Source of the DNA: Pyrolobus fumarii 1A
Lineage (GTDB): Archaea > Thermoproteota > Thermoprotei_A > Sulfolobales > Pyrodictiaceae
Length of the DNA stretch: 32,000 bases
NCBI RefSeq assembly: GCF_000223395.1
Contig: NC_015931.1
Location: 210,001 to 242,000, forward strand
Direction of reading: 5' to 3'
The notes under the pieces: model-generated
What the model was told of the DNA's origin: nothing
What the model saw: the letters and a program-made list of their open reading frames with translations, nothing else
Databases searched by the model: none
In this document: positions 1 to 32,000 of the stretch, in pieces
Position numbering within the stretch: the first letter of the stretch is position 1
Layout: the number at the start of each line of letters is the position of its first letter
Program-made: the position numbers and the translations under genes

Positions 1-854
1 CCCATCATCGGTAGCCCGGTAGCCTGCTCGACGGTCCTTGCGAATGCCTCTCCGTACTCGAGCACCTTCAGCAGGAGCCTCTCGCGGAGAACCATGGGGA
101 TATTGCCAACCACCACGAAGCTTGGTTCGAGCGACTCGGCGAACCTAGGCGGCAGCCTCCTAAGACCATCCACGTTACTCTCATAGCGTATATCCATGCC
201 CGTGAGCTCCACGCGACGATAGAGCCTGGAGGCGTAGTAGTGGTAGTAGGCGGGCACGCCCACCACATACTCCTGGATGATAGCCTCCCTCGGGTCCCGA
301 ATGAGGCCCTCCCTAACCGCCCTCTCCAGTCCCCGCCTAACCTCCTCCGGGCTAGACGCCAGGAAGTAGCCACGACCACCCTTAGCGCCAGGCATCTTCA
401 CGATAACCAGCCCGTCAACCTCCTCCGGCGAGCCATACACCCGGGGCGTCGGTATACCAGCGTCGACCAACAAGCGCATCTTCGAGTGCTGGTCAGCCTC
501 TATCCTAAAGAGGCCACGGTTACCATGAATAGGCACCTCCAGCTTCTCAGCCCTCTCCACGCCAACGTACTCCACGAGACCAGCATGCGGCACAAGGATA
601 GCGTTAAGCGACCTAAGCTTCTCGACGATAGTCCCAGAGGCTATCTCGGACCAACTACGGAGCTTTAGCATATAGTCGTAGAGCCACGGGAACCTCTCGT
701 AGAGCGGCGCGAGATCCTCCCTAACAAGCAGTACGGTGCACAAACCCTCCCTCTTGGCGCCCGCTAGTATCTGTAGAGCAGAATGGCTACCAATAACAGC
801 TATACAGATGCGTTCGGGGTCGTAACCGGATACTATCCTAGAGCCTATCGACAC
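1..854 (-). CDS. purP: PurP-type 5-formaminoimidazole-4-carboxamide ribonucleotide (FAICAR) synthetase, ATP-grasp. Only the N-terminal ~284 codons are present; the 3' end runs off the window.
   Basis: Absent from the ORF track because it has no stop in-window. Hand translation of the minus strand starts at GTG (complement of 852-854). The only in-frame stop upstream is the Lrp stop at 891-893. The translation reads VSIGSRIVSGYDPERICIAVIGSHSALQILAGAKREGL...EVPIHGNRGLFRIEADQHSKMRLLVDAGIPTPRVY...VIVKMPGAKGGRGYFLASS...IQEYVVGVPAYYHYY...RVELTGMDIRYESNVDG. This matches the archaeal PurP pattern (GSHSALQI, GNR..., GA.GGRGYF, EYV.G, RYESN.DG). Confidence 0.8.
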   Translation of the reverse strand, partial: MSIGSRIVSGYDPERICIAVIGSHSALQILAGAKREGLCTVLLVREDLAPLYERFPWLYDYMLKLRSWSEIASGTIVEKLRSLNAILVPHAGLVEYVGVERAEKLEVPIHGNRGLFRIEADQHSKMRLLVDAGIPTPRVYGSPEEVDGLVIVKMPGAKGGRGYFLASSPEEVRRGLERAVREGLIRDPREAIIQEYVVGVPAYYHYYASRLYRRVELTGMDIRYESNVDGLRRLPPRFAESLEPSFVVVGNIPMVLRERLLLKVLEYGEAFARTVEQATGLPMM

Positions 855-890
855 TCGCGCCCCTCGCGTGGCCCGGCCCAGGCCCGCGCC

Positions 891-1352
891 TTAAACCCAG
901 TCACCATCCTTGAGCGTCTCGAGGACGATGGCCGGGCATATCCTCTTGACGCCTGGCATGCGGCTAATCTCCTCGTGTATACGTCGAAGCTCCTCGCTGT
1001 CCCTAGCCCAGATCAGGGCCATGATGTCATGGTCGCCGCTGGTTATCGCGAGCATCTTCACATACTCCTTCTTACGCAGCTCGTTAGCCACGGTGAGCAG
1101 ATGCTCAGGCTCGACATCAATGCCAGTGTAGGAGACCACGTTGTAGCCGAGCGCCTTGGGGTCGACCACGATAGTGTACCTCTTGATGACGCCCAGCTGC
1201 TCCAGCCTACGTATCCTCTTGATGACAGCCACGTCGCTGATACCCAGCTGTTTCGCCAGCTCCGTGTAAGACACCCTAGCGTTCCTAGACAGCGCAGCGA
1301 GTATGACCATGTCCTTCTCGTCAAGCTCCCCCTTGCCTACCACTCCTACCAC
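891..1352 (-). CDS. Lrp/AsnC family transcriptional regulator
   Basis: 153-aa ORF. N-terminal HTH (LDEKDMVILAALSRNARVSYTELAKQLGISDVAVIKRIRRLEQLGVIKRY) followed by a RAM/AsnC_trans_reg-like C-terminal domain. GTG start; alternative starts lie within the first 14 codons. Confidence 0.85.
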   Translation of the reverse strand: MVGVVGKGELDEKDMVILAALSRNARVSYTELAKQLGISDVAVIKRIRRLEQLGVIKRYTIVVDPKALGYNVVSYTGIDVEPEHLLTVANELRKKEYVKMLAITSGDHDIMALIWARDSEELRRIHEEISRMPGVKRICPAIVLETLKDGDWV

Positions 1353-1380
1353 TCCTCGTCTAAACGGCTAAACAACAAGG

Positions 1381-1393
1381 ATAGTATATTAAT
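1381..1393 (-). promoter_or_regulatory. TATA-box-like element upstream of the Lrp gene
   Basis: The minus strand reads ATTAATATACTAT about 30-40 nt upstream of the GTG at 1352, in an otherwise GC-rich spacer. Sequence inspection only. Confidence 0.3.
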
Positions 1394-1442
1394 CTCGCCG
1401 GTCAGCAAACCGAACCACACAACAAGTTATCAGCGAAGCACG

Positions 1443-2141
1443 TCAACCGCCAATCACGGTGCTCAACGCCTCCCCCAGAGGCCTCAACGAGAAAAGCGTG
1501 TAGCCAACCCTAACCTCCAAAGGCCACACCGAGGCAAGACTCCTCGCCTCCTCCCAGATACGCAAATGCCTCCTCGGAAGGAACAACACCACACGCTCCA
1601 ACCCCCGCCCAACAAGCACCTCGACAACCGCCGCCAGCAGCCCTACAACCCTCTCAAACGCCCTCCTATCGCCAAGAACCTCCTCCGGGTGAAGCTCGTA
1701 ACAACAAGCAGGATAATCCCAAGCACGCCAATAAGGCACAAAGACAAGAAGATCACTCAAATAGAGCCACTCTACACCCTGAGGTGCAAAACCATTCCAC
1801 AAGCCAAGCCTCCGCAACAAACCAGCAACCTTCCTCGAGGTAGGCGACAACGGATACGGCTTCACATTACTACACGGCGTGACAAGCGCCACCCGAAACC
1901 TCGGCTCATAAACCTCGAGAAGCCAACGATGCCAAGCACGAACCGAAGGATGATCCAACGCCCGGACACCAACAAGACCAGGATCAACACCAGACACGTG
2001 CCGAGCCGGAAACCTCCCCCGCTCATCCTTAGGAATGGCCAGCCTCCCCCTCCCCAAAACACCAAGCCCAACGCAAAACCACAAACCCCTACCCTGAAAA
2101 ACATAGCAAGAGAAACAACGCGACACACAAAGCCACGCCAC
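1443..2141 (-). CDS. DUF5591-domain protein (ArcS C-terminal-like, tRNA archaeosine-pathway related)
   Basis: 232-aa ORF containing ALVTPCSNVKPYPLSPTS. This resembles the PC-X3-KPY-X2-S-X2-H signature recalled for ArcS/DUF5591, with the last position S instead of H. The start is uncertain. The coding strand is strongly G/T-rich. Confidence 0.5.
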   Translation of the reverse strand: MAWLCVSRCFSCYVFQGRGLWFCVGLGVLGRGRLAIPKDERGRFPARHVSGVDPGLVGVRALDHPSVRAWHRWLLEVYEPRFRVALVTPCSNVKPYPLSPTSRKVAGLLRRLGLWNGFAPQGVEWLYLSDLLVFVPYWRAWDYPACCYELHPEEVLGDRRAFERVVGLLAAVVEVLVGRGLERVVLFLPRRHLRIWEEARSLASVWPLEVRVGYTLFSLRPLGEALSTVIGG

Positions 2142-2221
2142 AGAGAGAAGAGCGCCAGACGCACATGCAAGGCATAAACCCTAAACCCGTGCAAACACGG
2201 CAACAAACCGTGGAGCGAGGC

Positions 2222-2297
2222 AGCCGGGTCGTCTAGCGGCCAAGGATGCGGGGCTTTGGCCCCCGTGACCGGGGTTCGAATCCCCGCCCGGCTACCA
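2222..2297 (+). tRNA. tRNA-Gln-TTG: tRNA-Gln, anticodon UUG, with encoded CCA (mature body 2222-2294)
   Basis: Hand-folded cloverleaf. Acceptor AGCCGGG/CCCGGCU, anticodon stem CGGGG/CCCCG with loop CUUUGGC, T arm CGGGG-UUCGAAU-CCCCG, discriminator A, then CCA. Confidence 0.9.
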
Positions 2298-2428
2298 CAC
2301 AACCCGGCTCCCACAATCATCCCAATCCTTTAGGCATAGGTCTAGCACAAAGTCGTAACAAGCGCGAGAGCAACGCTGCAACATTACCCTCTTAACCCTC
2401 CAGGCAAGACAGACACGAGAATGGCCAA

Positions 2429-2506
<78 letters not shown>

Positions 2507-2636
2507 CACAATGCTCCTCTGCTTTCTGCTCCCGGTAGCTGGATACATCAGCAGGAGCGCCCATACTCTTACCAGGTTGTCTTGCCATTGTCCCCGGATG
2601 CCATGCTTGTTATAGCGCTGTTGAGGATTACGGCTG

Positions 2637-2647
2637 GGGCCCGTAGC
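2637..2647 (+). repeat. 11-nt direct copy of the 5' end of tRNA-Arg (GGGCCCGTAGC), followed by a short hairpin
   Basis: Identical to 2429-2439. It is immediately followed by TGTCAT-N9-ATGACA (2649-2669). It may be an att-like remnant or a chance match. Confidence 0.3.
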
Positions 2648-2816
2648 ATGTCATTTTAACAAGATGACAAGCATTCCTCCGGAGAGTGTTCTGAACAGTG
2701 TACCAGCGGATTGTTGCGGGCTCACGGTTTTAACGGCCACTATAGCAGGCCGGAACAAGCTTCGAACCGAGTTTTAAACCATGTCTATGCGATACTTGTC
2801 CTAGAGGTGGCTAGGG

Positions 2817-2966
2817 ATGAGTAGGGTTATCAAGGCTGTGTATGAGAAGGGTGTACTGCGTCCATTGGAGAAGCTTGATCTGCCCGAGGGTGTCCGGGTG
2901 AGGCTGAGGATTGAGGGGATTTATGGCCTTCTAAAGGACTGGAGGGTGGAGACCCCAAGAAGCTAA
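2817..2966 (+). CDS. DUF104-type antitoxin-like small protein (49 codons as written). The C-terminus appears frame-shifted.
   Basis: Below the ORF-track size cutoff. Hand translation gives MSRVIKAVYEKGVLRPLEKLDLPEGVRVRLRIEGIYGLLKDWRVETPRS*. The AVYE.GVL.PLE...L.EG..V...I pattern is typical of archaeal DUF104 antitoxins. A protein-like tail, DPKKLKDELRRLHG*, continues in another frame to 2995. Confidence 0.6.
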   Translation: MSRVIKAVYEKGVLRPLEKLDLPEGVRVRLRIEGIYGLLKDWRVETPRS

Positions 2967-3001
2967 AGGATGAGTTGAGGAGGCTGCATGGTTGAATAGC
3001 C

Positions 3002-3380
3002 TTGGCGCGCTACTATGCCGATAGCTGTGTCCTGTCGAGGATTCTTAGGGGTAGCCCCGCCTACGAGAGGTATGCCCAGCGAGGAGCTTGTCACTAGCGA
3101 ATTCAACTTATTGGAGCTTGCATACGCGTTGACCAGAGACTATGGTAGAGAGAAAGCGGTTAAGATACTGAGGATAGTACGGGCCTTTGTAACCGTTGTT
3201 CAAGCCACAGATGAAGATTATGTTGAAGCCTCTGCACTACGCATAGAGTTAAAGAAACGGGGCAAGAACCTCTCCCTGATAGACGCCCTAGGCTATGTGC
3301 TTGCAAGACGCCTTAGGATACCATTCCTAACGGGTGATCGTGAATTCAAAGATCTGGATGGAGTAGAATATGTTAAATGA
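3002..3380 (+). pseudogene. vapC: PIN-domain (VapC-like) toxin gene interrupted by a frameshift near 3072-3090
   Basis: The ORF-track ORF 3015-3380 has a PIN C-terminal half (EELVTSEFNLLELAYAL...LSLIDALGYVLARRLRIPFLTGDREFKDL). The expected N-terminus (M)ARYYADSCVLSRILRGSPAYERYAQ, with the first PIN Asp, is in a different frame. It starts at TTG 3002 and stops at TAG 3095-3097. Confidence 0.6.
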
Positions 3381-3663
3381 AGAGCCTGATGAAGCATCAT
3401 AGGAACACATGGAGTGTTATCTCAAGGATATACCATTATGCCATAATACCTTGAATACGCATCAGTCGCAGTACCGTAATATTAACAGCCTCATCGAGCT
3501 TTGGACAATCCGTGTTATACCCGGTCTCCTGGCCGGAAGGCCCGTGTTCAATCCTGTTAATGAGGAGAGCGTGAAGCATAGGTTAAGGAATTGATTAGTG
3601 TGGCATGCTCCTGGTTAGTATGTTGCGATGTGCATATGGTCATATGGTTGCTCTCGCTGTATC

Positions 3664-4530
3664 CTAGCCTTTAATTCTGTTCTCCTTGCTTTTAATCCAT
3701 GGTTTTCCTCGTTTGAGTATCGTTGGATCTTCCATTAGACCTTCTGGGTTTATCGCCCTTCGAGGCTCCTTACCGAGTACAAAGTACAATGATTCTTCCT
3801 CGGTGGGTATGATGTCTACGTCCTTGGTGAATAGCCATAGGGTTGACGCGATGTGCGCTATGCTCCTAAAGTTTAATGGTAGTATGGTTGCCTCGAAGTC
3901 TTTTAGTCTAACAAACGCCCGATAGTATGACCCCGTGATGAGATCGTACCTAACGTGGAATGATATACTGAGCTGCTCTAAGTCAGTGTTCTCAACTATT
4001 ATCTCTTTGAACCCTTTCCTGAATATCATGTCCACCCTGTCCATCTCCTCTATGATGATCACGCCATCGTCTTTTAGAGCATTGGCTGCTGATGCGAACA
4101 GCCTGGGCATATCCCATTCATTGAAGTGCGCCAGAATAGCACCATACATCAAGACTATATCGAATCTACCAAGCTTGTACGCGTCTAGAGCATCCATGAC
4201 ATACGCTTCGGCCTCTACGTTCTCCTCCCGGGCGAAGCGTCGTGCATCCTCTATGGCATCCTCGCGCAAGTCAACCATCACTAGCTTGACCTTTACGCTT
4301 CTCCTCATGAGCACCTTTGCTAATGCAACGCCACCAATGCCTCTACCAGCGCCAACATCCAGAATCGAGAGACTATCGTTATTGAGTAGCTCAGCCAGCC
4401 ATGGATGGCTGGCAAGGCGTTCAAACTCTCTAATAGCTCTAAGGTACCTCTCCTTACCCTTGTAAGACCAAGGATTATCTCCCCAGTCGACTATCCTATA
4501 CGCCTTTTCAAGTACATCCTTGTTGTCCAA
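3664..4530 (-). CDS. Class I SAM-dependent methyltransferase
   Basis: 288-aa ORF with motif I ILDVGAGRGIGG followed by an acidic post-I residue (VMVDL). GC content is visibly lower than in the neighbouring genes. Confidence 0.7.
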   Translation of the reverse strand: MDNKDVLEKAYRIVDWGDNPWSYKGKERYLRAIREFERLASHPWLAELLNNDSLSILDVGAGRGIGGVALAKVLMRRSVKVKLVMVDLREDAIEDARRFAREENVEAEAYVMDALDAYKLGRFDIVLMYGAILAHFNEWDMPRLFASAANALKDDGVIIIEEMDRVDMIFRKGFKEIIVENTDLEQLSISFHVRYDLITGSYYRAFVRLKDFEATILPLNFRSIAHIASTLWLFTKDVDIIPTEEESLYFVLGKEPRRAINPEGLMEDPTILKRGKPWIKSKENRIKG

Positions 4531-4583
4531 TATGTGGCCCCTACCATGGCGAGTAGTTAGGCGCCTCTAGTGGGGCTTACCCT

Positions 4584-5324
4584 CTAAGCTATCTTCTCAC
4601 AAGCCTCTATGCACTCGTTGCTGACCTCTAGTTTGATCTTTGTGAACTCCATGTTTGCTAGGTCTATTATGAGGAGGTGGCCTGCGAGTGTCTCGCCGTA
4701 CCCTGTTATTAGTTTGATTGCTTCTGTTGCTGCTAGCGTGCCTACTACGCCGGGTGTGACGCCGACGACCGGTATGGGTCGTTGTGGGTCGCGTGGGTTG
4801 CGTACGATGCAGCGCAGGCAGGGGGTTTTGCCTGGTATGATTGTGGTTAGCTGGCCGTACATCCCGTGGATGCCTGCGTGCACGAAGGGTTTGCGGTGTT
4901 TCCAGCAGAGCTCGTCTAGCACTAGCCTCGCGGACCAGTTGTCCAGGCCGTCTATCACGACGTCTGCTCTCTTGACGAGGGGCTCTATGGTCTCCCTGGA
5001 TACTGTTGCCACGTGGGCTTCTATCCTAACGTCGGGGTTGAGCTTTGATAGTCTCTCGGCGGCTACTAGCGCCTTTGGCTTGCCGATATCCTCCTCGGTG
5101 TAGAGCACCTGGCGGTTGAGGTTTGATGGCTCAACAGCGTCCCTATCTACCAGTATCAGGTGGCCGACTCCGGCGAGTGTCAGGTAGAGCGAGGCTATCG
5201 AGCCTAGCCCGCCGACGCCGACTACGAGCACCGTCGCCTGGCGGAGTTTCTCTTGTGCCTCGCGGCCCCAGAGGCGTAGCTGCCTATCGTACCTCTCCAT
5301 GTTCCCGGCGTACCCGTACGCCAT
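4584..5324 (-). CDS. moeB: ThiF/MoeB/UbaA-type E1-like adenylyltransferase
   Basis: 246-aa ORF. Contains RYDRQLRLWG, the Rossmann motif VLVVGVGGLGS, NLNRQ, and two Cys pairs (CLRC, ECIEAC). Its start overlaps the 3' end of the upstream MoaD-MoaE gene. An alternative ATG lies at 5300. Confidence 0.85.
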   Translation of the reverse strand: MAYGYAGNMERYDRQLRLWGREAQEKLRQATVLVVGVGGLGSIASLYLTLAGVGHLILVDRDAVEPSNLNRQVLYTEEDIGKPKALVAAERLSKLNPDVRIEAHVATVSRETIEPLVKRADVVIDGLDNWSARLVLDELCWKHRKPFVHAGIHGMYGQLTTIIPGKTPCLRCIVRNPRDPQRPIPVVGVTPGVVGTLAATEAIKLITGYGETLAGHLLIIDLANMEFTKIKLEVSNECIEACEKIA

Positions 5325-6087
5325 CGCCCATCACCCAGTAGTCTCCATCCGCGCGCCTCTCTAGCTTGAATATGGGGGCCTGGTGCTTCACCTCCTCTAG
5401 GATGCTGCGGGCGGTTTCGAAGGCGGTTTTGCGGTCGCGGGCGGCCACGAGGATGTATATCGTCGTGTCTCCGGGTTTCAGCCTACCAACCCTATGGTAC
5501 ACGATGACGTCGGTGACGCCTTCCCTCTTGGAGTGCTTCTCTGCAATCTCGCGTAGCGTCCTGGACGCTAGAGGCTCGTAAGCCTCGTACACAAGCTCGT
5601 GCACCTCATTGCCATCCACAACACCCTTGACGAACCCTACGAAGACCACTAGCGCTCCACTACCCTTCTTGGACGCTTCCCTCGCAAGCCTAGAGACAAC
5701 CTCGTTCAAGTCGAGCTCCTGCTCTATGAGGCCGGCCTCTACAACCCCGCCGGCCGCAGGCGGCAAGAGCACAACCTCATCCCCGTCGCTCACCACATGG
5801 TCCATGCTAGCGGGGCTCCCATTCACCACCACGAGGGGCTTCAACCCGTGCTCCTCTAGCACTTGGAGTGCTCTTGCCAAGCCAGGCAACCGCCTCCTAG
5901 CCTCCTCGACAACCATACCCACGCTGACGCTGTCCCTCTCAACCTCTAGTGTCAGCTCATCGACGCCCGCCATGTCCCTAAACATGGCTACGAGACGGAG
6001 CCGGACTCTCACACGACCCCCAGCTATAGGCGTGAACGTGCCCCCTAAACCTCCCCCGGAGCACTCTACACAGCCAAGTGGTAACAC
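5284..6087 (-). CDS. moaE: MoaD-like (beta-grasp, ubiquitin-like) domain fused to the MoaE molybdopterin synthase catalytic domain
   Basis: The N-terminal ~90 aa (RVRVRLRLVAMFRDMAG...VVSDGDEVVLLPPAAGG) end in a di-glycine encoded at 5746-5751. A MoaE-like domain follows (ALVVFVGFVKG...EAYEPLA...VIVYHRVGRLKPGDTTIYILVAARDRKTAFE...IFKLE). The real start may be the GTG at 6012 rather than the ATG at 6087. Confidence 0.8.
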   Translation of the reverse strand: MLPLGCVECSGGGLGGTFTPIAGGRVRVRLRLVAMFRDMAGVDELTLEVERDSVSVGMVVEEARRRLPGLARALQVLEEHGLKPLVVVNGSPASMDHVVSDGDEVVLLPPAAGGVVEAGLIEQELDLNEVVSRLAREASKKGSGALVVFVGFVKGVVDGNEVHELVYEAYEPLASRTLREIAEKHSKREGVTDVIVYHRVGRLKPGDTTIYILVAARDRKTAFETARSILEEVKHQAPIFKLERRADGDYWVMGDGVRVRREHGEVR

Positions 6088-6560
6088 GGGTTAGAGTGGC
6101 ACACCTCCCCATCGATGCAAGGCCCGCAGTCGCGCCCCTCAACTACAACCTCTACCTCGCGAATCGGCCCTCCACGCTCTAACATCCACGCGCGTAGCTC
6201 TCCCATACACGAGGCTATCACCCACACAACCCTCCAGACAGCCATGCCGCTAGCGTCGCGAGCACTCGGCACAGCATGGCCGGATGGATGCGTATGTATA
6301 ACGGCGATAACCTCCAGCCCCTTTTCGTCTGCCAGCTCGGAGACCTTCAGCGTAGTCACGGGGTCTACCAGGAACTCTATCCGCGGATGCTCGGCCACGT
6401 TACACCCAAGCTGATAACACATAGATACGCCGCTATCACCATCGATATAGCCGAGGATAAAGCCCCCGACCTCCACTCCACACGTGCATGCCAGAGCTTG
6501 CAGCCTTCTCGCGGCATCCCTGCAGAGGAGTATACGGTTTACACGATCAAGCTTCTGCAA
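6066..6560 (-). CDS. JAMM/MPN+ metalloprotease
   Basis: 164-aa ORF with a TTG start. It carries the JAMM motif HTHPSGHAVPSARD (H-x-H-x7-S-x2-D) with an upstream Glu (AEHPRIEF). Confidence 0.8.
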   Translation of the reverse strand: MQKLDRVNRILLCRDAARRLQALACTCGVEVGGFILGYIDGDSGVSMCYQLGCNVAEHPRIEFLVDPVTTLKVSELADEKGLEVIAVIHTHPSGHAVPSARDASGMAVWRVVWVIASCMGELRAWMLERGGPIREVEVVVEGRDCGPCIDGEVCHSNPCYHLAV

Positions 6561-6622
6561 GACTCTCGGTATCCCGCCAGGTAGGCCTCCAAGCCGCCTT
6601 ATACCGTTCGTTTGGCATCCAC

Positions 6623-6644
6623 CCGTGGAGGGCAGCCTCCACGG
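6623..6644. other. Perfect 9-bp GC-rich inverted repeat / stem-loop in the divergent intergenic region
   Basis: CCGTGGAGG-GCAG-CCTCCACGG. It lies 63-84 nt upstream of the JAMM start. No convergent gene is present that it could terminate. Confidence 0.3.
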
Positions 6645-6839
6645 CGACGCACCCGATCAGGTTGAGGATTCCTTGGACGAGTAGATAGTGGTGATTAGTG
6701 TGTCATTATGACAAGTTGTAGATGTTTGAGCTGTGAGTCTTCACGTCTCTGTATATATGTGGTGTGGGATGGGAGGTTGTCTTGCCCGAGGGTAGTTTAA
6801 CCCTATTCTAGGCGCGAGTTGTAGTAACGGTGGTACCTT

Positions 6840-7238
6840 CTGCACGAGCTTGCAATCGTTAACGCGATACTAGCTGAGATCGAGAGGGTGGTGAAGCAAG
6901 GGTATAACGTAGAAGAGGTTGTGGTATACCTCGGCGAGTTGCAGAACGCCGACCGCGAGGTAATCGAGTCGTACCTCAAGAGGCTTGCACCCGAAATAGC
7001 GCCTGGGGTACGCGTGCGCTCTGAGGTTGAGAAGGCTAGGTTTAGGTGCAGGGTTTGCGGCAGTGAATGGAGTCTCCAAGACCTAGACCTCGACGAGGAT
7101 ATACGCGAGGCGGTACACTTCGTACCCGAGGCTATCTACAGCTTCGCTAAGTGTCCTCGCTGCGGGAGCCGGGACTTCGAGATAGTCTCGGGCCGCGGTG
7201 TCAGACTCTCCCTAAAGGTCAGCCGTGGCGAGGGGTAG
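6840..7238 (+). CDS. hypA: Hydrogenase nickel-insertion metallochaperone HypA
   Basis: The ORF track begins at GTG 6888, but hand translation from 6840 gives (L)HELAIVNAILAEIERVVKQG.... This restores the canonical M-H-E N-terminus. Zinc motif CRVCGSEW...CPRCGS. In-frame TAA at 6825-6827. The apparent start codon is CTG, preceded by GGTGG 6 nt upstream. Confidence 0.8.
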   Translation: MHELAIVNAILAEIERVVKQGYNVEEVVVYLGELQNADREVIESYLKRLAPEIAPGVRVRSEVEKARFRCRVCGSEWSLQDLDLDEDIREAVHFVPEAIYSFAKCPRCGSRDFEIVSGRGVRLSLKVSRGEG

Positions 7239-8010
7239 CAGGGTGAGTAACGTGGAGACCCTGAGCATAGACCCTAGGCTTGCTGGAGCGAGACTCATGC
7301 TCTCCAAGGTTAAGAGGATAGTGCTTGTCATGGGCTCTAAGGGTGGGGTGGGGAAGACCCTAATTGCGACGCTGTTAGCCCTCCAGGCGGCAAGGCTCGG
7401 CCTGAGAGTAGGCCTACTGGACCTAGATGTGACGGGCCCATCGGCTCACGTCGTGCTAGGTGTAGACCCTAGGGGCGTCCAGCCGGAGGAAAGGGAGGGC
7501 GTAGTCCCCCCGGAGGTTGCCAGAGGTCTACGTTTCATGTCGATCGTGTTCTACACGTGGGGCAGGCCTACACCCCTACGTGGCGAGTCCGTCGACGAGG
7601 TAATCAAGGAGGTACTGGCGGTCACTAATTGGGGCGAGCTAGACCTCCTGGTGGTCGACACGCCGCCGGGCCTCCGCGACGAGACACTAGACGTACTCGA
7701 GTACCTACCCAACCCCCATGTCGTTGCCGTAACGACACCCTCGAAGCTAGCACAGGCTGGCGTCGAGCGTCTACTAGCGCTGCTAGCGGAGCAGAGGGTA
7801 CCGCGCTACCTAGTGGAGAACATGGCTAGGAACGGTGGCGTGGCGAAGCAGCTAGCCGAGCGTTACGGCGCCGAGTATCTAGGCGTAGTGGGGTACGATC
7901 CGAGCGTAGAGGACGCCATCGGCAGTATAGAGAAGCTGCTGGCGACGCGTGTGGCTAGGGACGTGGAGCGTGTCACGCGCTCGCTGCTAGGGAAGCTTGG
8001 CCTAGCATAG
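7225..8010 (+). CDS. Mrp/MinD (ParA-type) P-loop ATPase, candidate ATPase-type HypB
   Basis: 261-aa ORF with a deviant Walker A (GSKGGVGKT) and Walker B (LLVVDTPPG). It overlaps the hypA stop. Possible starts are GTG 7225, 7243 or 7252. Confidence 0.75.
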   Translation: MARGSRVSNVETLSIDPRLAGARLMLSKVKRIVLVMGSKGGVGKTLIATLLALQAARLGLRVGLLDLDVTGPSAHVVLGVDPRGVQPEEREGVVPPEVARGLRFMSIVFYTWGRPTPLRGESVDEVIKEVLAVTNWGELDLLVVDTPPGLRDETLDVLEYLPNPHVVAVTTPSKLAQAGVERLLALLAEQRVPRYLVENMARNGGVAKQLAERYGAEYLGVVGYDPSVEDAIGSIEKLLATRVARDVERVTRSLLGKLGLA

Positions 8011-8075
8011 CCTTGGCGGAGCTACTAGCGTATTTCCAGGATTCTATTCAGGGTACGCAGCTGGTCGAGTAGCGG

Positions 8076-9650
8076 ATGAGTGTGTCCAAGGGAAGGTTCC
8101 AGCATCGCGTGTTGATGCTCGGAATTGATGGTCTCTCTGTGGATGTTTACAAGGCTCTACGGGGTCACGGGTACCTACGCTCGCTCTCGCAGCTAGAGTC
8201 TCGCGGTGTAACAGGTTCTGTTCCAATGGTGCCTCCATTCACGCCGCCGATGTGGACGAGTATAGTTAGTGGCGTGAACCCGGGTAAGCATGGCATCTAC
8301 TACTTCTTTCTGACCGACGAAGTAGGGAGACCGATACGCGTGCACATGGCGACAGATGTGATGCGCCCCAGGATACACGATATAGTATCTTACCATGGTG
8401 GTGAGAGTCTAGTTGTAAACCTACCGTTCTCCTCGTGGCCCCTCATACCATTCCGTGGTGCGCTGATATCCGATTGGCTCTCTCCCAGGGATTACGCCAA
8501 GCCAGAGTGGCTCAACGAGCTGTACAAGAAGGTCCTTGGCGAAGTCTCGAGAGAGTACTCGAAGCGCAGCGAAATATGCGGTCTACTCGCTCACGATATG
8601 GCGCTGATAGAGACGGTGGCTCGTGCATCGCGAAGAGGCCTGTTGAAAGACAAGGCGTACGTGTTCATAATGATGCGGTTTGTGGATGCAATTGTGCATG
8701 GCCATCCCGACGAGATCTACAATCCGCGTGACGATTGCCTAAGACACGTGTTAGGGGCATTCGACGAGCTTATGGAGGAGGTTTTGATCCCAGAATTCAT
8801 GGACAATGGGCTCATCCTCATCGTGAGTGACCATGGTGTCGACAGAGCCTCTTATCGAGTATCGATACCGAGGATACTCTATGACTACGGGCTCGTCAAG
8901 ATCCGGCTCAAGAAGGTGTCTGAGAGCCTTGCTAGAGAAACAGGAGGCAAGGAGCCGCTGGTAGCGCGCCTTGTAAACATGCTAATGAGGAACCGGATCA
9001 CGGGCAAGATTGTGACGCGCATCGGAAGAAAGGTGATGACATGGTTCCCGCGGCTCCGCAGGGTTGCAGTGCACGTCGAGAGGCCCACCATCGACGAAGA
9101 GAATAGCCCCGTGGTGATGCCTCACGAGTGGAGTATGGGAATCTATGTGAACACTAGAGTAGTGGATGACGTGAAAAGCGTTGTTGAAAGGGTAAGGGAG
9201 GCTCTCGAGGAGTTTCAGCGCGAAACCGGGCATCACTTCGCCTATAGTATCGACTTGGGCCGCGGAGGCATATTCCACGGTCCCTATGTAAACCGTGCGC
9301 CACACATCGTAGTGTCGCCGAGGAGAGGGTACAGCCTGGCCTCCGCGAACATCTATGCGCCGCCAGTAGACCCGGTTGATGGCCGTATAGGGGACCACCA
9401 TCCGGCGAACATGCACCTAGTGGTAGCGCCCAGTGGAGACCCGATGCTAGAAGAGGCGGCACGTCACATCAAAGAGCCGTGGGACTATGCTGTTATTGCG
9501 CTTCTTGCACTTGGTTTGCCCTTGCCGCACGACACGGACTCTAGGCTCTGCGAGAGGCTCGGCATAAAATGCGAGTATACCAACTACAATACGAGGTACA
9601 TGATATCGCGTAGGCTAGCAATGAAAACCGGCAGTGGTGTCCCACACTAA
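8076..9650 (+). CDS. Alkaline-phosphatase-superfamily protein (type I phosphodiesterase/nucleotide pyrophosphatase-like)
   Basis: 524-aa ORF. Contains MLGIDGLS, PPFTPPMWTSIVSGVNPGKHGIYYF and LIVSDHGV, all typical of the AP/NPP superfamily. Confidence 0.65.
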   Translation: MSVSKGRFQHRVLMLGIDGLSVDVYKALRGHGYLRSLSQLESRGVTGSVPMVPPFTPPMWTSIVSGVNPGKHGIYYFFLTDEVGRPIRVHMATDVMRPRIHDIVSYHGGESLVVNLPFSSWPLIPFRGALISDWLSPRDYAKPEWLNELYKKVLGEVSREYSKRSEICGLLAHDMALIETVARASRRGLLKDKAYVFIMMRFVDAIVHGHPDEIYNPRDDCLRHVLGAFDELMEEVLIPEFMDNGLILIVSDHGVDRASYRVSIPRILYDYGLVKIRLKKVSESLARETGGKEPLVARLVNMLMRNRITGKIVTRIGRKVMTWFPRLRRVAVHVERPTIDEENSPVVMPHEWSMGIYVNTRVVDDVKSVVERVREALEEFQRETGHHFAYSIDLGRGGIFHGPYVNRAPHIVVSPRRGYSLASANIYAPPVDPVDGRIGDHHPANMHLVVAPSGDPMLEEAARHIKEPWDYAVIALLALGLPLPHDTDSRLCERLGIKCEYTNYNTRYMISRRLAMKTGSGVPH

Positions 9651-9681
9651 AACAAGAGGTCTCTACGTCCCTGTGCACGCC

Positions 9682-12600
9682 CTACTCGAATACAATCGCG
9701 GGTCTCATTGGGAGTGCGGCCTTTATCTTGGCGGGTGGCACCTTGCCCTCCGCCTCAACAGTCTCCATGACCTCTATCTTCTCGACGCCAACAGCCTTCT
9801 GTATGACGCCAACCAGCTCCTCTATCACGTGCTTCTCGTCTAGCGCCTCAGCCTCGGCTATGAGCCTCCTAGTGTAATCGTCTAGGCTCATTGCGAACTC
9901 GTATAGCTTGCGCGCCTTCATGGCAACCTCCTTACGGAGCTTAGGATCGTCAACTTCGGCCAGTACCTCTTGGATGAACTCGCGTTGCGGCTTCCTCTCA
10001 GAGGCGGCTGTCACAGCCTTCTTCAGCAGGCTCCACTCCTCGCGTGGCACTATCACTATCTTCATCACACGTGGCTTGGACTTGAGGACCCTCAGTATAT
10101 CGCGTGCGTCATCCACCAGGCGCCTGACATACTGGAAGGCGAGCTCGGCCTGCGGGTCGCGTAGCTCCTCCTCTATCTTTGGCCACTTGGCGGTTGATAC
10201 GAAGCCTTCGCCACCCAGCATCTGCCACAGCTCCTCAGCTATGAACGGGGTTATCGGCGAGAGCATGACAATCCACTCGGTGAGATACTTGCGGAGCACC
10301 CATGCGGCCTCTGGCGTCGTGCCACGCACCTCGAGGTAGCGGTTGACGTCCTCGACCATCTCGTAGAGTAGTATTATGCCTGCCTCTCTCAGCCTAAGAT
10401 TCTCATACGCGTTCGTTACGCGCTCCTTGTGGTACTGTAGTCTGGAGAGTAGCCACCTATCTGCTAGCGTGAGCTGCTCGGGGCGCCTCCGCTCTAGGCT
10501 GACAACGCTCTTCGCGATATCGTATATCCTCTGGAGCCTACCCAGCACGCTCATAGCGAGACCGTGGGTGAAGTTAACATCCTGCAGCAGCTCGGCGCCG
10601 ACGATCAGCGAGGCTCTCATGACGTCTGGGCTGTAGACGCGTATAGCCTTGCGCAGTGGTATTATGTTGCGTAGGCTCTTGCTCATCTTCTTGCCCGCTA
10701 GCAGCACGAGACCGTTAACCACGATTTGGCGTGGCCACTTCTCTCTCGGGAAGATAGCTGCGTGGTTGAAGATGAAGAATGTCAGGTGGTTTGGCACTAG
10801 GTCGCGGGCGCTGTGCCTCGAGTCGAGCGGATACCAGTATTCGAATTCCTCACGTAGCTCCTTAAGCACCTCTACAGGTATACCGGTCTCCTTCGACACC
10901 TTCTTGGGGTCACCGCTCCCAAGGAGCACATAGTCCCAGAAGTTCACGGTGAGCTGCTCTGGCTGCAGACCATACTTCCTTATCTTGTGTATGACGGTGT
11001 AGAACGCCATATAGATTGTTGAGTCACTTAGAGACTCTATTATCCAGCCCTTAGCCCATGGCAGCTCTGTACCGAGGCCTCTTGTTCTCGCGCAGGCCCT
11101 CTCATGCAGCCAGTCTATGGTCTTCTCGAACTCCTCGCGCATCTCCGGCGGGACTATCCTCATTCTTGCAAGTGCCTCGCGGGCGAGCTTCTTCCACTCG
11201 GGGTCGCCATAGTTTATGAACCACTGGTCCTCGAGCACCTTGACAACTATCTCGGTGCCACAGCGGCAATAGACAGGCTTGTTCATAACCTCGTACATTA
11301 TGTCGGCGTAGCCTATGGCCTCTAGCCACTTCTTGGTAGCCTCGCGGGCCTCTGGTACCGGCTTCTCAGCTATCCAGGCCTTCACGGCGGCAATGGCATA
11401 ACGGCGATACTCCTCTGGCAGATGGCGAAGAGCCAGGCCGATAATATCGCTCCTCATCACGCCGTGGTGGTACTCATCGCTGTAGAGTTTCTTTGTCGCC
11501 TCTTCGAGTAGCTTGCGCTGTTCCTGGCTGGTTATGCCCATATCCTCGACTATCTGCTTAGCGGGTACCTCCTTGTAGCCTCGCACGCTTATCACTGGAA
11601 TAGGCTCTAGCTCCGAGGAATCGACACCAAGCTTCTCGAGAAGCTCCCTACCCTGCTCGCTCTCAAGGAGGTCGCGCAGAGCAGCATAGTCGAATGGCGC
11701 GTGCGCAGGGACGCTCATCACTATGCCGGTAGCAGTGTCGGGATCCACGAATGTGGCTGGGAGTATCGGGACCTTCCTGCCAGTAGCGGGGTTCAGAAGC
11801 CTCTTACCCAGCAGCTCCTCGCCCTTCAGCTCCCGGATTACCTCTACACGGCGCCTCTGATAACGTAGTTTAAACGCAGCCCTCTTACTCACTACCCACC
11901 GCTCGCCGTCAACATCCACCTCGACATACTCGGCCCTCGGGTTGACCCACACATTGGTCACGCCGAAGACTGTCTCAGGGCGTAGCGTGGCCGCCGGGTA
12001 GACTCTACCCTCATCGTCAATGAACTTTATGAGGGTAAACTCGCCTATCTCGGGCTCAACATCGTTCTTCGTGTCATGCATGCCAACAGGCATCTCGTGC
12101 TTCGGGCACCAGCCGACGGGGTGAGTACCGCGAGTCAGCAGGCCCTTAGAGCGCAGCCTCTCAAACTGCCAAACCACGAACTTCTTGAACTCCGGGTCTA
12201 CTGTTGTGAACTCCCTCCTCCAGTCTATGCTATACCCCATCTCCTTCATGCCGGCCTTGATATCCTCGTGGAAGTACCTGGCTAGCTGTAGCGGGTCCTT
12301 TAGCTTCTCAAGGTCCTCCTTAGGCACGCCGTATACATTCACCATTATGTCTATGAGCTCCTTATCACCCTCGGCGATAGCCTCGGCCATCGTGATTATC
12401 GGGGTGCCAGTATAGTGGAAGCCCATCGGGAACAGGACGTTGAAACCGCGTAGCCGCTTGTACCTCGCGTAGACATCGGCTATGGTGTAGGTTCTACCAT
12501 GGCCTATGTGTTGTGGGCTGTTGGGATAGGGGAACGCGGCTGTGACGAAGAACTTGGGCTTCTCGGGGTTGGGGTCAGCCTCGAATACTTTGGCTTCCTC

Positions 12601-12687
12601 CCAGCGTGCCCTCCACTTATCAGCTATCTTCACCAGCAGCTCGGCGAACTCGTTGATGGGTCTATCTTCGGCAACAGTCCTCATCAC
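9682..12687 (-). CDS. leuS: Leucyl-tRNA synthetase, archaeal type
   Basis: 1001-aa ORF with the HIGH motif (PQHIGHGR), KMSKS (GKKMSKSLRN), and a CP1 editing-domain-sized insertion. Confidence 0.9.
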   Translation of the reverse strand: MMRTVAEDRPINEFAELLVKIADKWRARWEEAKVFEADPNPEKPKFFVTAAFPYPNSPQHIGHGRTYTIADVYARYKRLRGFNVLFPMGFHYTGTPIITMAEAIAEGDKELIDIMVNVYGVPKEDLEKLKDPLQLARYFHEDIKAGMKEMGYSIDWRREFTTVDPEFKKFVVWQFERLRSKGLLTRGTHPVGWCPKHEMPVGMHDTKNDVEPEIGEFTLIKFIDDEGRVYPAATLRPETVFGVTNVWVNPRAEYVEVDVDGERWVVSKRAAFKLRYQRRRVEVIRELKGEELLGKRLLNPATGRKVPILPATFVDPDTATGIVMSVPAHAPFDYAALRDLLESEQGRELLEKLGVDSSELEPIPVISVRGYKEVPAKQIVEDMGITSQEQRKLLEEATKKLYSDEYHHGVMRSDIIGLALRHLPEEYRRYAIAAVKAWIAEKPVPEAREATKKWLEAIGYADIMYEVMNKPVYCRCGTEIVVKVLEDQWFINYGDPEWKKLAREALARMRIVPPEMREEFEKTIDWLHERACARTRGLGTELPWAKGWIIESLSDSTIYMAFYTVIHKIRKYGLQPEQLTVNFWDYVLLGSGDPKKVSKETGIPVEVLKELREEFEYWYPLDSRHSARDLVPNHLTFFIFNHAAIFPREKWPRQIVVNGLVLLAGKKMSKSLRNIIPLRKAIRVYSPDVMRASLIVGAELLQDVNFTHGLAMSVLGRLQRIYDIAKSVVSLERRRPEQLTLADRWLLSRLQYHKERVTNAYENLRLREAGIILLYEMVEDVNRYLEVRGTTPEAAWVLRKYLTEWIVMLSPITPFIAEELWQMLGGEGFVSTAKWPKIEEELRDPQAELAFQYVRRLVDDARDILRVLKSKPRVMKIVIVPREEWSLLKKAVTAASERKPQREFIQEVLAEVDDPKLRKEVAMKARKLYEFAMSLDDYTRRLIAEAEALDEKHVIEELVGVIQKAVGVEKIEVMETVEAEGKVPPAKIKAALPMRPAIVFE

Positions 12688-12900
12688 CCGGAGTGTCTCA
12701 CTGTCTAGCTGCCCTTGCAGTCTTAATCACCCTTCCTCTCCGCGGGAATACCGAGACTTAAACGCCTACTAGCTACGTGCGTTAGGTCAGCCGAACTGTA
12801 ATATTTAGCTTATTCAACTCGTTTAACATGTGAATGGTAAAGGTTAGAAACTGACACTCCGGGACGGCAGACCGTGGAGTGGCCGTAGGGCCGATGCCCT

Positions 12901-13515
12901 ATGGTCGAGTACGTCTTCAAAACCATGCGTCAAATCGTAGACTTCGTGACCAAGGCAATGGAGTTGATTAAGCGCGAGCAGGTAGAGCGCATGATAGAGA
13001 TACTTGTCGAGACTTACAAGTCTAATGGTCGCTCCAAGATACTAGTCATGGGTGCCGGTAGGAGCGGGCTTGTTGGCCGCGCCTTTGCCATGAGGCTCCA
13101 CCACTTAGGCTACAACGTGTACGTGCTCGGAGACACTATTGTGCCACGTATAGGCGAGCGGGACGTCGTTATAGCCATCTCCGGATCAGGCTCGACTAAG
13201 CTAATAGTCACGGCTGCCGAGGCCGCAAAGAAAGTCGGTGCAAAGGTAATCGCGATTACAAGCTATCCTGATAGTCCACTCGGTAGGCTAGCGGATGTTG
13301 TTGTAGAGATACCGGGCAGGACTAAAACAAAGCGTGAGGAGGAAGACTACTTCGCGAGGCAGATCCTGGGTATACACGAGCCGTTGGCGCCCCTCGGCAC
13401 GCTCTTCGAGGACACTGCTATGATATTCCTGGATGGTGTCGCCGTCGAGTTGATGCACCGTCTCGGTAAGACCGAGGAAGACTTGCGCGCAATGCATGCA
13501 AACATCGAGTTGTAG
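12901..13515 (+). CDS. hxlB: 6-phospho-3-hexuloisomerase (SIS domain)
   Basis: 204-aa ORF. Contains [65 protein letters not shown]. Confidence 0.75.
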
Positions 13516-13608
13516 CGTTGTATTGTAACCAGGTAGGATTGTAGCGTTACACCCTTTAAACACTAGGTTTTTGCGGTGGCGCGTGTCAACCAGGGTGAGG
13601 AAAGCGCC

Positions 13609-14187
13609 TTGTACATGGTTGCGCGTGTAGAGGATGTCGTGAGAATCCCGCCAAGCCTCTTCCACCTGCCGTTGAAGGAGGCAGCGTTGCGAGTGCTCAG
13701 ACAGAAGTATGAGGGGCGCGTAGACCGCGAATTAAAAGCAATTATAATCACTGTTCTTAATGTTGATGTGGAAGAGATGGGGCGTATAATCCCGGGTGAC
13801 GGCGGAACCTGGCACCGTGCGACATTCGATCTGCTCCTGTTCCGCCCAGAGCAAAACGAGGTTGTCGAAGGGCGTGTTGTCGAGGTGGTCGAGCACGGTA
13901 TATTTGTGGATCTTGGGCCACTCGACGGCTATATACACGTTTCGCACATCTCGCAGCGCAGAGTCACCATTGACGTCGCCAACGGTATTGTGATAGAGGA
14001 GGGTACGAATAGGGTACTTCGCAGGAATGACGTCGTGAGGGCTAAGGTGCAGGCAGTGTCGTTCAGAGTCAGGCCGCACCAGAGGCCAAGAGTGAGCCTC
14101 ACGATGAGAGGGTGGTTGCTAGGTAAGCTAGAATGGATTGAAGAGGAGTTGAAGAAGAGTGGTGCATTACCCGAAGCGAAAGGATGA
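13609..14187 (+). CDS. rpo7: DNA-directed RNA polymerase subunit Rpo7 (E')
   Basis: The ORF-track ORF starts at GTG 13576. The canonical N-terminus (M)YMVARVEDVVRIPP fits TTG 13609 or ATG 13615. The C-terminal part is an S1-like domain (VVEGRVVEVVEHGIFVDLGPLDGYIHVS). Confidence 0.85.
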   Translation: MYMVARVEDVVRIPPSLFHLPLKEAALRVLRQKYEGRVDRELKAIIITVLNVDVEEMGRIIPGDGGTWHRATFDLLLFRPEQNEVVEGRVVEVVEHGIFVDLGPLDGYIHVSHISQRRVTIDVANGIVIEEGTNRVLRRNDVVRAKVQAVSFRVRPHQRPRVSLTMRGWLLGKLEWIEEELKKSGALPEAKG

Positions 14188-14203
14188 GATGGAGGTGTAA
14201 GCC

Positions 14204-14431
14204 GTGTCCGCCGCAACTAGAAGGACTAAAAGAGCGCCCTTCAGGGCGTGCAGGTCGTGCCATGCGCTAGTACCCAAAGAGGTTGACCGATGTCCCTACT
14301 GCGGCTCCACAGACCTAACGGAGGAGTGGGCGGGAGTCGCGATAATACTAGATACGGAGAAGAGCGTACTCATCAAGTACATGCCGGTTCGCGTTGAGAA
14401 ACCGGGGCGATACGCAATCCGTGTCTACTGA
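14204..14431 (+). CDS. spt4: Transcription elongation factor Spt4 (RpoE'')
   Basis: 75-aa ORF with the zinc ribbon CRSCHALV...CPYCGS. It sits directly downstream of rpo7, the conserved archaeal arrangement. Confidence 0.8.
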   Translation: MSAATRRTKRAPFRACRSCHALVPKEVDRCPYCGSTDLTEEWAGVAIILDTEKSVLIKYMPVRVEKPGRYAIRVY

Positions 14432-14462
14432 GCGTGGGCCTTGTCCCTAGCCGGGAGCCTAG

Positions 14463-14999
14463 GTGGAGCTTTTGCATGTCGCATCGCCCCCTCCGGGTTA
14501 TTGTCTAGAGCCTAGCGAGGAGCTACGCGAGTACATGCGTCGTAGCAAGTACCTCGCGTACAATACTGCAGAGTTGAGCGAACTCAGCAAAAGAGACGAT
14601 AGACTGGCGGTTATCGGCGATTATACCGCAAGGCTTATGCTCAAACATGGCCTACATCCACACATCGTTATCATAGATTGTCTCACTAGACGCGAGCGGA
14701 TAGAGTGTATCAATGCTCCGCCGGGATACAGGGTAGTTCGCGCATGGAATCCGCGCGGGTACATATCGTGGGACTCGTGGAGCGTTATAGCAGAAGCGTG
14801 GGAGCGCAGCAACCCTACAATGATACTAATAGAGGGAGAGGAGGATCTCACAGCAATACCAGCCATCATAGAGGCGCCTGACGGCGCAGTGATAGCCTAT
14901 GGTGTCCCCTGGTCGGGATTGGTAGTCGTTGAAGCTGACTGGGCACGCGCAGTTGCGTTACACATTGTGAATGCATCAATGCTTGTAAAATGTAGATAG
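14463..14999 (+). CDS. DUF359 protein, GTP-dependent dephospho-CoA kinase family
   Basis: 178-aa ORF. Contains VIGDYTA, IIDCLTRR and IEGEEDLTAIPAI. It occupies the conserved position after rpo7-spt4. Confidence 0.7.
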   Translation: MELLHVASPPPGYCLEPSEELREYMRRSKYLAYNTAELSELSKRDDRLAVIGDYTARLMLKHGLHPHIVIIDCLTRRERIECINAPPGYRVVRAWNPRGYISWDSWSVIAEAWERSNPTMILIEGEEDLTAIPAIIEAPDGAVIAYGVPWSGLVVVEADWARAVALHIVNASMLVKCR

Positions 15000-15153
15000 C
15001 AATACGACCGGTATATGCGAATACACGTACGTTTACGCGGTTCTGTAACGAGTGTAAAAAGATTAGTTGGAATCTGATATTATTAACGAATGTTTGAGTA
15101 ATTGTCTACTCGCCACCTAGCTAACCTTCTAAAGCACATTCGGCTCAAGTCAA

Positions 15154-15162
15154 GGTATAAGA
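15154..15162 (+). promoter_or_regulatory. TATA-box-like element (GGTATAAGA) for the V4R gene
   Basis: Centred about 31 nt upstream of ATG 15189 within an AT-rich spacer. This is consistent with a short-leader or leaderless transcript. Confidence 0.4.
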
Positions 15163-15188
15163 TGCTGGAGTAACGTGCGGGGTGATAC

Positions 15189-15683
15189 ATGGTGTGCGTC
15201 CAGCTTTTAAGCGAGAAGCGTGAAGGACAGCAACAATTGCAGACTGTAAGTGGCGAGCGCGTGTTCATAATGCCTGCTGTATTCTACAAAGCGATATTCG
15301 AGGCGCTGCAAAGCGTTGCGGGTGCAGCTGCAAGAAGCTTGATGTACTATATTGGTGTGAAAGCGGGCCGGGCAATGGCAAAAGACGCGTTGAGAGTTAG
15401 GAGCGGTACGGAGAACATAGACTCTGTAAGGGCTATCGCGGAAATCCTGGAGGCCATGGGTGTAGGTAAGCTTGAAAGCGTGGAGAAGGCGGGGTCTGCT
15501 GTAAAGCTTGTGTTGAGTAATACGTTATCCGGGGCCCTAGGGATAGATGGGGGCGAAGGTTGCCATCTTGAGCGTGGACTAGTAGCGGGCATGATGTCCG
15601 AAATGATAGGTAAACGTGTAGTTGTGAAACAAGCGCAAGGCGAGAAGGGCAAATGCGTATTTGAGGTTGAGGTTACAGGCTAG
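15189..15683 (+). CDS. V4R (4-vinyl-reductase-like) domain protein
   Basis: 164-aa ORF. Contains GERVFIMPAVFYKAIFEAL, YYIGVKAGR, and the C-terminal block CHLERGLVAGMMSEMIGKRVVVKQAQGEKGKCVFEVEV, typical of V4R small-molecule-binding domains. Confidence 0.6.
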   Translation: MVCVQLLSEKREGQQQLQTVSGERVFIMPAVFYKAIFEALQSVAGAAARSLMYYIGVKAGRAMAKDALRVRSGTENIDSVRAIAEILEAMGVGKLESVEKAGSAVKLVLSNTLSGALGIDGGEGCHLERGLVAGMMSEMIGKRVVVKQAQGEKGKCVFEVEVTG

Positions 15684-15714
15684 GTTCTCGGCGTGGGTGT
15701 GAGGACACCCCCAC

Positions 15715-15816
15715 TCAACCGACAAGCATCGCTAGAATGAGGAGACTAGTCCCGCCCCCACCGACCCATACAACTTCTACCACCCTATCGTTTTTGTAGG
15801 ATGCGAATCTACTCAT
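15715..15816 (-). CDS. 33-codon micro-ORF translationally coupled (ATGA) to the upstream ATPase gene
   Basis: Hand translation gives MSRFASYKNDRVVEVVWVGGGGTSLLILAMLVG*. Its ATG overlaps the TGA of the 15813-17435 gene. The C-terminus is hydrophobic. There is no homology evidence. Confidence 0.2.
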   Translation of the reverse strand: MSRFASYKNDRVVEVVWVGGGGTSLLILAMLVG

Positions 15817-17435
15817 GACGTAGTAACGTACCCTGGCGGCAGCCTCATCAGCGCATATACGAAATCTAACCCTCTCACCTCTGCCAGGCTAGGCGGCGGG
15901 TTTGGAGTTATCGCCTCGAAGCCCTTCTCCATCAGCTCGTCTACCCTCTTCGCTATTTCGCTGAGAGTGCCGCGCCAAGGCTTAGCAAGCAGTAGTGCAA
16001 TAGTTGTGTATTGCCCATCCTCTACGAGTATACGGTTAGACTCCAGGTTCAACTCGTAACCGTCTTTTCCGACCAGCCTTGGAGGCCTTGGCTTGGATCT
16101 CCAAGGGCGCGTAGACACGGGCCTCCTCCTAGGTTTCACGCAGTTACGCGGCAGTCTACTTTCACGCACCTCGGCGTGCGCTGGCTTGAAATCCTTCATC
16201 ACTATCAAGTTCTCAGCCTCCTCTATTAGAGCGCCAAGCGCGCCAGTCACCAGCATAGTGGAAACGCCGAGAGCCGAGAGACAGTGAGAGTAGCTAGCCA
16301 ATGGTGTTATTGGCGGTGCCCCGGCAAGACGCTCGACACGCGGATCGATGTATAGTAGGTTGGTTGCGGCTCTATCCTCGTCTATGAGTATGAGTTCGGC
16401 GCCAGCCTCATAGGCTTCAATTATAGATGCGGCCATGCTCGTTGCCCCTGACGCATCACTGGTCGTGAAACACGTGGTGTCATTGTTGCCTGGTAGTCTA
16501 GTTATCAGCGGCGAAACATCTCTACAATGTACCGGCCTGCCATCCTCGGCTTCAATCCAGTATGCGCTCCTAAGGGAAACGACGGTCTCTCTGCCGTCGC
16601 CCTTAACGTGGTTATACACGCCAGCCGCTATAGCTTCAAGGAGTGTTGTTTTCCCGTGGAACGGGTGGCCAGTTATAACCGTAAACCCGCGAGGTATACC
16701 CATACCCTCGTACGTGCCCCAAGGAGTCTCAAGCTCGATGCGCATCGAGGATGGAGACTCAAAAGGGATAGCGTTTGCGAGGGGCTCTTCGCACCATCCA
16801 CAACGCCTAGGCAGTATCGAGCCATTGCCTATGAACGCTACTAGGCGGTGCCTCGGAAGAAGCGATCTAAGATACTCTTGTACTGCGTAAACTTTCACGT
16901 GCTCCTCTAGACTTGAGTTGCCCTTCTCCAACACTCTGATAGTGCTGCACACGGCATCTATGCTATCTTCTAGCATCCTGGCGGCCTCGTACCCCAGAAT
17001 CCTCCTGCCGCGTGCTGGCAGCCCGAACCAGAACCTAGCTATGAAGTAATCCTGGTGTACTTCGAAGCCACTCCTACGTATCATAGCGTTAGACGGCTTT
17101 GGGAGTCCAAGGTAGCCGCTGTGACCGCTCCCTCTCTTCCTAGACAGCCTTGCTAGCCTGGAGCGTAGAAAGCGGTAAGCATAGTCGGCTGTAGCTACTG
17201 GGTACCTAGAGGCGAGTCCCTTCAAGTGTAAGCGGCCGCGAACCTCAAGCACGCTAGGGGGCGCGTAGGGGTCGCCTTGCACTCTAGTGAAGCGCGCTAT
17301 TCCACATGGTACCGTGAACTCTAGTCTTGAGAGCTTCTCGCGATACGCCTTGTATCCTCGCCTTTCCAGCCTCTCTAGTAGCGTGAGCACATCATTGAGG
17401 TCTACCCGTTTCAACACTCTATAGCCTCCTCTCAC
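15813..17435 (-). CDS. Predicted ATPase of the ABC class (Pfam ABC_ATPase, PF09818 from memory)
   Basis: 540-aa ORF. N-terminal YKAYREKL...FTRVQGDPYAPPSVLEV, Walker A GHPFHGKTTLLEAI, Walker B ELILIDEDRAATN. The start overlaps the pstA stop by 17 nt. Confidence 0.7.
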   Translation of the reverse strand: MRGGYRVLKRVDLNDVLTLLERLERRGYKAYREKLSRLEFTVPCGIARFTRVQGDPYAPPSVLEVRGRLHLKGLASRYPVATADYAYRFLRSRLARLSRKRGSGHSGYLGLPKPSNAMIRRSGFEVHQDYFIARFWFGLPARGRRILGYEAARMLEDSIDAVCSTIRVLEKGNSSLEEHVKVYAVQEYLRSLLPRHRLVAFIGNGSILPRRCGWCEEPLANAIPFESPSSMRIELETPWGTYEGMGIPRGFTVITGHPFHGKTTLLEAIAAGVYNHVKGDGRETVVSLRSAYWIEAEDGRPVHCRDVSPLITRLPGNNDTTCFTTSDASGATSMAASIIEAYEAGAELILIDEDRAATNLLYIDPRVERLAGAPPITPLASYSHCLSALGVSTMLVTGALGALIEEAENLIVMKDFKPAHAEVRESRLPRNCVKPRRRPVSTRPWRSKPRPPRLVGKDGYELNLESNRILVEDGQYTTIALLLAKPWRGTLSEIAKRVDELMEKGFEAITPNPPPSLAEVRGLDFVYALMRLPPGYVTTS

Positions 17436-18330
17436 TCACTAGGAACCTCGCTAGGATAATGAGAGCTAGCGTTATCGCTGTAAGCACTAAGGCAGCGCCC
17501 CACGCGGTTGCTATCCTATCCGGTGTAGGCATCCTAGCATAATCATATATCAGGAGGCTGACGGCGCCGACCGGATGTGTTAGTGCGTCTATAGGGCTGC
17601 CGGGATAACTACGGTAACCGCCACCAGCGGTAAAGAGGAGTGGTGCTGTCTCGCCTGCTGCTTTTGCAAAGCCTATTATGGCGGCTGTGGCGAGCCCTCT
17701 CGCTGCCATACTTGCTATTATCCTGGCGGCTCTCTGCCTCGTAGCGCCTAGCGCGAGGGCGGCCTCTCTGTACGTCTGGGGGACTTGCCTAAGCACGCTC
17801 TCTGCCTGGACAGCGATGTATGGCAGGATGACTAGTGCTAGAGCTACTGCGCCCGCAAGGCCGCTGTACGTGCCGATGGGAAGGATGCTACTCAGCCCTA
17901 GTGCATTGTACAGCGCCCGGATTGGCGGCAACGGCTCAACGAGTACAAGGTAGATGAATAGGCCGGTGAGTATAGTTGGTATCTCTACCAGTGACTGTAC
18001 TATGACGCGTAGTGATGGTGAAAGCTTGCTTCCCGGGAACTCGTAGAGAAAGAGCGCGGTTGCAACACCAAGTGGTACTGCTATCAACATGGCGGACGCG
18101 GCTAGTATAGCTGTGCCGTACAGAGCGGGGCCTATTCCCGTTGGTGCAGGTGAAGTGAAGAATTCGACGCCCCTCTCTGCTATCACCGACAAGCCGTTGA
18201 CCAGGAGCGCGGCCAGGATGGCGAACAGGGGCAGTAGTGCAAGTAGGCCGCCAGCATAGACGGCTAGTGTGAATATCCTATCGCGTAATCTTCTCGAGTC
18301 AAAGGCTCTCACTATGCCCCCGCGGTGCAC
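17419..18330 (-). CDS. pstA: Phosphate ABC transporter permease PstA-like
   Basis: 303-aa polytopic membrane ORF. The signature is REAALALGATRQRAAR...AKAAGETAPLLFTAGG. Confidence 0.8.
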   Translation of the reverse strand: MHRGGIVRAFDSRRLRDRIFTLAVYAGGLLALLPLFAILAALLVNGLSVIAERGVEFFTSPAPTGIGPALYGTAILAASAMLIAVPLGVATALFLYEFPGSKLSPSLRVIVQSLVEIPTILTGLFIYLVLVEPLPPIRALYNALGLSSILPIGTYSGLAGAVALALVILPYIAVQAESVLRQVPQTYREAALALGATRQRAARIIASMAARGLATAAIIGFAKAAGETAPLLFTAGGGYRSYPGSPIDALTHPVGAVSLLIYDYARMPTPDRIATAWGAALVLTAITLALIILARFLVSERRL

Positions 18331-18352
18331 GTTGGCTAGGCCCGGTTAAATG

Positions 18353-19318
18353 CTACTTACCGTGTATGTTGCGTAGCCACCTTTGCATCATAGTTATCCC
18401 GATTACATTTACAACGACTCCTAGCAGGAGTAGCACCAAGCCTCCGGCAAACAGTGCACTCTCCATGTACGTGTAAAGGTATGCGTTGCCATACTGGTTG
18501 GCTATGAGTGCCGCTATGGTATAGCCTGGTGCGAAGGGCGAGATGCTGATGGTGAAAGTGTTGCCGACGACAAGAGATACTGCGACAGTCTCGCCGGCTG
18601 CACGTCCAAACCCGAGTAGAGCCGCGGCTATCACGACCGGCTTTATGTAGCCAAGTAGTAGGCGTGTGGCTTCGGCTCTTGTCGCGCCTAGAGAGTAGAT
18701 GGCTTCGCGTAAGCTACGAGGTATCAGGAGGTATGCTTCACGTATCATGGATGCCACGTAGGGCACCGACATTATCCCCATGAGGATGCCGGCGGTGAGT
18801 ATCGACTGGCCGGTGGTCGGCTCGTAGGAGAAGAGCGGTATGAATCTGCAACACTCGTAGAGGGGCTCCATAACGTAGTCTCGGAGGAGAGGGGCTAGCA
18901 CCGTTACACCCCACAGACCGTAGACGATGGTCGGCAGTGCAGCCATGGCGTCGGACAACGCGGATACAACCTCACGCAGCTTACTGCTCGGTATATACTC
19001 GGTTACTAGTAGTGCAAGTGCGGTCGAAAGGGGCAAGGATACGGCAACGGCTATGATTGCAACGTACACCGTGCCCCATATTGCCGCGGCAAGGCCGTAA
19101 CGCTCGGCTTCAGGGTTATCCTCTGAGGGCAACCAGACGCTCCAAGTGTAGACCCCCAGCCCCTCCTTACGGAAGATTGGCTCCGCTTTAGCGAAGAACG
19201 TCGCGGCAAAAGCAAGCAGAAGCGTTGCTACAATCACGGCTACCGACAAAAGGCTCAGCGCGTAGAGCTTCTCGCGCGGCGATAGGTGTGCCCCCAGCAC
19301 AGTCTCAAGCAGCGCCAA
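18353..19318 (-). CDS. pstC: Phosphate ABC transporter permease PstC-like
   Basis: 321-aa polytopic membrane ORF. Contains GLAAAIWGTVYVAIIAVAVSLPLS...LVTEY and REAIYSLGATRAEATR...GRAAGETVAV. Confidence 0.8.
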   Translation of the reverse strand: MALLETVLGAHLSPREKLYALSLLSVAVIVATLLLAFAATFFAKAEPIFRKEGLGVYTWSVWLPSEDNPEAERYGLAAAIWGTVYVAIIAVAVSLPLSTALALLVTEYIPSSKLREVVSALSDAMAALPTIVYGLWGVTVLAPLLRDYVMEPLYECCRFIPLFSYEPTTGQSILTAGILMGIMSVPYVASMIREAYLLIPRSLREAIYSLGATRAEATRLLLGYIKPVVIAAALLGFGRAAGETVAVSLVVGNTFTISISPFAPGYTIAALIANQYGNAYLYTYMESALFAGGLVLLLLGVVVNVIGITMMQRWLRNIHGK

Positions 19319-19368
19319 TGTTGACCCGTGCGGTGCTCTCAGAAAACCAGCGGTTAAACCTAACCCTG

Positions 19369-20223
19369 CTACACGAACTCAAGGTAGTCAAGGATGTCCC
19401 TGGGCACTAGACCCGCTTCAACAGCCAGCTCGGCGAGCGCCTTATGCGCCCGAATACCATCCTCCCCCATATCAAGCGTATAGTCATTCACATACATGTT
19501 GATGAAGCGTGACACCAGCTCGGGGTCCCTGACTCTAGAGAATCTCATGGCGTGGTGCAAAGCCTCCTTTTGATGCTCTCTCGCATAGAGTATGCTACGG
19601 CGTAATGCTTCTGCGAACCCCCTTGCAGCCTCAACGCCAAGCCTCTTGGCAAAGACGTCGACGCCGAGAGGTAATGGTAGCTTACCGACGCGTGACTCCC
19701 ACCACTCCCACAAGTCAAAGACCTTGATGAGACCCCGCCTTTCAAACGCTATCTGCTCCTCGTGTATCAGTAGTCCAGCGTCAACCTCGCCTCTCTCAAC
19801 GAGAGACGGTATCTCGTCAAACTTGGCAAACACGGGCTCGAATGCATCCTCCAAGGCTAGACGTAGCAACAGATATGCTGTAGTCCATCTACCGGGTACA
19901 GCTATCCTTGCACCCCTCAGACTATCAAGGCGCCTCTTGGCTACAACCACCGGGCCATAGCCAATACCCATACTGGCGCCGACGCGTAGCACATAGTAGC
20001 GCTGTGCTATGTGCAGTGCAGCGTGGAACGACGCAGCACTGGCATCAAGGACATCGCCCTCGAGTAAGCGTTTGTTGAGAGACTCTATGTCGTCTATCAC
20101 CTCGCGTATCTCGTTGAAACCCGGTATCTTCACGGCGCCAGATACTATGCCGTAGAACATGAAGGCGTCATCCGGGTCGGGAGAATGCCCCACAATCAAC
20201 ACTCTGCCAGCCAAACATCCCAT
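19369..20223 (-). CDS. mqnD: MqnA/MqnD family protein (futalosine-pathway, 1,4-dihydroxy-6-naphthoate synthase-like; periplasmic-binding-protein fold)
   Basis: 284-aa ORF with no signal peptide. Contains VGHSPDPDDAFMFYG, GYGPVVVA, RIAVPGRWTTAYLLL, EVDAGLLIHEEQ, LPLPLG and YVNDYTLDMGEDG, which parallels MqnD as I recall it. Confidence 0.6.
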   Translation of the reverse strand: MGCLAGRVLIVGHSPDPDDAFMFYGIVSGAVKIPGFNEIREVIDDIESLNKRLLEGDVLDASAASFHAALHIAQRYYVLRVGASMGIGYGPVVVAKRRLDSLRGARIAVPGRWTTAYLLLRLALEDAFEPVFAKFDEIPSLVERGEVDAGLLIHEEQIAFERRGLIKVFDLWEWWESRVGKLPLPLGVDVFAKRLGVEAARGFAEALRRSILYAREHQKEALHHAMRFSRVRDPELVSRFINMYVNDYTLDMGEDGIRAHKALAELAVEAGLVPRDILDYLEFV

Positions 20224-20423
20224 CCGGGTGCATGGCTAGCGCTACGGGCGTATCAAGCTCGCTCCTAGCGGGCTCGGGTGGGATCGAGGCTCTTCATCGG
20301 TCTGTGCAGGCTACAGTCGTCATCGCCCGTATGTGGCGACGGTAACCCGAGTCTTATAGAGTGATACCCGTTGATGTACGTAAATGTGGGTGGAAGTTGC
20401 CCCTCCACCCGAGAATACGGAGG

Positions 20424-21935
20424 ATGCTTGGCGAAGAGATAGGTGTCGTGCTTAGTGGTGCTACATCTGTAACCGCGCCGATAGCAGTGAGAAAGGAGCA
20501 TGCTCCATTGATACGAGAGGACCTCATGGTAGCAGTTCACGACGAACATCTGGGAAACGATGTAGTGTTGATTGGCGTGTTGAGATTCGTGACTAGGTAT
20601 GAGCCGTTCCTGCGTCGTGGCATCCCGAATGTATACACCAGCTATCCGCAGGCACTGACAAACGACCTTCTAGCACCATTTACCAACGCTTACATCGAGC
20701 TATATGGTGTTGCAAGGTTCGAGTTAGAGGATGAGTCCGCGAGTGTGATAGGGAAGATAGAGCCACCTGTGTACGCGCCTCATCCAGGCAGCCGCGTATA
20801 CATCATAACGGGTCCCGAGCTTCTTGACGCCATTGTTGGTGGACGAGGGCTGCGTGTTGGTGTCCACCCGTTTACCGGCTGGAGTCCACCTATAGATCCA
20901 GAGGCGCTCAAGATGCATGTTGGTGTTTTTGGCGCGACGGGTATGGGTAAGAGCCGGCTTGTAAGAAGGCTTGCACGCGAAGCGTCAAGACACTACGCGG
21001 TGATAATTTTCGATCATAGTGGCGTAGACTATGCCCCCGTTGCAGAGAAACTTGGTTATCCCGTTGTACCAGCCAACAGGGTACAACTCGACGTCATAAC
21101 TATGACAGAGATGCTTGCCGAGATTATGGACGTACCTAGTACACTACAGGATTACGTGCTAGCAGGTGTCTATTGCCATGACGGGCTAGTCAAGGGCAAA
21201 TTCAGTACACCCGAACAATGTCTACGTGAAAGCTACATGACGACAAGGATGAGTGCCCAGCGAAGCCGCCAATACACTTGGAACAAGGAAGAGTTCATCT
21301 CTACACTGCTCCTCGTAGCCAAGAGGCTTGGCGCGCGAGACACCACACTGTTGAAACTAAGGCTGTATGCAGAGCGTGTGCCGAACTACATCTATGAGAG
21401 TTTCGGTGGTAGGGATGTATCACCACGGGAGATAATACAAGCCGCGCTAGATCACAACATAGTTGTTGTTGACCTGGGGCGTGAGGAGGAAATAGCGGCA
21501 AAGCGTGCTATCGTGGCTCAGGTCGTGGATGAGGCCTGGAAGATAATACACGAGACGCTCCAGCCAATTAACGTTGCAGTGTTTGTTGACGAGGCGCAGC
21601 ACTATGCATGCGAGTACTGTAGACCCTCGGCTACTCGTCTTGAGAAGATAGCGCGCGAGGGTAGAAAGTGGGGCCTATGGCTACTAGTCGCTAGTCAAAG
21701 AGTATCAAGGGACATCAAGCCTGGTATTCGTGCAAACTTAGGCACTGTATTCTTCTCGCGTCTGCAAGCTACTGGTGACCTGCAAGAGCTGGGCGGCTAC
21801 CTGGACTTGGGTAATGTAACGCAAGCGTCGCTAGCTATGCTAGATAGGAGGCAATTCTACCTCGCTGGCCTCGCAAACCCGCTCCGTAAGCCAGTACTTA
21901 TACAAGTAGAGCATGTGCCCGACGACGGCTTCTGA
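20424..21935 (+). CDS. HerA/DUF87-like FtsK-HerA superfamily ATPase
   Basis: The ORF-track ORF starts at GTG 20361. ATG 20424 is preceded by GGAGG and gives MLGEEIGVVLSG.... Walker A FGATGMGKS, Walker B VAVFVDEAQHY, then the EGRKWGLWLLVASQR block. Confidence 0.7.
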   Translation: MLGEEIGVVLSGATSVTAPIAVRKEHAPLIREDLMVAVHDEHLGNDVVLIGVLRFVTRYEPFLRRGIPNVYTSYPQALTNDLLAPFTNAYIELYGVARFELEDESASVIGKIEPPVYAPHPGSRVYIITGPELLDAIVGGRGLRVGVHPFTGWSPPIDPEALKMHVGVFGATGMGKSRLVRRLAREASRHYAVIIFDHSGVDYAPVAEKLGYPVVPANRVQLDVITMTEMLAEIMDVPSTLQDYVLAGVYCHDGLVKGKFSTPEQCLRESYMTTRMSAQRSRQYTWNKEEFISTLLLVAKRLGARDTTLLKLRLYAERVPNYIYESFGGRDVSPREIIQAALDHNIVVVDLGREEEIAAKRAIVAQVVDEAWKIIHETLQPINVAVFVDEAQHYACEYCRPSATRLEKIAREGRKWGLWLLVASQRVSRDIKPGIRANLGTVFFSRLQATGDLQELGGYLDLGNVTQASLAMLDRRQFYLAGLANPLRKPVLIQVEHVPDDGF

Positions 21936-21953
21936 AGCTAGCCGAGGAGCGAC

Positions 21954-21963
21954 TTTGGTTTTT
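21954..21963 (+). terminator. T-rich tract (TTTGGTTTTT) downstream of the HerA-like gene
   Basis: Located 19 nt after the stop, in a convergent intergenic region. Archaeal terminators are oligo-T tracts. Confidence 0.35.
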
Positions 21964-22036
21964 AAGCCACTGGCTCCGGAAGAACAACATGAAATTGTTT
22001 ATAGGGGGTGCCTAGGCTTGCGCGTCCTGCTTCTCG

Positions 22037-23056
22037 TTAGACGCTGAGCTGTTGTGCTATTTCGGATGGGCGTGCGCCAGCAAAGGCACCGTTAGCTATC
22101 ACGACTATATCGTAGAGGTCTAGTGTGAGGTACTCTAGCGCGGCAGTAGCGAACCCTACGCTGAGCGGGTTGCTCGCAATGCCCATAGCGGCGCGTTTCC
22201 TGGCCTCTCTGCGAATCAAGTTCTCTACAATAGCGAATGCCTTGATCATGTCGGGCTCGGTGACTTCGCCGTAGAATGTGCTGCGCAGCTTCAACATGAT
22301 TGCCTCTGGGTCGCCTATGGAGGCCTCTCTTGTCAAGTCGGGGAGTTTGCATGGTCTAAGTAGGCGTATGAACTCTTCAATGACTTCTCTTGGGGCTCCG
22401 CGCATGGCAAGGTTTAGCATAACTCTCGCATAGAGCATATCCAGGCGGGGGCAGAGATAGTATCTAGCTTGCATCGTGTTGCGATACGCGTTGTTGAAGA
22501 GCCATGCTATTAGAGTGTCGATAGCCGCGTCTATCCCGTTGGCGCCCTCCACCTTGAGATAGTAGTCTAGAAGCTTGGGTAGCATGTGGAACGCTGTGCG
22601 TTGCAGGTAATCGTGTATGCCTCTAAAGCTTCTGGTCTCGAGGTAGAACTTGTAGACGTGCTTTACAAGAGGATTCTCGGGGGCTGCTAGTGCATCTGGC
22701 TGTGGAGGCTCCTCACCCTCATACGCCATCCTGAGGAGGAGAGTAAGGTCTCTAGCGGCTATGTATGTCGAGTAGGCCATGTTTATGAGCTCTCTGGCGC
22801 CGCTCGCAAATGCTCTTGCTTGCGCAATCCTGGTTGAGAGCCACCTCCTCATGCCAATCTCTATGCCGCGAGGCGAGCTAGTATCCTCGATCCACGCTGC
22901 AATGGCGAAACTCTTCAACGCCTCTATGAACGTATTGAAGGAGTAGGCTGACTGGAGGAGTAGCTTGATGCCCTCCGGGCCGGGCGCCTCGCCTAGAGCG
23001 GCTGCAAGTTTAGCAGCATAGCCAGCCGGGCTACCTCCTCGATATCCGAACGGCAT
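22037..23056 (-). CDS. atpC: A/V-type ATP synthase subunit C (AC39/d family)
   Basis: 339-aa all-helical ORF. It has the internal repeat pattern ARDLTLLLRMAYEGEEP / RLDMLYARVMLNLAMRGAPREV and the C-terminal PLSVGFATAALEYLTLDLYDIVVIANGAFAGARPSEI. These align by eye with Thermus/archaeal subunit C. Confidence 0.6.
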   Translation of the reverse strand: MPFGYRGGSPAGYAAKLAAALGEAPGPEGIKLLLQSAYSFNTFIEALKSFAIAAWIEDTSSPRGIEIGMRRWLSTRIAQARAFASGARELINMAYSTYIAARDLTLLLRMAYEGEEPPQPDALAAPENPLVKHVYKFYLETRSFRGIHDYLQRTAFHMLPKLLDYYLKVEGANGIDAAIDTLIAWLFNNAYRNTMQARYYLCPRLDMLYARVMLNLAMRGAPREVIEEFIRLLRPCKLPDLTREASIGDPEAIMLKLRSTFYGEVTEPDMIKAFAIVENLIRREARKRAAMGIASNPLSVGFATAALEYLTLDLYDIVVIANGAFAGARPSEIAQQLSV

Positions 23057-23372
23057 TGGCTAGCACCTCCAGTGCAGCCTCAACGGCCTTCTCGAAATTG
23101 GCGCGGGCGGTAGCCTCGACGCTCGCTAGCACTTCGCGCTTCTTCTTCTCTAGCTCGTCGCGTATCCTTGCTATCTCATCCTCCGCTAGAGCATTGATGG
23201 TGCTTCTAGCGCGGTCTACGATCTCCTCAGCTTTAGTCTCAAGCCTTCTAGCTCTCTCCTCGGCAGCAGCCAATAGGCTGCTCGCATCCTTCTCGATGCT
23301 ACTCTCTATCCTTGTTAGCTTCTCCTCGAACTCTTTCACGGCACGTAGGATGCGAACAACATCCTCTGCCAA
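23031..23372 (-). CDS. Coiled-coil protein, candidate A-type ATP synthase peripheral-stalk subunit (H/G-like)
   Basis: 113-aa A/E/R/K-rich heptad-like sequence. It overlaps the start of the subunit C gene by 26 nt. Assignment rests on size, composition and position only. Confidence 0.4.
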   Translation of the reverse strand: MAEDVVRILRAVKEFEEKLTRIESSIEKDASSLLAAAEERARRLETKAEEIVDRARSTINALAEDEIARIRDELEKKKREVLASVEATARANFEKAVEAALEVLANAVRISRR

Positions 23373-23657
23373 GACCGGCCCCCGCTAGCCCCTCCCGCTC
23401 CTAGCTTTTCAACCTACGCCCTCCGCGAGAAGCTGGAAGTCTTGCAGGTACCATCCAGTAGTCGAGCCACACCCCAACACCTATTATGCTGCGTGCGTGG
23501 CGTCACTGTAAACGGCCCGATGTGGAAGTCCACCCCTTCCAGAGGCGAGTACGCCGATGCTGAAACCGGCGTTGCCGAGGGTCAAAAAGAGGAGTTTTAG
23601 CGGAGTTTATTAACATAGTATAAGATGGGAGCGAACTTTTCCTAACCATCCTTTAAG

Positions 23658-24176
23658 TTGTATGTAACGATAGTGAATATCCGCGGTGGAGTAACATCCT
23701 TGCAGGAGGCGCCAAGACTAAGCTTAAGATGGATAGTTAGGCTGGCTGTGCTTGCATTACTGGCAAGTCAGGGACCCATGCACGGCTACGCGATCTACAA
23801 GAGACTGTTGTCGATATTCGCGCGTGCAAGGCTAATATCGCCTAGTCTCGTCTACACAGTACTATCCGAGCTGGAGCAAGAGGAGCTTGTAGAAGAAGCT
23901 GGGTTCGTGGAGGGCGCGCCAAGCGGAGGTAGGAGATTACTACGTATCACCGAGAAGGGCCTCAACCATCTAGCGGAGCACGGCGGTATGGCGTGGCGGC
24001 TTTTCGGCGAGCTTCTTGTCCTCCTTGTGCAAGGCGAAGCTGAGGCTCGGTTGCAAATAGGTGACTATGGGGGTCTGGTTAATCTTGCTGGCGAGGTTAT
24101 TGGGCTGTCAGAGAAGTTGAGGAAGATAGGTGAGAGGGTACTCCCGGAGACCGGGGGCAGTGAGGAGGTTCGCTAG
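23658..24176 (+). CDS. PadR-family winged-helix transcriptional regulator
   Basis: Contains LAVLALLASQGPMHGYAIYKRL...SPSLVYTVLSELEQEELVEE...RRLLRITEKG. The start is uncertain (TTG 23658, GTG 23673 or TTG 23700). The TATA-like GTATAAGA lies at about 23618-23625. Confidence 0.7.
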   Translation: MYVTIVNIRGGVTSLQEAPRLSLRWIVRLAVLALLASQGPMHGYAIYKRLLSIFARARLISPSLVYTVLSELEQEELVEEAGFVEGAPSGGRRLLRITEKGLNHLAEHGGMAWRLFGELLVLLVQGEAEARLQIGDYGGLVNLAGEVIGLSEKLRKIGERVLPETGGSEEVR

Positions 24177-24488
24177 GGCGGAGGGTTGTCCTGGTGAAGA
24201 GAGTACGGCGGAGGCCGAGCCTCCACCCACCTCAATTATGTGATAGAATAAGTGGTTAAGTGTAAGCTAATGTCTCTCGTCTTGGTTTGCGATTGTGTGT
24301 TAGGGGCTCGGGAATCCCGGCCTACACTCCACACTGCTTTCGGCGAAGAGCGCTCTCCTCATAGCCCCTCTTACCATCGACGCGTTTCACCCGTAATTTG
24401 GTGCACGGTGCTTGATCGCGAATGATTTCGATATAATTCAGGCTAGCCGGGATTCTTGAAAATGGTAGAATGGTGGTGAAGCGTCGAG

Positions 24489-25193
24489 TTGAGCGTCAAG
24501 TTAACCGTATTAGTGGATAACGAGGCTGGAGGCGGGCTGCGTAGCTCATGGGGACTGTCTATATTAGTCGAGAAGGATGATGTGCATATTCTCTTTGACG
24601 CGGATACGGAACCCGAGGTGCTCGAGTACAACGCGGCTAGACTTGGCGTAGATCTTGGATTGATAAGCTTCGCTGTACTTAGCCACCCTCACCGTGACCA
24701 CTATGGAGGTTTTAGCGCGGTCGGTAAAAGTGCAAACAGAGTGGAGGTATACGTGCCTAGGGGGTCGAGGAGGGTAGCCCGGCTTTTACGGAAATGGGGC
24801 TTGCAGCCCATCGAGGTTAATGAGACTATAGAGGTAGTCAAGGGTGTCTACATTGTTGGTCCCTTCCGGGGCGTCTACAAGGGGCGCGAGATACCAGAGC
24901 AAAGTCTCGTAATAGGTGTTGGTGATGGACGTGCAGTTGTGCTTGTTGGGTGTGGGCACCCGGGTGTCGATACAATCATCAAGACAGTGGTTGAAACGCT
25001 TAATGTTAAGCCTATTCTCGTCATAGGAGGGTTTCACGAACCACCGTTCGATGTGATTGATAGGCTTGCGTCTTTGGTAGACGGAAAGATATGTGCGATA
25101 CACTGCAGTGGTGACGAGACTAAACGGTATATCAGGGAGAGATATCCTGGCAAGTATTGCGATGCGCGTGCAGGAACGGTAATAACATTGTAG
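24489..25193 (+). CDS. MBL-fold metallo-hydrolase (COG1237-like)
   Basis: 234-aa ORF. Contains LTVLVDNEAGGGLRSSWGLSILVE and a variant metal motif SHPHRDHYGG, plus GCGHPG. TTG start. Confidence 0.7.
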   Translation: MSVKLTVLVDNEAGGGLRSSWGLSILVEKDDVHILFDADTEPEVLEYNAARLGVDLGLISFAVLSHPHRDHYGGFSAVGKSANRVEVYVPRGSRRVARLLRKWGLQPIEVNETIEVVKGVYIVGPFRGVYKGREIPEQSLVIGVGDGRAVVLVGCGHPGVDTIIKTVVETLNVKPILVIGGFHEPPFDVIDRLASLVDGKICAIHCSGDETKRYIRERYPGKYCDARAGTVITL

Positions 25194-25196
25194 TGG

Positions 25197-26435
25197 CTAT
25201 TGTTGAGCCTCGGTTTCATCCTGTCTTGTAACTTTATCCGTGGTTCTCGGGGGTACGGGCTTCACTATTCTCGCTGAGAGGACGCGAGCGGCTACGTCCG
25301 GCGGGTTTAGTATTGGTGCCTCGGGGAGAGACTCGACCCAAAGACTACGATAGTTCTCGTTTACCTCGCGCGCTTTTACCTCCTCCACTTCACCTCTTTC
25401 AAGCATCTTCTCCAACACTTGCTTCGCCCGGTATACGAGGATGGCCTCCTTTCTCGGGTAGCGCCAGAGATGGTGCTCTGCAAACACCTCGTAGGGAATA
25501 TCGCTATACCATTTCCTATGCTCCTTTTTCAACACGGTTTCTATGAAGCCAGGGTCTTCCAGCTCCTCAATTACCGTAAACTCGTGTAGAGACTTGAATG
25601 GGCATAAGGTGCACGCGACACGTGGCAGACCGTCAAAGTAAGCGGGGTGCACGAGGTCAGCTTCTCTGGTCAACTTGACAACGTCTAGAAGTGTCATTAG
25701 GTATGTTGGGCGGAACTTCCTTCCAGAGAGGTACTCGTGGCGAGATGCTGGTGCGGCTAGCTTCTCGAGCCTCTTTGGGGCCTCCATAATTCTGTCGGCG
25801 ACTACCTCTAGGGCACCACGATGACGCTTCTTATACTCTCTCATAGGCTTGACTTTGAAGAAGGTGCACCACCTGTCACCTCTCCTAGGCAATCCGCGCC
25901 AGAGGAGGTAACTACGGAACTTTCTTCTCGGAGCCTCGATGATTTCAATGTCTATGCTTAACCTCTTCGCGACTTCCTCGACGAACTTGACGTTCCTCGG
26001 GGACTCTATGTATGGTATGTGTATGTAGAGGACATCCAGCTTCAAGCCTAGTTTCTCTGCAAGAGCGAGTAGCACGAGAAGTGCTGCTGTAGAGTCCTTC
26101 CCTCCACTATAACCGAGAGCAACGCGTCTGCCCCGAAGCTCCTTCCCAACGAGCTTGACCAAGCGGTCCACGTGATCTTCCAGTTTCGTTAGGGTGTATG
26201 CATGTACGTAAGGCGCGGCAAGCACCCAGAGGCGATAAGGGATTCTTATATCGCCAATGCGCAGTGTACCATCGCGCTCGAGAAATTTTGTCACATCAGC
26301 GCCACGCTCCTTGTCAAGCCAGAATATGGCTCGTAGCAAACGATGGTCAAGATCATAGTGGACAACGGCCTCTGCAGCCCCACCCTGAAGCAGCTCTGCT
26401 CTACCATTCCTAATCACGGGGTAAAGCTCTGTCAA
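25197..26435 (-). CDS. PAPS-reductase-family PP-loop ATPase with N- and C-terminal extensions
   Basis: 412-aa ORF. Contains the PP-loop ALGYSGGKDSTA, then GDRWCTFFKVKP, then CTLCP. The family core is flanked by an N-terminal extension of about 100 aa and a C-terminal tail of about 110 aa. Confidence 0.7.
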   Translation of the reverse strand: MTELYPVIRNGRAELLQGGAAEAVVHYDLDHRLLRAIFWLDKERGADVTKFLERDGTLRIGDIRIPYRLWVLAAPYVHAYTLTKLEDHVDRLVKLVGKELRGRRVALGYSGGKDSTAALLVLLALAEKLGLKLDVLYIHIPYIESPRNVKFVEEVAKRLSIDIEIIEAPRRKFRSYLLWRGLPRRGDRWCTFFKVKPMREYKKRHRGALEVVADRIMEAPKRLEKLAAPASRHEYLSGRKFRPTYLMTLLDVVKLTREADLVHPAYFDGLPRVACTLCPFKSLHEFTVIEELEDPGFIETVLKKEHRKWYSDIPYEVFAEHHLWRYPRKEAILVYRAKQVLEKMLERGEVEEVKAREVNENYRSLWVESLPEAPILNPPDVAARVLSARIVKPVPPRTTDKVTRQDETEAQQ

Positions 26436-26440
26436 GGGGC

Positions 26441-26746
26441 CTACTCCTCCACGAGCTTGGGCGCCTTGACGAACCCGTCGATAACCTCAACAGCGTTGCG
26501 TAAAGCCTCCTCGCGAGGCAGGCTAGGCTTTGGATCATCGCGTCGTAGCAGCCCCTCCACGTCGCTCGGGTGGTAGAGCGGATCACCCACAACCTTGGCA
26601 TCTAGTAGTACTCTCATCCACTCAAGTATCTTTGACAACTCGGATATCATACGCTCCTCTTCCTCCGGAGTCAAAGAGATCCTAACCATCTCCTCGAGCC
26701 TCTTGACCAGCTCTCTGTCCACTCTCAGCTCGTGCACACAACTCAC
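26441..26746 (-). CDS. gatC: Asp/Glu-tRNA amidotransferase subunit C
   Basis: 101-aa ORF. Contains VDRELVKRLEEMVRISLTPEEEERMISELSKILEWM...LLRRDDPKPSLPREEALRNA...GFVKAPKLV, which fits the GatC pattern throughout. Confidence 0.75.
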   Translation of the reverse strand: MSCVHELRVDRELVKRLEEMVRISLTPEEEERMISELSKILEWMRVLLDAKVVGDPLYHPSDVEGLLRRDDPKPSLPREEALRNAVEVIDGFVKAPKLVEE

Positions 26747-27248
26747 CTGCCAACTCCTCTATGAGAGGGATAGCCTCCCTTATAGCAAGACTAGCGGCCT
26801 CTCCATCAAAAGGTGACCCTATGCCACACTCCACAAGGTAGACGAGTGGGTGTCTGCCAGTGACCGCCTTCGAAACCTCCATAGCCATACAGAGAGCCTC
26901 TAAAAGACCAGCCTCGTGCAGCGCATTCAACTCTAGCTGATCGCAACTCTCCACTATGGTAGTGCGCACCGTGCCCCTGGGTACACGTCGCGATGCATCA
27001 ACTACGATGAGAGCGTCGTAATCATGTATAAGGTGTATCAGTGCTTGTACGCCTCTACCAAGCCATCTTGCCTCGCCACACGGTAGACGTATCTGCTCGA
27101 CAATACTTTTGGCGCATGCATCACCAGGTATAAGCTCATTCCCAAACCCAGCAACAAGCAAACGCAATGGAGTACCTGCCTCCGACCTCCTAGTACCAGC
27201 CAAGCATGGGCTCCTGGCCTTGAAATTAAACCTAGGTGCGGGGGACAT
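26682..27248 (-). CDS. [NiFe]-hydrogenase maturation endopeptidase (HyaD/HybD/FrhD family)
   Basis: Contains LLVAGFGNELIPGDACA, ALIVVDA and ALHEAGLLEAL. A TATA-like CTTTACAA about 30 nt upstream of ATG 27248 supports that start. An alternative TTG at 27167 would give a canonical MRLLVAGFGN N-terminus. The 3' end overlaps gatC. Confidence 0.7.
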   Translation of the reverse strand: MSPAPRFNFKARSPCLAGTRRSEAGTPLRLLVAGFGNELIPGDACAKSIVEQIRLPCGEARWLGRGVQALIHLIHDYDALIVVDASRRVPRGTVRTTIVESCDQLELNALHEAGLLEALCMAMEVSKAVTGRHPLVYLVECGIGSPFDGEAASLAIREAIPLIEELAGELCARAESGQRAGQEARGDG

Positions 27249-27271
27249 CTAGTTGACCATACATATGATAG

Positions 27272-27334
27272 TTGTAAAGTGTGAAAAACGATATTTGATG
27301 CCACGTGTGTCCGTGTGCCCGGGGTCTTTTATCC
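27272..27334. promoter_or_regulatory. Divergent promoter region between the protease gene and the hydrogenase operon
   Basis: Minus-strand CTTTACAA (27272-27279) lies about 30 nt from ATG 27248. Plus-strand CTTTTATCC (27326-27334) lies about 23 nt from GTG 27353. Both are TATA-like by eye. Confidence 0.35.
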
Positions 27335-27352
27335 GACCCTTAACCGGTTGGG

Positions 27353-28357
27353 GTGCTAACCGTGTCTAAGGCTATATCGGAGCATGACAACTTGGCTATG
27401 GTAAAGCCTCTAGTCTCTGAGGAAGAGATATACCTGGATATAGAGGCGATGATCAAGCTTATGGCGATAACAGTACGTGGTCTAGAGCTTGCAGTTGGAC
27501 AGAGAAGCGCAATGGCGCTAGGAACAATCATGGGCTCGCAACTTTACAAAAGCATGTCGCCTAGTATAAAGGGTAAGAACTTGAAGGAGGCTCTCGAGGC
27601 CGTAAACACACGTAGTTTCCGTATAGATGTTTACAAGATGCGAGGAAAAGTGGTCCATGAAGACCCGCAAACGGGGCGCAAGGTGTTCTATTACGTTGGA
27701 CGGGAGTGTCCGATACGACAAATACTATACCACGAGGATATTCCCGCCGGAGGTACACTTTGTCGCATAATGTGTAGTTTCGTGGAACAGTTGTTAGCGG
27801 ATGTACTAGGTGGCAAGTATTCTGTGAAACTGTTGCGTTACGGGCCTAATGCGTGCTTCCTGCGTGTAGAGATAGTTAACGGTCCGCAGCCTCCAGACGA
27901 TGTCGCCGTATACTCGAAGAAACCTAGTCTAGAAGAGTATGTCATGTTGCTACGTGAGGACCTTAGGTCTATACTTGTGGCTTTCGATGCAACTGTAGAT
28001 AGAGTATTGGGCGGCAATCCGACTATGAGTTACATGGCAGGTAAGAGGTATGGACTCCTAGATGGCGACAACCTGCTAAGTACTATTGGCAGAACGATCA
28101 GCGTCGACGAAGCCATAACCGTGCTAAACGTGGCTTACAAAGGTTTGCTAGAGCTGAGCAAGGAGGGTGACGTAATTAGCCTAGAAAGGAGTGTGTTCCA
28201 CGATCTAGTCGAGAAGCTGCAGCTTGGACGTGCAGTCTTCATCTATCGTACTCTGCAAGGCTACCTAGCTGGGCTTTTAGAGAGGCTAACTGGTCACCGT
28301 GTTGACCTACGCGGTTTAGATGAGAAAGCTACGCAACTAAAGATTCTCATGAGGTGA
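27353..28357 (+). CDS. Tandem V4R-like domain protein, first gene of the hydrogenase operon
   Basis: 334-aa ORF. The first half contains GRECPIRQ...GGTLCRIMCSFVEQLLADVLGGKYSVKLLRYGPNACFLRVEIV, which is the same block architecture as the V4R protein at 15189. The second half is a Cys-less repeat ending IYRTLQGYLAGLLERLTGHRVDL. Its stop overlaps the small-subunit start (GTGA). An alternative ATG start lies at 27398. Confidence 0.45.
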   Translation: MLTVSKAISEHDNLAMVKPLVSEEEIYLDIEAMIKLMAITVRGLELAVGQRSAMALGTIMGSQLYKSMSPSIKGKNLKEALEAVNTRSFRIDVYKMRGKVVHEDPQTGRKVFYYVGRECPIRQILYHEDIPAGGTLCRIMCSFVEQLLADVLGGKYSVKLLRYGPNACFLRVEIVNGPQPPDDVAVYSKKPSLEEYVMLLREDLRSILVAFDATVDRVLGGNPTMSYMAGKRYGLLDGDNLLSTIGRTISVDEAITVLNVAYKGLLELSKEGDVISLERSVFHDLVEKLQLGRAVFIYRTLQGYLAGLLERLTGHRVDLRGLDEKATQLKILMR

Positions 28358-29316
28358 AGACCGTGAGTGGCGGGAAGCTCACACTCGCTGTTGTGCCTCT
28401 GACAGGGTGTGGGGGCTGTGAGGTACAAGTGTTGAGGACGTTTGAGAAGTATCCAGAGCTATACGAAAAGTATGATGTGGTGTATTGGCCGCTCGTTGTT
28501 GAAGCCGAGGAGATGCCAGAGAGCGTCGACGTAGTACTAGTGGAAGGTAGTGTTAGGACCAAGAAAGATGTTGACGTGTTAAGAAAGGCGCGTAAAGCTG
28601 CAAGATACTTGATAACCCTAGGCTCTTGTGCAGGCTTCGGCGGTATAAACGGACAGGCTGACTACTTCCCGATAGAAGAGAACATGAAAAGTATCTATGG
28701 TAAAGAGAAGCTAGAAAATAGCGTTGACATGCTAGAAAGACTGTATGCACCCTCGGATGTAGTCCCAGTCGACTATGTAGTACCGAGGTGTCCGCCAACA
28801 CCAGAAGTGTTATACAAAGTGCTCACAGCGGTGTATGAAGGCAAAAGGCCGCCAGCAACCTTGTACAGCGTCTGTACGCAGTGTCCAAGAGAAATGCGCG
28901 AGATAAAGCAAGAGATTACCGAAGAGTTCTTCAAGAAGGGCTTGCCAGGCCCCGATGTTGACCCGAAGACCTGTCTTCTAAGCCAAGGGTACCTATGCAT
29001 GGGGTCAGTAACCATCGTTGGTTGTGGTGCGCCATGTACTAGGGCTGGTATCCCGTGTTTCGGGTGTGGAGGCCCGACAGCCGAAATCGCCGTCCGTAGA
29101 GACCAGGACATACCAGTTGCACTTGCAAGGATAATAGCAACGCTTGCGGGAATGGATCCCATCGAGGGTGGAGAGAAGGTACTCAAGATACTAGAGAAAG
29201 TATACGGCATGAGGAGATTCTATACGTTCACGCTTGAATCCGAAGTTTTCAGAAGAAAGCCACGTGGTTTTGCTATTAGACTCTTGGCAGAGAATAGGAG
29301 GGCGCAGCAAGGGTGA
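28354..29316 (+). CDS. [NiFe]-hydrogenase small subunit, cytoplasmic group-3 type (MvhG/FrhG-like)
   Basis: 320-aa ORF with no Tat signal. Contains LTGCGGCE, LGSCAGFGG, PRCPP and a C-terminal Cys cluster (CTQCP...CLLSQGYLCMG...GCGAPCTRAGIPCFGCGGP). Confidence 0.85.
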   Translation: MKTVSGGKLTLAVVPLTGCGGCEVQVLRTFEKYPELYEKYDVVYWPLVVEAEEMPESVDVVLVEGSVRTKKDVDVLRKARKAARYLITLGSCAGFGGINGQADYFPIEENMKSIYGKEKLENSVDMLERLYAPSDVVPVDYVVPRCPPTPEVLYKVLTAVYEGKRPPATLYSVCTQCPREMREIKQEITEEFFKKGLPGPDVDPKTCLLSQGYLCMGSVTIVGCGAPCTRAGIPCFGCGGPTAEIAVRRDQDIPVALARIIATLAGMDPIEGGEKVLKILEKVYGMRRFYTFTLESEVFRRKPRGFAIRLLAENRRAQQG

Positions 29317-30740
29317 GGCGCATGGCGGGCAAAGAGATTAGGCTAGATATGACACTCATAGAGGGTCACGCCAACGTCCTGATACGTGTAGGTGACGATG
29401 GAAAAGTGGCAGAGAGGGTACTCTACCAGGGTGTCGACACTAGATTCTTCGAGAGACTCTGGGCGGGTATGAACATAGACGAGATGCCAAGAGTAACGCC
29501 AATGATATGCGGAGTTTGCAGTGCGACACACCATGTGTGTAGCGCGCTAGCAGTTGACAAAGTTAGGGGTGTTGAGCCGCCCGAGACTGCGCAAAACATC
29601 AGGGCAATGATAAACCTAGGCATACATCTTAACAACCAGGCGTTGCACCTCGTGGTTATGGGTCTACCGGACTTCCTCCCGGCGAGTGAGAAGAGGCGCA
29701 GCGTGTTCAGGCTAATGGCGTCAAGGCCTGCTCTGGCTAAGACAGGATTGAAGATAATGGAGCTTGGACATACGGTAGTGGCGGTATTCGGCGGTAGAGA
29801 GGTGCATCCGATAAACGCTGTATCTGGTGGTGTTGCTAGGGCTCCCAGCGAGCATGAAGTTAAGGAGCTCCGAGAAAAGTTTGAGAAGCTGAAGAGTGAC
29901 CTAGAGACGTTCAAGAAGGAGGCTTTGAACCTCCTTGCCGAGAGCAAAGAGAAAATATCGAATTACGAGAGCGGGACAGAATACATGTTAGCTGTTGTTG
30001 ATAGCAAGACTGGCGGTTTCACGCCGCTCGAGGGTGTGGCAAAGGTTATCGATAGTAAAGGTAATGTGGTTGTCGAGTTCCGTCCCGAGGAGTACACCAA
30101 GGTTATCGACGAGAAGGTGTTCGACTACACGTATGTCAAGATGCCGGTGTTGAGGAGCAAGGGTTACCCCCAGGGTGGTATGCGTACCGGCCCTCTGGCA
30201 AGAGTAAACATCGTCAAGAGCTATGGTGTTGAAGAGGCTGATGAACTACGTGACAAGCTGTTCGAGGAATGGGGCAGACCAGCGACGCACCCACTACTGT
30301 ACCACTATGCGCGCGTCGTAGAGACAATAGCTGTCTACGAGTTGATACAACGTGCTCTAGATGAGTGGGACTTCTGGAGCACGCCGTTACGGAATTACAC
30401 TGACAGTGTGCGCGGAGAGGGTGTTGCGATGATAGAAGCGCCTAGAGGCACGTTGATACATCATTATAGAGCGAGAGAAGATGGTGCAACTGAGTACGTG
30501 AACGTCATTACGCCAACGACATTTAACGCTGTTGCAATGGAGAACGATTTGACCAAGTTCTTCCAGGGCAAAAATGTTGCCAAGATGAGTGATCGCGAGA
30601 TATATGCACATGCTGTGGCGATAGTGAGGCCTTACGACCCGTGTATGGCTTGTGCAACGCACACAGTAGCTGAGCACCAGCTTGGCAAGATCTTAATAGT
30701 TGATAAAAACTTGAATGTAGTGAGGGAGGTGAAACCGTGA
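29313..30740 (+). CDS. [NiFe]-hydrogenase large subunit, group-3 type (MvhA-like)
   Basis: 475-aa ORF. N-terminal Ni-Fe ligands RVTPMICGVCSATHH. C-terminal DPCMACATH, followed by a 25-aa extension that is the endopeptidase substrate. The start overlaps the small-subunit stop. Confidence 0.9.
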   Translation: MRRMAGKEIRLDMTLIEGHANVLIRVGDDGKVAERVLYQGVDTRFFERLWAGMNIDEMPRVTPMICGVCSATHHVCSALAVDKVRGVEPPETAQNIRAMINLGIHLNNQALHLVVMGLPDFLPASEKRRSVFRLMASRPALAKTGLKIMELGHTVVAVFGGREVHPINAVSGGVARAPSEHEVKELREKFEKLKSDLETFKKEALNLLAESKEKISNYESGTEYMLAVVDSKTGGFTPLEGVAKVIDSKGNVVVEFRPEEYTKVIDEKVFDYTYVKMPVLRSKGYPQGGMRTGPLARVNIVKSYGVEEADELRDKLFEEWGRPATHPLLYHYARVVETIAVYELIQRALDEWDFWSTPLRNYTDSVRGEGVAMIEAPRGTLIHHYRAREDGATEYVNVITPTTFNAVAMENDLTKFFQGKNVAKMSDREIYAHAVAIVRPYDPCMACATHTVAEHQLGKILIVDKNLNVVREVKP

Positions 30741-31057
30741 TGGCTGAGGATATACTTGCACATGTAGAGAAAGTGCAAGAAGAAGTAGAAGTGGCAACCA
30801 AACCTAAAGCTATAATCATCGACAAGAACGTATGCATGAAGTGTTACAACTGTGTCAGATCGTGCACCGTATTCAACAGCGTCTATGAAATCGGCGAAGA
30901 CGGTTATCCCTACGCAGCCCGCCTCGACGACTGTATAATGTGCCTAATGTGCCACTTTGTCTGTCCAACTCGTGCGATAACGCACGTGGGCATCCGAACA
31001 GTGACCATACTAGTGCTTGACAAGGATATCGCGCAAAAGATGACAAAGATAATGTAA
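30737..31057 (+). CDS. 2x[4Fe-4S] ferredoxin-domain protein
   Basis: 106-aa ORF with CMKCYNCVRSC and CIMCLMCHFVCP. ATG 30740 overlaps the large-subunit TGA by 1 nt. Confidence 0.8.
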   Translation: MMAEDILAHVEKVQEEVEVATKPKAIIIDKNVCMKCYNCVRSCTVFNSVYEIGEDGYPYAARLDDCIMCLMCHFVCPTRAITHVGIRTVTILVLDKDIAQKMTKIM

Positions 31058-31080
31058 ATACAAGACAATTTTATAGATCA

Positions 31081-31114
31081 GCGCGAGGCCCTCCGCGCGC
31101 CCGCCCCTCCTTTT
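31081..31114 (+). terminator. GC hairpin followed by a T tract after the hydrogenase operon
   Basis: GCGCG-AGGCCCTC-CGCGC, then CCGCCCCTCCTTTT. It is preceded by ATTTTAT at 31068-31074. Confidence 0.4.
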
Positions 31115-31175
31115 GTAAACGTGTACTCGCTGTGTTCGCGTATCGTCTATCATAGCTATGTAGTTGAGATAGCTG

Positions 31176-31204
31176 GAGGGTCTGTGCCCTCAATGTAACT
31201 TTTT
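31176..31204 (+). terminator. Second hairpin plus T5 tract
   Basis: GAGGG-TCTGTG-CCCTC, followed 8 nt later by TTTTT (31200-31204). Confidence 0.3.
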
Positions 31205-31298
31205 CATTGCGACGGATGTTCTCGCTTGAGGAGTTGATTATAGACACGGCATGAGTTTACACGAGCATCTTGAATATTGTAAGATTATGTTTTAGTGT

Positions 31299-31535
31299 GG
31301 ATGAGGGTCGGCGATGCGGGGCTTCACGCATCCCCCTTGCGGGGCTTGTTAGCCGGGTGTTCCGGGCTTCCTCCTCATCCCGCGGGAAGTGGTAGAAACC
31401 CCCGGCGGTTTCTCGGTAGCGCCGGCCCACCGGCATGCCCGGGGGGCTTTTGCCCCCCGGTGGACCGGGCAACCCCACGGTTCGTCCTCATTGAACGCCG
31501 CCGGGGGTCCATGGTGACGGGTGTGTCCCGGTCTT
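31299..31535. ncRNA. Unclassified GC-rich, hairpin-dense element; candidate structured RNA
   Basis: Hand count gives 160 G+C in the 230 nt of 31301-31530 (~70%), against ~38% in the preceding 98 nt. It contains a multi-helix structure including an 8-bp closing stem around three hairpins, a 9-bp GC hairpin, and an 11-bp long-range complement (details in findings). AATATT lies about 25 nt upstream and CTTTATT/GTTTGTCTT lie just downstream, which favours the plus strand. A GCAA (GNRA) loop appears only on the minus strand. No family could be recognised. Confidence 0.5.
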
Positions 31536-31765
31536 TATTGTATAAGCGTTTGTCTTCAGCTCGTGTTGTGTGGCTCGTCTTTTCGTCGGGCAGGGCGTGG
31601 TATCGTGGCGGGATACGTGGTTGGGCTGGCTCTAGTGGGCGGCTTGATGTTGTTGCTAGGGTGATGCTGGCGGCGTGTTACCCAGGGTGTGATGCGCAAG
31701 GAGGGTGCCTGTTTGCCGCCTCGCTGCAAGGCCCCGCATTGTTCGTGCACGAGGCTGGTGGCAGG

Positions 31766-32000
31766 ATGTGTAGAGAGTATGAGGCCGGCGAGGAGATACT
31801 ACGTGGCTTGCAGGGAGTGTCGCGTTTAAGTATGGTATACCCGGGCTTATCAGGTGTAGAGTTGTTGAGTTTGGCTAAGAGTCTAGGCTACCGGGTTCTT
31901 CTCCTAAGTGAGAGGTGTCCTGTGTCCTGGAGAGTATCGCTCAATAGGCGTGTTGTCGTGCTCGGAGCAGATATTGACCCGCCGTCTGCAGTCCATAGTC
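31766..32000 (+). CDS. Hypothetical protein, 5' part only (runs off the window); start uncertain
   Basis: The frame is open to the window end. The protein-like stretch is MCREYEAGEEILRGLQGVSRLSMVYPGLSGVELLSLAKSLGYRVLLLSERCPVSWRVSLNRRVVVLGADIDPP. Alternative starts are ATG 31832 and TTG 31862. A TATA-like GTTTAAGTA lies at 31823-31831. No family was recognised. Confidence 0.35.
   Translation, partial: MCREYEAGEEILRGLQGVSRLSMVYPGLSGVELLSLAKSLGYRVLLLSERCPVSWRVSLNRRVVVLGADIDPPSAVHS

What the first reader, a model, noticed from the sequence alone, without database searches (positions are those of the whole stretch)
4584..6560. JAMM protease - MoaD~MoaE fusion - E1-like enzyme cassette (ubiquitin-like / sulfur-carrier system)
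Three minus-strand genes overlap end to end (6066-6087 and 5284-5324).
- The middle gene fuses a MoaD-type beta-grasp domain to MoaE. The MoaD domain ends in LLPPAAGG, with the GG codons at 5746-5751.
- A beta-grasp sulfur carrier or SAMP must expose its C-terminal Gly-Gly to be adenylated by the E1. In this fusion the Gly-Gly is internal.
- The adjacent JAMM/MPN+ metalloprotease (HTHPSGHAVPSARD) is therefore the obvious candidate to release it. This would be analogous to Mec+/CysO processing in bacteria and to SAMP cleavage by HvJAMM1.

Comparative genomics has predicted cassettes of this kind, but self-processing MoaD-MoaE precursors remain poorly characterised in archaea.
Basis: partly seen in the sequence, partly recalled or inferred. 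Interest (0 to 1): 0.6.

Follow-up and report, generated by a model that had tools for sequence, protein, structure and literature searches.

The report
Protease-activated molybdopterin synthase operon, Pyrolobus
This is an ordinary but unusually compact molybdenum-cofactor operon of the archaeon Pyrolobus fumarii, in which the two subunits of molybdopterin synthase are made as one chain next to the protease expected to cut them apart and the enzyme that activates the small subunit; the idea is already published and proven in other microbes.

Summary
The three minus-strand genes are real. They are a JAMM/MPN+ metalloprotease (6066-6560, Pyrfu_0246), a MoaD~MoaE fusion, and a MoeB/ThiF-type E1 (4584-5324). 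The window comes from Pyrolobus fumarii 1A.

One correction is needed. The fusion starts at GTG 6012 and is 242 aa, so the stated 6066-6087 overlap with the JAMM gene is a longest-ORF artefact. The Gly-Gly is G88-G89, and its codons are at 5746-5751 as stated.

The fusion is not a sequencing artefact. In 38 aligned homologues the junction PPxxGG is invariant.

The proposed mechanism is well supported by homology and structure models, but it is not new:
- JAMM cleavage of a natural MoaD-MoaE fusion was shown in Deinococcus radiodurans.
- Cleavage of an engineered SAMP1-MoaE was shown in Haloferax volcanii.
- MoaX cleavage was shown in mycobacteria.
- Cao et al. 2015 (S1 Table) already list this exact P. 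fumarii pair, G0EF74/G0EF75.

What I add:
- The tight JAMM-fusion-E1 clustering is rare. None of 65 other truly fused loci has a JAMM within 10 kb, and only one related MAG lineage shares the arrangement.
- The E1 lacks the crossover-loop cysteine and a rhodanese domain, which favours a sulfur-carrier role over ubiquitin-like conjugation.
- The JAMM carries a clade-specific Cys-rich tail.

Cleavage in this organism remains untested. Interest is low.

The parts
6066..6560 (-). JAMM/MPN+ metalloprotease gene (Pyrfu_0246, 164 aa, TTG start). It is the predicted maturase of the fusion.
   Evidence: Prok-JAB 52.2 bits against a cutoff of 25. The database protein is identical, 164 aa. PfJAMM1 5LD9/5LDA matches by sequence at E = 3e-17. 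The AF2 model has pLDDT 93.9 and matches PfJAMM1 at TM 0.92, rmsd 1.5 A.
6255..6296 (-). JAMM zinc-site motif HTHPSGHAVPSARD (H89, H91, S99, D102). The catalytic Glu30 is at 6471-6473.
   Evidence: E30, H89, H91, S99 and D102 are invariant in 12- and 60-sequence alignments. Coordinates.
6069..6137 (-). Cys/His-rich C-terminal tail of the JAMM (GRDCGPCIDGEVCHSNPCYHLAV). It is absent from PfJAMM1.
   Evidence: A C-x(6-11)-C-x2-C tail is shared by the closest crenarchaeal homologues P0081-84 and P0087. PfJAMM1 ends at the preceding VVE. Model confidence is low for residues 151-164.
6013..6065 (-). 53-nt JAMM-fusion spacer with Shine-Dalgarno-like GGGGGAGG and GGGGGT motifs. No gene overlap occurs here.
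   Evidence: Sequence read. The GTG 6012 start is supported.
5746..6012 (-). MoaD-type beta-grasp domain of the fusion (residues 1-89), ending LLPPAAGG.
   Evidence: ThiS PF02597 28.9 bits against a cutoff of 22.5. moaD_arch and SAMP1 models align through to the GG. The model matches MoaD 1FM0_D at TM 0.80 and SAMP1 3PO0 at 0.82.
5746..5751 (-). Gly88-Gly89 codons (GGC GGG). The predicted JAMM cleavage site is after G89 (G89|V90).
   Evidence: P84, P85, G88 and G89 are invariant in 38 fusions. The site aligns with the MoaX PQVAGG|S junction. The junction block has pLDDT 75 against 92 overall.
5284..5745 (-). MoaE catalytic domain of the fusion (residues 90-242 plus the stop codon).
   Evidence: MoaE PF02391 105 bits. 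K209 and K216 align with E. coli MoaE K119 and K126 and are invariant. Fold TM is 0.88 to 6JC0_D.
4584..5324 (-). MoeB/ThiF-type E1 adenylyltransferase (246 aa). It overlaps the end of the fusion gene by 41 nt.
   Evidence: ThiF PF00899 262.8 bits. It aligns end to end with E. coli ThiF and MoeB. GVGGLG is at 5202-5219, CLRC at 4809-4820 and CIEAC at 4599-4613.
4749..4808 (-). E1 crossover loop (IVRNPRDPQRPIPVVGVTPG) with no cysteine.
   Evidence: ThiF Cys184 aligns to Ile, with a 3-residue deletion. All six fusion-linked E1s lack a Cys here. The only Cys residues are at 140, 169, 172, 238 and 242.
6561..6839 (.). Divergent intergenic region between the JAMM gene and hypA. It has a TATA-like GGTATAAGG about 40 nt upstream of the JAMM TTG and is the putative operon promoter.
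   Evidence: Read from the sequence. This is inference only, with no transcript data.

Best explanation
The locus is a three-gene operon for making active molybdopterin (MPT) synthase.

**Proposed sequence of events**
1. The middle gene yields an inactive pro-enzyme. In it the MoaD sulfur carrier (residues 1-89) is joined through its Gly88-Gly89 directly to MoaE (residues 90-242).
2. The upstream zinc JAMM/MPN+ protease cuts the G89|V90 peptide bond. This releases MoaD with a free C-terminal Gly-Gly (expected 9,586 Da) and MoaE (expected 17,224 Da) in 1:1 stoichiometry.
3. The downstream MoeB/ThiF-type E1 adenylates the MoaD C-terminus.
4. An unlinked sulfur donor converts the acyl-adenylate to a thiocarboxylate. 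No rhodanese domain or desulfurase is in the cassette.
5. MoaD-COSH and MoaE reassemble as the MPT synthase heterotetramer, which converts cPMP to molybdopterin for the organism's Mo/W enzymes.

**What is shown here**
- Gene structure, domain identities and folds.
- Intact catalytic residues in all three proteins.
- Conservation of the junction.
- Conservation of the fusion-E1 pair.

**What is inferred**
- Cleavage by this JAMM at this bond.
- Co-transcription of the three genes.
- The sulfur source.
For: **Domains and folds**
- The fusion model has pLDDT 92. Its domains match MoaD/SAMP1 (TM 0.80-0.84) and MoaE (TM 0.88).
- The JAMM model has pLDDT 93.9 and TM 0.92 to PfJAMM1, including the SAMP2 complex 5LDA.

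**Catalytic residues**
- The JAMM E/H/H/S/D set is invariant.
- MoaE K209 and K216 correspond to E. coli K119 and K126.
- The E1 has the GVGGLG motif and aligns end to end with ThiF/MoeB.

**Junction and artefact check**
- PPxxGG is invariant in 38 single-chain homologues.
- 65 independent genomes carry single-ORF fusions, so the fusion is not an artefact.

**Gene neighbourhood**
- The fusion-E1 overlap is conserved in five related lineages.
- JAMM-fusion-E1 in the same order, next to LeuRS, is seen in a second lineage, L085/L088/L089.

**Published precedent**
- DR0402 cleaves DR2607 and is required for cPMP consumption (PMC8832034).
- HvJAMM1 cleaves SAMP1-MoaE after the terminal Gly and is required for its activity in vivo (PMC4443979).
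- MoaX is cut at Gly82|Ser83, and this cut is required for function (PMC4326299).
- 24 of 27 crenarchaea with a fusion encode a JAMM, P. fumarii included.
Against: - No biochemical data exist for this organism or for any natural crenarchaeal fusion in the searched literature.
- JAMM adjacency is the exception. 0 of 65 other fused loci, and three of the five closest lineages, have no JAMM within 6-10 kb.
- The closest JAMM homologues (40% identity) sit in an unrelated context. The adjacency alone is therefore weak statistical evidence.
- Ignicoccus hospitalis has a fusion but no listed JAMM, so another protease can presumably do the job somewhere.
- I could not scan the whole P. fumarii genome for other Ubl substrates, a stand-alone MoaD, or a second E1.
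- Co-transcription is inferred only from spacing and overlap.
Confidence: 0.8

Rival explanations
1. The JAMM is a general Ubl-deconjugating enzyme (desampylase/deurmylase type). It removes Urm1/SAMP-like modifiers from many proteins, perhaps including isopeptide-modified MoaE. Its position next to the fusion would then be incidental or reflect regulation, with fusion maturation being only one of its jobs or not its job at all.
For: - The best family and structure matches are desampylases acting on SAMP conjugates.
- The closest homologues are stand-alone genes far from any Ubl or E1 gene.
- Jab genes are rarely linked to Ubl genes in archaea (PMC2948915).
- The MoaE-MoaD fusion protein is itself urmylated in Saccharolobus (PMC12625751).
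- HvJAMM1 handles both linear and isopeptide links.
Against: - The same JAMM-fusion-E1 order is retained in a second lineage, even though that JAMM has diverged to about 30% identity.
- The fusion chemically requires a protease, and the genome-level co-occurrence is 24 of 27.
- The two roles are not mutually exclusive.
Confidence: 0.12
2. The fusion is matured by a different protease or by autoproteolysis, and the JAMM has an unrelated substrate.
For: - The protease that cleaves MoaX in mycobacteria was unidentified in PMC4326299.
- Ignicoccus has a fusion with no listed JAMM.
- Most fused loci have no JAMM nearby.
Against: - Where tested, in Deinococcus and Haloferax, the JAMM is necessary and sufficient.
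- Neither MoaD nor MoaE has a protease-like or intein-like element.
- The fusion has no Cys at all, which excludes Cys-based self-cleavage chemistry.
Confidence: 0.05
3. The cassette is a ubiquitin-like protein-conjugation or anti-virus system (Ubl + E1 + JAB, as in Bil or CBASS Cap2/Cap3) and not cofactor biosynthesis.
For: - It superficially has the same three component types.
- There are weak PADLOC and NCBIfam hits: BilC 18.6 bits, E1-E2 at most 73 bits, cap2_3 59 bits against a cutoff of 320.
Against: - No E2 domain or gene is present.
- The Ubl is fused to a catalytically intact MoaE.
- The E1 scores 263 bits to ThiF and lacks the thioester Cys.
- The fusion matches no defence model.
- GC content is uniform, and the flanks are housekeeping genes such as LeuRS, SIS and Rpb7, shared with relatives.
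Confidence: 0.02

Closest known systems
Deinococcus radiodurans DR2607 (MoaD-MoaE fusion) with DR0402 (DRJAMM); Yang et al. 2018, Cai et al. 2022 (PMC8832034)
   Same: A natural single-chain MoaD-MoaE with an internal Gly-Gly. A stand-alone JAMM/MPN+ protease releases MoaD with a C-terminal Gly and is required for MPT synthase activity.
   Different: It is bacterial and the two genes are far apart on the chromosome. Here the JAMM, the fusion and the E1 are contiguous, and the proteins come from a hyperthermophilic crenarchaeon. The DR fusion is only distantly related; bacterial fusions are about 30-35% identical.
Mycobacterium tuberculosis MoaX (Rv3323c); Narrandes et al. 2015 (PMC4326299); PDB 9JBD
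   Same: It is the best PDB sequence match (E = 8e-21), aligning from the junction PQVAGG|S onto PPAAGG|V. Cleavage after the second Gly is required for function.
   Different: The protease was not identified in that study. MoaX coexists with several separate MoaD/MoaE paralogues. No adjacent JAMM or E1 is reported.
Haloferax volcanii SAMP1 / MoaE / HvJAMM1 / UbaA; Hepowit 2012, Cao 2015 (PMC4443979)
   Same: An archaeal system with a JAMM that cuts a linear SAMP1-MoaE precisely after the terminal Gly and thereby activates MPT synthase. The E1 adenylates the same Ubl. The authors tabulated the P. fumarii pair G0EF74/G0EF75.
   Different: In Haloferax the genes are separate and the linear fusion was engineered. 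SAMP1 is also a protein modifier. From my own knowledge, UbaA has a conserved active-site Cys in the crossover loop; the P. fumarii E1 has none.
Pyrococcus furiosus JAMM1 (PDB 5LD9, and 5LDA with SAMP2); Cao et al. 2017
   Same: It is the closest solved structure to the JAMM: E = 3e-17 by sequence, TM 0.92 and rmsd 1.5 A by fold. It has the same minimal MPN+ core.
   Different: PfJAMM1 lacks the 23-residue Cys/His-rich C-terminal tail and the N-terminal conserved cysteines of the Pyrolobus clade. Its known substrate is SAMP2, not a MoaD-MoaE fusion.
Mec+/CysO (M. tuberculosis cysteine biosynthesis) and the Caldiarchaeum CsRpn11/Ub precursor (PMC6043591)
   Same: A JAMM protease acts at the C-terminal Gly-Gly of a beta-grasp carrier or modifier encoded in the same gene cluster as an E1-like enzyme.
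   Different: Mec+ hydrolyses a CysO-cysteine adduct in a different pathway. CsRpn11 trims a short C-terminal propeptide in a full E1/E2/E3 operon. Neither separates two subunits of one enzyme.

Membership tests
JAMM/MPN+ metalloprotease (Prok-JAB, PF14464) | Pfam model score above the gathering threshold | tested here: met
   52.2 bits against a cutoff of 25, E = 6.8e-14.
JAMM/MPN+ metalloprotease (Prok-JAB, PF14464) | Active-site motif E-x(n)-H-x-H-x7-S-x2-D | tested here: met
   E30 and H89-T-H91-x7-S99-x2-D102 are present and invariant in 60 homologues.
JAMM/MPN+ metalloprotease (Prok-JAB, PF14464) | MPN fold | tested here: met
   The AF2 model has pLDDT 93.9. Foldseek gives TM 0.92 and rmsd 1.5 A to PfJAMM1 5LDA.
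Desampylase equivalog (NCBIfam NF041370, haloarchaeal HvJAMM1 type) | Score above the curated equivalog cutoff | tested here: not met
   57.5 bits against a cutoff of 130. It is a homologue, not an orthologue, of the haloarchaeal enzyme.
JAMM-processed fused MPT synthase (DR2607/DR0402, MoaX type) | MoaD and MoaE in one uninterrupted reading frame | tested here: met
   There is a single ORF in the window. An identical 242-aa protein occurs in independent sources. 65 other genomes carry single-ORF fusions.
JAMM-processed fused MPT synthase (DR2607/DR0402, MoaX type) | Conserved Gly-Gly at the domain junction | tested here: met
   G88 and G89, together with P84 and P85, are invariant in 38 sequences.
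JAMM-processed fused MPT synthase (DR2607/DR0402, MoaX type) | A JAMM protease encoded in the same genome | tested here: met
   The JAMM gene is directly upstream at 6066-6560. The pair is listed in Cao 2015 S1 Table.
JAMM-processed fused MPT synthase (DR2607/DR0402, MoaX type) | Proteolytic cleavage after the second Gly, required for activity | not testable with these tools
   This needs recombinant protein and mass spectrometry. Expected products are 9,586 and 17,224 Da.
MoaD/ThiS beta-grasp sulfur carrier | Family model match and beta-grasp fold | tested here: met
   PF02597 scores 28.9 bits against a cutoff of 22.5. Fold TM is 0.80-0.84 to MoaD and SAMP1 chains. TIGR01687 moaD_arch scores 41.8, below its 49.5 cutoff.
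MoaD/ThiS beta-grasp sulfur carrier | Free C-terminal Gly-Gly carboxylate | tested here: not met
   As encoded, the GG is internal and followed directly by V90 of MoaE. This is why processing is required.
MoaE (MPT synthase catalytic subunit) | Family model match, fold, and the catalytic lysine pair | tested here: met
   PF02391 scores 105 bits. Fold TM is 0.88. K209 and K216 align with E. coli K119 and K126 and are invariant. NCBIfam equivalogs are below their cutoffs, 75.6 against 175 and 96.8 against 215.
MoeB/ThiF-type E1 adenylyltransferase | ThiF-family Rossmann domain with a GxGxxG nucleotide loop | tested here: met
   PF00899 scores 262.8 bits. GVGGLG is at residues 36-41. The protein aligns end to end with ThiF 1ZUD and MoeB 1JW9.
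MoeB/ThiF-type E1 adenylyltransferase | Two CxxC pairs forming the structural zinc site | tested here: inconclusive
   The first pair, CLRC, is present. The second is C-x3-C (CIEAC) here and C-x2/3-C in relatives.
Ubiquitin-type E1 / UbaA (thioester-forming) | Catalytic Cys in the crossover loop | tested here: not met
   ThiF Cys184 aligns to Ile, with a 3-residue deletion. There is no Cys between residues 173 and 237, and the same holds in all six related E1s.
Ubl conjugation / anti-phage Ubl systems (Bil, CBASS Cap2-Cap3) | E2 domain or gene, plus defence-family model matches | tested here: not met
   No E2 is present. PADLOC hits are generic only: JAMM at most 18.6 bits, E1 at most 73 bits, and the fusion matches nothing.

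The most novel reading that the evidence does not exclude
The released MoaD domain could be more than a sulfur carrier. In this reading it would double as a SAMP1/Urm1-like protein modifier in a crenarchaeon whose E1 has no thioester cysteine. Conjugation would then proceed from the adenylate or thiocarboxylate without an E1~Ubl thioester. The operon-encoded JAMM would serve both as maturase and as deconjugase. Its Cys-rich tail could be a redox or metal sensor that gates molybdenum-cofactor synthesis.
Probability: 0.12. Interest if true: 0.5.

Novelty: already known. Interest (0 to 1): 0.2.

Why it matters
MPT synthase is needed for every Mo/W enzyme, and P. fumarii respires nitrate (my own knowledge), so this operon is probably essential to its metabolism.

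The concept of a fused pro-enzyme activated by a JAMM protease is established, so the locus adds no new principle. Its practical value is modest:
- It is the most compact natural arrangement of protease, substrate and E1 that I found.
- It comes from an organism that grows above 100 C (my own knowledge), which makes it a convenient source of stable proteins. These could be used for a structure of a JAMM bound to a natural linear Ubl-enzyme precursor.
- It would allow the first test of a natural crenarchaeal fusion.

The rarity of the adjacency also warns against treating JAMM-Ubl-E1 clustering as the norm for these systems.

Tried and rejected
1. **Single-sequence phmmer scan for JAMM.** I scanned the 80 loci for JAMM with phmmer and an active-site motif and found nothing.
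   - I distrusted the result and rebuilt a family HMM from 149 representatives.
   - The outcome for L001-L080 was the same, but the HMM confirmed a divergent JAMM upstream of the fusion in L085/L088/L089. Precomputed Pfam had left that gene unlabelled.
2. **Treating all 80 genome-contig loci as fusions.**
   - Gene calls on L094, the same contig as L010, showed a split pair.
   - Reclassification gave 65 fused, 14 split and 1 partial, and I corrected the counts.
3. **Sequencing-artefact reading of the fusion.** Rejected, because an identical protein occurs in independent sources and the junction is conserved.
4. **Defence-system reading.** Rejected.
5. **Repeats, tRNA and Rfam scan around the cassette.** Nothing relevant was found.
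6. **Literature on the UbaA active-site Cys.** The searches found nothing, so that point rests on my own knowledge.
7. **First search for related loci attempt.** It failed because alignment A1 was too divergent and was repeated with A2.
8. **Third homologue search.** I ran no further search on the MoaD domain or the E1.
Full report
**Source and gene structure**

The window comes from Pyrolobus fumarii 1A. The fusion protein is 100% identical to the database entry 'molybdopterin biosynthesis MoaE protein [Pyrolobus fumarii 1A]' (P0001). The JAMM is identical to Pyrfu_0246 (P0079).

Three consecutive minus-strand ORFs occupy 4584-6560. Pfam assigns them as follows:
- Prok-JAB, E = 6.8e-14.
- ThiS/MoaD plus MoaE, E = 1.7e-6 and 3.2e-30.
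- ThiF, E = 2.8e-78.

NCBIfam agrees. The matching models are desampylase, moaD_arch/SAMP1 plus MoaE, and MoeB/ThiF/UbaA-type. All score below their equivalog cutoffs, as expected for a divergent crenarchaeal set.

**Correction to the observation**

Several results show the real start is GTG 6012:
- The database protein is 242 aa.
- Nearly all 38 full-length homologues begin MRV/MKV at that position.
- The MoaD models align from residue 28 of the long ORF.
- GGGGGT lies just upstream of 6012.

JAMM and the fusion are therefore separated by 53 nt and do not overlap. The Gly-Gly is G88-G89, not 113-114. Its codons are at 5746-5751 as stated.

The fusion/E1 overlap (5284-5324) is real. The E1 N-terminus MAYGY..ERYDRQ is conserved. 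The relatives' genes overlap by 32-62 nt.

**The fusion is genuine and catalytically competent**
- In 38 aligned single-chain homologues, P84, P85, G88 and G89 are invariant. So are MoaE residues H173, R194, K209 and K216.
- K209 and K216 align with E. coli MoaE K119 and K126.
- The AlphaFold model is confident (pLDDT 92) and dips to about 75 only at the junction.
- Its C-domain matches MoaE structures (TM 0.88 to 6JC0_D, 0.81 to 1FM0_E). Its N-domain matches MoaD and SAMP1 (TM 0.80-0.84).
- The best PDB sequence hit is the MoaE part of M. tuberculosis MoaX. The alignment begins at the junction, PQVAGG|S against PPAAGG|V.
- MoaE begins immediately after the GG with no spacer, so a cut at G89|V90 would give two native-like subunits.

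**The JAMM is an intact MPN+ protease of the SAMP-cleaving type**
- E30, H89, H91, S99 and D102 are invariant in 60 homologues.
- The nearest solved structure is P. furiosus JAMM1, at E = 3e-17 by sequence.
- By fold it matches at TM 0.92 and rmsd 1.5 A, including the SAMP2 complex.
- It is a divergent protein. An exhaustive search found 725 relatives, but the closest is only 40% identical.
- Its clade carries extra conserved cysteines and a C-terminal C-x(6-11)-C-x2-C tail that PfJAMM1 lacks.

**The E1 looks like an adenylation-only MoeB**
- It aligns end to end with E. coli ThiF and MoeB.
- It has the GVGGLG loop, a CLRC pair and a C-terminal CIEAC pair.
- It has no rhodanese domain.
- It has no cysteine in the crossover loop. 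ThiF Cys184 aligns to Ile, next to a 3-residue deletion.
- The same is true of all six fusion-linked E1s I recovered.

From my own knowledge, this cysteine is dispensable in E. coli MoeB. It is the thioester or acyl-disulfide site in ThiF, UbaA and eukaryotic E1s. Its absence argues against ubiquitin-type conjugation. It does not exclude Urm1-style conjugation through a thiocarboxylate.

**Comparative genomics**

A scan of one genome per species returned 80 loci. After I corrected an initial misclassification, these were 65 true single-ORF fusions, 14 split adjacent MoaD + MoaE pairs and 1 partial. The fused set comprises 7 archaeal and 58 bacterial loci. Of the split MoaDs, 11 of 14 end exactly in GG-stop.

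A JAMM family HMM built from 149 representatives finds no JAMM within 10 kb in any of the 80 loci.

Among the closest relatives (55-65% identity):
- Three lineages have fusion -> overlapping E1 -> ThiI, with no JAMM.
- One lineage (L085/L088/L089) has a small divergent JAMM directly upstream of fusion -> E1. That JAMM is 33% identical, with pairwise E = 1e-9 and one residue fewer in the HxH...S spacer.
- That lineage shares the LeuRS-SIS-Rpb7 flank with the window. The arrangement is therefore probably inherited, not assembled twice.

The nearest JAMM homologues (40% identity) are stand-alone genes between glycerate kinase and DeoC/Topo VI genes. The conserved core is thus fusion + E1, and JAMM adjacency is rare.

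**What is already known**
- Cao et al. 2015 noted that archaeal Ubl-MoaE fusions are confined to Crenarchaeota and predicted them to be inactive until cut.
- They showed that HvJAMM1 cleaves an engineered SAMP1-MoaE after the terminal Gly, and that this cut is required for DMSO respiration.
- Their S1 Table pairs a fusion with a JAMM in 24 of 27 crenarchaea. The list includes P. fumarii G0EF74/G0EF75, the only pair with consecutive accessions.
- The main text does not mention the adjacency.
- Yang et al. 2018 and Cai et al. 2022 showed that DR0402 cleaves the natural DR2607 fusion and is needed for cPMP turnover.
- Narrandes et al. 2015 mapped MoaX cleavage to Gly82|Ser83 and showed it is essential.
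- A 2024 survey counts the fusion in 18 of 35 Thermoproteales and 5 of 30 Desulfurococcales.
- Makarova and Koonin 2010 noted MoaD-MoaE fusions and observed that Jab genes are rarely linked to Ubl genes in archaea.
- No paper in the library mentions P. fumarii together with JAMM in its text.

**Mechanism and rivals**
- The best-supported model (about 0.8) has four steps. The JAMM cuts G89|V90. The E1 adenylates MoaD-GG. An unlinked donor supplies sulfur. MoaD-COSH and MoaE then form active MPT synthase.
- The JAMM could be a general deconjugase whose position is incidental or regulatory (about 0.12). This does not exclude the main model.
- Another protease or autoproteolysis could mature the fusion (about 0.05). 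The fusion has no Cys at all.
- A conjugation or defence system is the least likely (about 0.02). It is rejected on the missing E2, the missing E1 Cys and the absence of specific PADLOC matches.

**Verdict**

However, the system is an already-described kind, and this instance is already tabulated in the literature. The added value lies in three points: the rarity of the three-gene clustering, the Cys-less E1, and the Cys-rich JAMM tail. Interest is low (0.2).

Noticed in passing
window 6825-7238 (+): hypA probably starts upstream of the mechanical GTG 6888 start. The HypA models match only from profile position 24-25. In frame after a TAA stop (6825-6827), the codons CTG(6840)-CAC-GAG-CTT-GCA-ATC give (M/L)HELAIVNAILAEIER, the canonical HypA MHE nickel-binding N-terminus. 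This implies either a non-canonical CTG start or an ATG-to-CTG base error.
   Followed up: partly
window 7225-8010 (+): An Mrp/NUBPL-type P-loop ATPase (PF10609, E = 2.7e-44) overlaps the end of hypA. From my own knowledge of Thermococcales, it is probably the archaeal Mrp/MinD-type substitute for HypB in [NiFe]-hydrogenase nickel insertion. The hypA-mrp-phosphodiesterase block (6840-9650) sits between LeuRS and the JAMM gene here but is absent from the syntenic locus L085.
   Followed up: partly
window 6069-6137 and JAMM residues 13, 25, 27, 53: The JAMM has 10 cysteines in 164 residues. They include a C-terminal CxxC...C...C tail and an N-terminal LACxC, conserved only in its closest crenarchaeal relatives (P0081-84, P0087) and absent from PfJAMM1. 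This could be a second metal site or disulfide stabilisation. The tail is modelled with low confidence.
   Followed up: partly
L085 5630-5983; L088 5580-5996; L089 933-1349: The JAMM-like genes upstream of the fusion in a related MAG lineage have a shortened motif, HTHPLGxRPSxLD (6 residues instead of 7 between HxH and S). They score only 18-27 bits against the family HMM and had no precomputed Pfam hit. They may be degenerating or a variant active site.
   Followed up: partly
L004, L011, L015 (split MoaD genes): Three archaeal stand-alone MoaD ORFs continue 1-15 residues past the Gly-Gly (GGA*, GGCSFE*, GGSRFKPPAEYSYGCGD*), whereas 11 others stop right after GG. They could be propeptides that need trimming, or frameshift errors in low-coverage MAGs within genes that are really fused.
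   Followed up: no
L081 7417-8580; L083 7405-8580; L086 4042-5214: In three related lineages a ThiI gene (ThiI_fer-THUMP-ThiI) overlaps the end of the E1 gene that follows the fusion. This suggests the same E1 is linked to tRNA/thiamine sulfur transfer there. In the window the gene after the E1 is instead a class I SAM methyltransferase (3664-4530).
   Followed up: no
window 3664-4530 (-): A class I SAM-dependent methyltransferase of unknown target lies 53 nt downstream of the E1 on the same strand and may belong to the same transcript. PADLOC gives a mad2 (methylation-associated defence) hit of 54 bits, which probably reflects only the generic methyltransferase fold.
   Followed up: no
window 2222-2297, 2429-2506, 3015-3380: tRNA-Gln(TTG) and tRNA-Arg(CCG) genes are followed by a PIN-domain (VapC-like) ORF. 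Several large ORFs have no Pfam match, for example 783-2177 (464 aa) and 27353-28357 (334 aa).
   Followed up: no

What the first reader, a model, noticed from the sequence alone, without database searches (positions are those of the whole stretch)
27353..31057. Group-3-like [NiFe]-hydrogenase operon led by a tandem V4R-like protein instead of a redox-partner module
Four genes are joined by start/stop overlaps: GTGA at 28354-28357, GTGA at 29313-29316, and TGATG at 30738-30742. The order is tandem V4R-like protein, small subunit, large subunit, small 2x[4Fe-4S] ferredoxin.

Cytoplasmic group-3 hydrogenases normally come with one of these partners:
- MvhD/Hdr (group 3c)
- FrhB (group 3a)
- HydB/HydG (group 3b)
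- HoxEFU (group 3d)

None of these is present in the window. V4R domains are small-molecule-binding modules. A V4R protein (CorQ) is known to act in regulating a CO-responsive hydrogenase cluster in Thermococcus onnurineus. Here, however, the V4R-like gene is translationally coupled to the structural subunits. That suggests a stoichiometric subunit or chaperone rather than a separate regulator. A second, single-domain V4R paralogue lies 12 kb away at 15189-15683.
Basis: partly seen in the sequence, partly recalled or inferred. Interest (0 to 1): 0.65.

Follow-up and report, generated by a model that had tools for sequence, protein, structure and literature searches.

The report
Hydrogenase operon with V4R-fold subunit
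In the hyperthermophile Pyrolobus fumarii and its relatives, a soluble hydrogen-splitting enzyme is always encoded with an undescribed double "small-molecule-sensor-like" protein where related enzymes encode their electron-coupling partner, so this looks like an unrecognised variant of a well-known enzyme class.

Summary
Window 27353-31057 (Pyrolobus fumarii) holds four tightly packed genes: a 334-aa protein "X", a [NiFe]-hydrogenase small subunit (12 Cys, inferred 3x[4Fe-4S]), a large subunit (both Ni-Fe Cys motifs, cleavable tail) and a 2x[4Fe-4S] ferredoxin. The quoted junctions GTGA, GTGA and TGATG are exact.

X has no Pfam or NCBIfam hit. Its AlphaFold model (pLDDT 86) is an internal duplication. 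The N-domain model's best PDB matches are the MopR/PoxR/DmpR sensor domains, then Bet3/TRAPPC3 and the MJ1460 V4R protein. Profile-profile comparison links both halves to V4R-like proteins. "Tandem V4R-like" therefore holds at fold and superfamily level only.

The catalytic core is closest to MvhA/MvhG (group 3c) but forms its own clade. In about 17 distinct loci, including two very divergent hydrogenase lineages and two split operons, an X homologue lies immediately 5' of the small-subunit gene. A canonical crenarchaeal 3c locus has HdrA and MvhD there instead.

X co-diverges with the subunits (r about 0.9) and keeps an invariant Cys3+Glu motif. Its P. delaneyi orthologue was detected in a published proteome alongside the subunits.

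Most likely X is an integral metal-binding sensor or docking subunit of an Hdr-independent H2:ferredoxin-type hydrogenase. This is unproven, and it is a new variant of a known kind.

The parts
26682..27248 (-). Divergently transcribed putative hydrogenase maturation endopeptidase. It would cleave the C-terminal tail of the large subunit.
   Evidence: TIGR00072 hydrogenase maturation protease scores 30.5 bits (cut-off 47.45) and Pfam HycI has E 0.0037. The same divergent position is conserved in L002, L008 and L009 at 52-59% identity. The large subunit has a 25-aa tail after DPCMACATH.
27327..27332 (+). TTTTAT, a TATA-box-like element about 25-30 nt upstream of the X start codons. It suggests a near-leaderless operon transcript.
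   Evidence: Read directly from the sequence. This is inference only. The bacterial promoter scan does not apply to archaea.
27353..28357 (+). Gene X: a 334-aa tandem V4R/Bet3-fold protein (alternative start GTG 27362, giving 331 aa). It is the first gene of the operon.
   Evidence: No Pfam or NCBIfam hit. AF2 model has pLDDT 86 and pTM 0.84. Top Foldseek PDB hits are PoxR, MopR and DmpR. The N-half matches the C-half by hhalign at 98% probability, E 1e-13. There are only 30 relatives in 1.84 billion representatives. It is always 5' of the small subunit.
27416..27907 (+). X N-terminal V4R-like domain (residues 22-185), which carries the invariant Cys/Glu motif.
   Evidence: Domain model has pLDDT 80. 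Foldseek gives 19 PDB hits at E<=1e-3 (MopR/PoxR/DmpR, Asgard TRAPPC3) with TMq 0.52-0.59, followed by BcsD, Bet3, YslB, H-NOX and MJ1460 V4R.
27707..27856 (+). Putative metal-binding site codons: C119 (27707-09), E128 (27734-36), C137 (27761-63), C141 (27773-75, Pyrodictiaceae subset only) and C168 (27854-56).
   Evidence: C119, P120, R122, E128, C137, G164 and C168 are invariant in 15 orthologues down to 21% overall identity. These are the only cysteines in X. The MopR V4R-type sensor domain has a structural Zn site with three Cys ligands (PMC9556785).
27908..28354 (+). X C-terminal V4R-like domain (residues 186-334), which has no cysteines.
   Evidence: hhalign against the Pyrfu_0255 V4R-like family gives probability 97%, E 7e-11. 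The secondary-structure pattern repeats that of the N-domain.
28354..29316 (+). [NiFe]-hydrogenase small subunit (MvhG/VhuG-like). Its 12 Cys suggest three all-Cys [4Fe-4S] clusters, and it has no Tat signal.
   Evidence: Oxidored_q6 E 3.5e-25. VhuG scores 184 bits (cut-off 450). Best PDB hit is MvhG 5odc_E at 173 bits.
29313..30740 (+). [NiFe]-hydrogenase large subunit (MvhA-like) with both Ni-Fe Cys pairs and a 25-aa C-terminal tail.
   Evidence: NiFeSe_Hases E 1.4e-31. VhuA scores 246 bits (cut-off 800). Best PDB hit is MvhA 5odc_F at 273 bits. Motifs are ICGVCSATH at residue 65 and DPCMACATH at residue 442. It falls in a distinct clade in the NJ tree.
30740..31057 (+). 2x[4Fe-4S] ferredoxin-like subunit (105 aa from ATG 30740, or 106 aa from GTG 30737).
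   Evidence: Two CxxCxxCxxxC motifs. Fer4 family hits. A ferredoxin follows the large subunit in all complete loci except L024, where no ferredoxin gene is called after it.

Best explanation
The four genes encode one cytoplasmic, Hdr-independent [NiFe]-hydrogenase complex. It belongs to a hydrogenase lineage specific to the Pyrodictiaceae and Desulfurococcales.

**Catalytic core (shown by motifs and homology).** The large and small subunits descend from the MvhA/MvhG (group 3c-like) stock. H2 is split at the Ni-Fe site. Electrons then pass along the three [4Fe-4S] clusters of the small subunit.

**Electron exit (inferred).** Electrons pass to the co-encoded 2x[4Fe-4S] ferredoxin-like subunit and from there to soluble low-potential acceptors. 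This would supply ferredoxin-level reductant for biosynthesis and CO2 fixation. That is thermodynamically feasible directly from H2 at around 100 C.

**Operon logic (my inference).** The gene order X-small-large-ferredoxin parallels mvhD-G-A-B. X occupies the slot that MvhD (plus HdrA) holds in canonical 3c operons.

**Role of X (inferred).** X is a stoichiometric, non-catalytic subunit made of two V4R/Bet3-fold domains. Its N-domain holds a metal, most likely structural or redox-responsive Zn as in MopR-type V4R sensor domains, through the invariant Cys119/Cys137/Cys168 (+Glu128) site. It would serve as a ligand- or redox-sensing and/or docking module on the small subunit. In that role it would tune or direct electron output rather than carry out catalysis.
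For: **Operon and cofactor motifs**
-.

**Core is closest to Mvh**
- MvhA 273 bits and MvhG 173 bits are the best PDB hits.
- NCBIfam VhuA and VhuG are the best family hits but score far below their equivalog cut-offs.

**Distinct clade**
- Large-subunit identity is 42-79% inside the clade and drops to about 34% outside it.
- The NJ tree separates the clade from the sampled 3c/3d enzymes.

**X fold**
-.

**X is strictly linked to the hydrogenase**
- All loci with an X homologue have it immediately upstream of the small subunit.
- This includes the divergent short-large-subunit lineage L016-L018, the split operons L019 and L025 where X stays with the small subunit, and L024.
- The canonical crenarchaeal 3c locus L021 has HdrA-like and MvhD(FlpD) genes in that position and no X.

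**Co-divergence**
- X against small r=0.90, X against large r=0.92, compared with small against large r=0.94.

**Invariant Cys3-Glu motif**
-. The MopR Zn-site precedent is in PMC9556785.

**Expression**
- The P. delaneyi orthologue Pyrde_1297 (same 90% cluster as P0007) was detected at TMT intensities of 90-250.
- By comparison, the small subunit gave 56-155, the large subunit 21-139 and Pyrde_1300 19-64 (PMC8105010 supplement).

**Physiology**
- P. fumarii succinyl-CoA reduction needs reduced methyl viologen, not NAD(P)H (PMC3156397).
- No protein named Hdr or heterodisulfide reductase appears in the P. delaneyi proteome tables.
- HypA plus an Mrp-type ATPase is present in the window, so X is not needed as a Ni chaperone.
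Against: - No physical evidence shows that X binds the hydrogenase. A co-fold could not be run.
- TMT intensities are not absolute abundances, and X responded to growth condition (log2FC 1.75) more than the catalytic subunits did.
- The metal identity is unknown. The positions of the Cys ligands differ from the MopR pattern, so the Zn analogy rests on composition only.
- An Hdr or other partner could be encoded elsewhere in the genome. This could not be tested here.
- Whole-cell extracts of P. delaneyi show NADP-linked hydrogenase activity (PMC8105010). That could mean a different acceptor, or it could be indirect via a ferredoxin:NAD(P) oxidoreductase.
- Synteny and co-divergence are equally expected for a dedicated chaperone.
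Confidence: 0.5

Rival explanations
1. X is a redox subunit. The invariant Cys119/Cys137/Cys168 (+Glu128, or Cys141 in Pyrodictiaceae) would ligate an Fe-S cluster. X would then functionally replace MvhD as the electron relay from the small subunit, possibly to a substrate or cofactor bound in the V4R pocket. That would define a new physiological acceptor.
For: - X sits in the MvhD slot of an mvhDGAB-like gene order.
- The Cys motif is invariant across 15 orthologues, and a fourth Cys is present in the Pyrodictiaceae subset.
- X is retained next to the small subunit in split operons.
- L024 lacks the downstream ferredoxin but keeps X, and has a divergent Pyr_redox_2 flavoprotein nearby.
Against: - The only structural precedent found for Cys sites in this fold is structural Zn in MopR.
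- Only three Cys are universal.
- The fold has no known Fe-S member among the Foldseek hits.
- The co-encoded 2x[4Fe-4S] ferredoxin already provides an electron exit.
Confidence: 0.2
2. X is a dedicated assembly or maturation chaperone for this hydrogenase lineage, for example one that holds the small subunit during Fe-S loading. It would not be part of the mature enzyme.
For: - Accessory genes are commonly co-transcribed with hydrogenase structural genes (general knowledge).
- X is always adjacent to the small subunit.
- It has a metal-binding-type motif.
Against: - The X orthologue's proteomic signal is as high as or higher than the catalytic subunits.
- V4R/Bet3-fold proteins matched here are ligand sensors or scaffolds, not chaperones.
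- HypA plus an Mrp-type ATPase and a maturation protease are already encoded in the window.
Confidence: 0.12
3. X is a stand-alone small-molecule or redox sensor acting in gene regulation, in the manner of the V4R component of CorQR. It would be co-transcribed with the operon it controls and would work with a DNA-binding partner encoded elsewhere.
For: - V4R-fold domains are typically sensor modules in regulators (MopR, PoxR, DmpR).
- CorQR controls a CODH-hydrogenase cluster (PMC6557876).
- NCBIfam weakly relates Pyrfu_0255 to MsvR.
- A single-domain relative is next to a Roadblock/LC7 gene.
- X abundance changes with growth condition.
Against: - X has no DNA-binding domain, and no conserved regulator gene is adjacent across loci.
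- Its abundance is comparable to the structural subunits.
- Its position is invariant, immediately 5' of the small subunit with gaps of 15 nt or less or overlaps, across lineages whose large subunits are only 21-28% identical.
Confidence: 0.12
4. This is an ordinary group 3c Mvh hydrogenase whose MvhD/HdrABC partners are simply encoded elsewhere in the genome. X would be an unrelated neighbour.
For: - Mvh is the closest solved relative.
- The genome beyond the window could not be searched.
Against: - X is syntenic in about 17 distinct loci, including very divergent ones.
- The clade is separate from the sampled 3c/3d enzymes.
- VhuA and VhuG equivalog cut-offs are missed by a wide margin.
- A canonical crenarchaeal 3c locus keeps Hdr and MvhD adjacent.
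- No Hdr-named proteins appear in the P. delaneyi proteome tables.
Confidence: 0.06

Closest known systems
MvhADG(-B)/HdrABC, group 3c F420-non-reducing [NiFe]-hydrogenase (e.g. PDB 5ODC)
   Same: - The large and small subunits are the best solved matches (273 and 173 bits).
- The small subunit's 12 Cys are consistent with three [4Fe-4S] clusters, and the enzyme is cytoplasmic.
- The gene order parallels mvhD-G-A-B, with an Fe-S protein after the large subunit.
   Different: - There is no MvhD (FlpD) or HdrABC in the window or in any related locus. X occupies the MvhD/HdrA slot.
- The downstream Fe-S protein is a 2-cluster ferredoxin, not a polyferredoxin.
- Identity to 3c enzymes is only about 34%, the clade is separate, and NCBIfam equivalog cut-offs are not met.
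- No flavin subunit is present, so flavin-based electron bifurcation is not expected.
MopR/PoxR/DmpR aromatic-sensor (V4R-containing) domains of sigma-54 activators
   Same: - They are the best structural matches to X and to its N-domain (E down to 8.5e-5, probability 1.0, TMq 0.52-0.59).
- They have a Cys-based metal site near a ligand pocket. In MopR it is a structural Zn with three Cys ligands.
   Different: - X has no AAA+ or DNA-binding output domains.
- X is a tandem duplication.
- The Cys ligands are at different sequence positions.
- X is encoded inside an enzyme operon.
- Sequence identity is 9-16%.
Archaeal stand-alone V4R proteins (Pfam PF02830; MJ1460, PDB 2OSO; Pyrfu_0255 in this window) and Bet3/TRAPPC3
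   Same: - Same fold.
- hhalign links both X halves to the Pyrfu_0255 family at 83-97% probability.
- Bet3-type proteins act as scaffold subunits that form dimers, which the tandem X could mimic within one chain.
   Different: - X does not reach any Pfam V4R score.
- X has two domains and an invariant CPxRQ...E...C...GPNAC motif.
- X is exclusively hydrogenase-linked.
CorQR CO-responsive regulator pair of Thermococcus onnurineus
   Same: A V4R-domain protein functionally tied to a hydrogenase gene cluster (PMC6557876).
   Different: - CorQR is a separate two-protein transcriptional regulator with a LysR-type DNA-binding partner, flanking a CODH-ECH (group 4) cluster.
- X has no such partner nearby.
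- X is translationally coupled to the structural subunits of a group 3 enzyme.
Group 3b sulfhydrogenase (SHI/SHII) and group 3d Hox enzymes
   Same: They are soluble multimeric [NiFe]-hydrogenases of (hyper)thermophiles. The P. delaneyi authors attributed NADP-linked activity to the orthologous enzyme.
   Different: - No HydB/HydG or HoxEFU diaphorase genes are present.
- Similarity is lower: SHI alpha 135 bits and HoxH 209 bits, against MvhA 273 bits.

Membership tests
[NiFe]-hydrogenase, group 3 (cytoplasmic, multimeric) | The large subunit has the N-terminal xCGxCxxxH and C-terminal DPCxxCxxH Ni-Fe ligand motifs. | tested here: met
   ICGVCSATH at residue 65 and DPCMACATH at residue 442, followed by a 25-aa tail. 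PF00374 E 1.4e-31.
[NiFe]-hydrogenase, group 3 (cytoplasmic, multimeric) | A short NuoB-like small subunit without a Tat signal. The closest relatives are group 3 enzymes. | tested here: met
   Oxidored_q6 E 3.5e-25. No RR motif in the N-terminus. The top PDB hits are all group 3 enzymes: Mvh, SHI, Hox and Frh.
Group 3c (Mvh/Vhu, Hdr-linked) | Sequence membership: VhuA/VhuG equivalog scores, or clustering within 3c. | tested here: not met
   VhuA scores 246 bits against a cut-off of 800, and VhuG 184 against 450. Identity to 3c/3d enzymes is about 34%. The clade is separate in the NJ tree. HydDB or a maximum-likelihood phylogeny with references was not available.
Group 3c (Mvh/Vhu, Hdr-linked) | An MvhD ([2Fe-2S], FlpD family) subunit encoded with the hydrogenase. 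| tested here: not met
   No FlpD domain is present in the window or in the related loci. It is present in the canonical locus L021.
Group 3c (Mvh/Vhu, Hdr-linked) | A physical or genetic link to HdrABC. | not testable with these tools
   None is in the window or the loci. The rest of the P. fumarii genome could not be searched. No Hdr-named protein appears in the P. delaneyi proteome tables, which is weak evidence only.
Pfam V4R (PF02830) | A score at or above the gathering threshold (31 bits). | tested here: not met
   No hit for X or for either half, even at E<=10. Remote relatives reach only sub-threshold scores, with a best E of 6.3e-6.
V4R/Bet3-like fold superfamily | Structural similarity to solved V4R, Bet3 and MopR-type domains, plus profile-level homology. 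| tested here: met
   The N-domain model gives 19 PDB hits at E<=1e-3 (MopR/PoxR/DmpR, TRAPPC3), followed by Bet3, YslB and MJ1460 V4R. hhalign against the Pyrfu_0255 V4R-like family gives probability 83% (N-half) and 97% (C-half).
V4R/Bet3-like fold superfamily | A tandem (duplicated) arrangement. | tested here: met
   N-half against C-half by hhalign gives probability 98.1%, E 1.3e-13. The secondary-structure pattern is repeated.
MopR-type structural Zn site | Three Cys (+Glu) ligands at the canonical V4R positions that bind Zn. | tested here: inconclusive
   X has an invariant set of 3 Cys + 1 Glu, but C119 and E128 lie in a different sequence position from the MopR ligands C155, C181 and C189.
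2x[4Fe-4S] bacterial-type ferredoxin | Two CxxCxxCxxxC(P) motifs. | tested here: met
   CMKCYNCVRSC and CIMCLMCHFVC(P). Fer4 family hits.
Hydrogenase maturation endopeptidase (HycI/HybD) | A family-level score, plus a substrate with a cleavable C-terminal tail. | tested here: inconclusive
   TIGR00072 scores 30.5 bits (below 47.45) and HycI 17.5 bits (below 23). The large subunit does have a tail, and the gene is syntenic in close relatives.

The most novel reading that the evidence does not exclude
X defines a new subclass of group 3 [NiFe]-hydrogenases in which a built-in tandem V4R ligand- or redox-sensing subunit replaces the MvhD/Hdr coupling module. One possibility is that it allosterically gates the enzyme in response to a small molecule or to oxidation of its Cys-metal site. 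The other is that it forms the binding site for a physiological electron acceptor not yet known. Either would be a mode of hydrogenase control or coupling not described for any hydrogenase group, and it would be conserved across at least two deeply divergent crenarchaeal hydrogenase lineages.
Probability: 0.3. Interest if true: 0.8.

Novelty: new variant of a known kind. Interest (0 to 1): 0.6.

Why it matters
Group 3 hydrogenases are classified and understood through their partner modules: F420, NAD(P), Hdr or the diaphorase. Those modules dictate what H2 is coupled to.

Here a whole clade in hyperthermophilic Crenarchaeota, plus a second minimal-looking lineage, has none of them. Pyrolobus, which grows up to 113 C (my general knowledge), and Pyrodictium belong to this clade. 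Both lineages instead carry an unannotated protein built from a fold otherwise used for small-molecule sensing and scaffolding.

If X is a true subunit, three things follow:
- It marks a new subgroup that current annotation misses. The published P. delaneyi work counted only two subunits.
- It bears on how obligate H2-autotrophs at around 100 C obtain ferredoxin-level reductant without electron bifurcation.
- It offers a natural example of a hydrogenase with a built-in sensor or docking module, which interests enzyme engineers.

The question is directly testable, because the orthologue is expressed in a cultivable organism.

Tried and rejected
- Pfam and NCBIfam scans of X and of each half, up to E<=10, gave nothing.
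- A sequence-profile search of the X family against PDB sequences gave only noise, with E>0.1. Fold comparison was needed.
- The first whole-protein Foldseek search gave the right hits but only modest E-values of about 3e-3. Re-modelling the N-domain alone improved this.
- The 'Minimal and hybrid hydrogenases' paper, which I recalled as possibly relevant, concerns [FeFe] enzymes and was dropped.
- The Greening 2016 hydrogenase survey is not held, so no HydDB-style class for the Pyrolobus enzyme could be read.
- The context look-up for Pyrodictium occultum P0026 failed because there is no exact record.
- Contexts of the single-domain relatives P0137 and P0141 were on contigs of about 1 kb and were nearly uninformative.
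- The sigma-70 promoter and intrinsic-terminator scan was run but does not apply to an archaeon.
- I considered X as a Ni metallochaperone filling the 'missing HypB' noted for P. delaneyi. I down-weighted this because the window itself encodes HypA plus an Mrp/NBP35-type ATPase.
- I considered X as a known hydrogenase subunit and rejected it, because there is no family match.
- I considered that the synteny might be local only and rejected that. It persists to large-subunit identities of 21-28% and through operon splits.
- Which of CorQ and CorR carries the V4R domain could not be settled from held papers.

Full report
**1. Source and observation**

The window is from Pyrolobus fumarii. The 334-aa protein and the large subunit are 100% identical to NCBI P. 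fumarii proteins on a 1.84-Mb contig.

| Gene | Coordinates | Length |
|---|---|---|
| X | 27353-28357 | 334 aa |
| Small subunit | 28354-29316 | 320 aa |
| Large subunit | 29313-30740 | 475 aa |
| Ferredoxin | 30737/30740-31057 | 106/105 aa |

The quoted junctions are exact: GTGA at 28354-57, GTGA at 29313-16 and TGATG at 30738-42.

Each junction also carries a GGTGA-type Shine-Dalgarno-like motif. Starts a few codons downstream are plausible for X (27362), the small subunit (28363) and the large subunit (29322, matching NCBI's 472-aa protein). Even so, the genes would be 5 nt or less apart.

A TTTTAT element lies about 25 nt upstream of the X start. The ferredoxin stop is followed by a T-containing stretch. 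My inference is that the four genes form one unit.

A weakly scoring hydrogenase maturation protease is transcribed divergently at 26682-27248.

**2. The catalytic core**

- The large subunit has both Ni-Fe ligand motifs (ICGVCSATH, DPCMACATH) and a 25-aa C-terminal tail.
- The small subunit has 12 Cys, consistent with three all-Cys [4Fe-4S] clusters, and no twin-arginine motif.
- The ferredoxin has two CxxCxxCxxxC motifs.

The best solved relatives are MvhA (5ODC_F, 273 bits) and MvhG (5ODC_E, 173 bits). They score ahead of the HydABCSL-type enzyme 7T2R, HoxH, sulfhydrogenase I and Frh. The best NCBIfam models are VhuA and VhuG, but at 246 against 800 and 184 against 450 bits they are far below the equivalog cut-offs.

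In the 5.8-billion-protein search, the large subunit has about 37 relatives at 42-79% identity. Identity then drops abruptly to about 34% for ordinary 3c/3d-type enzymes. A neighbour-joining tree recovers the X-linked sequences as one clade, separate from the sampled 3c/3d sequences. That tree is quick and lacks reference sets, so it is indicative only.

No Hdr, MvhD/FlpD, FrhB, HydB/G or HoxEFU domain occurs anywhere in the window.

**3. What X is**

X has no Pfam or NCBIfam hit, even at E<=10, whether whole or as halves. It is rare: 7 hits in the word-indexed search and 30 hits at E<=1e-3 among 1.84 billion representatives in the exhaustive profile search.

*Fold evidence.*
- AlphaFold2 with the family alignment gives a confident model (pLDDT 86, pTM 0.84) with a twice-repeated helix-helix-helix / strand-strand-strand / helix-helix / strand-strand pattern.
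- Foldseek against the PDB puts the PoxR, MopR and DmpR phenol-sensor domains first, followed by BcsD, YslB, Bet3, MJ1460 (annotated as vinyl-4-reductase family) and H-NOX.
- Modelling the N-domain alone (pLDDT 80) sharpened this to 19 hits at E<=1e-3. All are MopR/PoxR/DmpR or Asgard TRAPPC3, with TMq 0.52-0.59.

*Profile evidence (hhalign).*

| Comparison | Probability | E-value |
|---|---|---|
| X N-half vs X C-half | 98.1% | 1.3e-13 |
| X C-half vs Pyrfu_0255 family | 97% | 7e-11 |
| X N-half vs Pyrfu_0255 family | 83% | 9e-6 |

The Pyrfu_0255 family is the family of window gene 15189-15683. UniRef names that gene a 4VR-domain protein, and its Pfam V4R score is 22.7 bits, below the threshold of 31.

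Ten of the 27 remote relatives give sub-threshold Pfam V4R hits and six give sub-threshold ATC_hydrolase hits.

*Conclusion.* 'Tandem V4R-like' is correct at fold and superfamily level. Strict Pfam V4R membership is not met.

**4. A conserved metal-type site**

X has exactly four cysteines, all in the N-domain. Across 15 orthologues, down to 21% overall identity, C119, P120, R122, E128, C137, G164 and C168 are invariant. C141 is present only in the Pyrodictiaceae subset.

The MopR sensor domain has a structural Zn site with three Cys ligands about 10 Å from its ligand pocket (PMC9556785). X's Cys3+Glu set resembles it in composition. In the hhalign alignment, C137 and C168 align with the two Cys of the Pyrfu_0255 V4R-like family. 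C119 and E128 come from an earlier helix.

I could not access model coordinates to check that these residues cluster in space, and the metal is unknown.

**5. Synteny**

This is the strongest result. Every locus encoding an X homologue has that gene immediately 5' of a hydrogenase small-subunit gene.

- *Close Pyrolobus-like loci (L002, L008, L009).* They also keep the divergent protease-GatC-PP-loop genes.
- *Pyrodictium, Hyperthermus and Pyrodictiaceae MAGs and other Thermoproteota (L001, L004, L006, L011-L015).* Same order.
- *L016-L018.* This is a very divergent lineage. Its large subunits are about 380-405 aa and only 21-28% identical to the window's. In L018 the C-terminal motif is NPCLSCAAC, with almost no tail.
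- *L019 and L025.* The operon is split, so X+small face large+ferredoxin divergently.
- *L024.* It has X, small and large, but no ferredoxin gene is called after the large subunit. A divergent Pyr_redox_2 flavoprotein lies nearby.
- *L020.* X and the small subunit are each broken into two ORFs, which suggests decay or assembly error.

By contrast, a canonical crenarchaeal 3c locus (L021, Staphylothermus-type, 34% large-subunit identity) has HdrA-like, MvhD(FlpD), small, large, then HdrC/HdrB-like genes, and no X.

The order X-small-large-ferredoxin therefore mirrors mvhD-G-A-B with X in the MvhD/HdrA slot. This parallel is my inference.

Pairwise identities co-vary as follows:

| Pair | Pearson r |
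|---|---|
| X vs small | 0.90 |
| X vs large | 0.92 |
| Small vs large | 0.94 |

**6. Expression**

Pyrde_1297 (UniProt A0A0P0N4P9) is in the same 90% cluster as P0007, which is 41% identical to X.

In the published P. delaneyi TMT proteome it is listed as 'Uncharacterized protein' (PMC8105010 supplement):

| Protein | TMT intensity |
|---|---|
| Pyrde_1297 (X orthologue) | 90-250 |
| Pyrde_1298 (small subunit) | 56-155 |
| Pyrde_1299 (large subunit) | 21-139 |
| Pyrde_1300 | 19-64 |

Pyrde_1297 was higher on ferrihydrite (log2FC 1.75, adjusted P 0.019).

The authors counted only Pyrde_1298-1299 as a 'type 3 cytoplasmic hydrogenase', and they measured NADP-linked hydrogenase activity in whole-cell extracts.

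TMT intensities are not absolute. Still, this does not look like a trace-level regulator.

**7. Mechanism**

*Shown.* A cytoplasmic Mvh-related Ni-Fe core with three clusters, a co-encoded 2-cluster ferredoxin and a strictly co-inherited, co-expressed tandem V4R-fold protein with an invariant Cys3-Glu site.

*Inferred.*
- H2-derived electrons leave via the ferredoxin-like subunit to low-potential acceptors.
- P. fumarii needs such reductant. Its succinyl-CoA reduction depends on reduced methyl viologen rather than NAD(P)H (PMC3156397).
- Direct H2-to-ferredoxin transfer is thermodynamically easier at around 100 C (established thermodynamics, not computed here).
- X is a stoichiometric sensor or docking subunit on the small subunit.

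Confidence in this explanation is 0.5.

*Rivals.*

| Rival | Confidence |
|---|---|
| X is an Fe-S relay or acceptor-binding redox subunit | 0.2 |
| X is a dedicated assembly chaperone | 0.12 |
| X is a co-transcribed sensor for gene regulation | 0.12 |
| Ordinary 3c enzyme with Hdr encoded elsewhere | 0.06 |

A Ni-chaperone role is less needed, because the window encodes HypA (6888-7238) overlapping an Mrp/NBP35-type ATPase (7225-8010).

**8. Novelty**

Searches of the held literature found no description of such a partner. The searches covered V4R or 4-vinyl reductase with hydrogenase, the Pyrfu and Pyrde locus tags, and Pyrodictium with group 3c.

I rate it a new variant of a known kind: a group 3 [NiFe]-hydrogenase lineage, or lineages, with a previously unrecognised conserved fourth component replacing the canonical coupling module.

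Interest is 0.6. It would be moderately surprising to hydrogenase specialists and is directly testable in a cultivable organism. The biochemical role of X remains inferred.

Noticed in passing
window 6888-7238 (+) and 7225-8010 (+): HypA (PF01155, E 2.9e-13) overlaps by 14 nt a downstream Mrp/NBP35-type P-loop ATPase (PF10609 ParA/NUBPL, E 2.7e-44). From memory, this looks like the archaeal HypA + Mrp/MinD-type 'HypB' Ni-insertion pair. It may explain why the P. delaneyi genome paper reported no HypB.
   Followed up: partly
window 15189-15683 (+): Pyrfu_0255 is a 164-aa single-domain V4R-like protein. Its Pfam V4R score is 22.7 bits (below 31), and it weakly matches the MsvR C-terminal region in NCBIfam. 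Only 6 relatives turned up in the 5.8-billion-protein search. It is a remote relative of both X halves.
   Followed up: yes
window 4584-6560 (-): A cluster of ThiF/E1-like (4584-5324), a ThiS/MoaD-MoaE fusion (5284-6087) and a prokaryotic JAB domain protein (6066-6560). This looks like an archaeal ubiquitin-like (SAMP-type) or molybdopterin sulfur-transfer module.
   Followed up: no
L016 3437-4651, L017 4251-5399, L018 7351-8541: A very divergent [NiFe] large-subunit lineage from Desulfurococcales/Thermoproteota MAGs. Open frames are 383-405 codons (396 aa in L018) and identity to the window's large subunit is 21-28%. In L018 the C-terminal motif is NPCLSCAAC (Cys in place of the usual His) with almost no tail. 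These loci still have the X-small-large-ferredoxin order, so this may be an unclassified minimal group-3-like hydrogenase.
   Followed up: partly
L019 2954-6696 and L025 3153-6873: Split versions of the operon, in which X+small subunit are transcribed divergently from large subunit+ferredoxin. X stays with the small subunit. In L025 the large subunit is called as two ORFs of 239 and 208 aa.
   Followed up: partly
L024 3180-4939 (-): In the one X-linked locus that lacks a ferredoxin gene after the large subunit, two genes lie divergently upstream of X: a 285-aa unannotated protein and a 301-aa Pyr_redox_2 flavoprotein (thioredoxin-reductase-like). They could be an alternative redox partner.
   Followed up: no
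window 25197-27248 (-): The putative hydrogenase maturation protease, GatC and a 412-aa PAPS-reductase/PP-loop protein form a divergent gene string that is conserved in the three closest relatives (L002, L008, L009) but not beyond. As called, the GatC ORF start overlaps the protease ORF end by 65 nt, so one of the starts is probably mis-set.
   Followed up: partly
window 31283-32000 (+): An open frame of 239 codons runs off the 3' end of the window. It is Gly/Pro/Arg-rich, has no Pfam hit and there is no Rfam hit in the region. It may be non-coding GC-rich sequence.
   Followed up: partly
L022 238-1181: A single-domain relative of X's N-domain (P0137, with the CPIRQ...LC...GPNAC motif) sits directly downstream of a Roadblock/LC7 gene. 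This hints that the stand-alone cousins act in NTPase-linked signalling. The contig is only 1.2 kb.
   Followed up: no
window 3015-3380 (+); 2222-2297 and 2429-2506 (+): A PIN-domain protein (E 7e-13), with tRNA-Gln(TTG) and tRNA-Arg(CCG) just upstream. The 464-aa ORF at 783-2177 and the 142-aa ORF at 240-668 have no Pfam hit.
   Followed up: no

What the first reader, a model, noticed from the sequence alone, without database searches (positions are those of the whole stretch)
31299..31535. Unassigned ~240-nt GC-rich structured element downstream of the hydrogenase operon
In hyperthermophile genomes, a sharp GC spike inside an AT-rich spacer is the classic signature of a structured RNA. Helices found by hand:
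- 31299-31306 pairs with 31373-31380 (8 Watson-Crick bp). This stem closes a four-way junction.
- The junction holds three hairpins: 31313-31318/31327-31332; 31333-31336/31341-31344 (loop UUGC, which is GCAA on the other strand); and 31351-31356/31362-31368 (one bulge).
- Further hairpins: 31421-31425/31430-31434; 31439-31447/31452-31460 (9 bp, U4 loop); and 31464-31469/31475-31481 (one bulge).
- 31398-31408 is perfectly complementary to 31498-31508 (11 bp). This pairing competes with a local hairpin, 31394-31400/31407-31413, so there are either two alternative folds or a pseudoknot.
- CCUCAU occurs twice (31373-31378 and 31486-31491), giving the 5' strand two possible partners.

I could not match the element to any known family:
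- SRP RNA: no GGAA...AGCA helix-8 motif, and the element is too short.
- Type A RNase P RNA: no GAGGAAAGUCC, and no P1/P2 partners.
- tRNA: none of the expected features.
- C/D or H/ACA RNAs: none of the expected features.
Basis: seen in the sequence. Interest (0 to 1): 0.7.

Follow-up and report, generated by a model that had tools for sequence, protein, structure and literature searches.

The report
Structured RNA leader of trmY-like gene
The GC-rich element is a real, conserved, previously uncatalogued structured RNA made of two related four-way-junction modules; it belongs not to the hydrogenase operon but to the start of the downstream tRNA-methyltransferase-like gene, where it most likely controls that gene.

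Summary

The source is Pyrolobus fumarii. Seven related lineages (MAGs and metagenome contigs) carry the same element.

It has two modules, each a closing helix around three hairpins:
- M1, 31299-31380
- M2, 31398-31508

In M2 the closing helix PL and the middle hairpin He covary strongly. 14 pairs changed on both sides and 99% of cells are paired, against 76% in shuffles. The junction strands and two hairpins are 92-100% identical, while the neighbouring coding sequence is 57-66% identical.

An M2 covariance model also hits M1 weakly, so the modules are probably paralogues. M1 is optional; M2 is always present.

The upstream gene differs among relatives (five contexts). M2 always ends 2-30 nt before the SD-like box and start codon of a DUF358 SPOUT protein, whose predicted fold is closest to TrmY, the tRNA pseudouridine-54 N1-methyltransferase.

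Best reading: a cis-acting 5' leader of the trmY-like mRNA. It is probably an autoregulatory protein-binding site or a new riboswitch-like aptamer pair.

The mechanism is inferred, not shown. The strand and the transcript ends need RNA data.

The parts
31271..31288 (+). AT-rich boxes (GAATATTG, TAAGATTAT) about 20-28 nt upstream of 31299. Candidate archaeal TATA/BRE for a transcript that starts at the first module.
   Evidence: Sequence reading only; this is an inference. It is the only AT-rich promoter-like stretch between the ferredoxin stop (31057) and the DUF358 start.
31299..31380 (+). Module M1, a four-way junction:
- closing helix P1, 31299-31306/31373-31380 (core GGGU/ACCC in relatives)
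- hairpin Ha, 31313-31332
- variable hairpin Hb, 31333-31344
- hairpin Hc with a bulged G, 31351-31368
- single-stranded tail TTCCTCCTCA, 31368-31377
   Evidence: The helices were read from the sequence and appear in the MFE fold. M1 is present in 6 of 8 lineages at 89-100% identity in its conserved blocks. Hb varies in length (4-8 bp) and switches C-G to G-C at two pairs. The M2 covariance model hits M1 at 13-22 bits with helix-for-helix correspondence.
31381..31397 (+). Variable linker between the modules.
   Evidence: 31-36 nt and unrelated in sequence in five lineages; 89 nt in L003.
31398..31508 (+). Module M2, a four-way junction:
- closing helix PL, 31398-31408/31498-31508
- junction strand J1 CTCGGTAGCG, 31412-31421
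- hairpin Hd, 31421-31434 (loop CCCA)
- variable hairpin He, 31439-31460
- hairpin Hf CCGGGCAACCCCACGG with a bulged A, 31465-31480
- tail TTCGTCCTCA, 31481-31490
   Evidence: Present in all 8 lineages. The covariance model scores 59-66 bits. Covariation: PL has 8 of 9 pairs and He 6 of 7 pairs with changes on both sides; 99% of cells are paired against 76% in shuffles; 0 of 500 shuffles reach the observed score. Hd and Hf are invariant.
31513..31517 (+). SD-like box GGTGA, 5 nt before GTG 31523.
   Evidence: GGUG-type boxes occur at the same place in L003, L004, L006, L007 and L011. Inference.
31514..32000 (+). 5' part of the DUF358/TrmY-like SPOUT methyltransferase gene. It runs off the window and ends at window-equivalent 32122 in L001. 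The start is GTG 31514 (the database protein) or GTG 31523.
   Evidence: P0001, annotated 'protein of unknown function DUF358 [Pyrolobus fumarii 1A]', is 99% identical. The N-terminal peptide is conserved with L006. The AF2 model has pLDDT 83. The best Foldseek hits are the TrmY structures 3AI9, 3AIA, 2QMM and 2QWV.

Best explanation
The element is a conserved structured RNA on the + strand. It consists of two paralogous four-way-junction modules, M1 (optional) and M2 (universal), and forms the 5' leader of the mRNA for a TrmY-like SPOUT methyltransferase. This is the pseudouridine-N1 methyltransferase fold that acts on the tRNA T-loop.

M2's closing helix ends a few nucleotides before the Shine-Dalgarno-like box and start codon. 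Formation or stabilisation of the module could therefore set how accessible the initiation region is.

The most likely effector is the enzyme itself. SPOUT enzymes are dimers. Each module presents a G-ended helix followed directly by single-stranded UUC (GG-UUC in M2, GGGC-UUC in M1). That is the G53-U54-U55-C56 context of the enzyme's natural target. Surplus enzyme would bind its own leader as a pseudo-substrate and repress translation.

Shown: the RNA structure, its conservation, its linkage to the gene, and the protein fold.
Inferred: co-transcription, the strand, protein binding, and the direction of regulation.
For: - Structure is real. PL and He covary in 8 lineages, and PL has six different sequences that all pair.
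- Strong purifying selection on the RNA. Conserved blocks are 92-100% identical, against 57-66% for the adjacent CDS.
- Not coding. He length varies 25-30 nt, not in multiples of 3. Hf is read in different frames in different genomes (DRATPRF and PGNPTV). In-frame stops occur in L004, L006 and L011.
- Linkage to the downstream gene. The upstream gene is a hydrogenase ferredoxin (window, L003), ThiF (L004, L006), an unknown 310-aa protein (L007, L008), another ORF (L011), or a divergent radical-SAM gene (L009). M2 always directly precedes the DUF358 gene.
- Start codons lie 2-30 nt after PL and are preceded by GGUG/GGAGG-type boxes. The AT-rich 'TATA-like' box at 31535-46 is actually the codons S-L-L-Y-K, conserved in L006 as S-L-Y-R. 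No promoter therefore fits between M2 and the gene.
- The protein is TrmY-like. Foldseek gives TM 0.66-0.75 and E about 1e-9 to 3AI9, 3AIA, 2QMM and 2QWV, with Nep1 next. A profile search retrieves PF04013 proteins.
- Two related modules fit a dimeric binder.
Against: - There are no transcript data, so the strand and the 5'/3' ends are inferred.
- All compensatory changes are Watson-Crick to Watson-Crick, so the helices fit the - strand equally well. The - strand has the better MFE z-score (-3.9 against -1.9).
- Only the GUUC context resembles a T-arm. The rest fails tRNA models.
- No conserved alternative 'switch' structure was found. Pairing of the CCUCC-rich tail with the SD region is no better than in shuffles.
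- The distance from PL to the start codon varies (2-30 nt), so simple occlusion of the SD cannot hold in every species.
- In most relatives the element abuts an upstream co-directional gene with no visible promoter. It could equally be a processed stable RNA.
- Only 8 lineages are known, all from one clade.
Confidence: 0.42

Rival explanations
1. A new riboswitch class. Each module is a ligand-binding aptamer, for example for SAM or SAH (the cofactor and product of the downstream methyltransferase) or another small molecule. M2 is the essential aptamer and M1 a tandem duplicate, as in tandem and singlet glycine riboswitches.
For: The architecture is typical of an aptamer. It is a four-way junction with invariant junction strands, loops and bulges. 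The closing helix and one peripheral hairpin vary freely in sequence and length. It sits directly upstream of the SD and start codon. Both tandem and singlet arrangements occur.
Against: - No match to SAM-I or any other riboswitch model in Rfam.
- The stems Hd and Hf are invariant at the sequence level, which is unusual for aptamer stems.
- tRNA-modification enzymes are not typical riboswitch targets.
- No conserved terminator or anti-SD alternative structure was found.
- Only one gene family is associated with the element, and no further copy occurs in 133 kb of related DNA.
Confidence: 0.2
2. A stable, trans-acting or enzyme-associated non-coding RNA. It could be one RNA of about 210-240 nt, or two RNAs of about 80 and 110 nt. 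It would be co-transcribed with neighbouring genes and excised, for example as a dedicated substrate, partner or scaffold of the TrmY-like enzyme. It would not be a regulatory leader.
For: - Sequence conservation is very high, as for housekeeping RNAs.
- The modules are separable (L003 has an 89-nt linker instead of 31-36 nt, L011 and L009 have M2 only).
- In the relatives the element starts 0-2 nt after the upstream stop codon. This resembles archaeal sRNA genes that lack their own promoters.
- In P. fumarii there are promoter-like boxes about 25 nt before 31299, and a U-rich stretch (UCUUUAUU, 31533-31540) follows.
Against: - The U-rich stretch lies inside conserved codons of the DUF358 N-terminus.
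- The distribution is narrow, restricted to the clade that has this DUF358 variant. More distant TrmY-like genes (L087, L012) lack the element.
- There is no similarity to any known stable RNA.
Confidence: 0.25
3. The functional RNA is on the - strand. It would be transcribed divergently from the DUF358 gene, and the helices seen are those of its complement.
For: - All helices are pure Watson-Crick, so they form equally well on the - strand.
- The - strand has the better z-score, -3.9.
- The Hb loop in the window reads GCAA (a GNRA tetraloop) on the - strand.
- One A.C mismatch in an extended P1 of L008 would be a G.U pair on the - strand (reading).
Against: - There is no room for a divergent promoter between M2 and the DUF358 start.
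- The GNRA loop is not conserved.
- In six lineages a - strand RNA would run antisense into the upstream coding gene with no terminator.
- The wobble pairs in the alternative pairings found by RNAalifold (U-G, G-U, and G-C changing to G-U) work only on the + strand.
Confidence: 0.08
4. N-terminal coding extension of the DUF358 protein. The frame from 31285 is open into the gene, and gene callers extended the ORF in L009 to 230 aa.
For: The frame is open through M2 in 5 of 8 lineages. L009 has no ATG, GTG or TTG between M2 and the conserved N-terminus.
Against: - In-frame stops occur in L004, L006 and L011.
- Indels in He are not multiples of three.
- The invariant nucleotides are read in different frames in different genomes.
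- The substitutions are compensatory base-pair changes, not synonymous changes.
Confidence: 0.02

Closest known systems
Autoregulatory mRNA leaders that mimic the protein's own RNA substrate (E. coli thrS operator with two tRNA-anticodon-arm mimics for dimeric ThrRS; archaeal L1 and L7Ae leaders). Recalled from established knowledge, not tested here.
   Same: A conserved structured leader directly upstream of the SD and start codon of a gene for an RNA-binding enzyme. Two similar modules could serve a dimeric protein. A short substrate-like motif (a helix ending in G, followed by UUC) is present.
   Different: No binding or regulation has been shown. The modules are four-way junctions of 80-110 nt, not simple hairpins. 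Resemblance to tRNA is limited to topology and a 4-nt motif.
Four-way-junction and tandem riboswitch aptamers (SAM-I; glycine tandem and singlet forms)
   Same: Invariant junctions and loops, with a covarying P1-like closing helix and one variable peripheral hairpin. Both tandem homologous modules and single-module variants occur. The position is just 5' of the translation start of a SAM-dependent enzyme gene.
   Different: No hit to any riboswitch model. The ligand is unknown. The stems Hd and Hf are invariant in sequence. No expression platform was identified. The host clade is hyperthermophilic crenarchaea (Pyrodictiaceae-like).
tRNA and tRNA-like structures
   Same: Cloverleaf topology: a closing helix plus three hairpins, the middle one resembling a long variable arm. 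AGCGCCGGCC and CCGGG...CCCGG resemble parts of the tRNA-Arg at window 2429-2503. GUUC follows a helix.
   Different: There is no 7-nt anticodon loop, no T-loop and no D-arm. 10-17 extra nucleotides precede the 3' strand. ARAGORN at default settings and the Rfam tRNA model find nothing; relaxed ARAGORN calls are mutually inconsistent.
GC-rich ncRNAs of AT-rich hyperthermophiles (Hgc/Ssc families)
   Same: Detected by the same signature: a GC spike in an AT-richer spacer of a hyperthermophile genome.
   Different: No sequence or structure similarity. In the GC-rich relatives there is no spike, yet the element is conserved.

Membership tests
Any Rfam 15 family (4227 models) | Covariance-model score at or above the family's gathering threshold | tested here: not met
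   In the whole window only two tRNAs elsewhere reach threshold. With permissive filters on 31000-32000, L007 2735-3000 and L009 2860-3200, the best scores are 12-17 bits against gathering scores of 40-71.
tRNA | Cloverleaf with a 7-bp acceptor stem, D-arm, 7-nt anticodon loop and a T-loop GTTCRANYC | tested here: not met
   ARAGORN at default settings finds none here. The Rfam tRNA model gives no hit at E<=10. Relaxed ARAGORN gives different anticodons in each species.
RNase P RNA (archaeal type A or type T) | CR-I GAGGAAAGUCC and CR-V forming a long-range P4; P1-P3 | tested here: not met
   No RNaseP_arch or RNaseP-T hit at E<=10. The - strand GGAAGCCCGG...CCCGGCUAA resembles P4 only as a local hairpin with a 5-nt loop.
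Archaeal SRP RNA | Alu domain, long helix 5, and helices 6 and 8 with conserved loops | tested here: not met
   No Archaea_SRP hit at E<=10. The element is about 210 nt and consists of two separable modules.
Box C/D or H/ACA sRNA | C/D boxes with a K-turn, or an ACA box with a pseudouridylation pocket | tested here: not met
   Only chance-level hits: sR45 15 bits (gathering 40), Pab19 14 bits (gathering 55), PyrR204 17 bits (gathering 71).
Riboswitch (generic) | Conserved aptamer in the 5' leader of the regulated gene | tested here: met
   M2 directly precedes the SD-like box and start codon of the same gene family in 8 lineages.
Riboswitch (generic) | Specific ligand binding | not testable with these tools
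   Needs in-line probing, ITC or similar.
Riboswitch (generic) | Expression platform with mutually exclusive structures | tested here: inconclusive
   Small hairpins and U-rich stretches follow PL in several species, but nothing is conserved. Tail-SD pairing is not above shuffles.
Substrate-mimic autoregulatory leader | Lies in the leader of the mRNA of an RNA-binding protein | tested here: met
   The position relative to the start codon. The protein has a TrmY-like SPOUT fold.
Substrate-mimic autoregulatory leader | Resembles the natural RNA target | tested here: inconclusive
   Only the helix-G-UUC context and the loose cloverleaf topology resemble the target. The element fails tRNA models.
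Substrate-mimic autoregulatory leader | The protein binds the leader and represses its own synthesis | not testable with these tools
   Needs EMSA or filter binding, plus reporter assays.
TrmY / DUF358 (PF04013) for the downstream protein | SPOUT alpha/beta-knot fold closest to the solved TrmY structures | tested here: met
   The AF2 model has pLDDT 83 and pTM 0.83. The top Foldseek hits are 3AI9, 3AIA, 2QMM and 2QWV (TM 0.66-0.75), followed by Nep1.
TrmY / DUF358 (PF04013) for the downstream protein | Pfam score above the gathering threshold | tested here: not met
   17.7 bits against a cut-off of 25.5, E=0.003, N-terminal motif only. A profile of the clade against PDB sequences gives nothing. 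It does retrieve PF04013 proteins at E 1e-18 to 1e-4. This is a divergent branch.

The most novel reading that the evidence does not exclude
M1 and M2 are tandem aptamers of a previously unknown riboswitch class in hyperthermophilic Crenarchaeota, or a protein-free sensor of tRNA or SAM status. They would switch translation of a tRNA T-loop methyltransferase at around 100 degrees C. This would be the first ligand-sensing RNA described for this lineage and a rare case of a riboswitch controlling an RNA-modification enzyme.
Probability: 0.18. Interest if true: 0.85.

Novelty: new variant of a known kind. Interest (0 to 1): 0.62.

Why it matters
Conserved cis-acting structured RNAs are almost unknown in Crenarchaeota. 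There, many mRNAs are leaderless and regulation is thought to be protein- and promoter-based.

This is a strongly constrained, covarying, bipartite leader in front of a tRNA pseudouridine-methyltransferase-like gene, in organisms that grow above 100 degrees C. It offers three things:
- a testable case of RNA-based control of tRNA modification, either autoregulation by substrate mimicry or a riboswitch
- a naturally hyperstable four-way-junction fold for structural work
- a correction to current annotation, because the element is partly annotated as protein in P. fumarii and in the L009 MAG

If it proves instead to be a stable partner RNA of the enzyme, that would be a new kind of SPOUT ribonucleoprotein.

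Tried and rejected
- **Known RNA families.** Rfam at gathering and permissive thresholds in three species gave nothing.
- **tRNA or tmRNA.** ARAGORN at default and relaxed settings gave none or inconsistent calls.
- **RNase P on the - strand.** The CR-I/CR-V-like GAGGAGGAAGCCCGG...CCCGGCUAAC is only a local hairpin and has no model hit.
- **C/D box on the - strand.** A 15-bit chance hit only.
- **SAM-I.** The shared CCGGGCAACC string has no model support.
- **Coding extension of DUF358.** Rejected on frame analysis.
- **A leaderless DUF358 promoter at TTTATTGTATAA (31535-46).** Rejected. These are conserved codons (S-L-L-Y-K, compared with S-L-Y-R in L006), and L006 has an in-frame TGA just upstream.
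- **The CCUCC tails as anti-SD sequesters of the downstream SD.** Duplex energies are not better than for shuffled tails. The motif is also not invariant: L009 has GUCUUC.
- **Repeat or mobile element.** There is no other copy in the window or in 133 kb of related DNA.
- **Metagenome scan with the 17-mer GGGCAACCCCACGGTTC.** Of 72 loci, only L034 is a true relative, and it is identical to L004.
- **Viral scans.** No M2 was found. One chance 19-mer match to M1 lies inside a phage ORF.
- **More distant TrmY-like genes.** L087 and L012 lack the element.

Full report
**Observation.**
The stretch 31299-31535 is 65-73% GC, between flanks of 38-50%. The + strand minimum-energy fold shows two four-way junctions. 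Thermodynamic significance is modest: z is -1.9 on the + strand and -3.9 on the - strand. The case therefore rests on comparison with relatives.

**Not a known RNA.**
- Rfam 15 finds only two tRNAs elsewhere in the window.
- With permissive filters the best hits over the element and two orthologues are chance-level, at 12-17 bits against gathering scores of 40-71.
- ARAGORN finds no tRNA or tmRNA here. Relaxed runs give mutually inconsistent calls.

**Source and relatives.**
- The neighbouring protein is 99% identical to 'protein of unknown function DUF358 [Pyrolobus fumarii 1A]'.
- A Logan contig, L001, is identical to the window and extends it.
- Homologous elements were found by following the hydrogenase gene (L003, a Pyrolobus sp. 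MAG) and the DUF358 gene (L004/L005, L006, L007, L008, L009/L010, L011).
- One metagenome contig, L034, repeats L004.
- More distant TrmY-like genes (L012 and L087, 32% identity) lack the element.

**Anatomy: two modules.**
- M1 (31299-31380):
  - closing helix P1
  - hairpin Ha (GAUGCG/CGCAUC, 8-nt loop)
  - variable hairpin Hb
  - hairpin Hc (bulged G)
  - tail UUCCUCCUCA
- M2 (31398-31508):
  - closing helix PL
  - junction strand CUCGGUAGCG
  - hairpin Hd (GCCGG/CCGGC, loop CCCA or CCCC)
  - variable hairpin He
  - hairpin Hf (CCGGGCAACCCCACGG, bulged A)
  - tail UUCNUCYNCA
- The modules are separable. The linker between them is 89 nt in L003, against 31-36 nt in the other five lineages that have both modules. 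L011 and L009 carry only M2.
- In L009, M2 is hidden inside a miscalled 230-aa ORF.

**Covariation.**
- PL has six different sequences that all pair: CCCCCGGCGG/CCGCCGGGGG, CCCCCAGGCGGUUU/AAACCGCCUGGGGG, CCUGGAGGCC/GGCCUCCUGG, GGGGCCCC-GCGG/CCGCGGGGCCCC, CCGGGGGCC/GGCCCCCGG and GCCGCCGGC/GCCGGCGGC.
- I built a curated equal-length alignment of the eight M2 cores. Bulges, spacers and hairpin apices were removed, so it is a hand-made structural alignment.
- On that alignment 99% of cells pair, against 76% in shuffles. 14 of 26 pairs have changes on both sides. The covariation score is 0.544 against 0.131, and 0 of 500 shuffles reach it. Sliding the 3' partners by 1-3 columns collapses pairing to 34-52%.
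- Hd and Hf never vary. All changes are Watson-Crick to Watson-Crick, so they do not identify the strand.
- The conserved blocks are 92-100% identical to P. fumarii, while the adjacent coding sequence is 57-66% identical.

**M1 and M2 are related.**
A covariance model of M2 scores 59-66 bits on every M2. It also hits the M1 regions at 13-22 bits (E 0.001-0.5). In the printed alignments of the near-full-length M1 hits in L006, L004 and L008, P1 aligns with PL, GUCGGCGAU with CUCGGUAGC, Ha with Hd, Hb with He, Hc with Hf, and tail with tail; the window hit covers only part of M1. Nothing else in 133 kb of related DNA matches. M1 is too invariant for its internal fold to be tested beyond Hb, which varies in length and has two C-G to G-C switches.

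**Not coding.**
- The frame from 31285 is open into the DUF358 gene.
- However, He length varies 25-30 nt, not in steps of three.
- The invariant Hf is read as DRATPRF in some genomes and PGNPTV in others.
- L004, L006 and L011 have in-frame stops.

**What it belongs to.**
- The gene upstream differs among lineages:
  - hydrogenase ferredoxin (window, L003)
  - ThiF/MoaE (L004, L006)
  - an unknown 310-aa protein (L007, L008)
  - another ORF (L011)
  - a divergently oriented radical-SAM gene (L009)
- The gene downstream is always the DUF358 protein. In L009 even the context beyond that gene differs.
- Aligning the N-termini shows 15-20 conserved residues before the invariant W. Compare MSRSLLYKRLSSARVVW in P. 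fumarii from GTG 31523 (the database protein, P0001, starts at GTG 31514) with MSLHSLYRVLQRARVLW in L006, which is preceded by an in-frame TGA.
- The AT-rich TTTATTGTATAA at 31535-46 is therefore coding sequence, not a promoter.
- Start codons lie 2-30 nt after PL and are preceded by GGUG/GGAGG-type boxes. With no room for a promoter, M2 must be transcribed with the gene as its leader.
- In P. fumarii the only promoter-like AT-rich boxes lie about 20-28 nt before 31299 (an inference).

**The protein.**
- Pfam gives only a sub-threshold PF04013 hit, and a profile search against PDB sequences finds nothing.
- The AlphaFold model (pLDDT 83, pTM 0.83) matches the solved TrmY/DUF358 structures best: 3AI9, 3AIA, 2QMM and 2QWV, with TM 0.66-0.75 and E about 1e-9. 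Nep1/Emg1 comes next.
- A clade profile retrieves PF04013 proteins, one of them named tRNA (pseudouridine54-N1)-methyltransferase.
- TrmY with Pus10 makes m1-pseudouridine-54 in crenarchaeal tRNA (PMC7337903).

**Mechanism (inferred).**
A structured leader that ends next to the initiation region of the gene for a dimeric RNA-binding enzyme suggests feedback control.
- I favour autoregulation by the enzyme (confidence 0.42). There are two related modules. Each shows a G-ended helix followed by unpaired UUC, which is the G53-U54-U55-C56 context of the T-loop. Whole hairpins are invariant, which fits sequence-specific protein recognition.
- A new riboswitch (0.20) fits the aptamer-like pattern of invariant junctions with a variable P1 and one variable peripheral stem, and the tandem and singlet forms. 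But no model matches, and no conserved switch structure was found.
- A processed stable RNA (0.25) is not excluded, and neither is a - strand RNA (0.08).
- Pairing of the CCUCC tails with the SD is no better than chance, and the motif is not invariant. That idea is dropped.

**Unexplained.**
- In all relatives with a co-directional upstream gene, its UAG stop lies 0-2 nt before the first module, although four different genes are involved.
- L009 has no canonical start codon between M2 and the conserved N-terminus.
- RNAalifold proposes alternative pairings: M1 GGGUCGGCG with M2 CGCCGGCCC, and GGCUACACG with CGYGUUAGCC. These contain wobble pairs that are possible only on the + strand, but they cannot be tested because the sequences are invariant.

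**Verdict.**
This is a real, new, narrowly distributed structured RNA family. The attribution to the hydrogenase operon, and the reading of it as a single unit, were not.

Noticed in passing
L003 6801-6804; L004 about 2710; L006 about 2772; L007 about 2752; L008 about 2747; L011 181-185: Four different co-directional upstream genes all end with UAG 0-2 nt before the first nucleotide of the element (GGGU of M1, or PL of M2 in L011). Only P. fumarii has a spacer (240 nt, AT-rich, window 31058-31298). This could reflect ribosome-dependent unfolding, a processing signal, or genome compaction.
   Followed up: partly
L009 3001-3195 (identical in L010): The gene call of 230 aa runs through M2. There is no ATG, GTG or TTG between M2 and the conserved N-terminus of the TrmY-like protein, so the true start is unclear. 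The P. fumarii protein (P0001, 202 aa) starts at GTG 31514, only 6 nt after the closing helix of M2.
   Followed up: partly
L021, L035, L057 (1640-1720), L063, L070, L076, L083: AT-rich metagenome contigs (GC 0.39-0.48) share the string TTAATATAAT-GGGCAACCCCACGGTTCCTGCCATCCTCCGCCTCGC, which is 19 nt identical to the Hf region of M2. The string is conserved among them and follows a TATA-like box. There is no Rfam hit and no M2 architecture. It may be a chance match or an unrelated small RNA or gene end.
   Followed up: partly
window 27353-31057: A four-gene [NiFe]-hydrogenase cluster with overlapping stop and start codons. It comprises a 334-aa ORF with no Pfam hit (27353-28357), an Oxidored_q6 small subunit (28354-29316), a NiFeSe large subunit (29313-30740) and a 2x[4Fe-4S] ferredoxin (30737-31057). 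It is followed by a weak GC hairpin and a CCTTTTGT run at about 31081-31116 that could end the operon.
   Followed up: partly
window 2222-2297 and 2429-2506: tRNA-Gln(UUG) and tRNA-Arg(CCG) genes lie 130 nt apart. The tRNA-Arg shares AGCGCCGGCC and the CCGGG/CCCGG T-stem with M2, which prompted the tRNA-mimic idea. That idea was not supported statistically.
   Followed up: yes
window 31394-31413: The local hairpin AGAAACC/GGTTTCT, which competes with the long-range helix, exists only in P. fumarii. In L004 and L006 the same UUU instead extends the long-range helix to 14 bp.
   Followed up: yes
L088 3649-3667: A 19-nt exact match to the 5' end of M1 lies inside an ORF of a bacteriophage-like IMG/VR contig. 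There is no surrounding similarity, so it is a chance match.
   Followed up: yes
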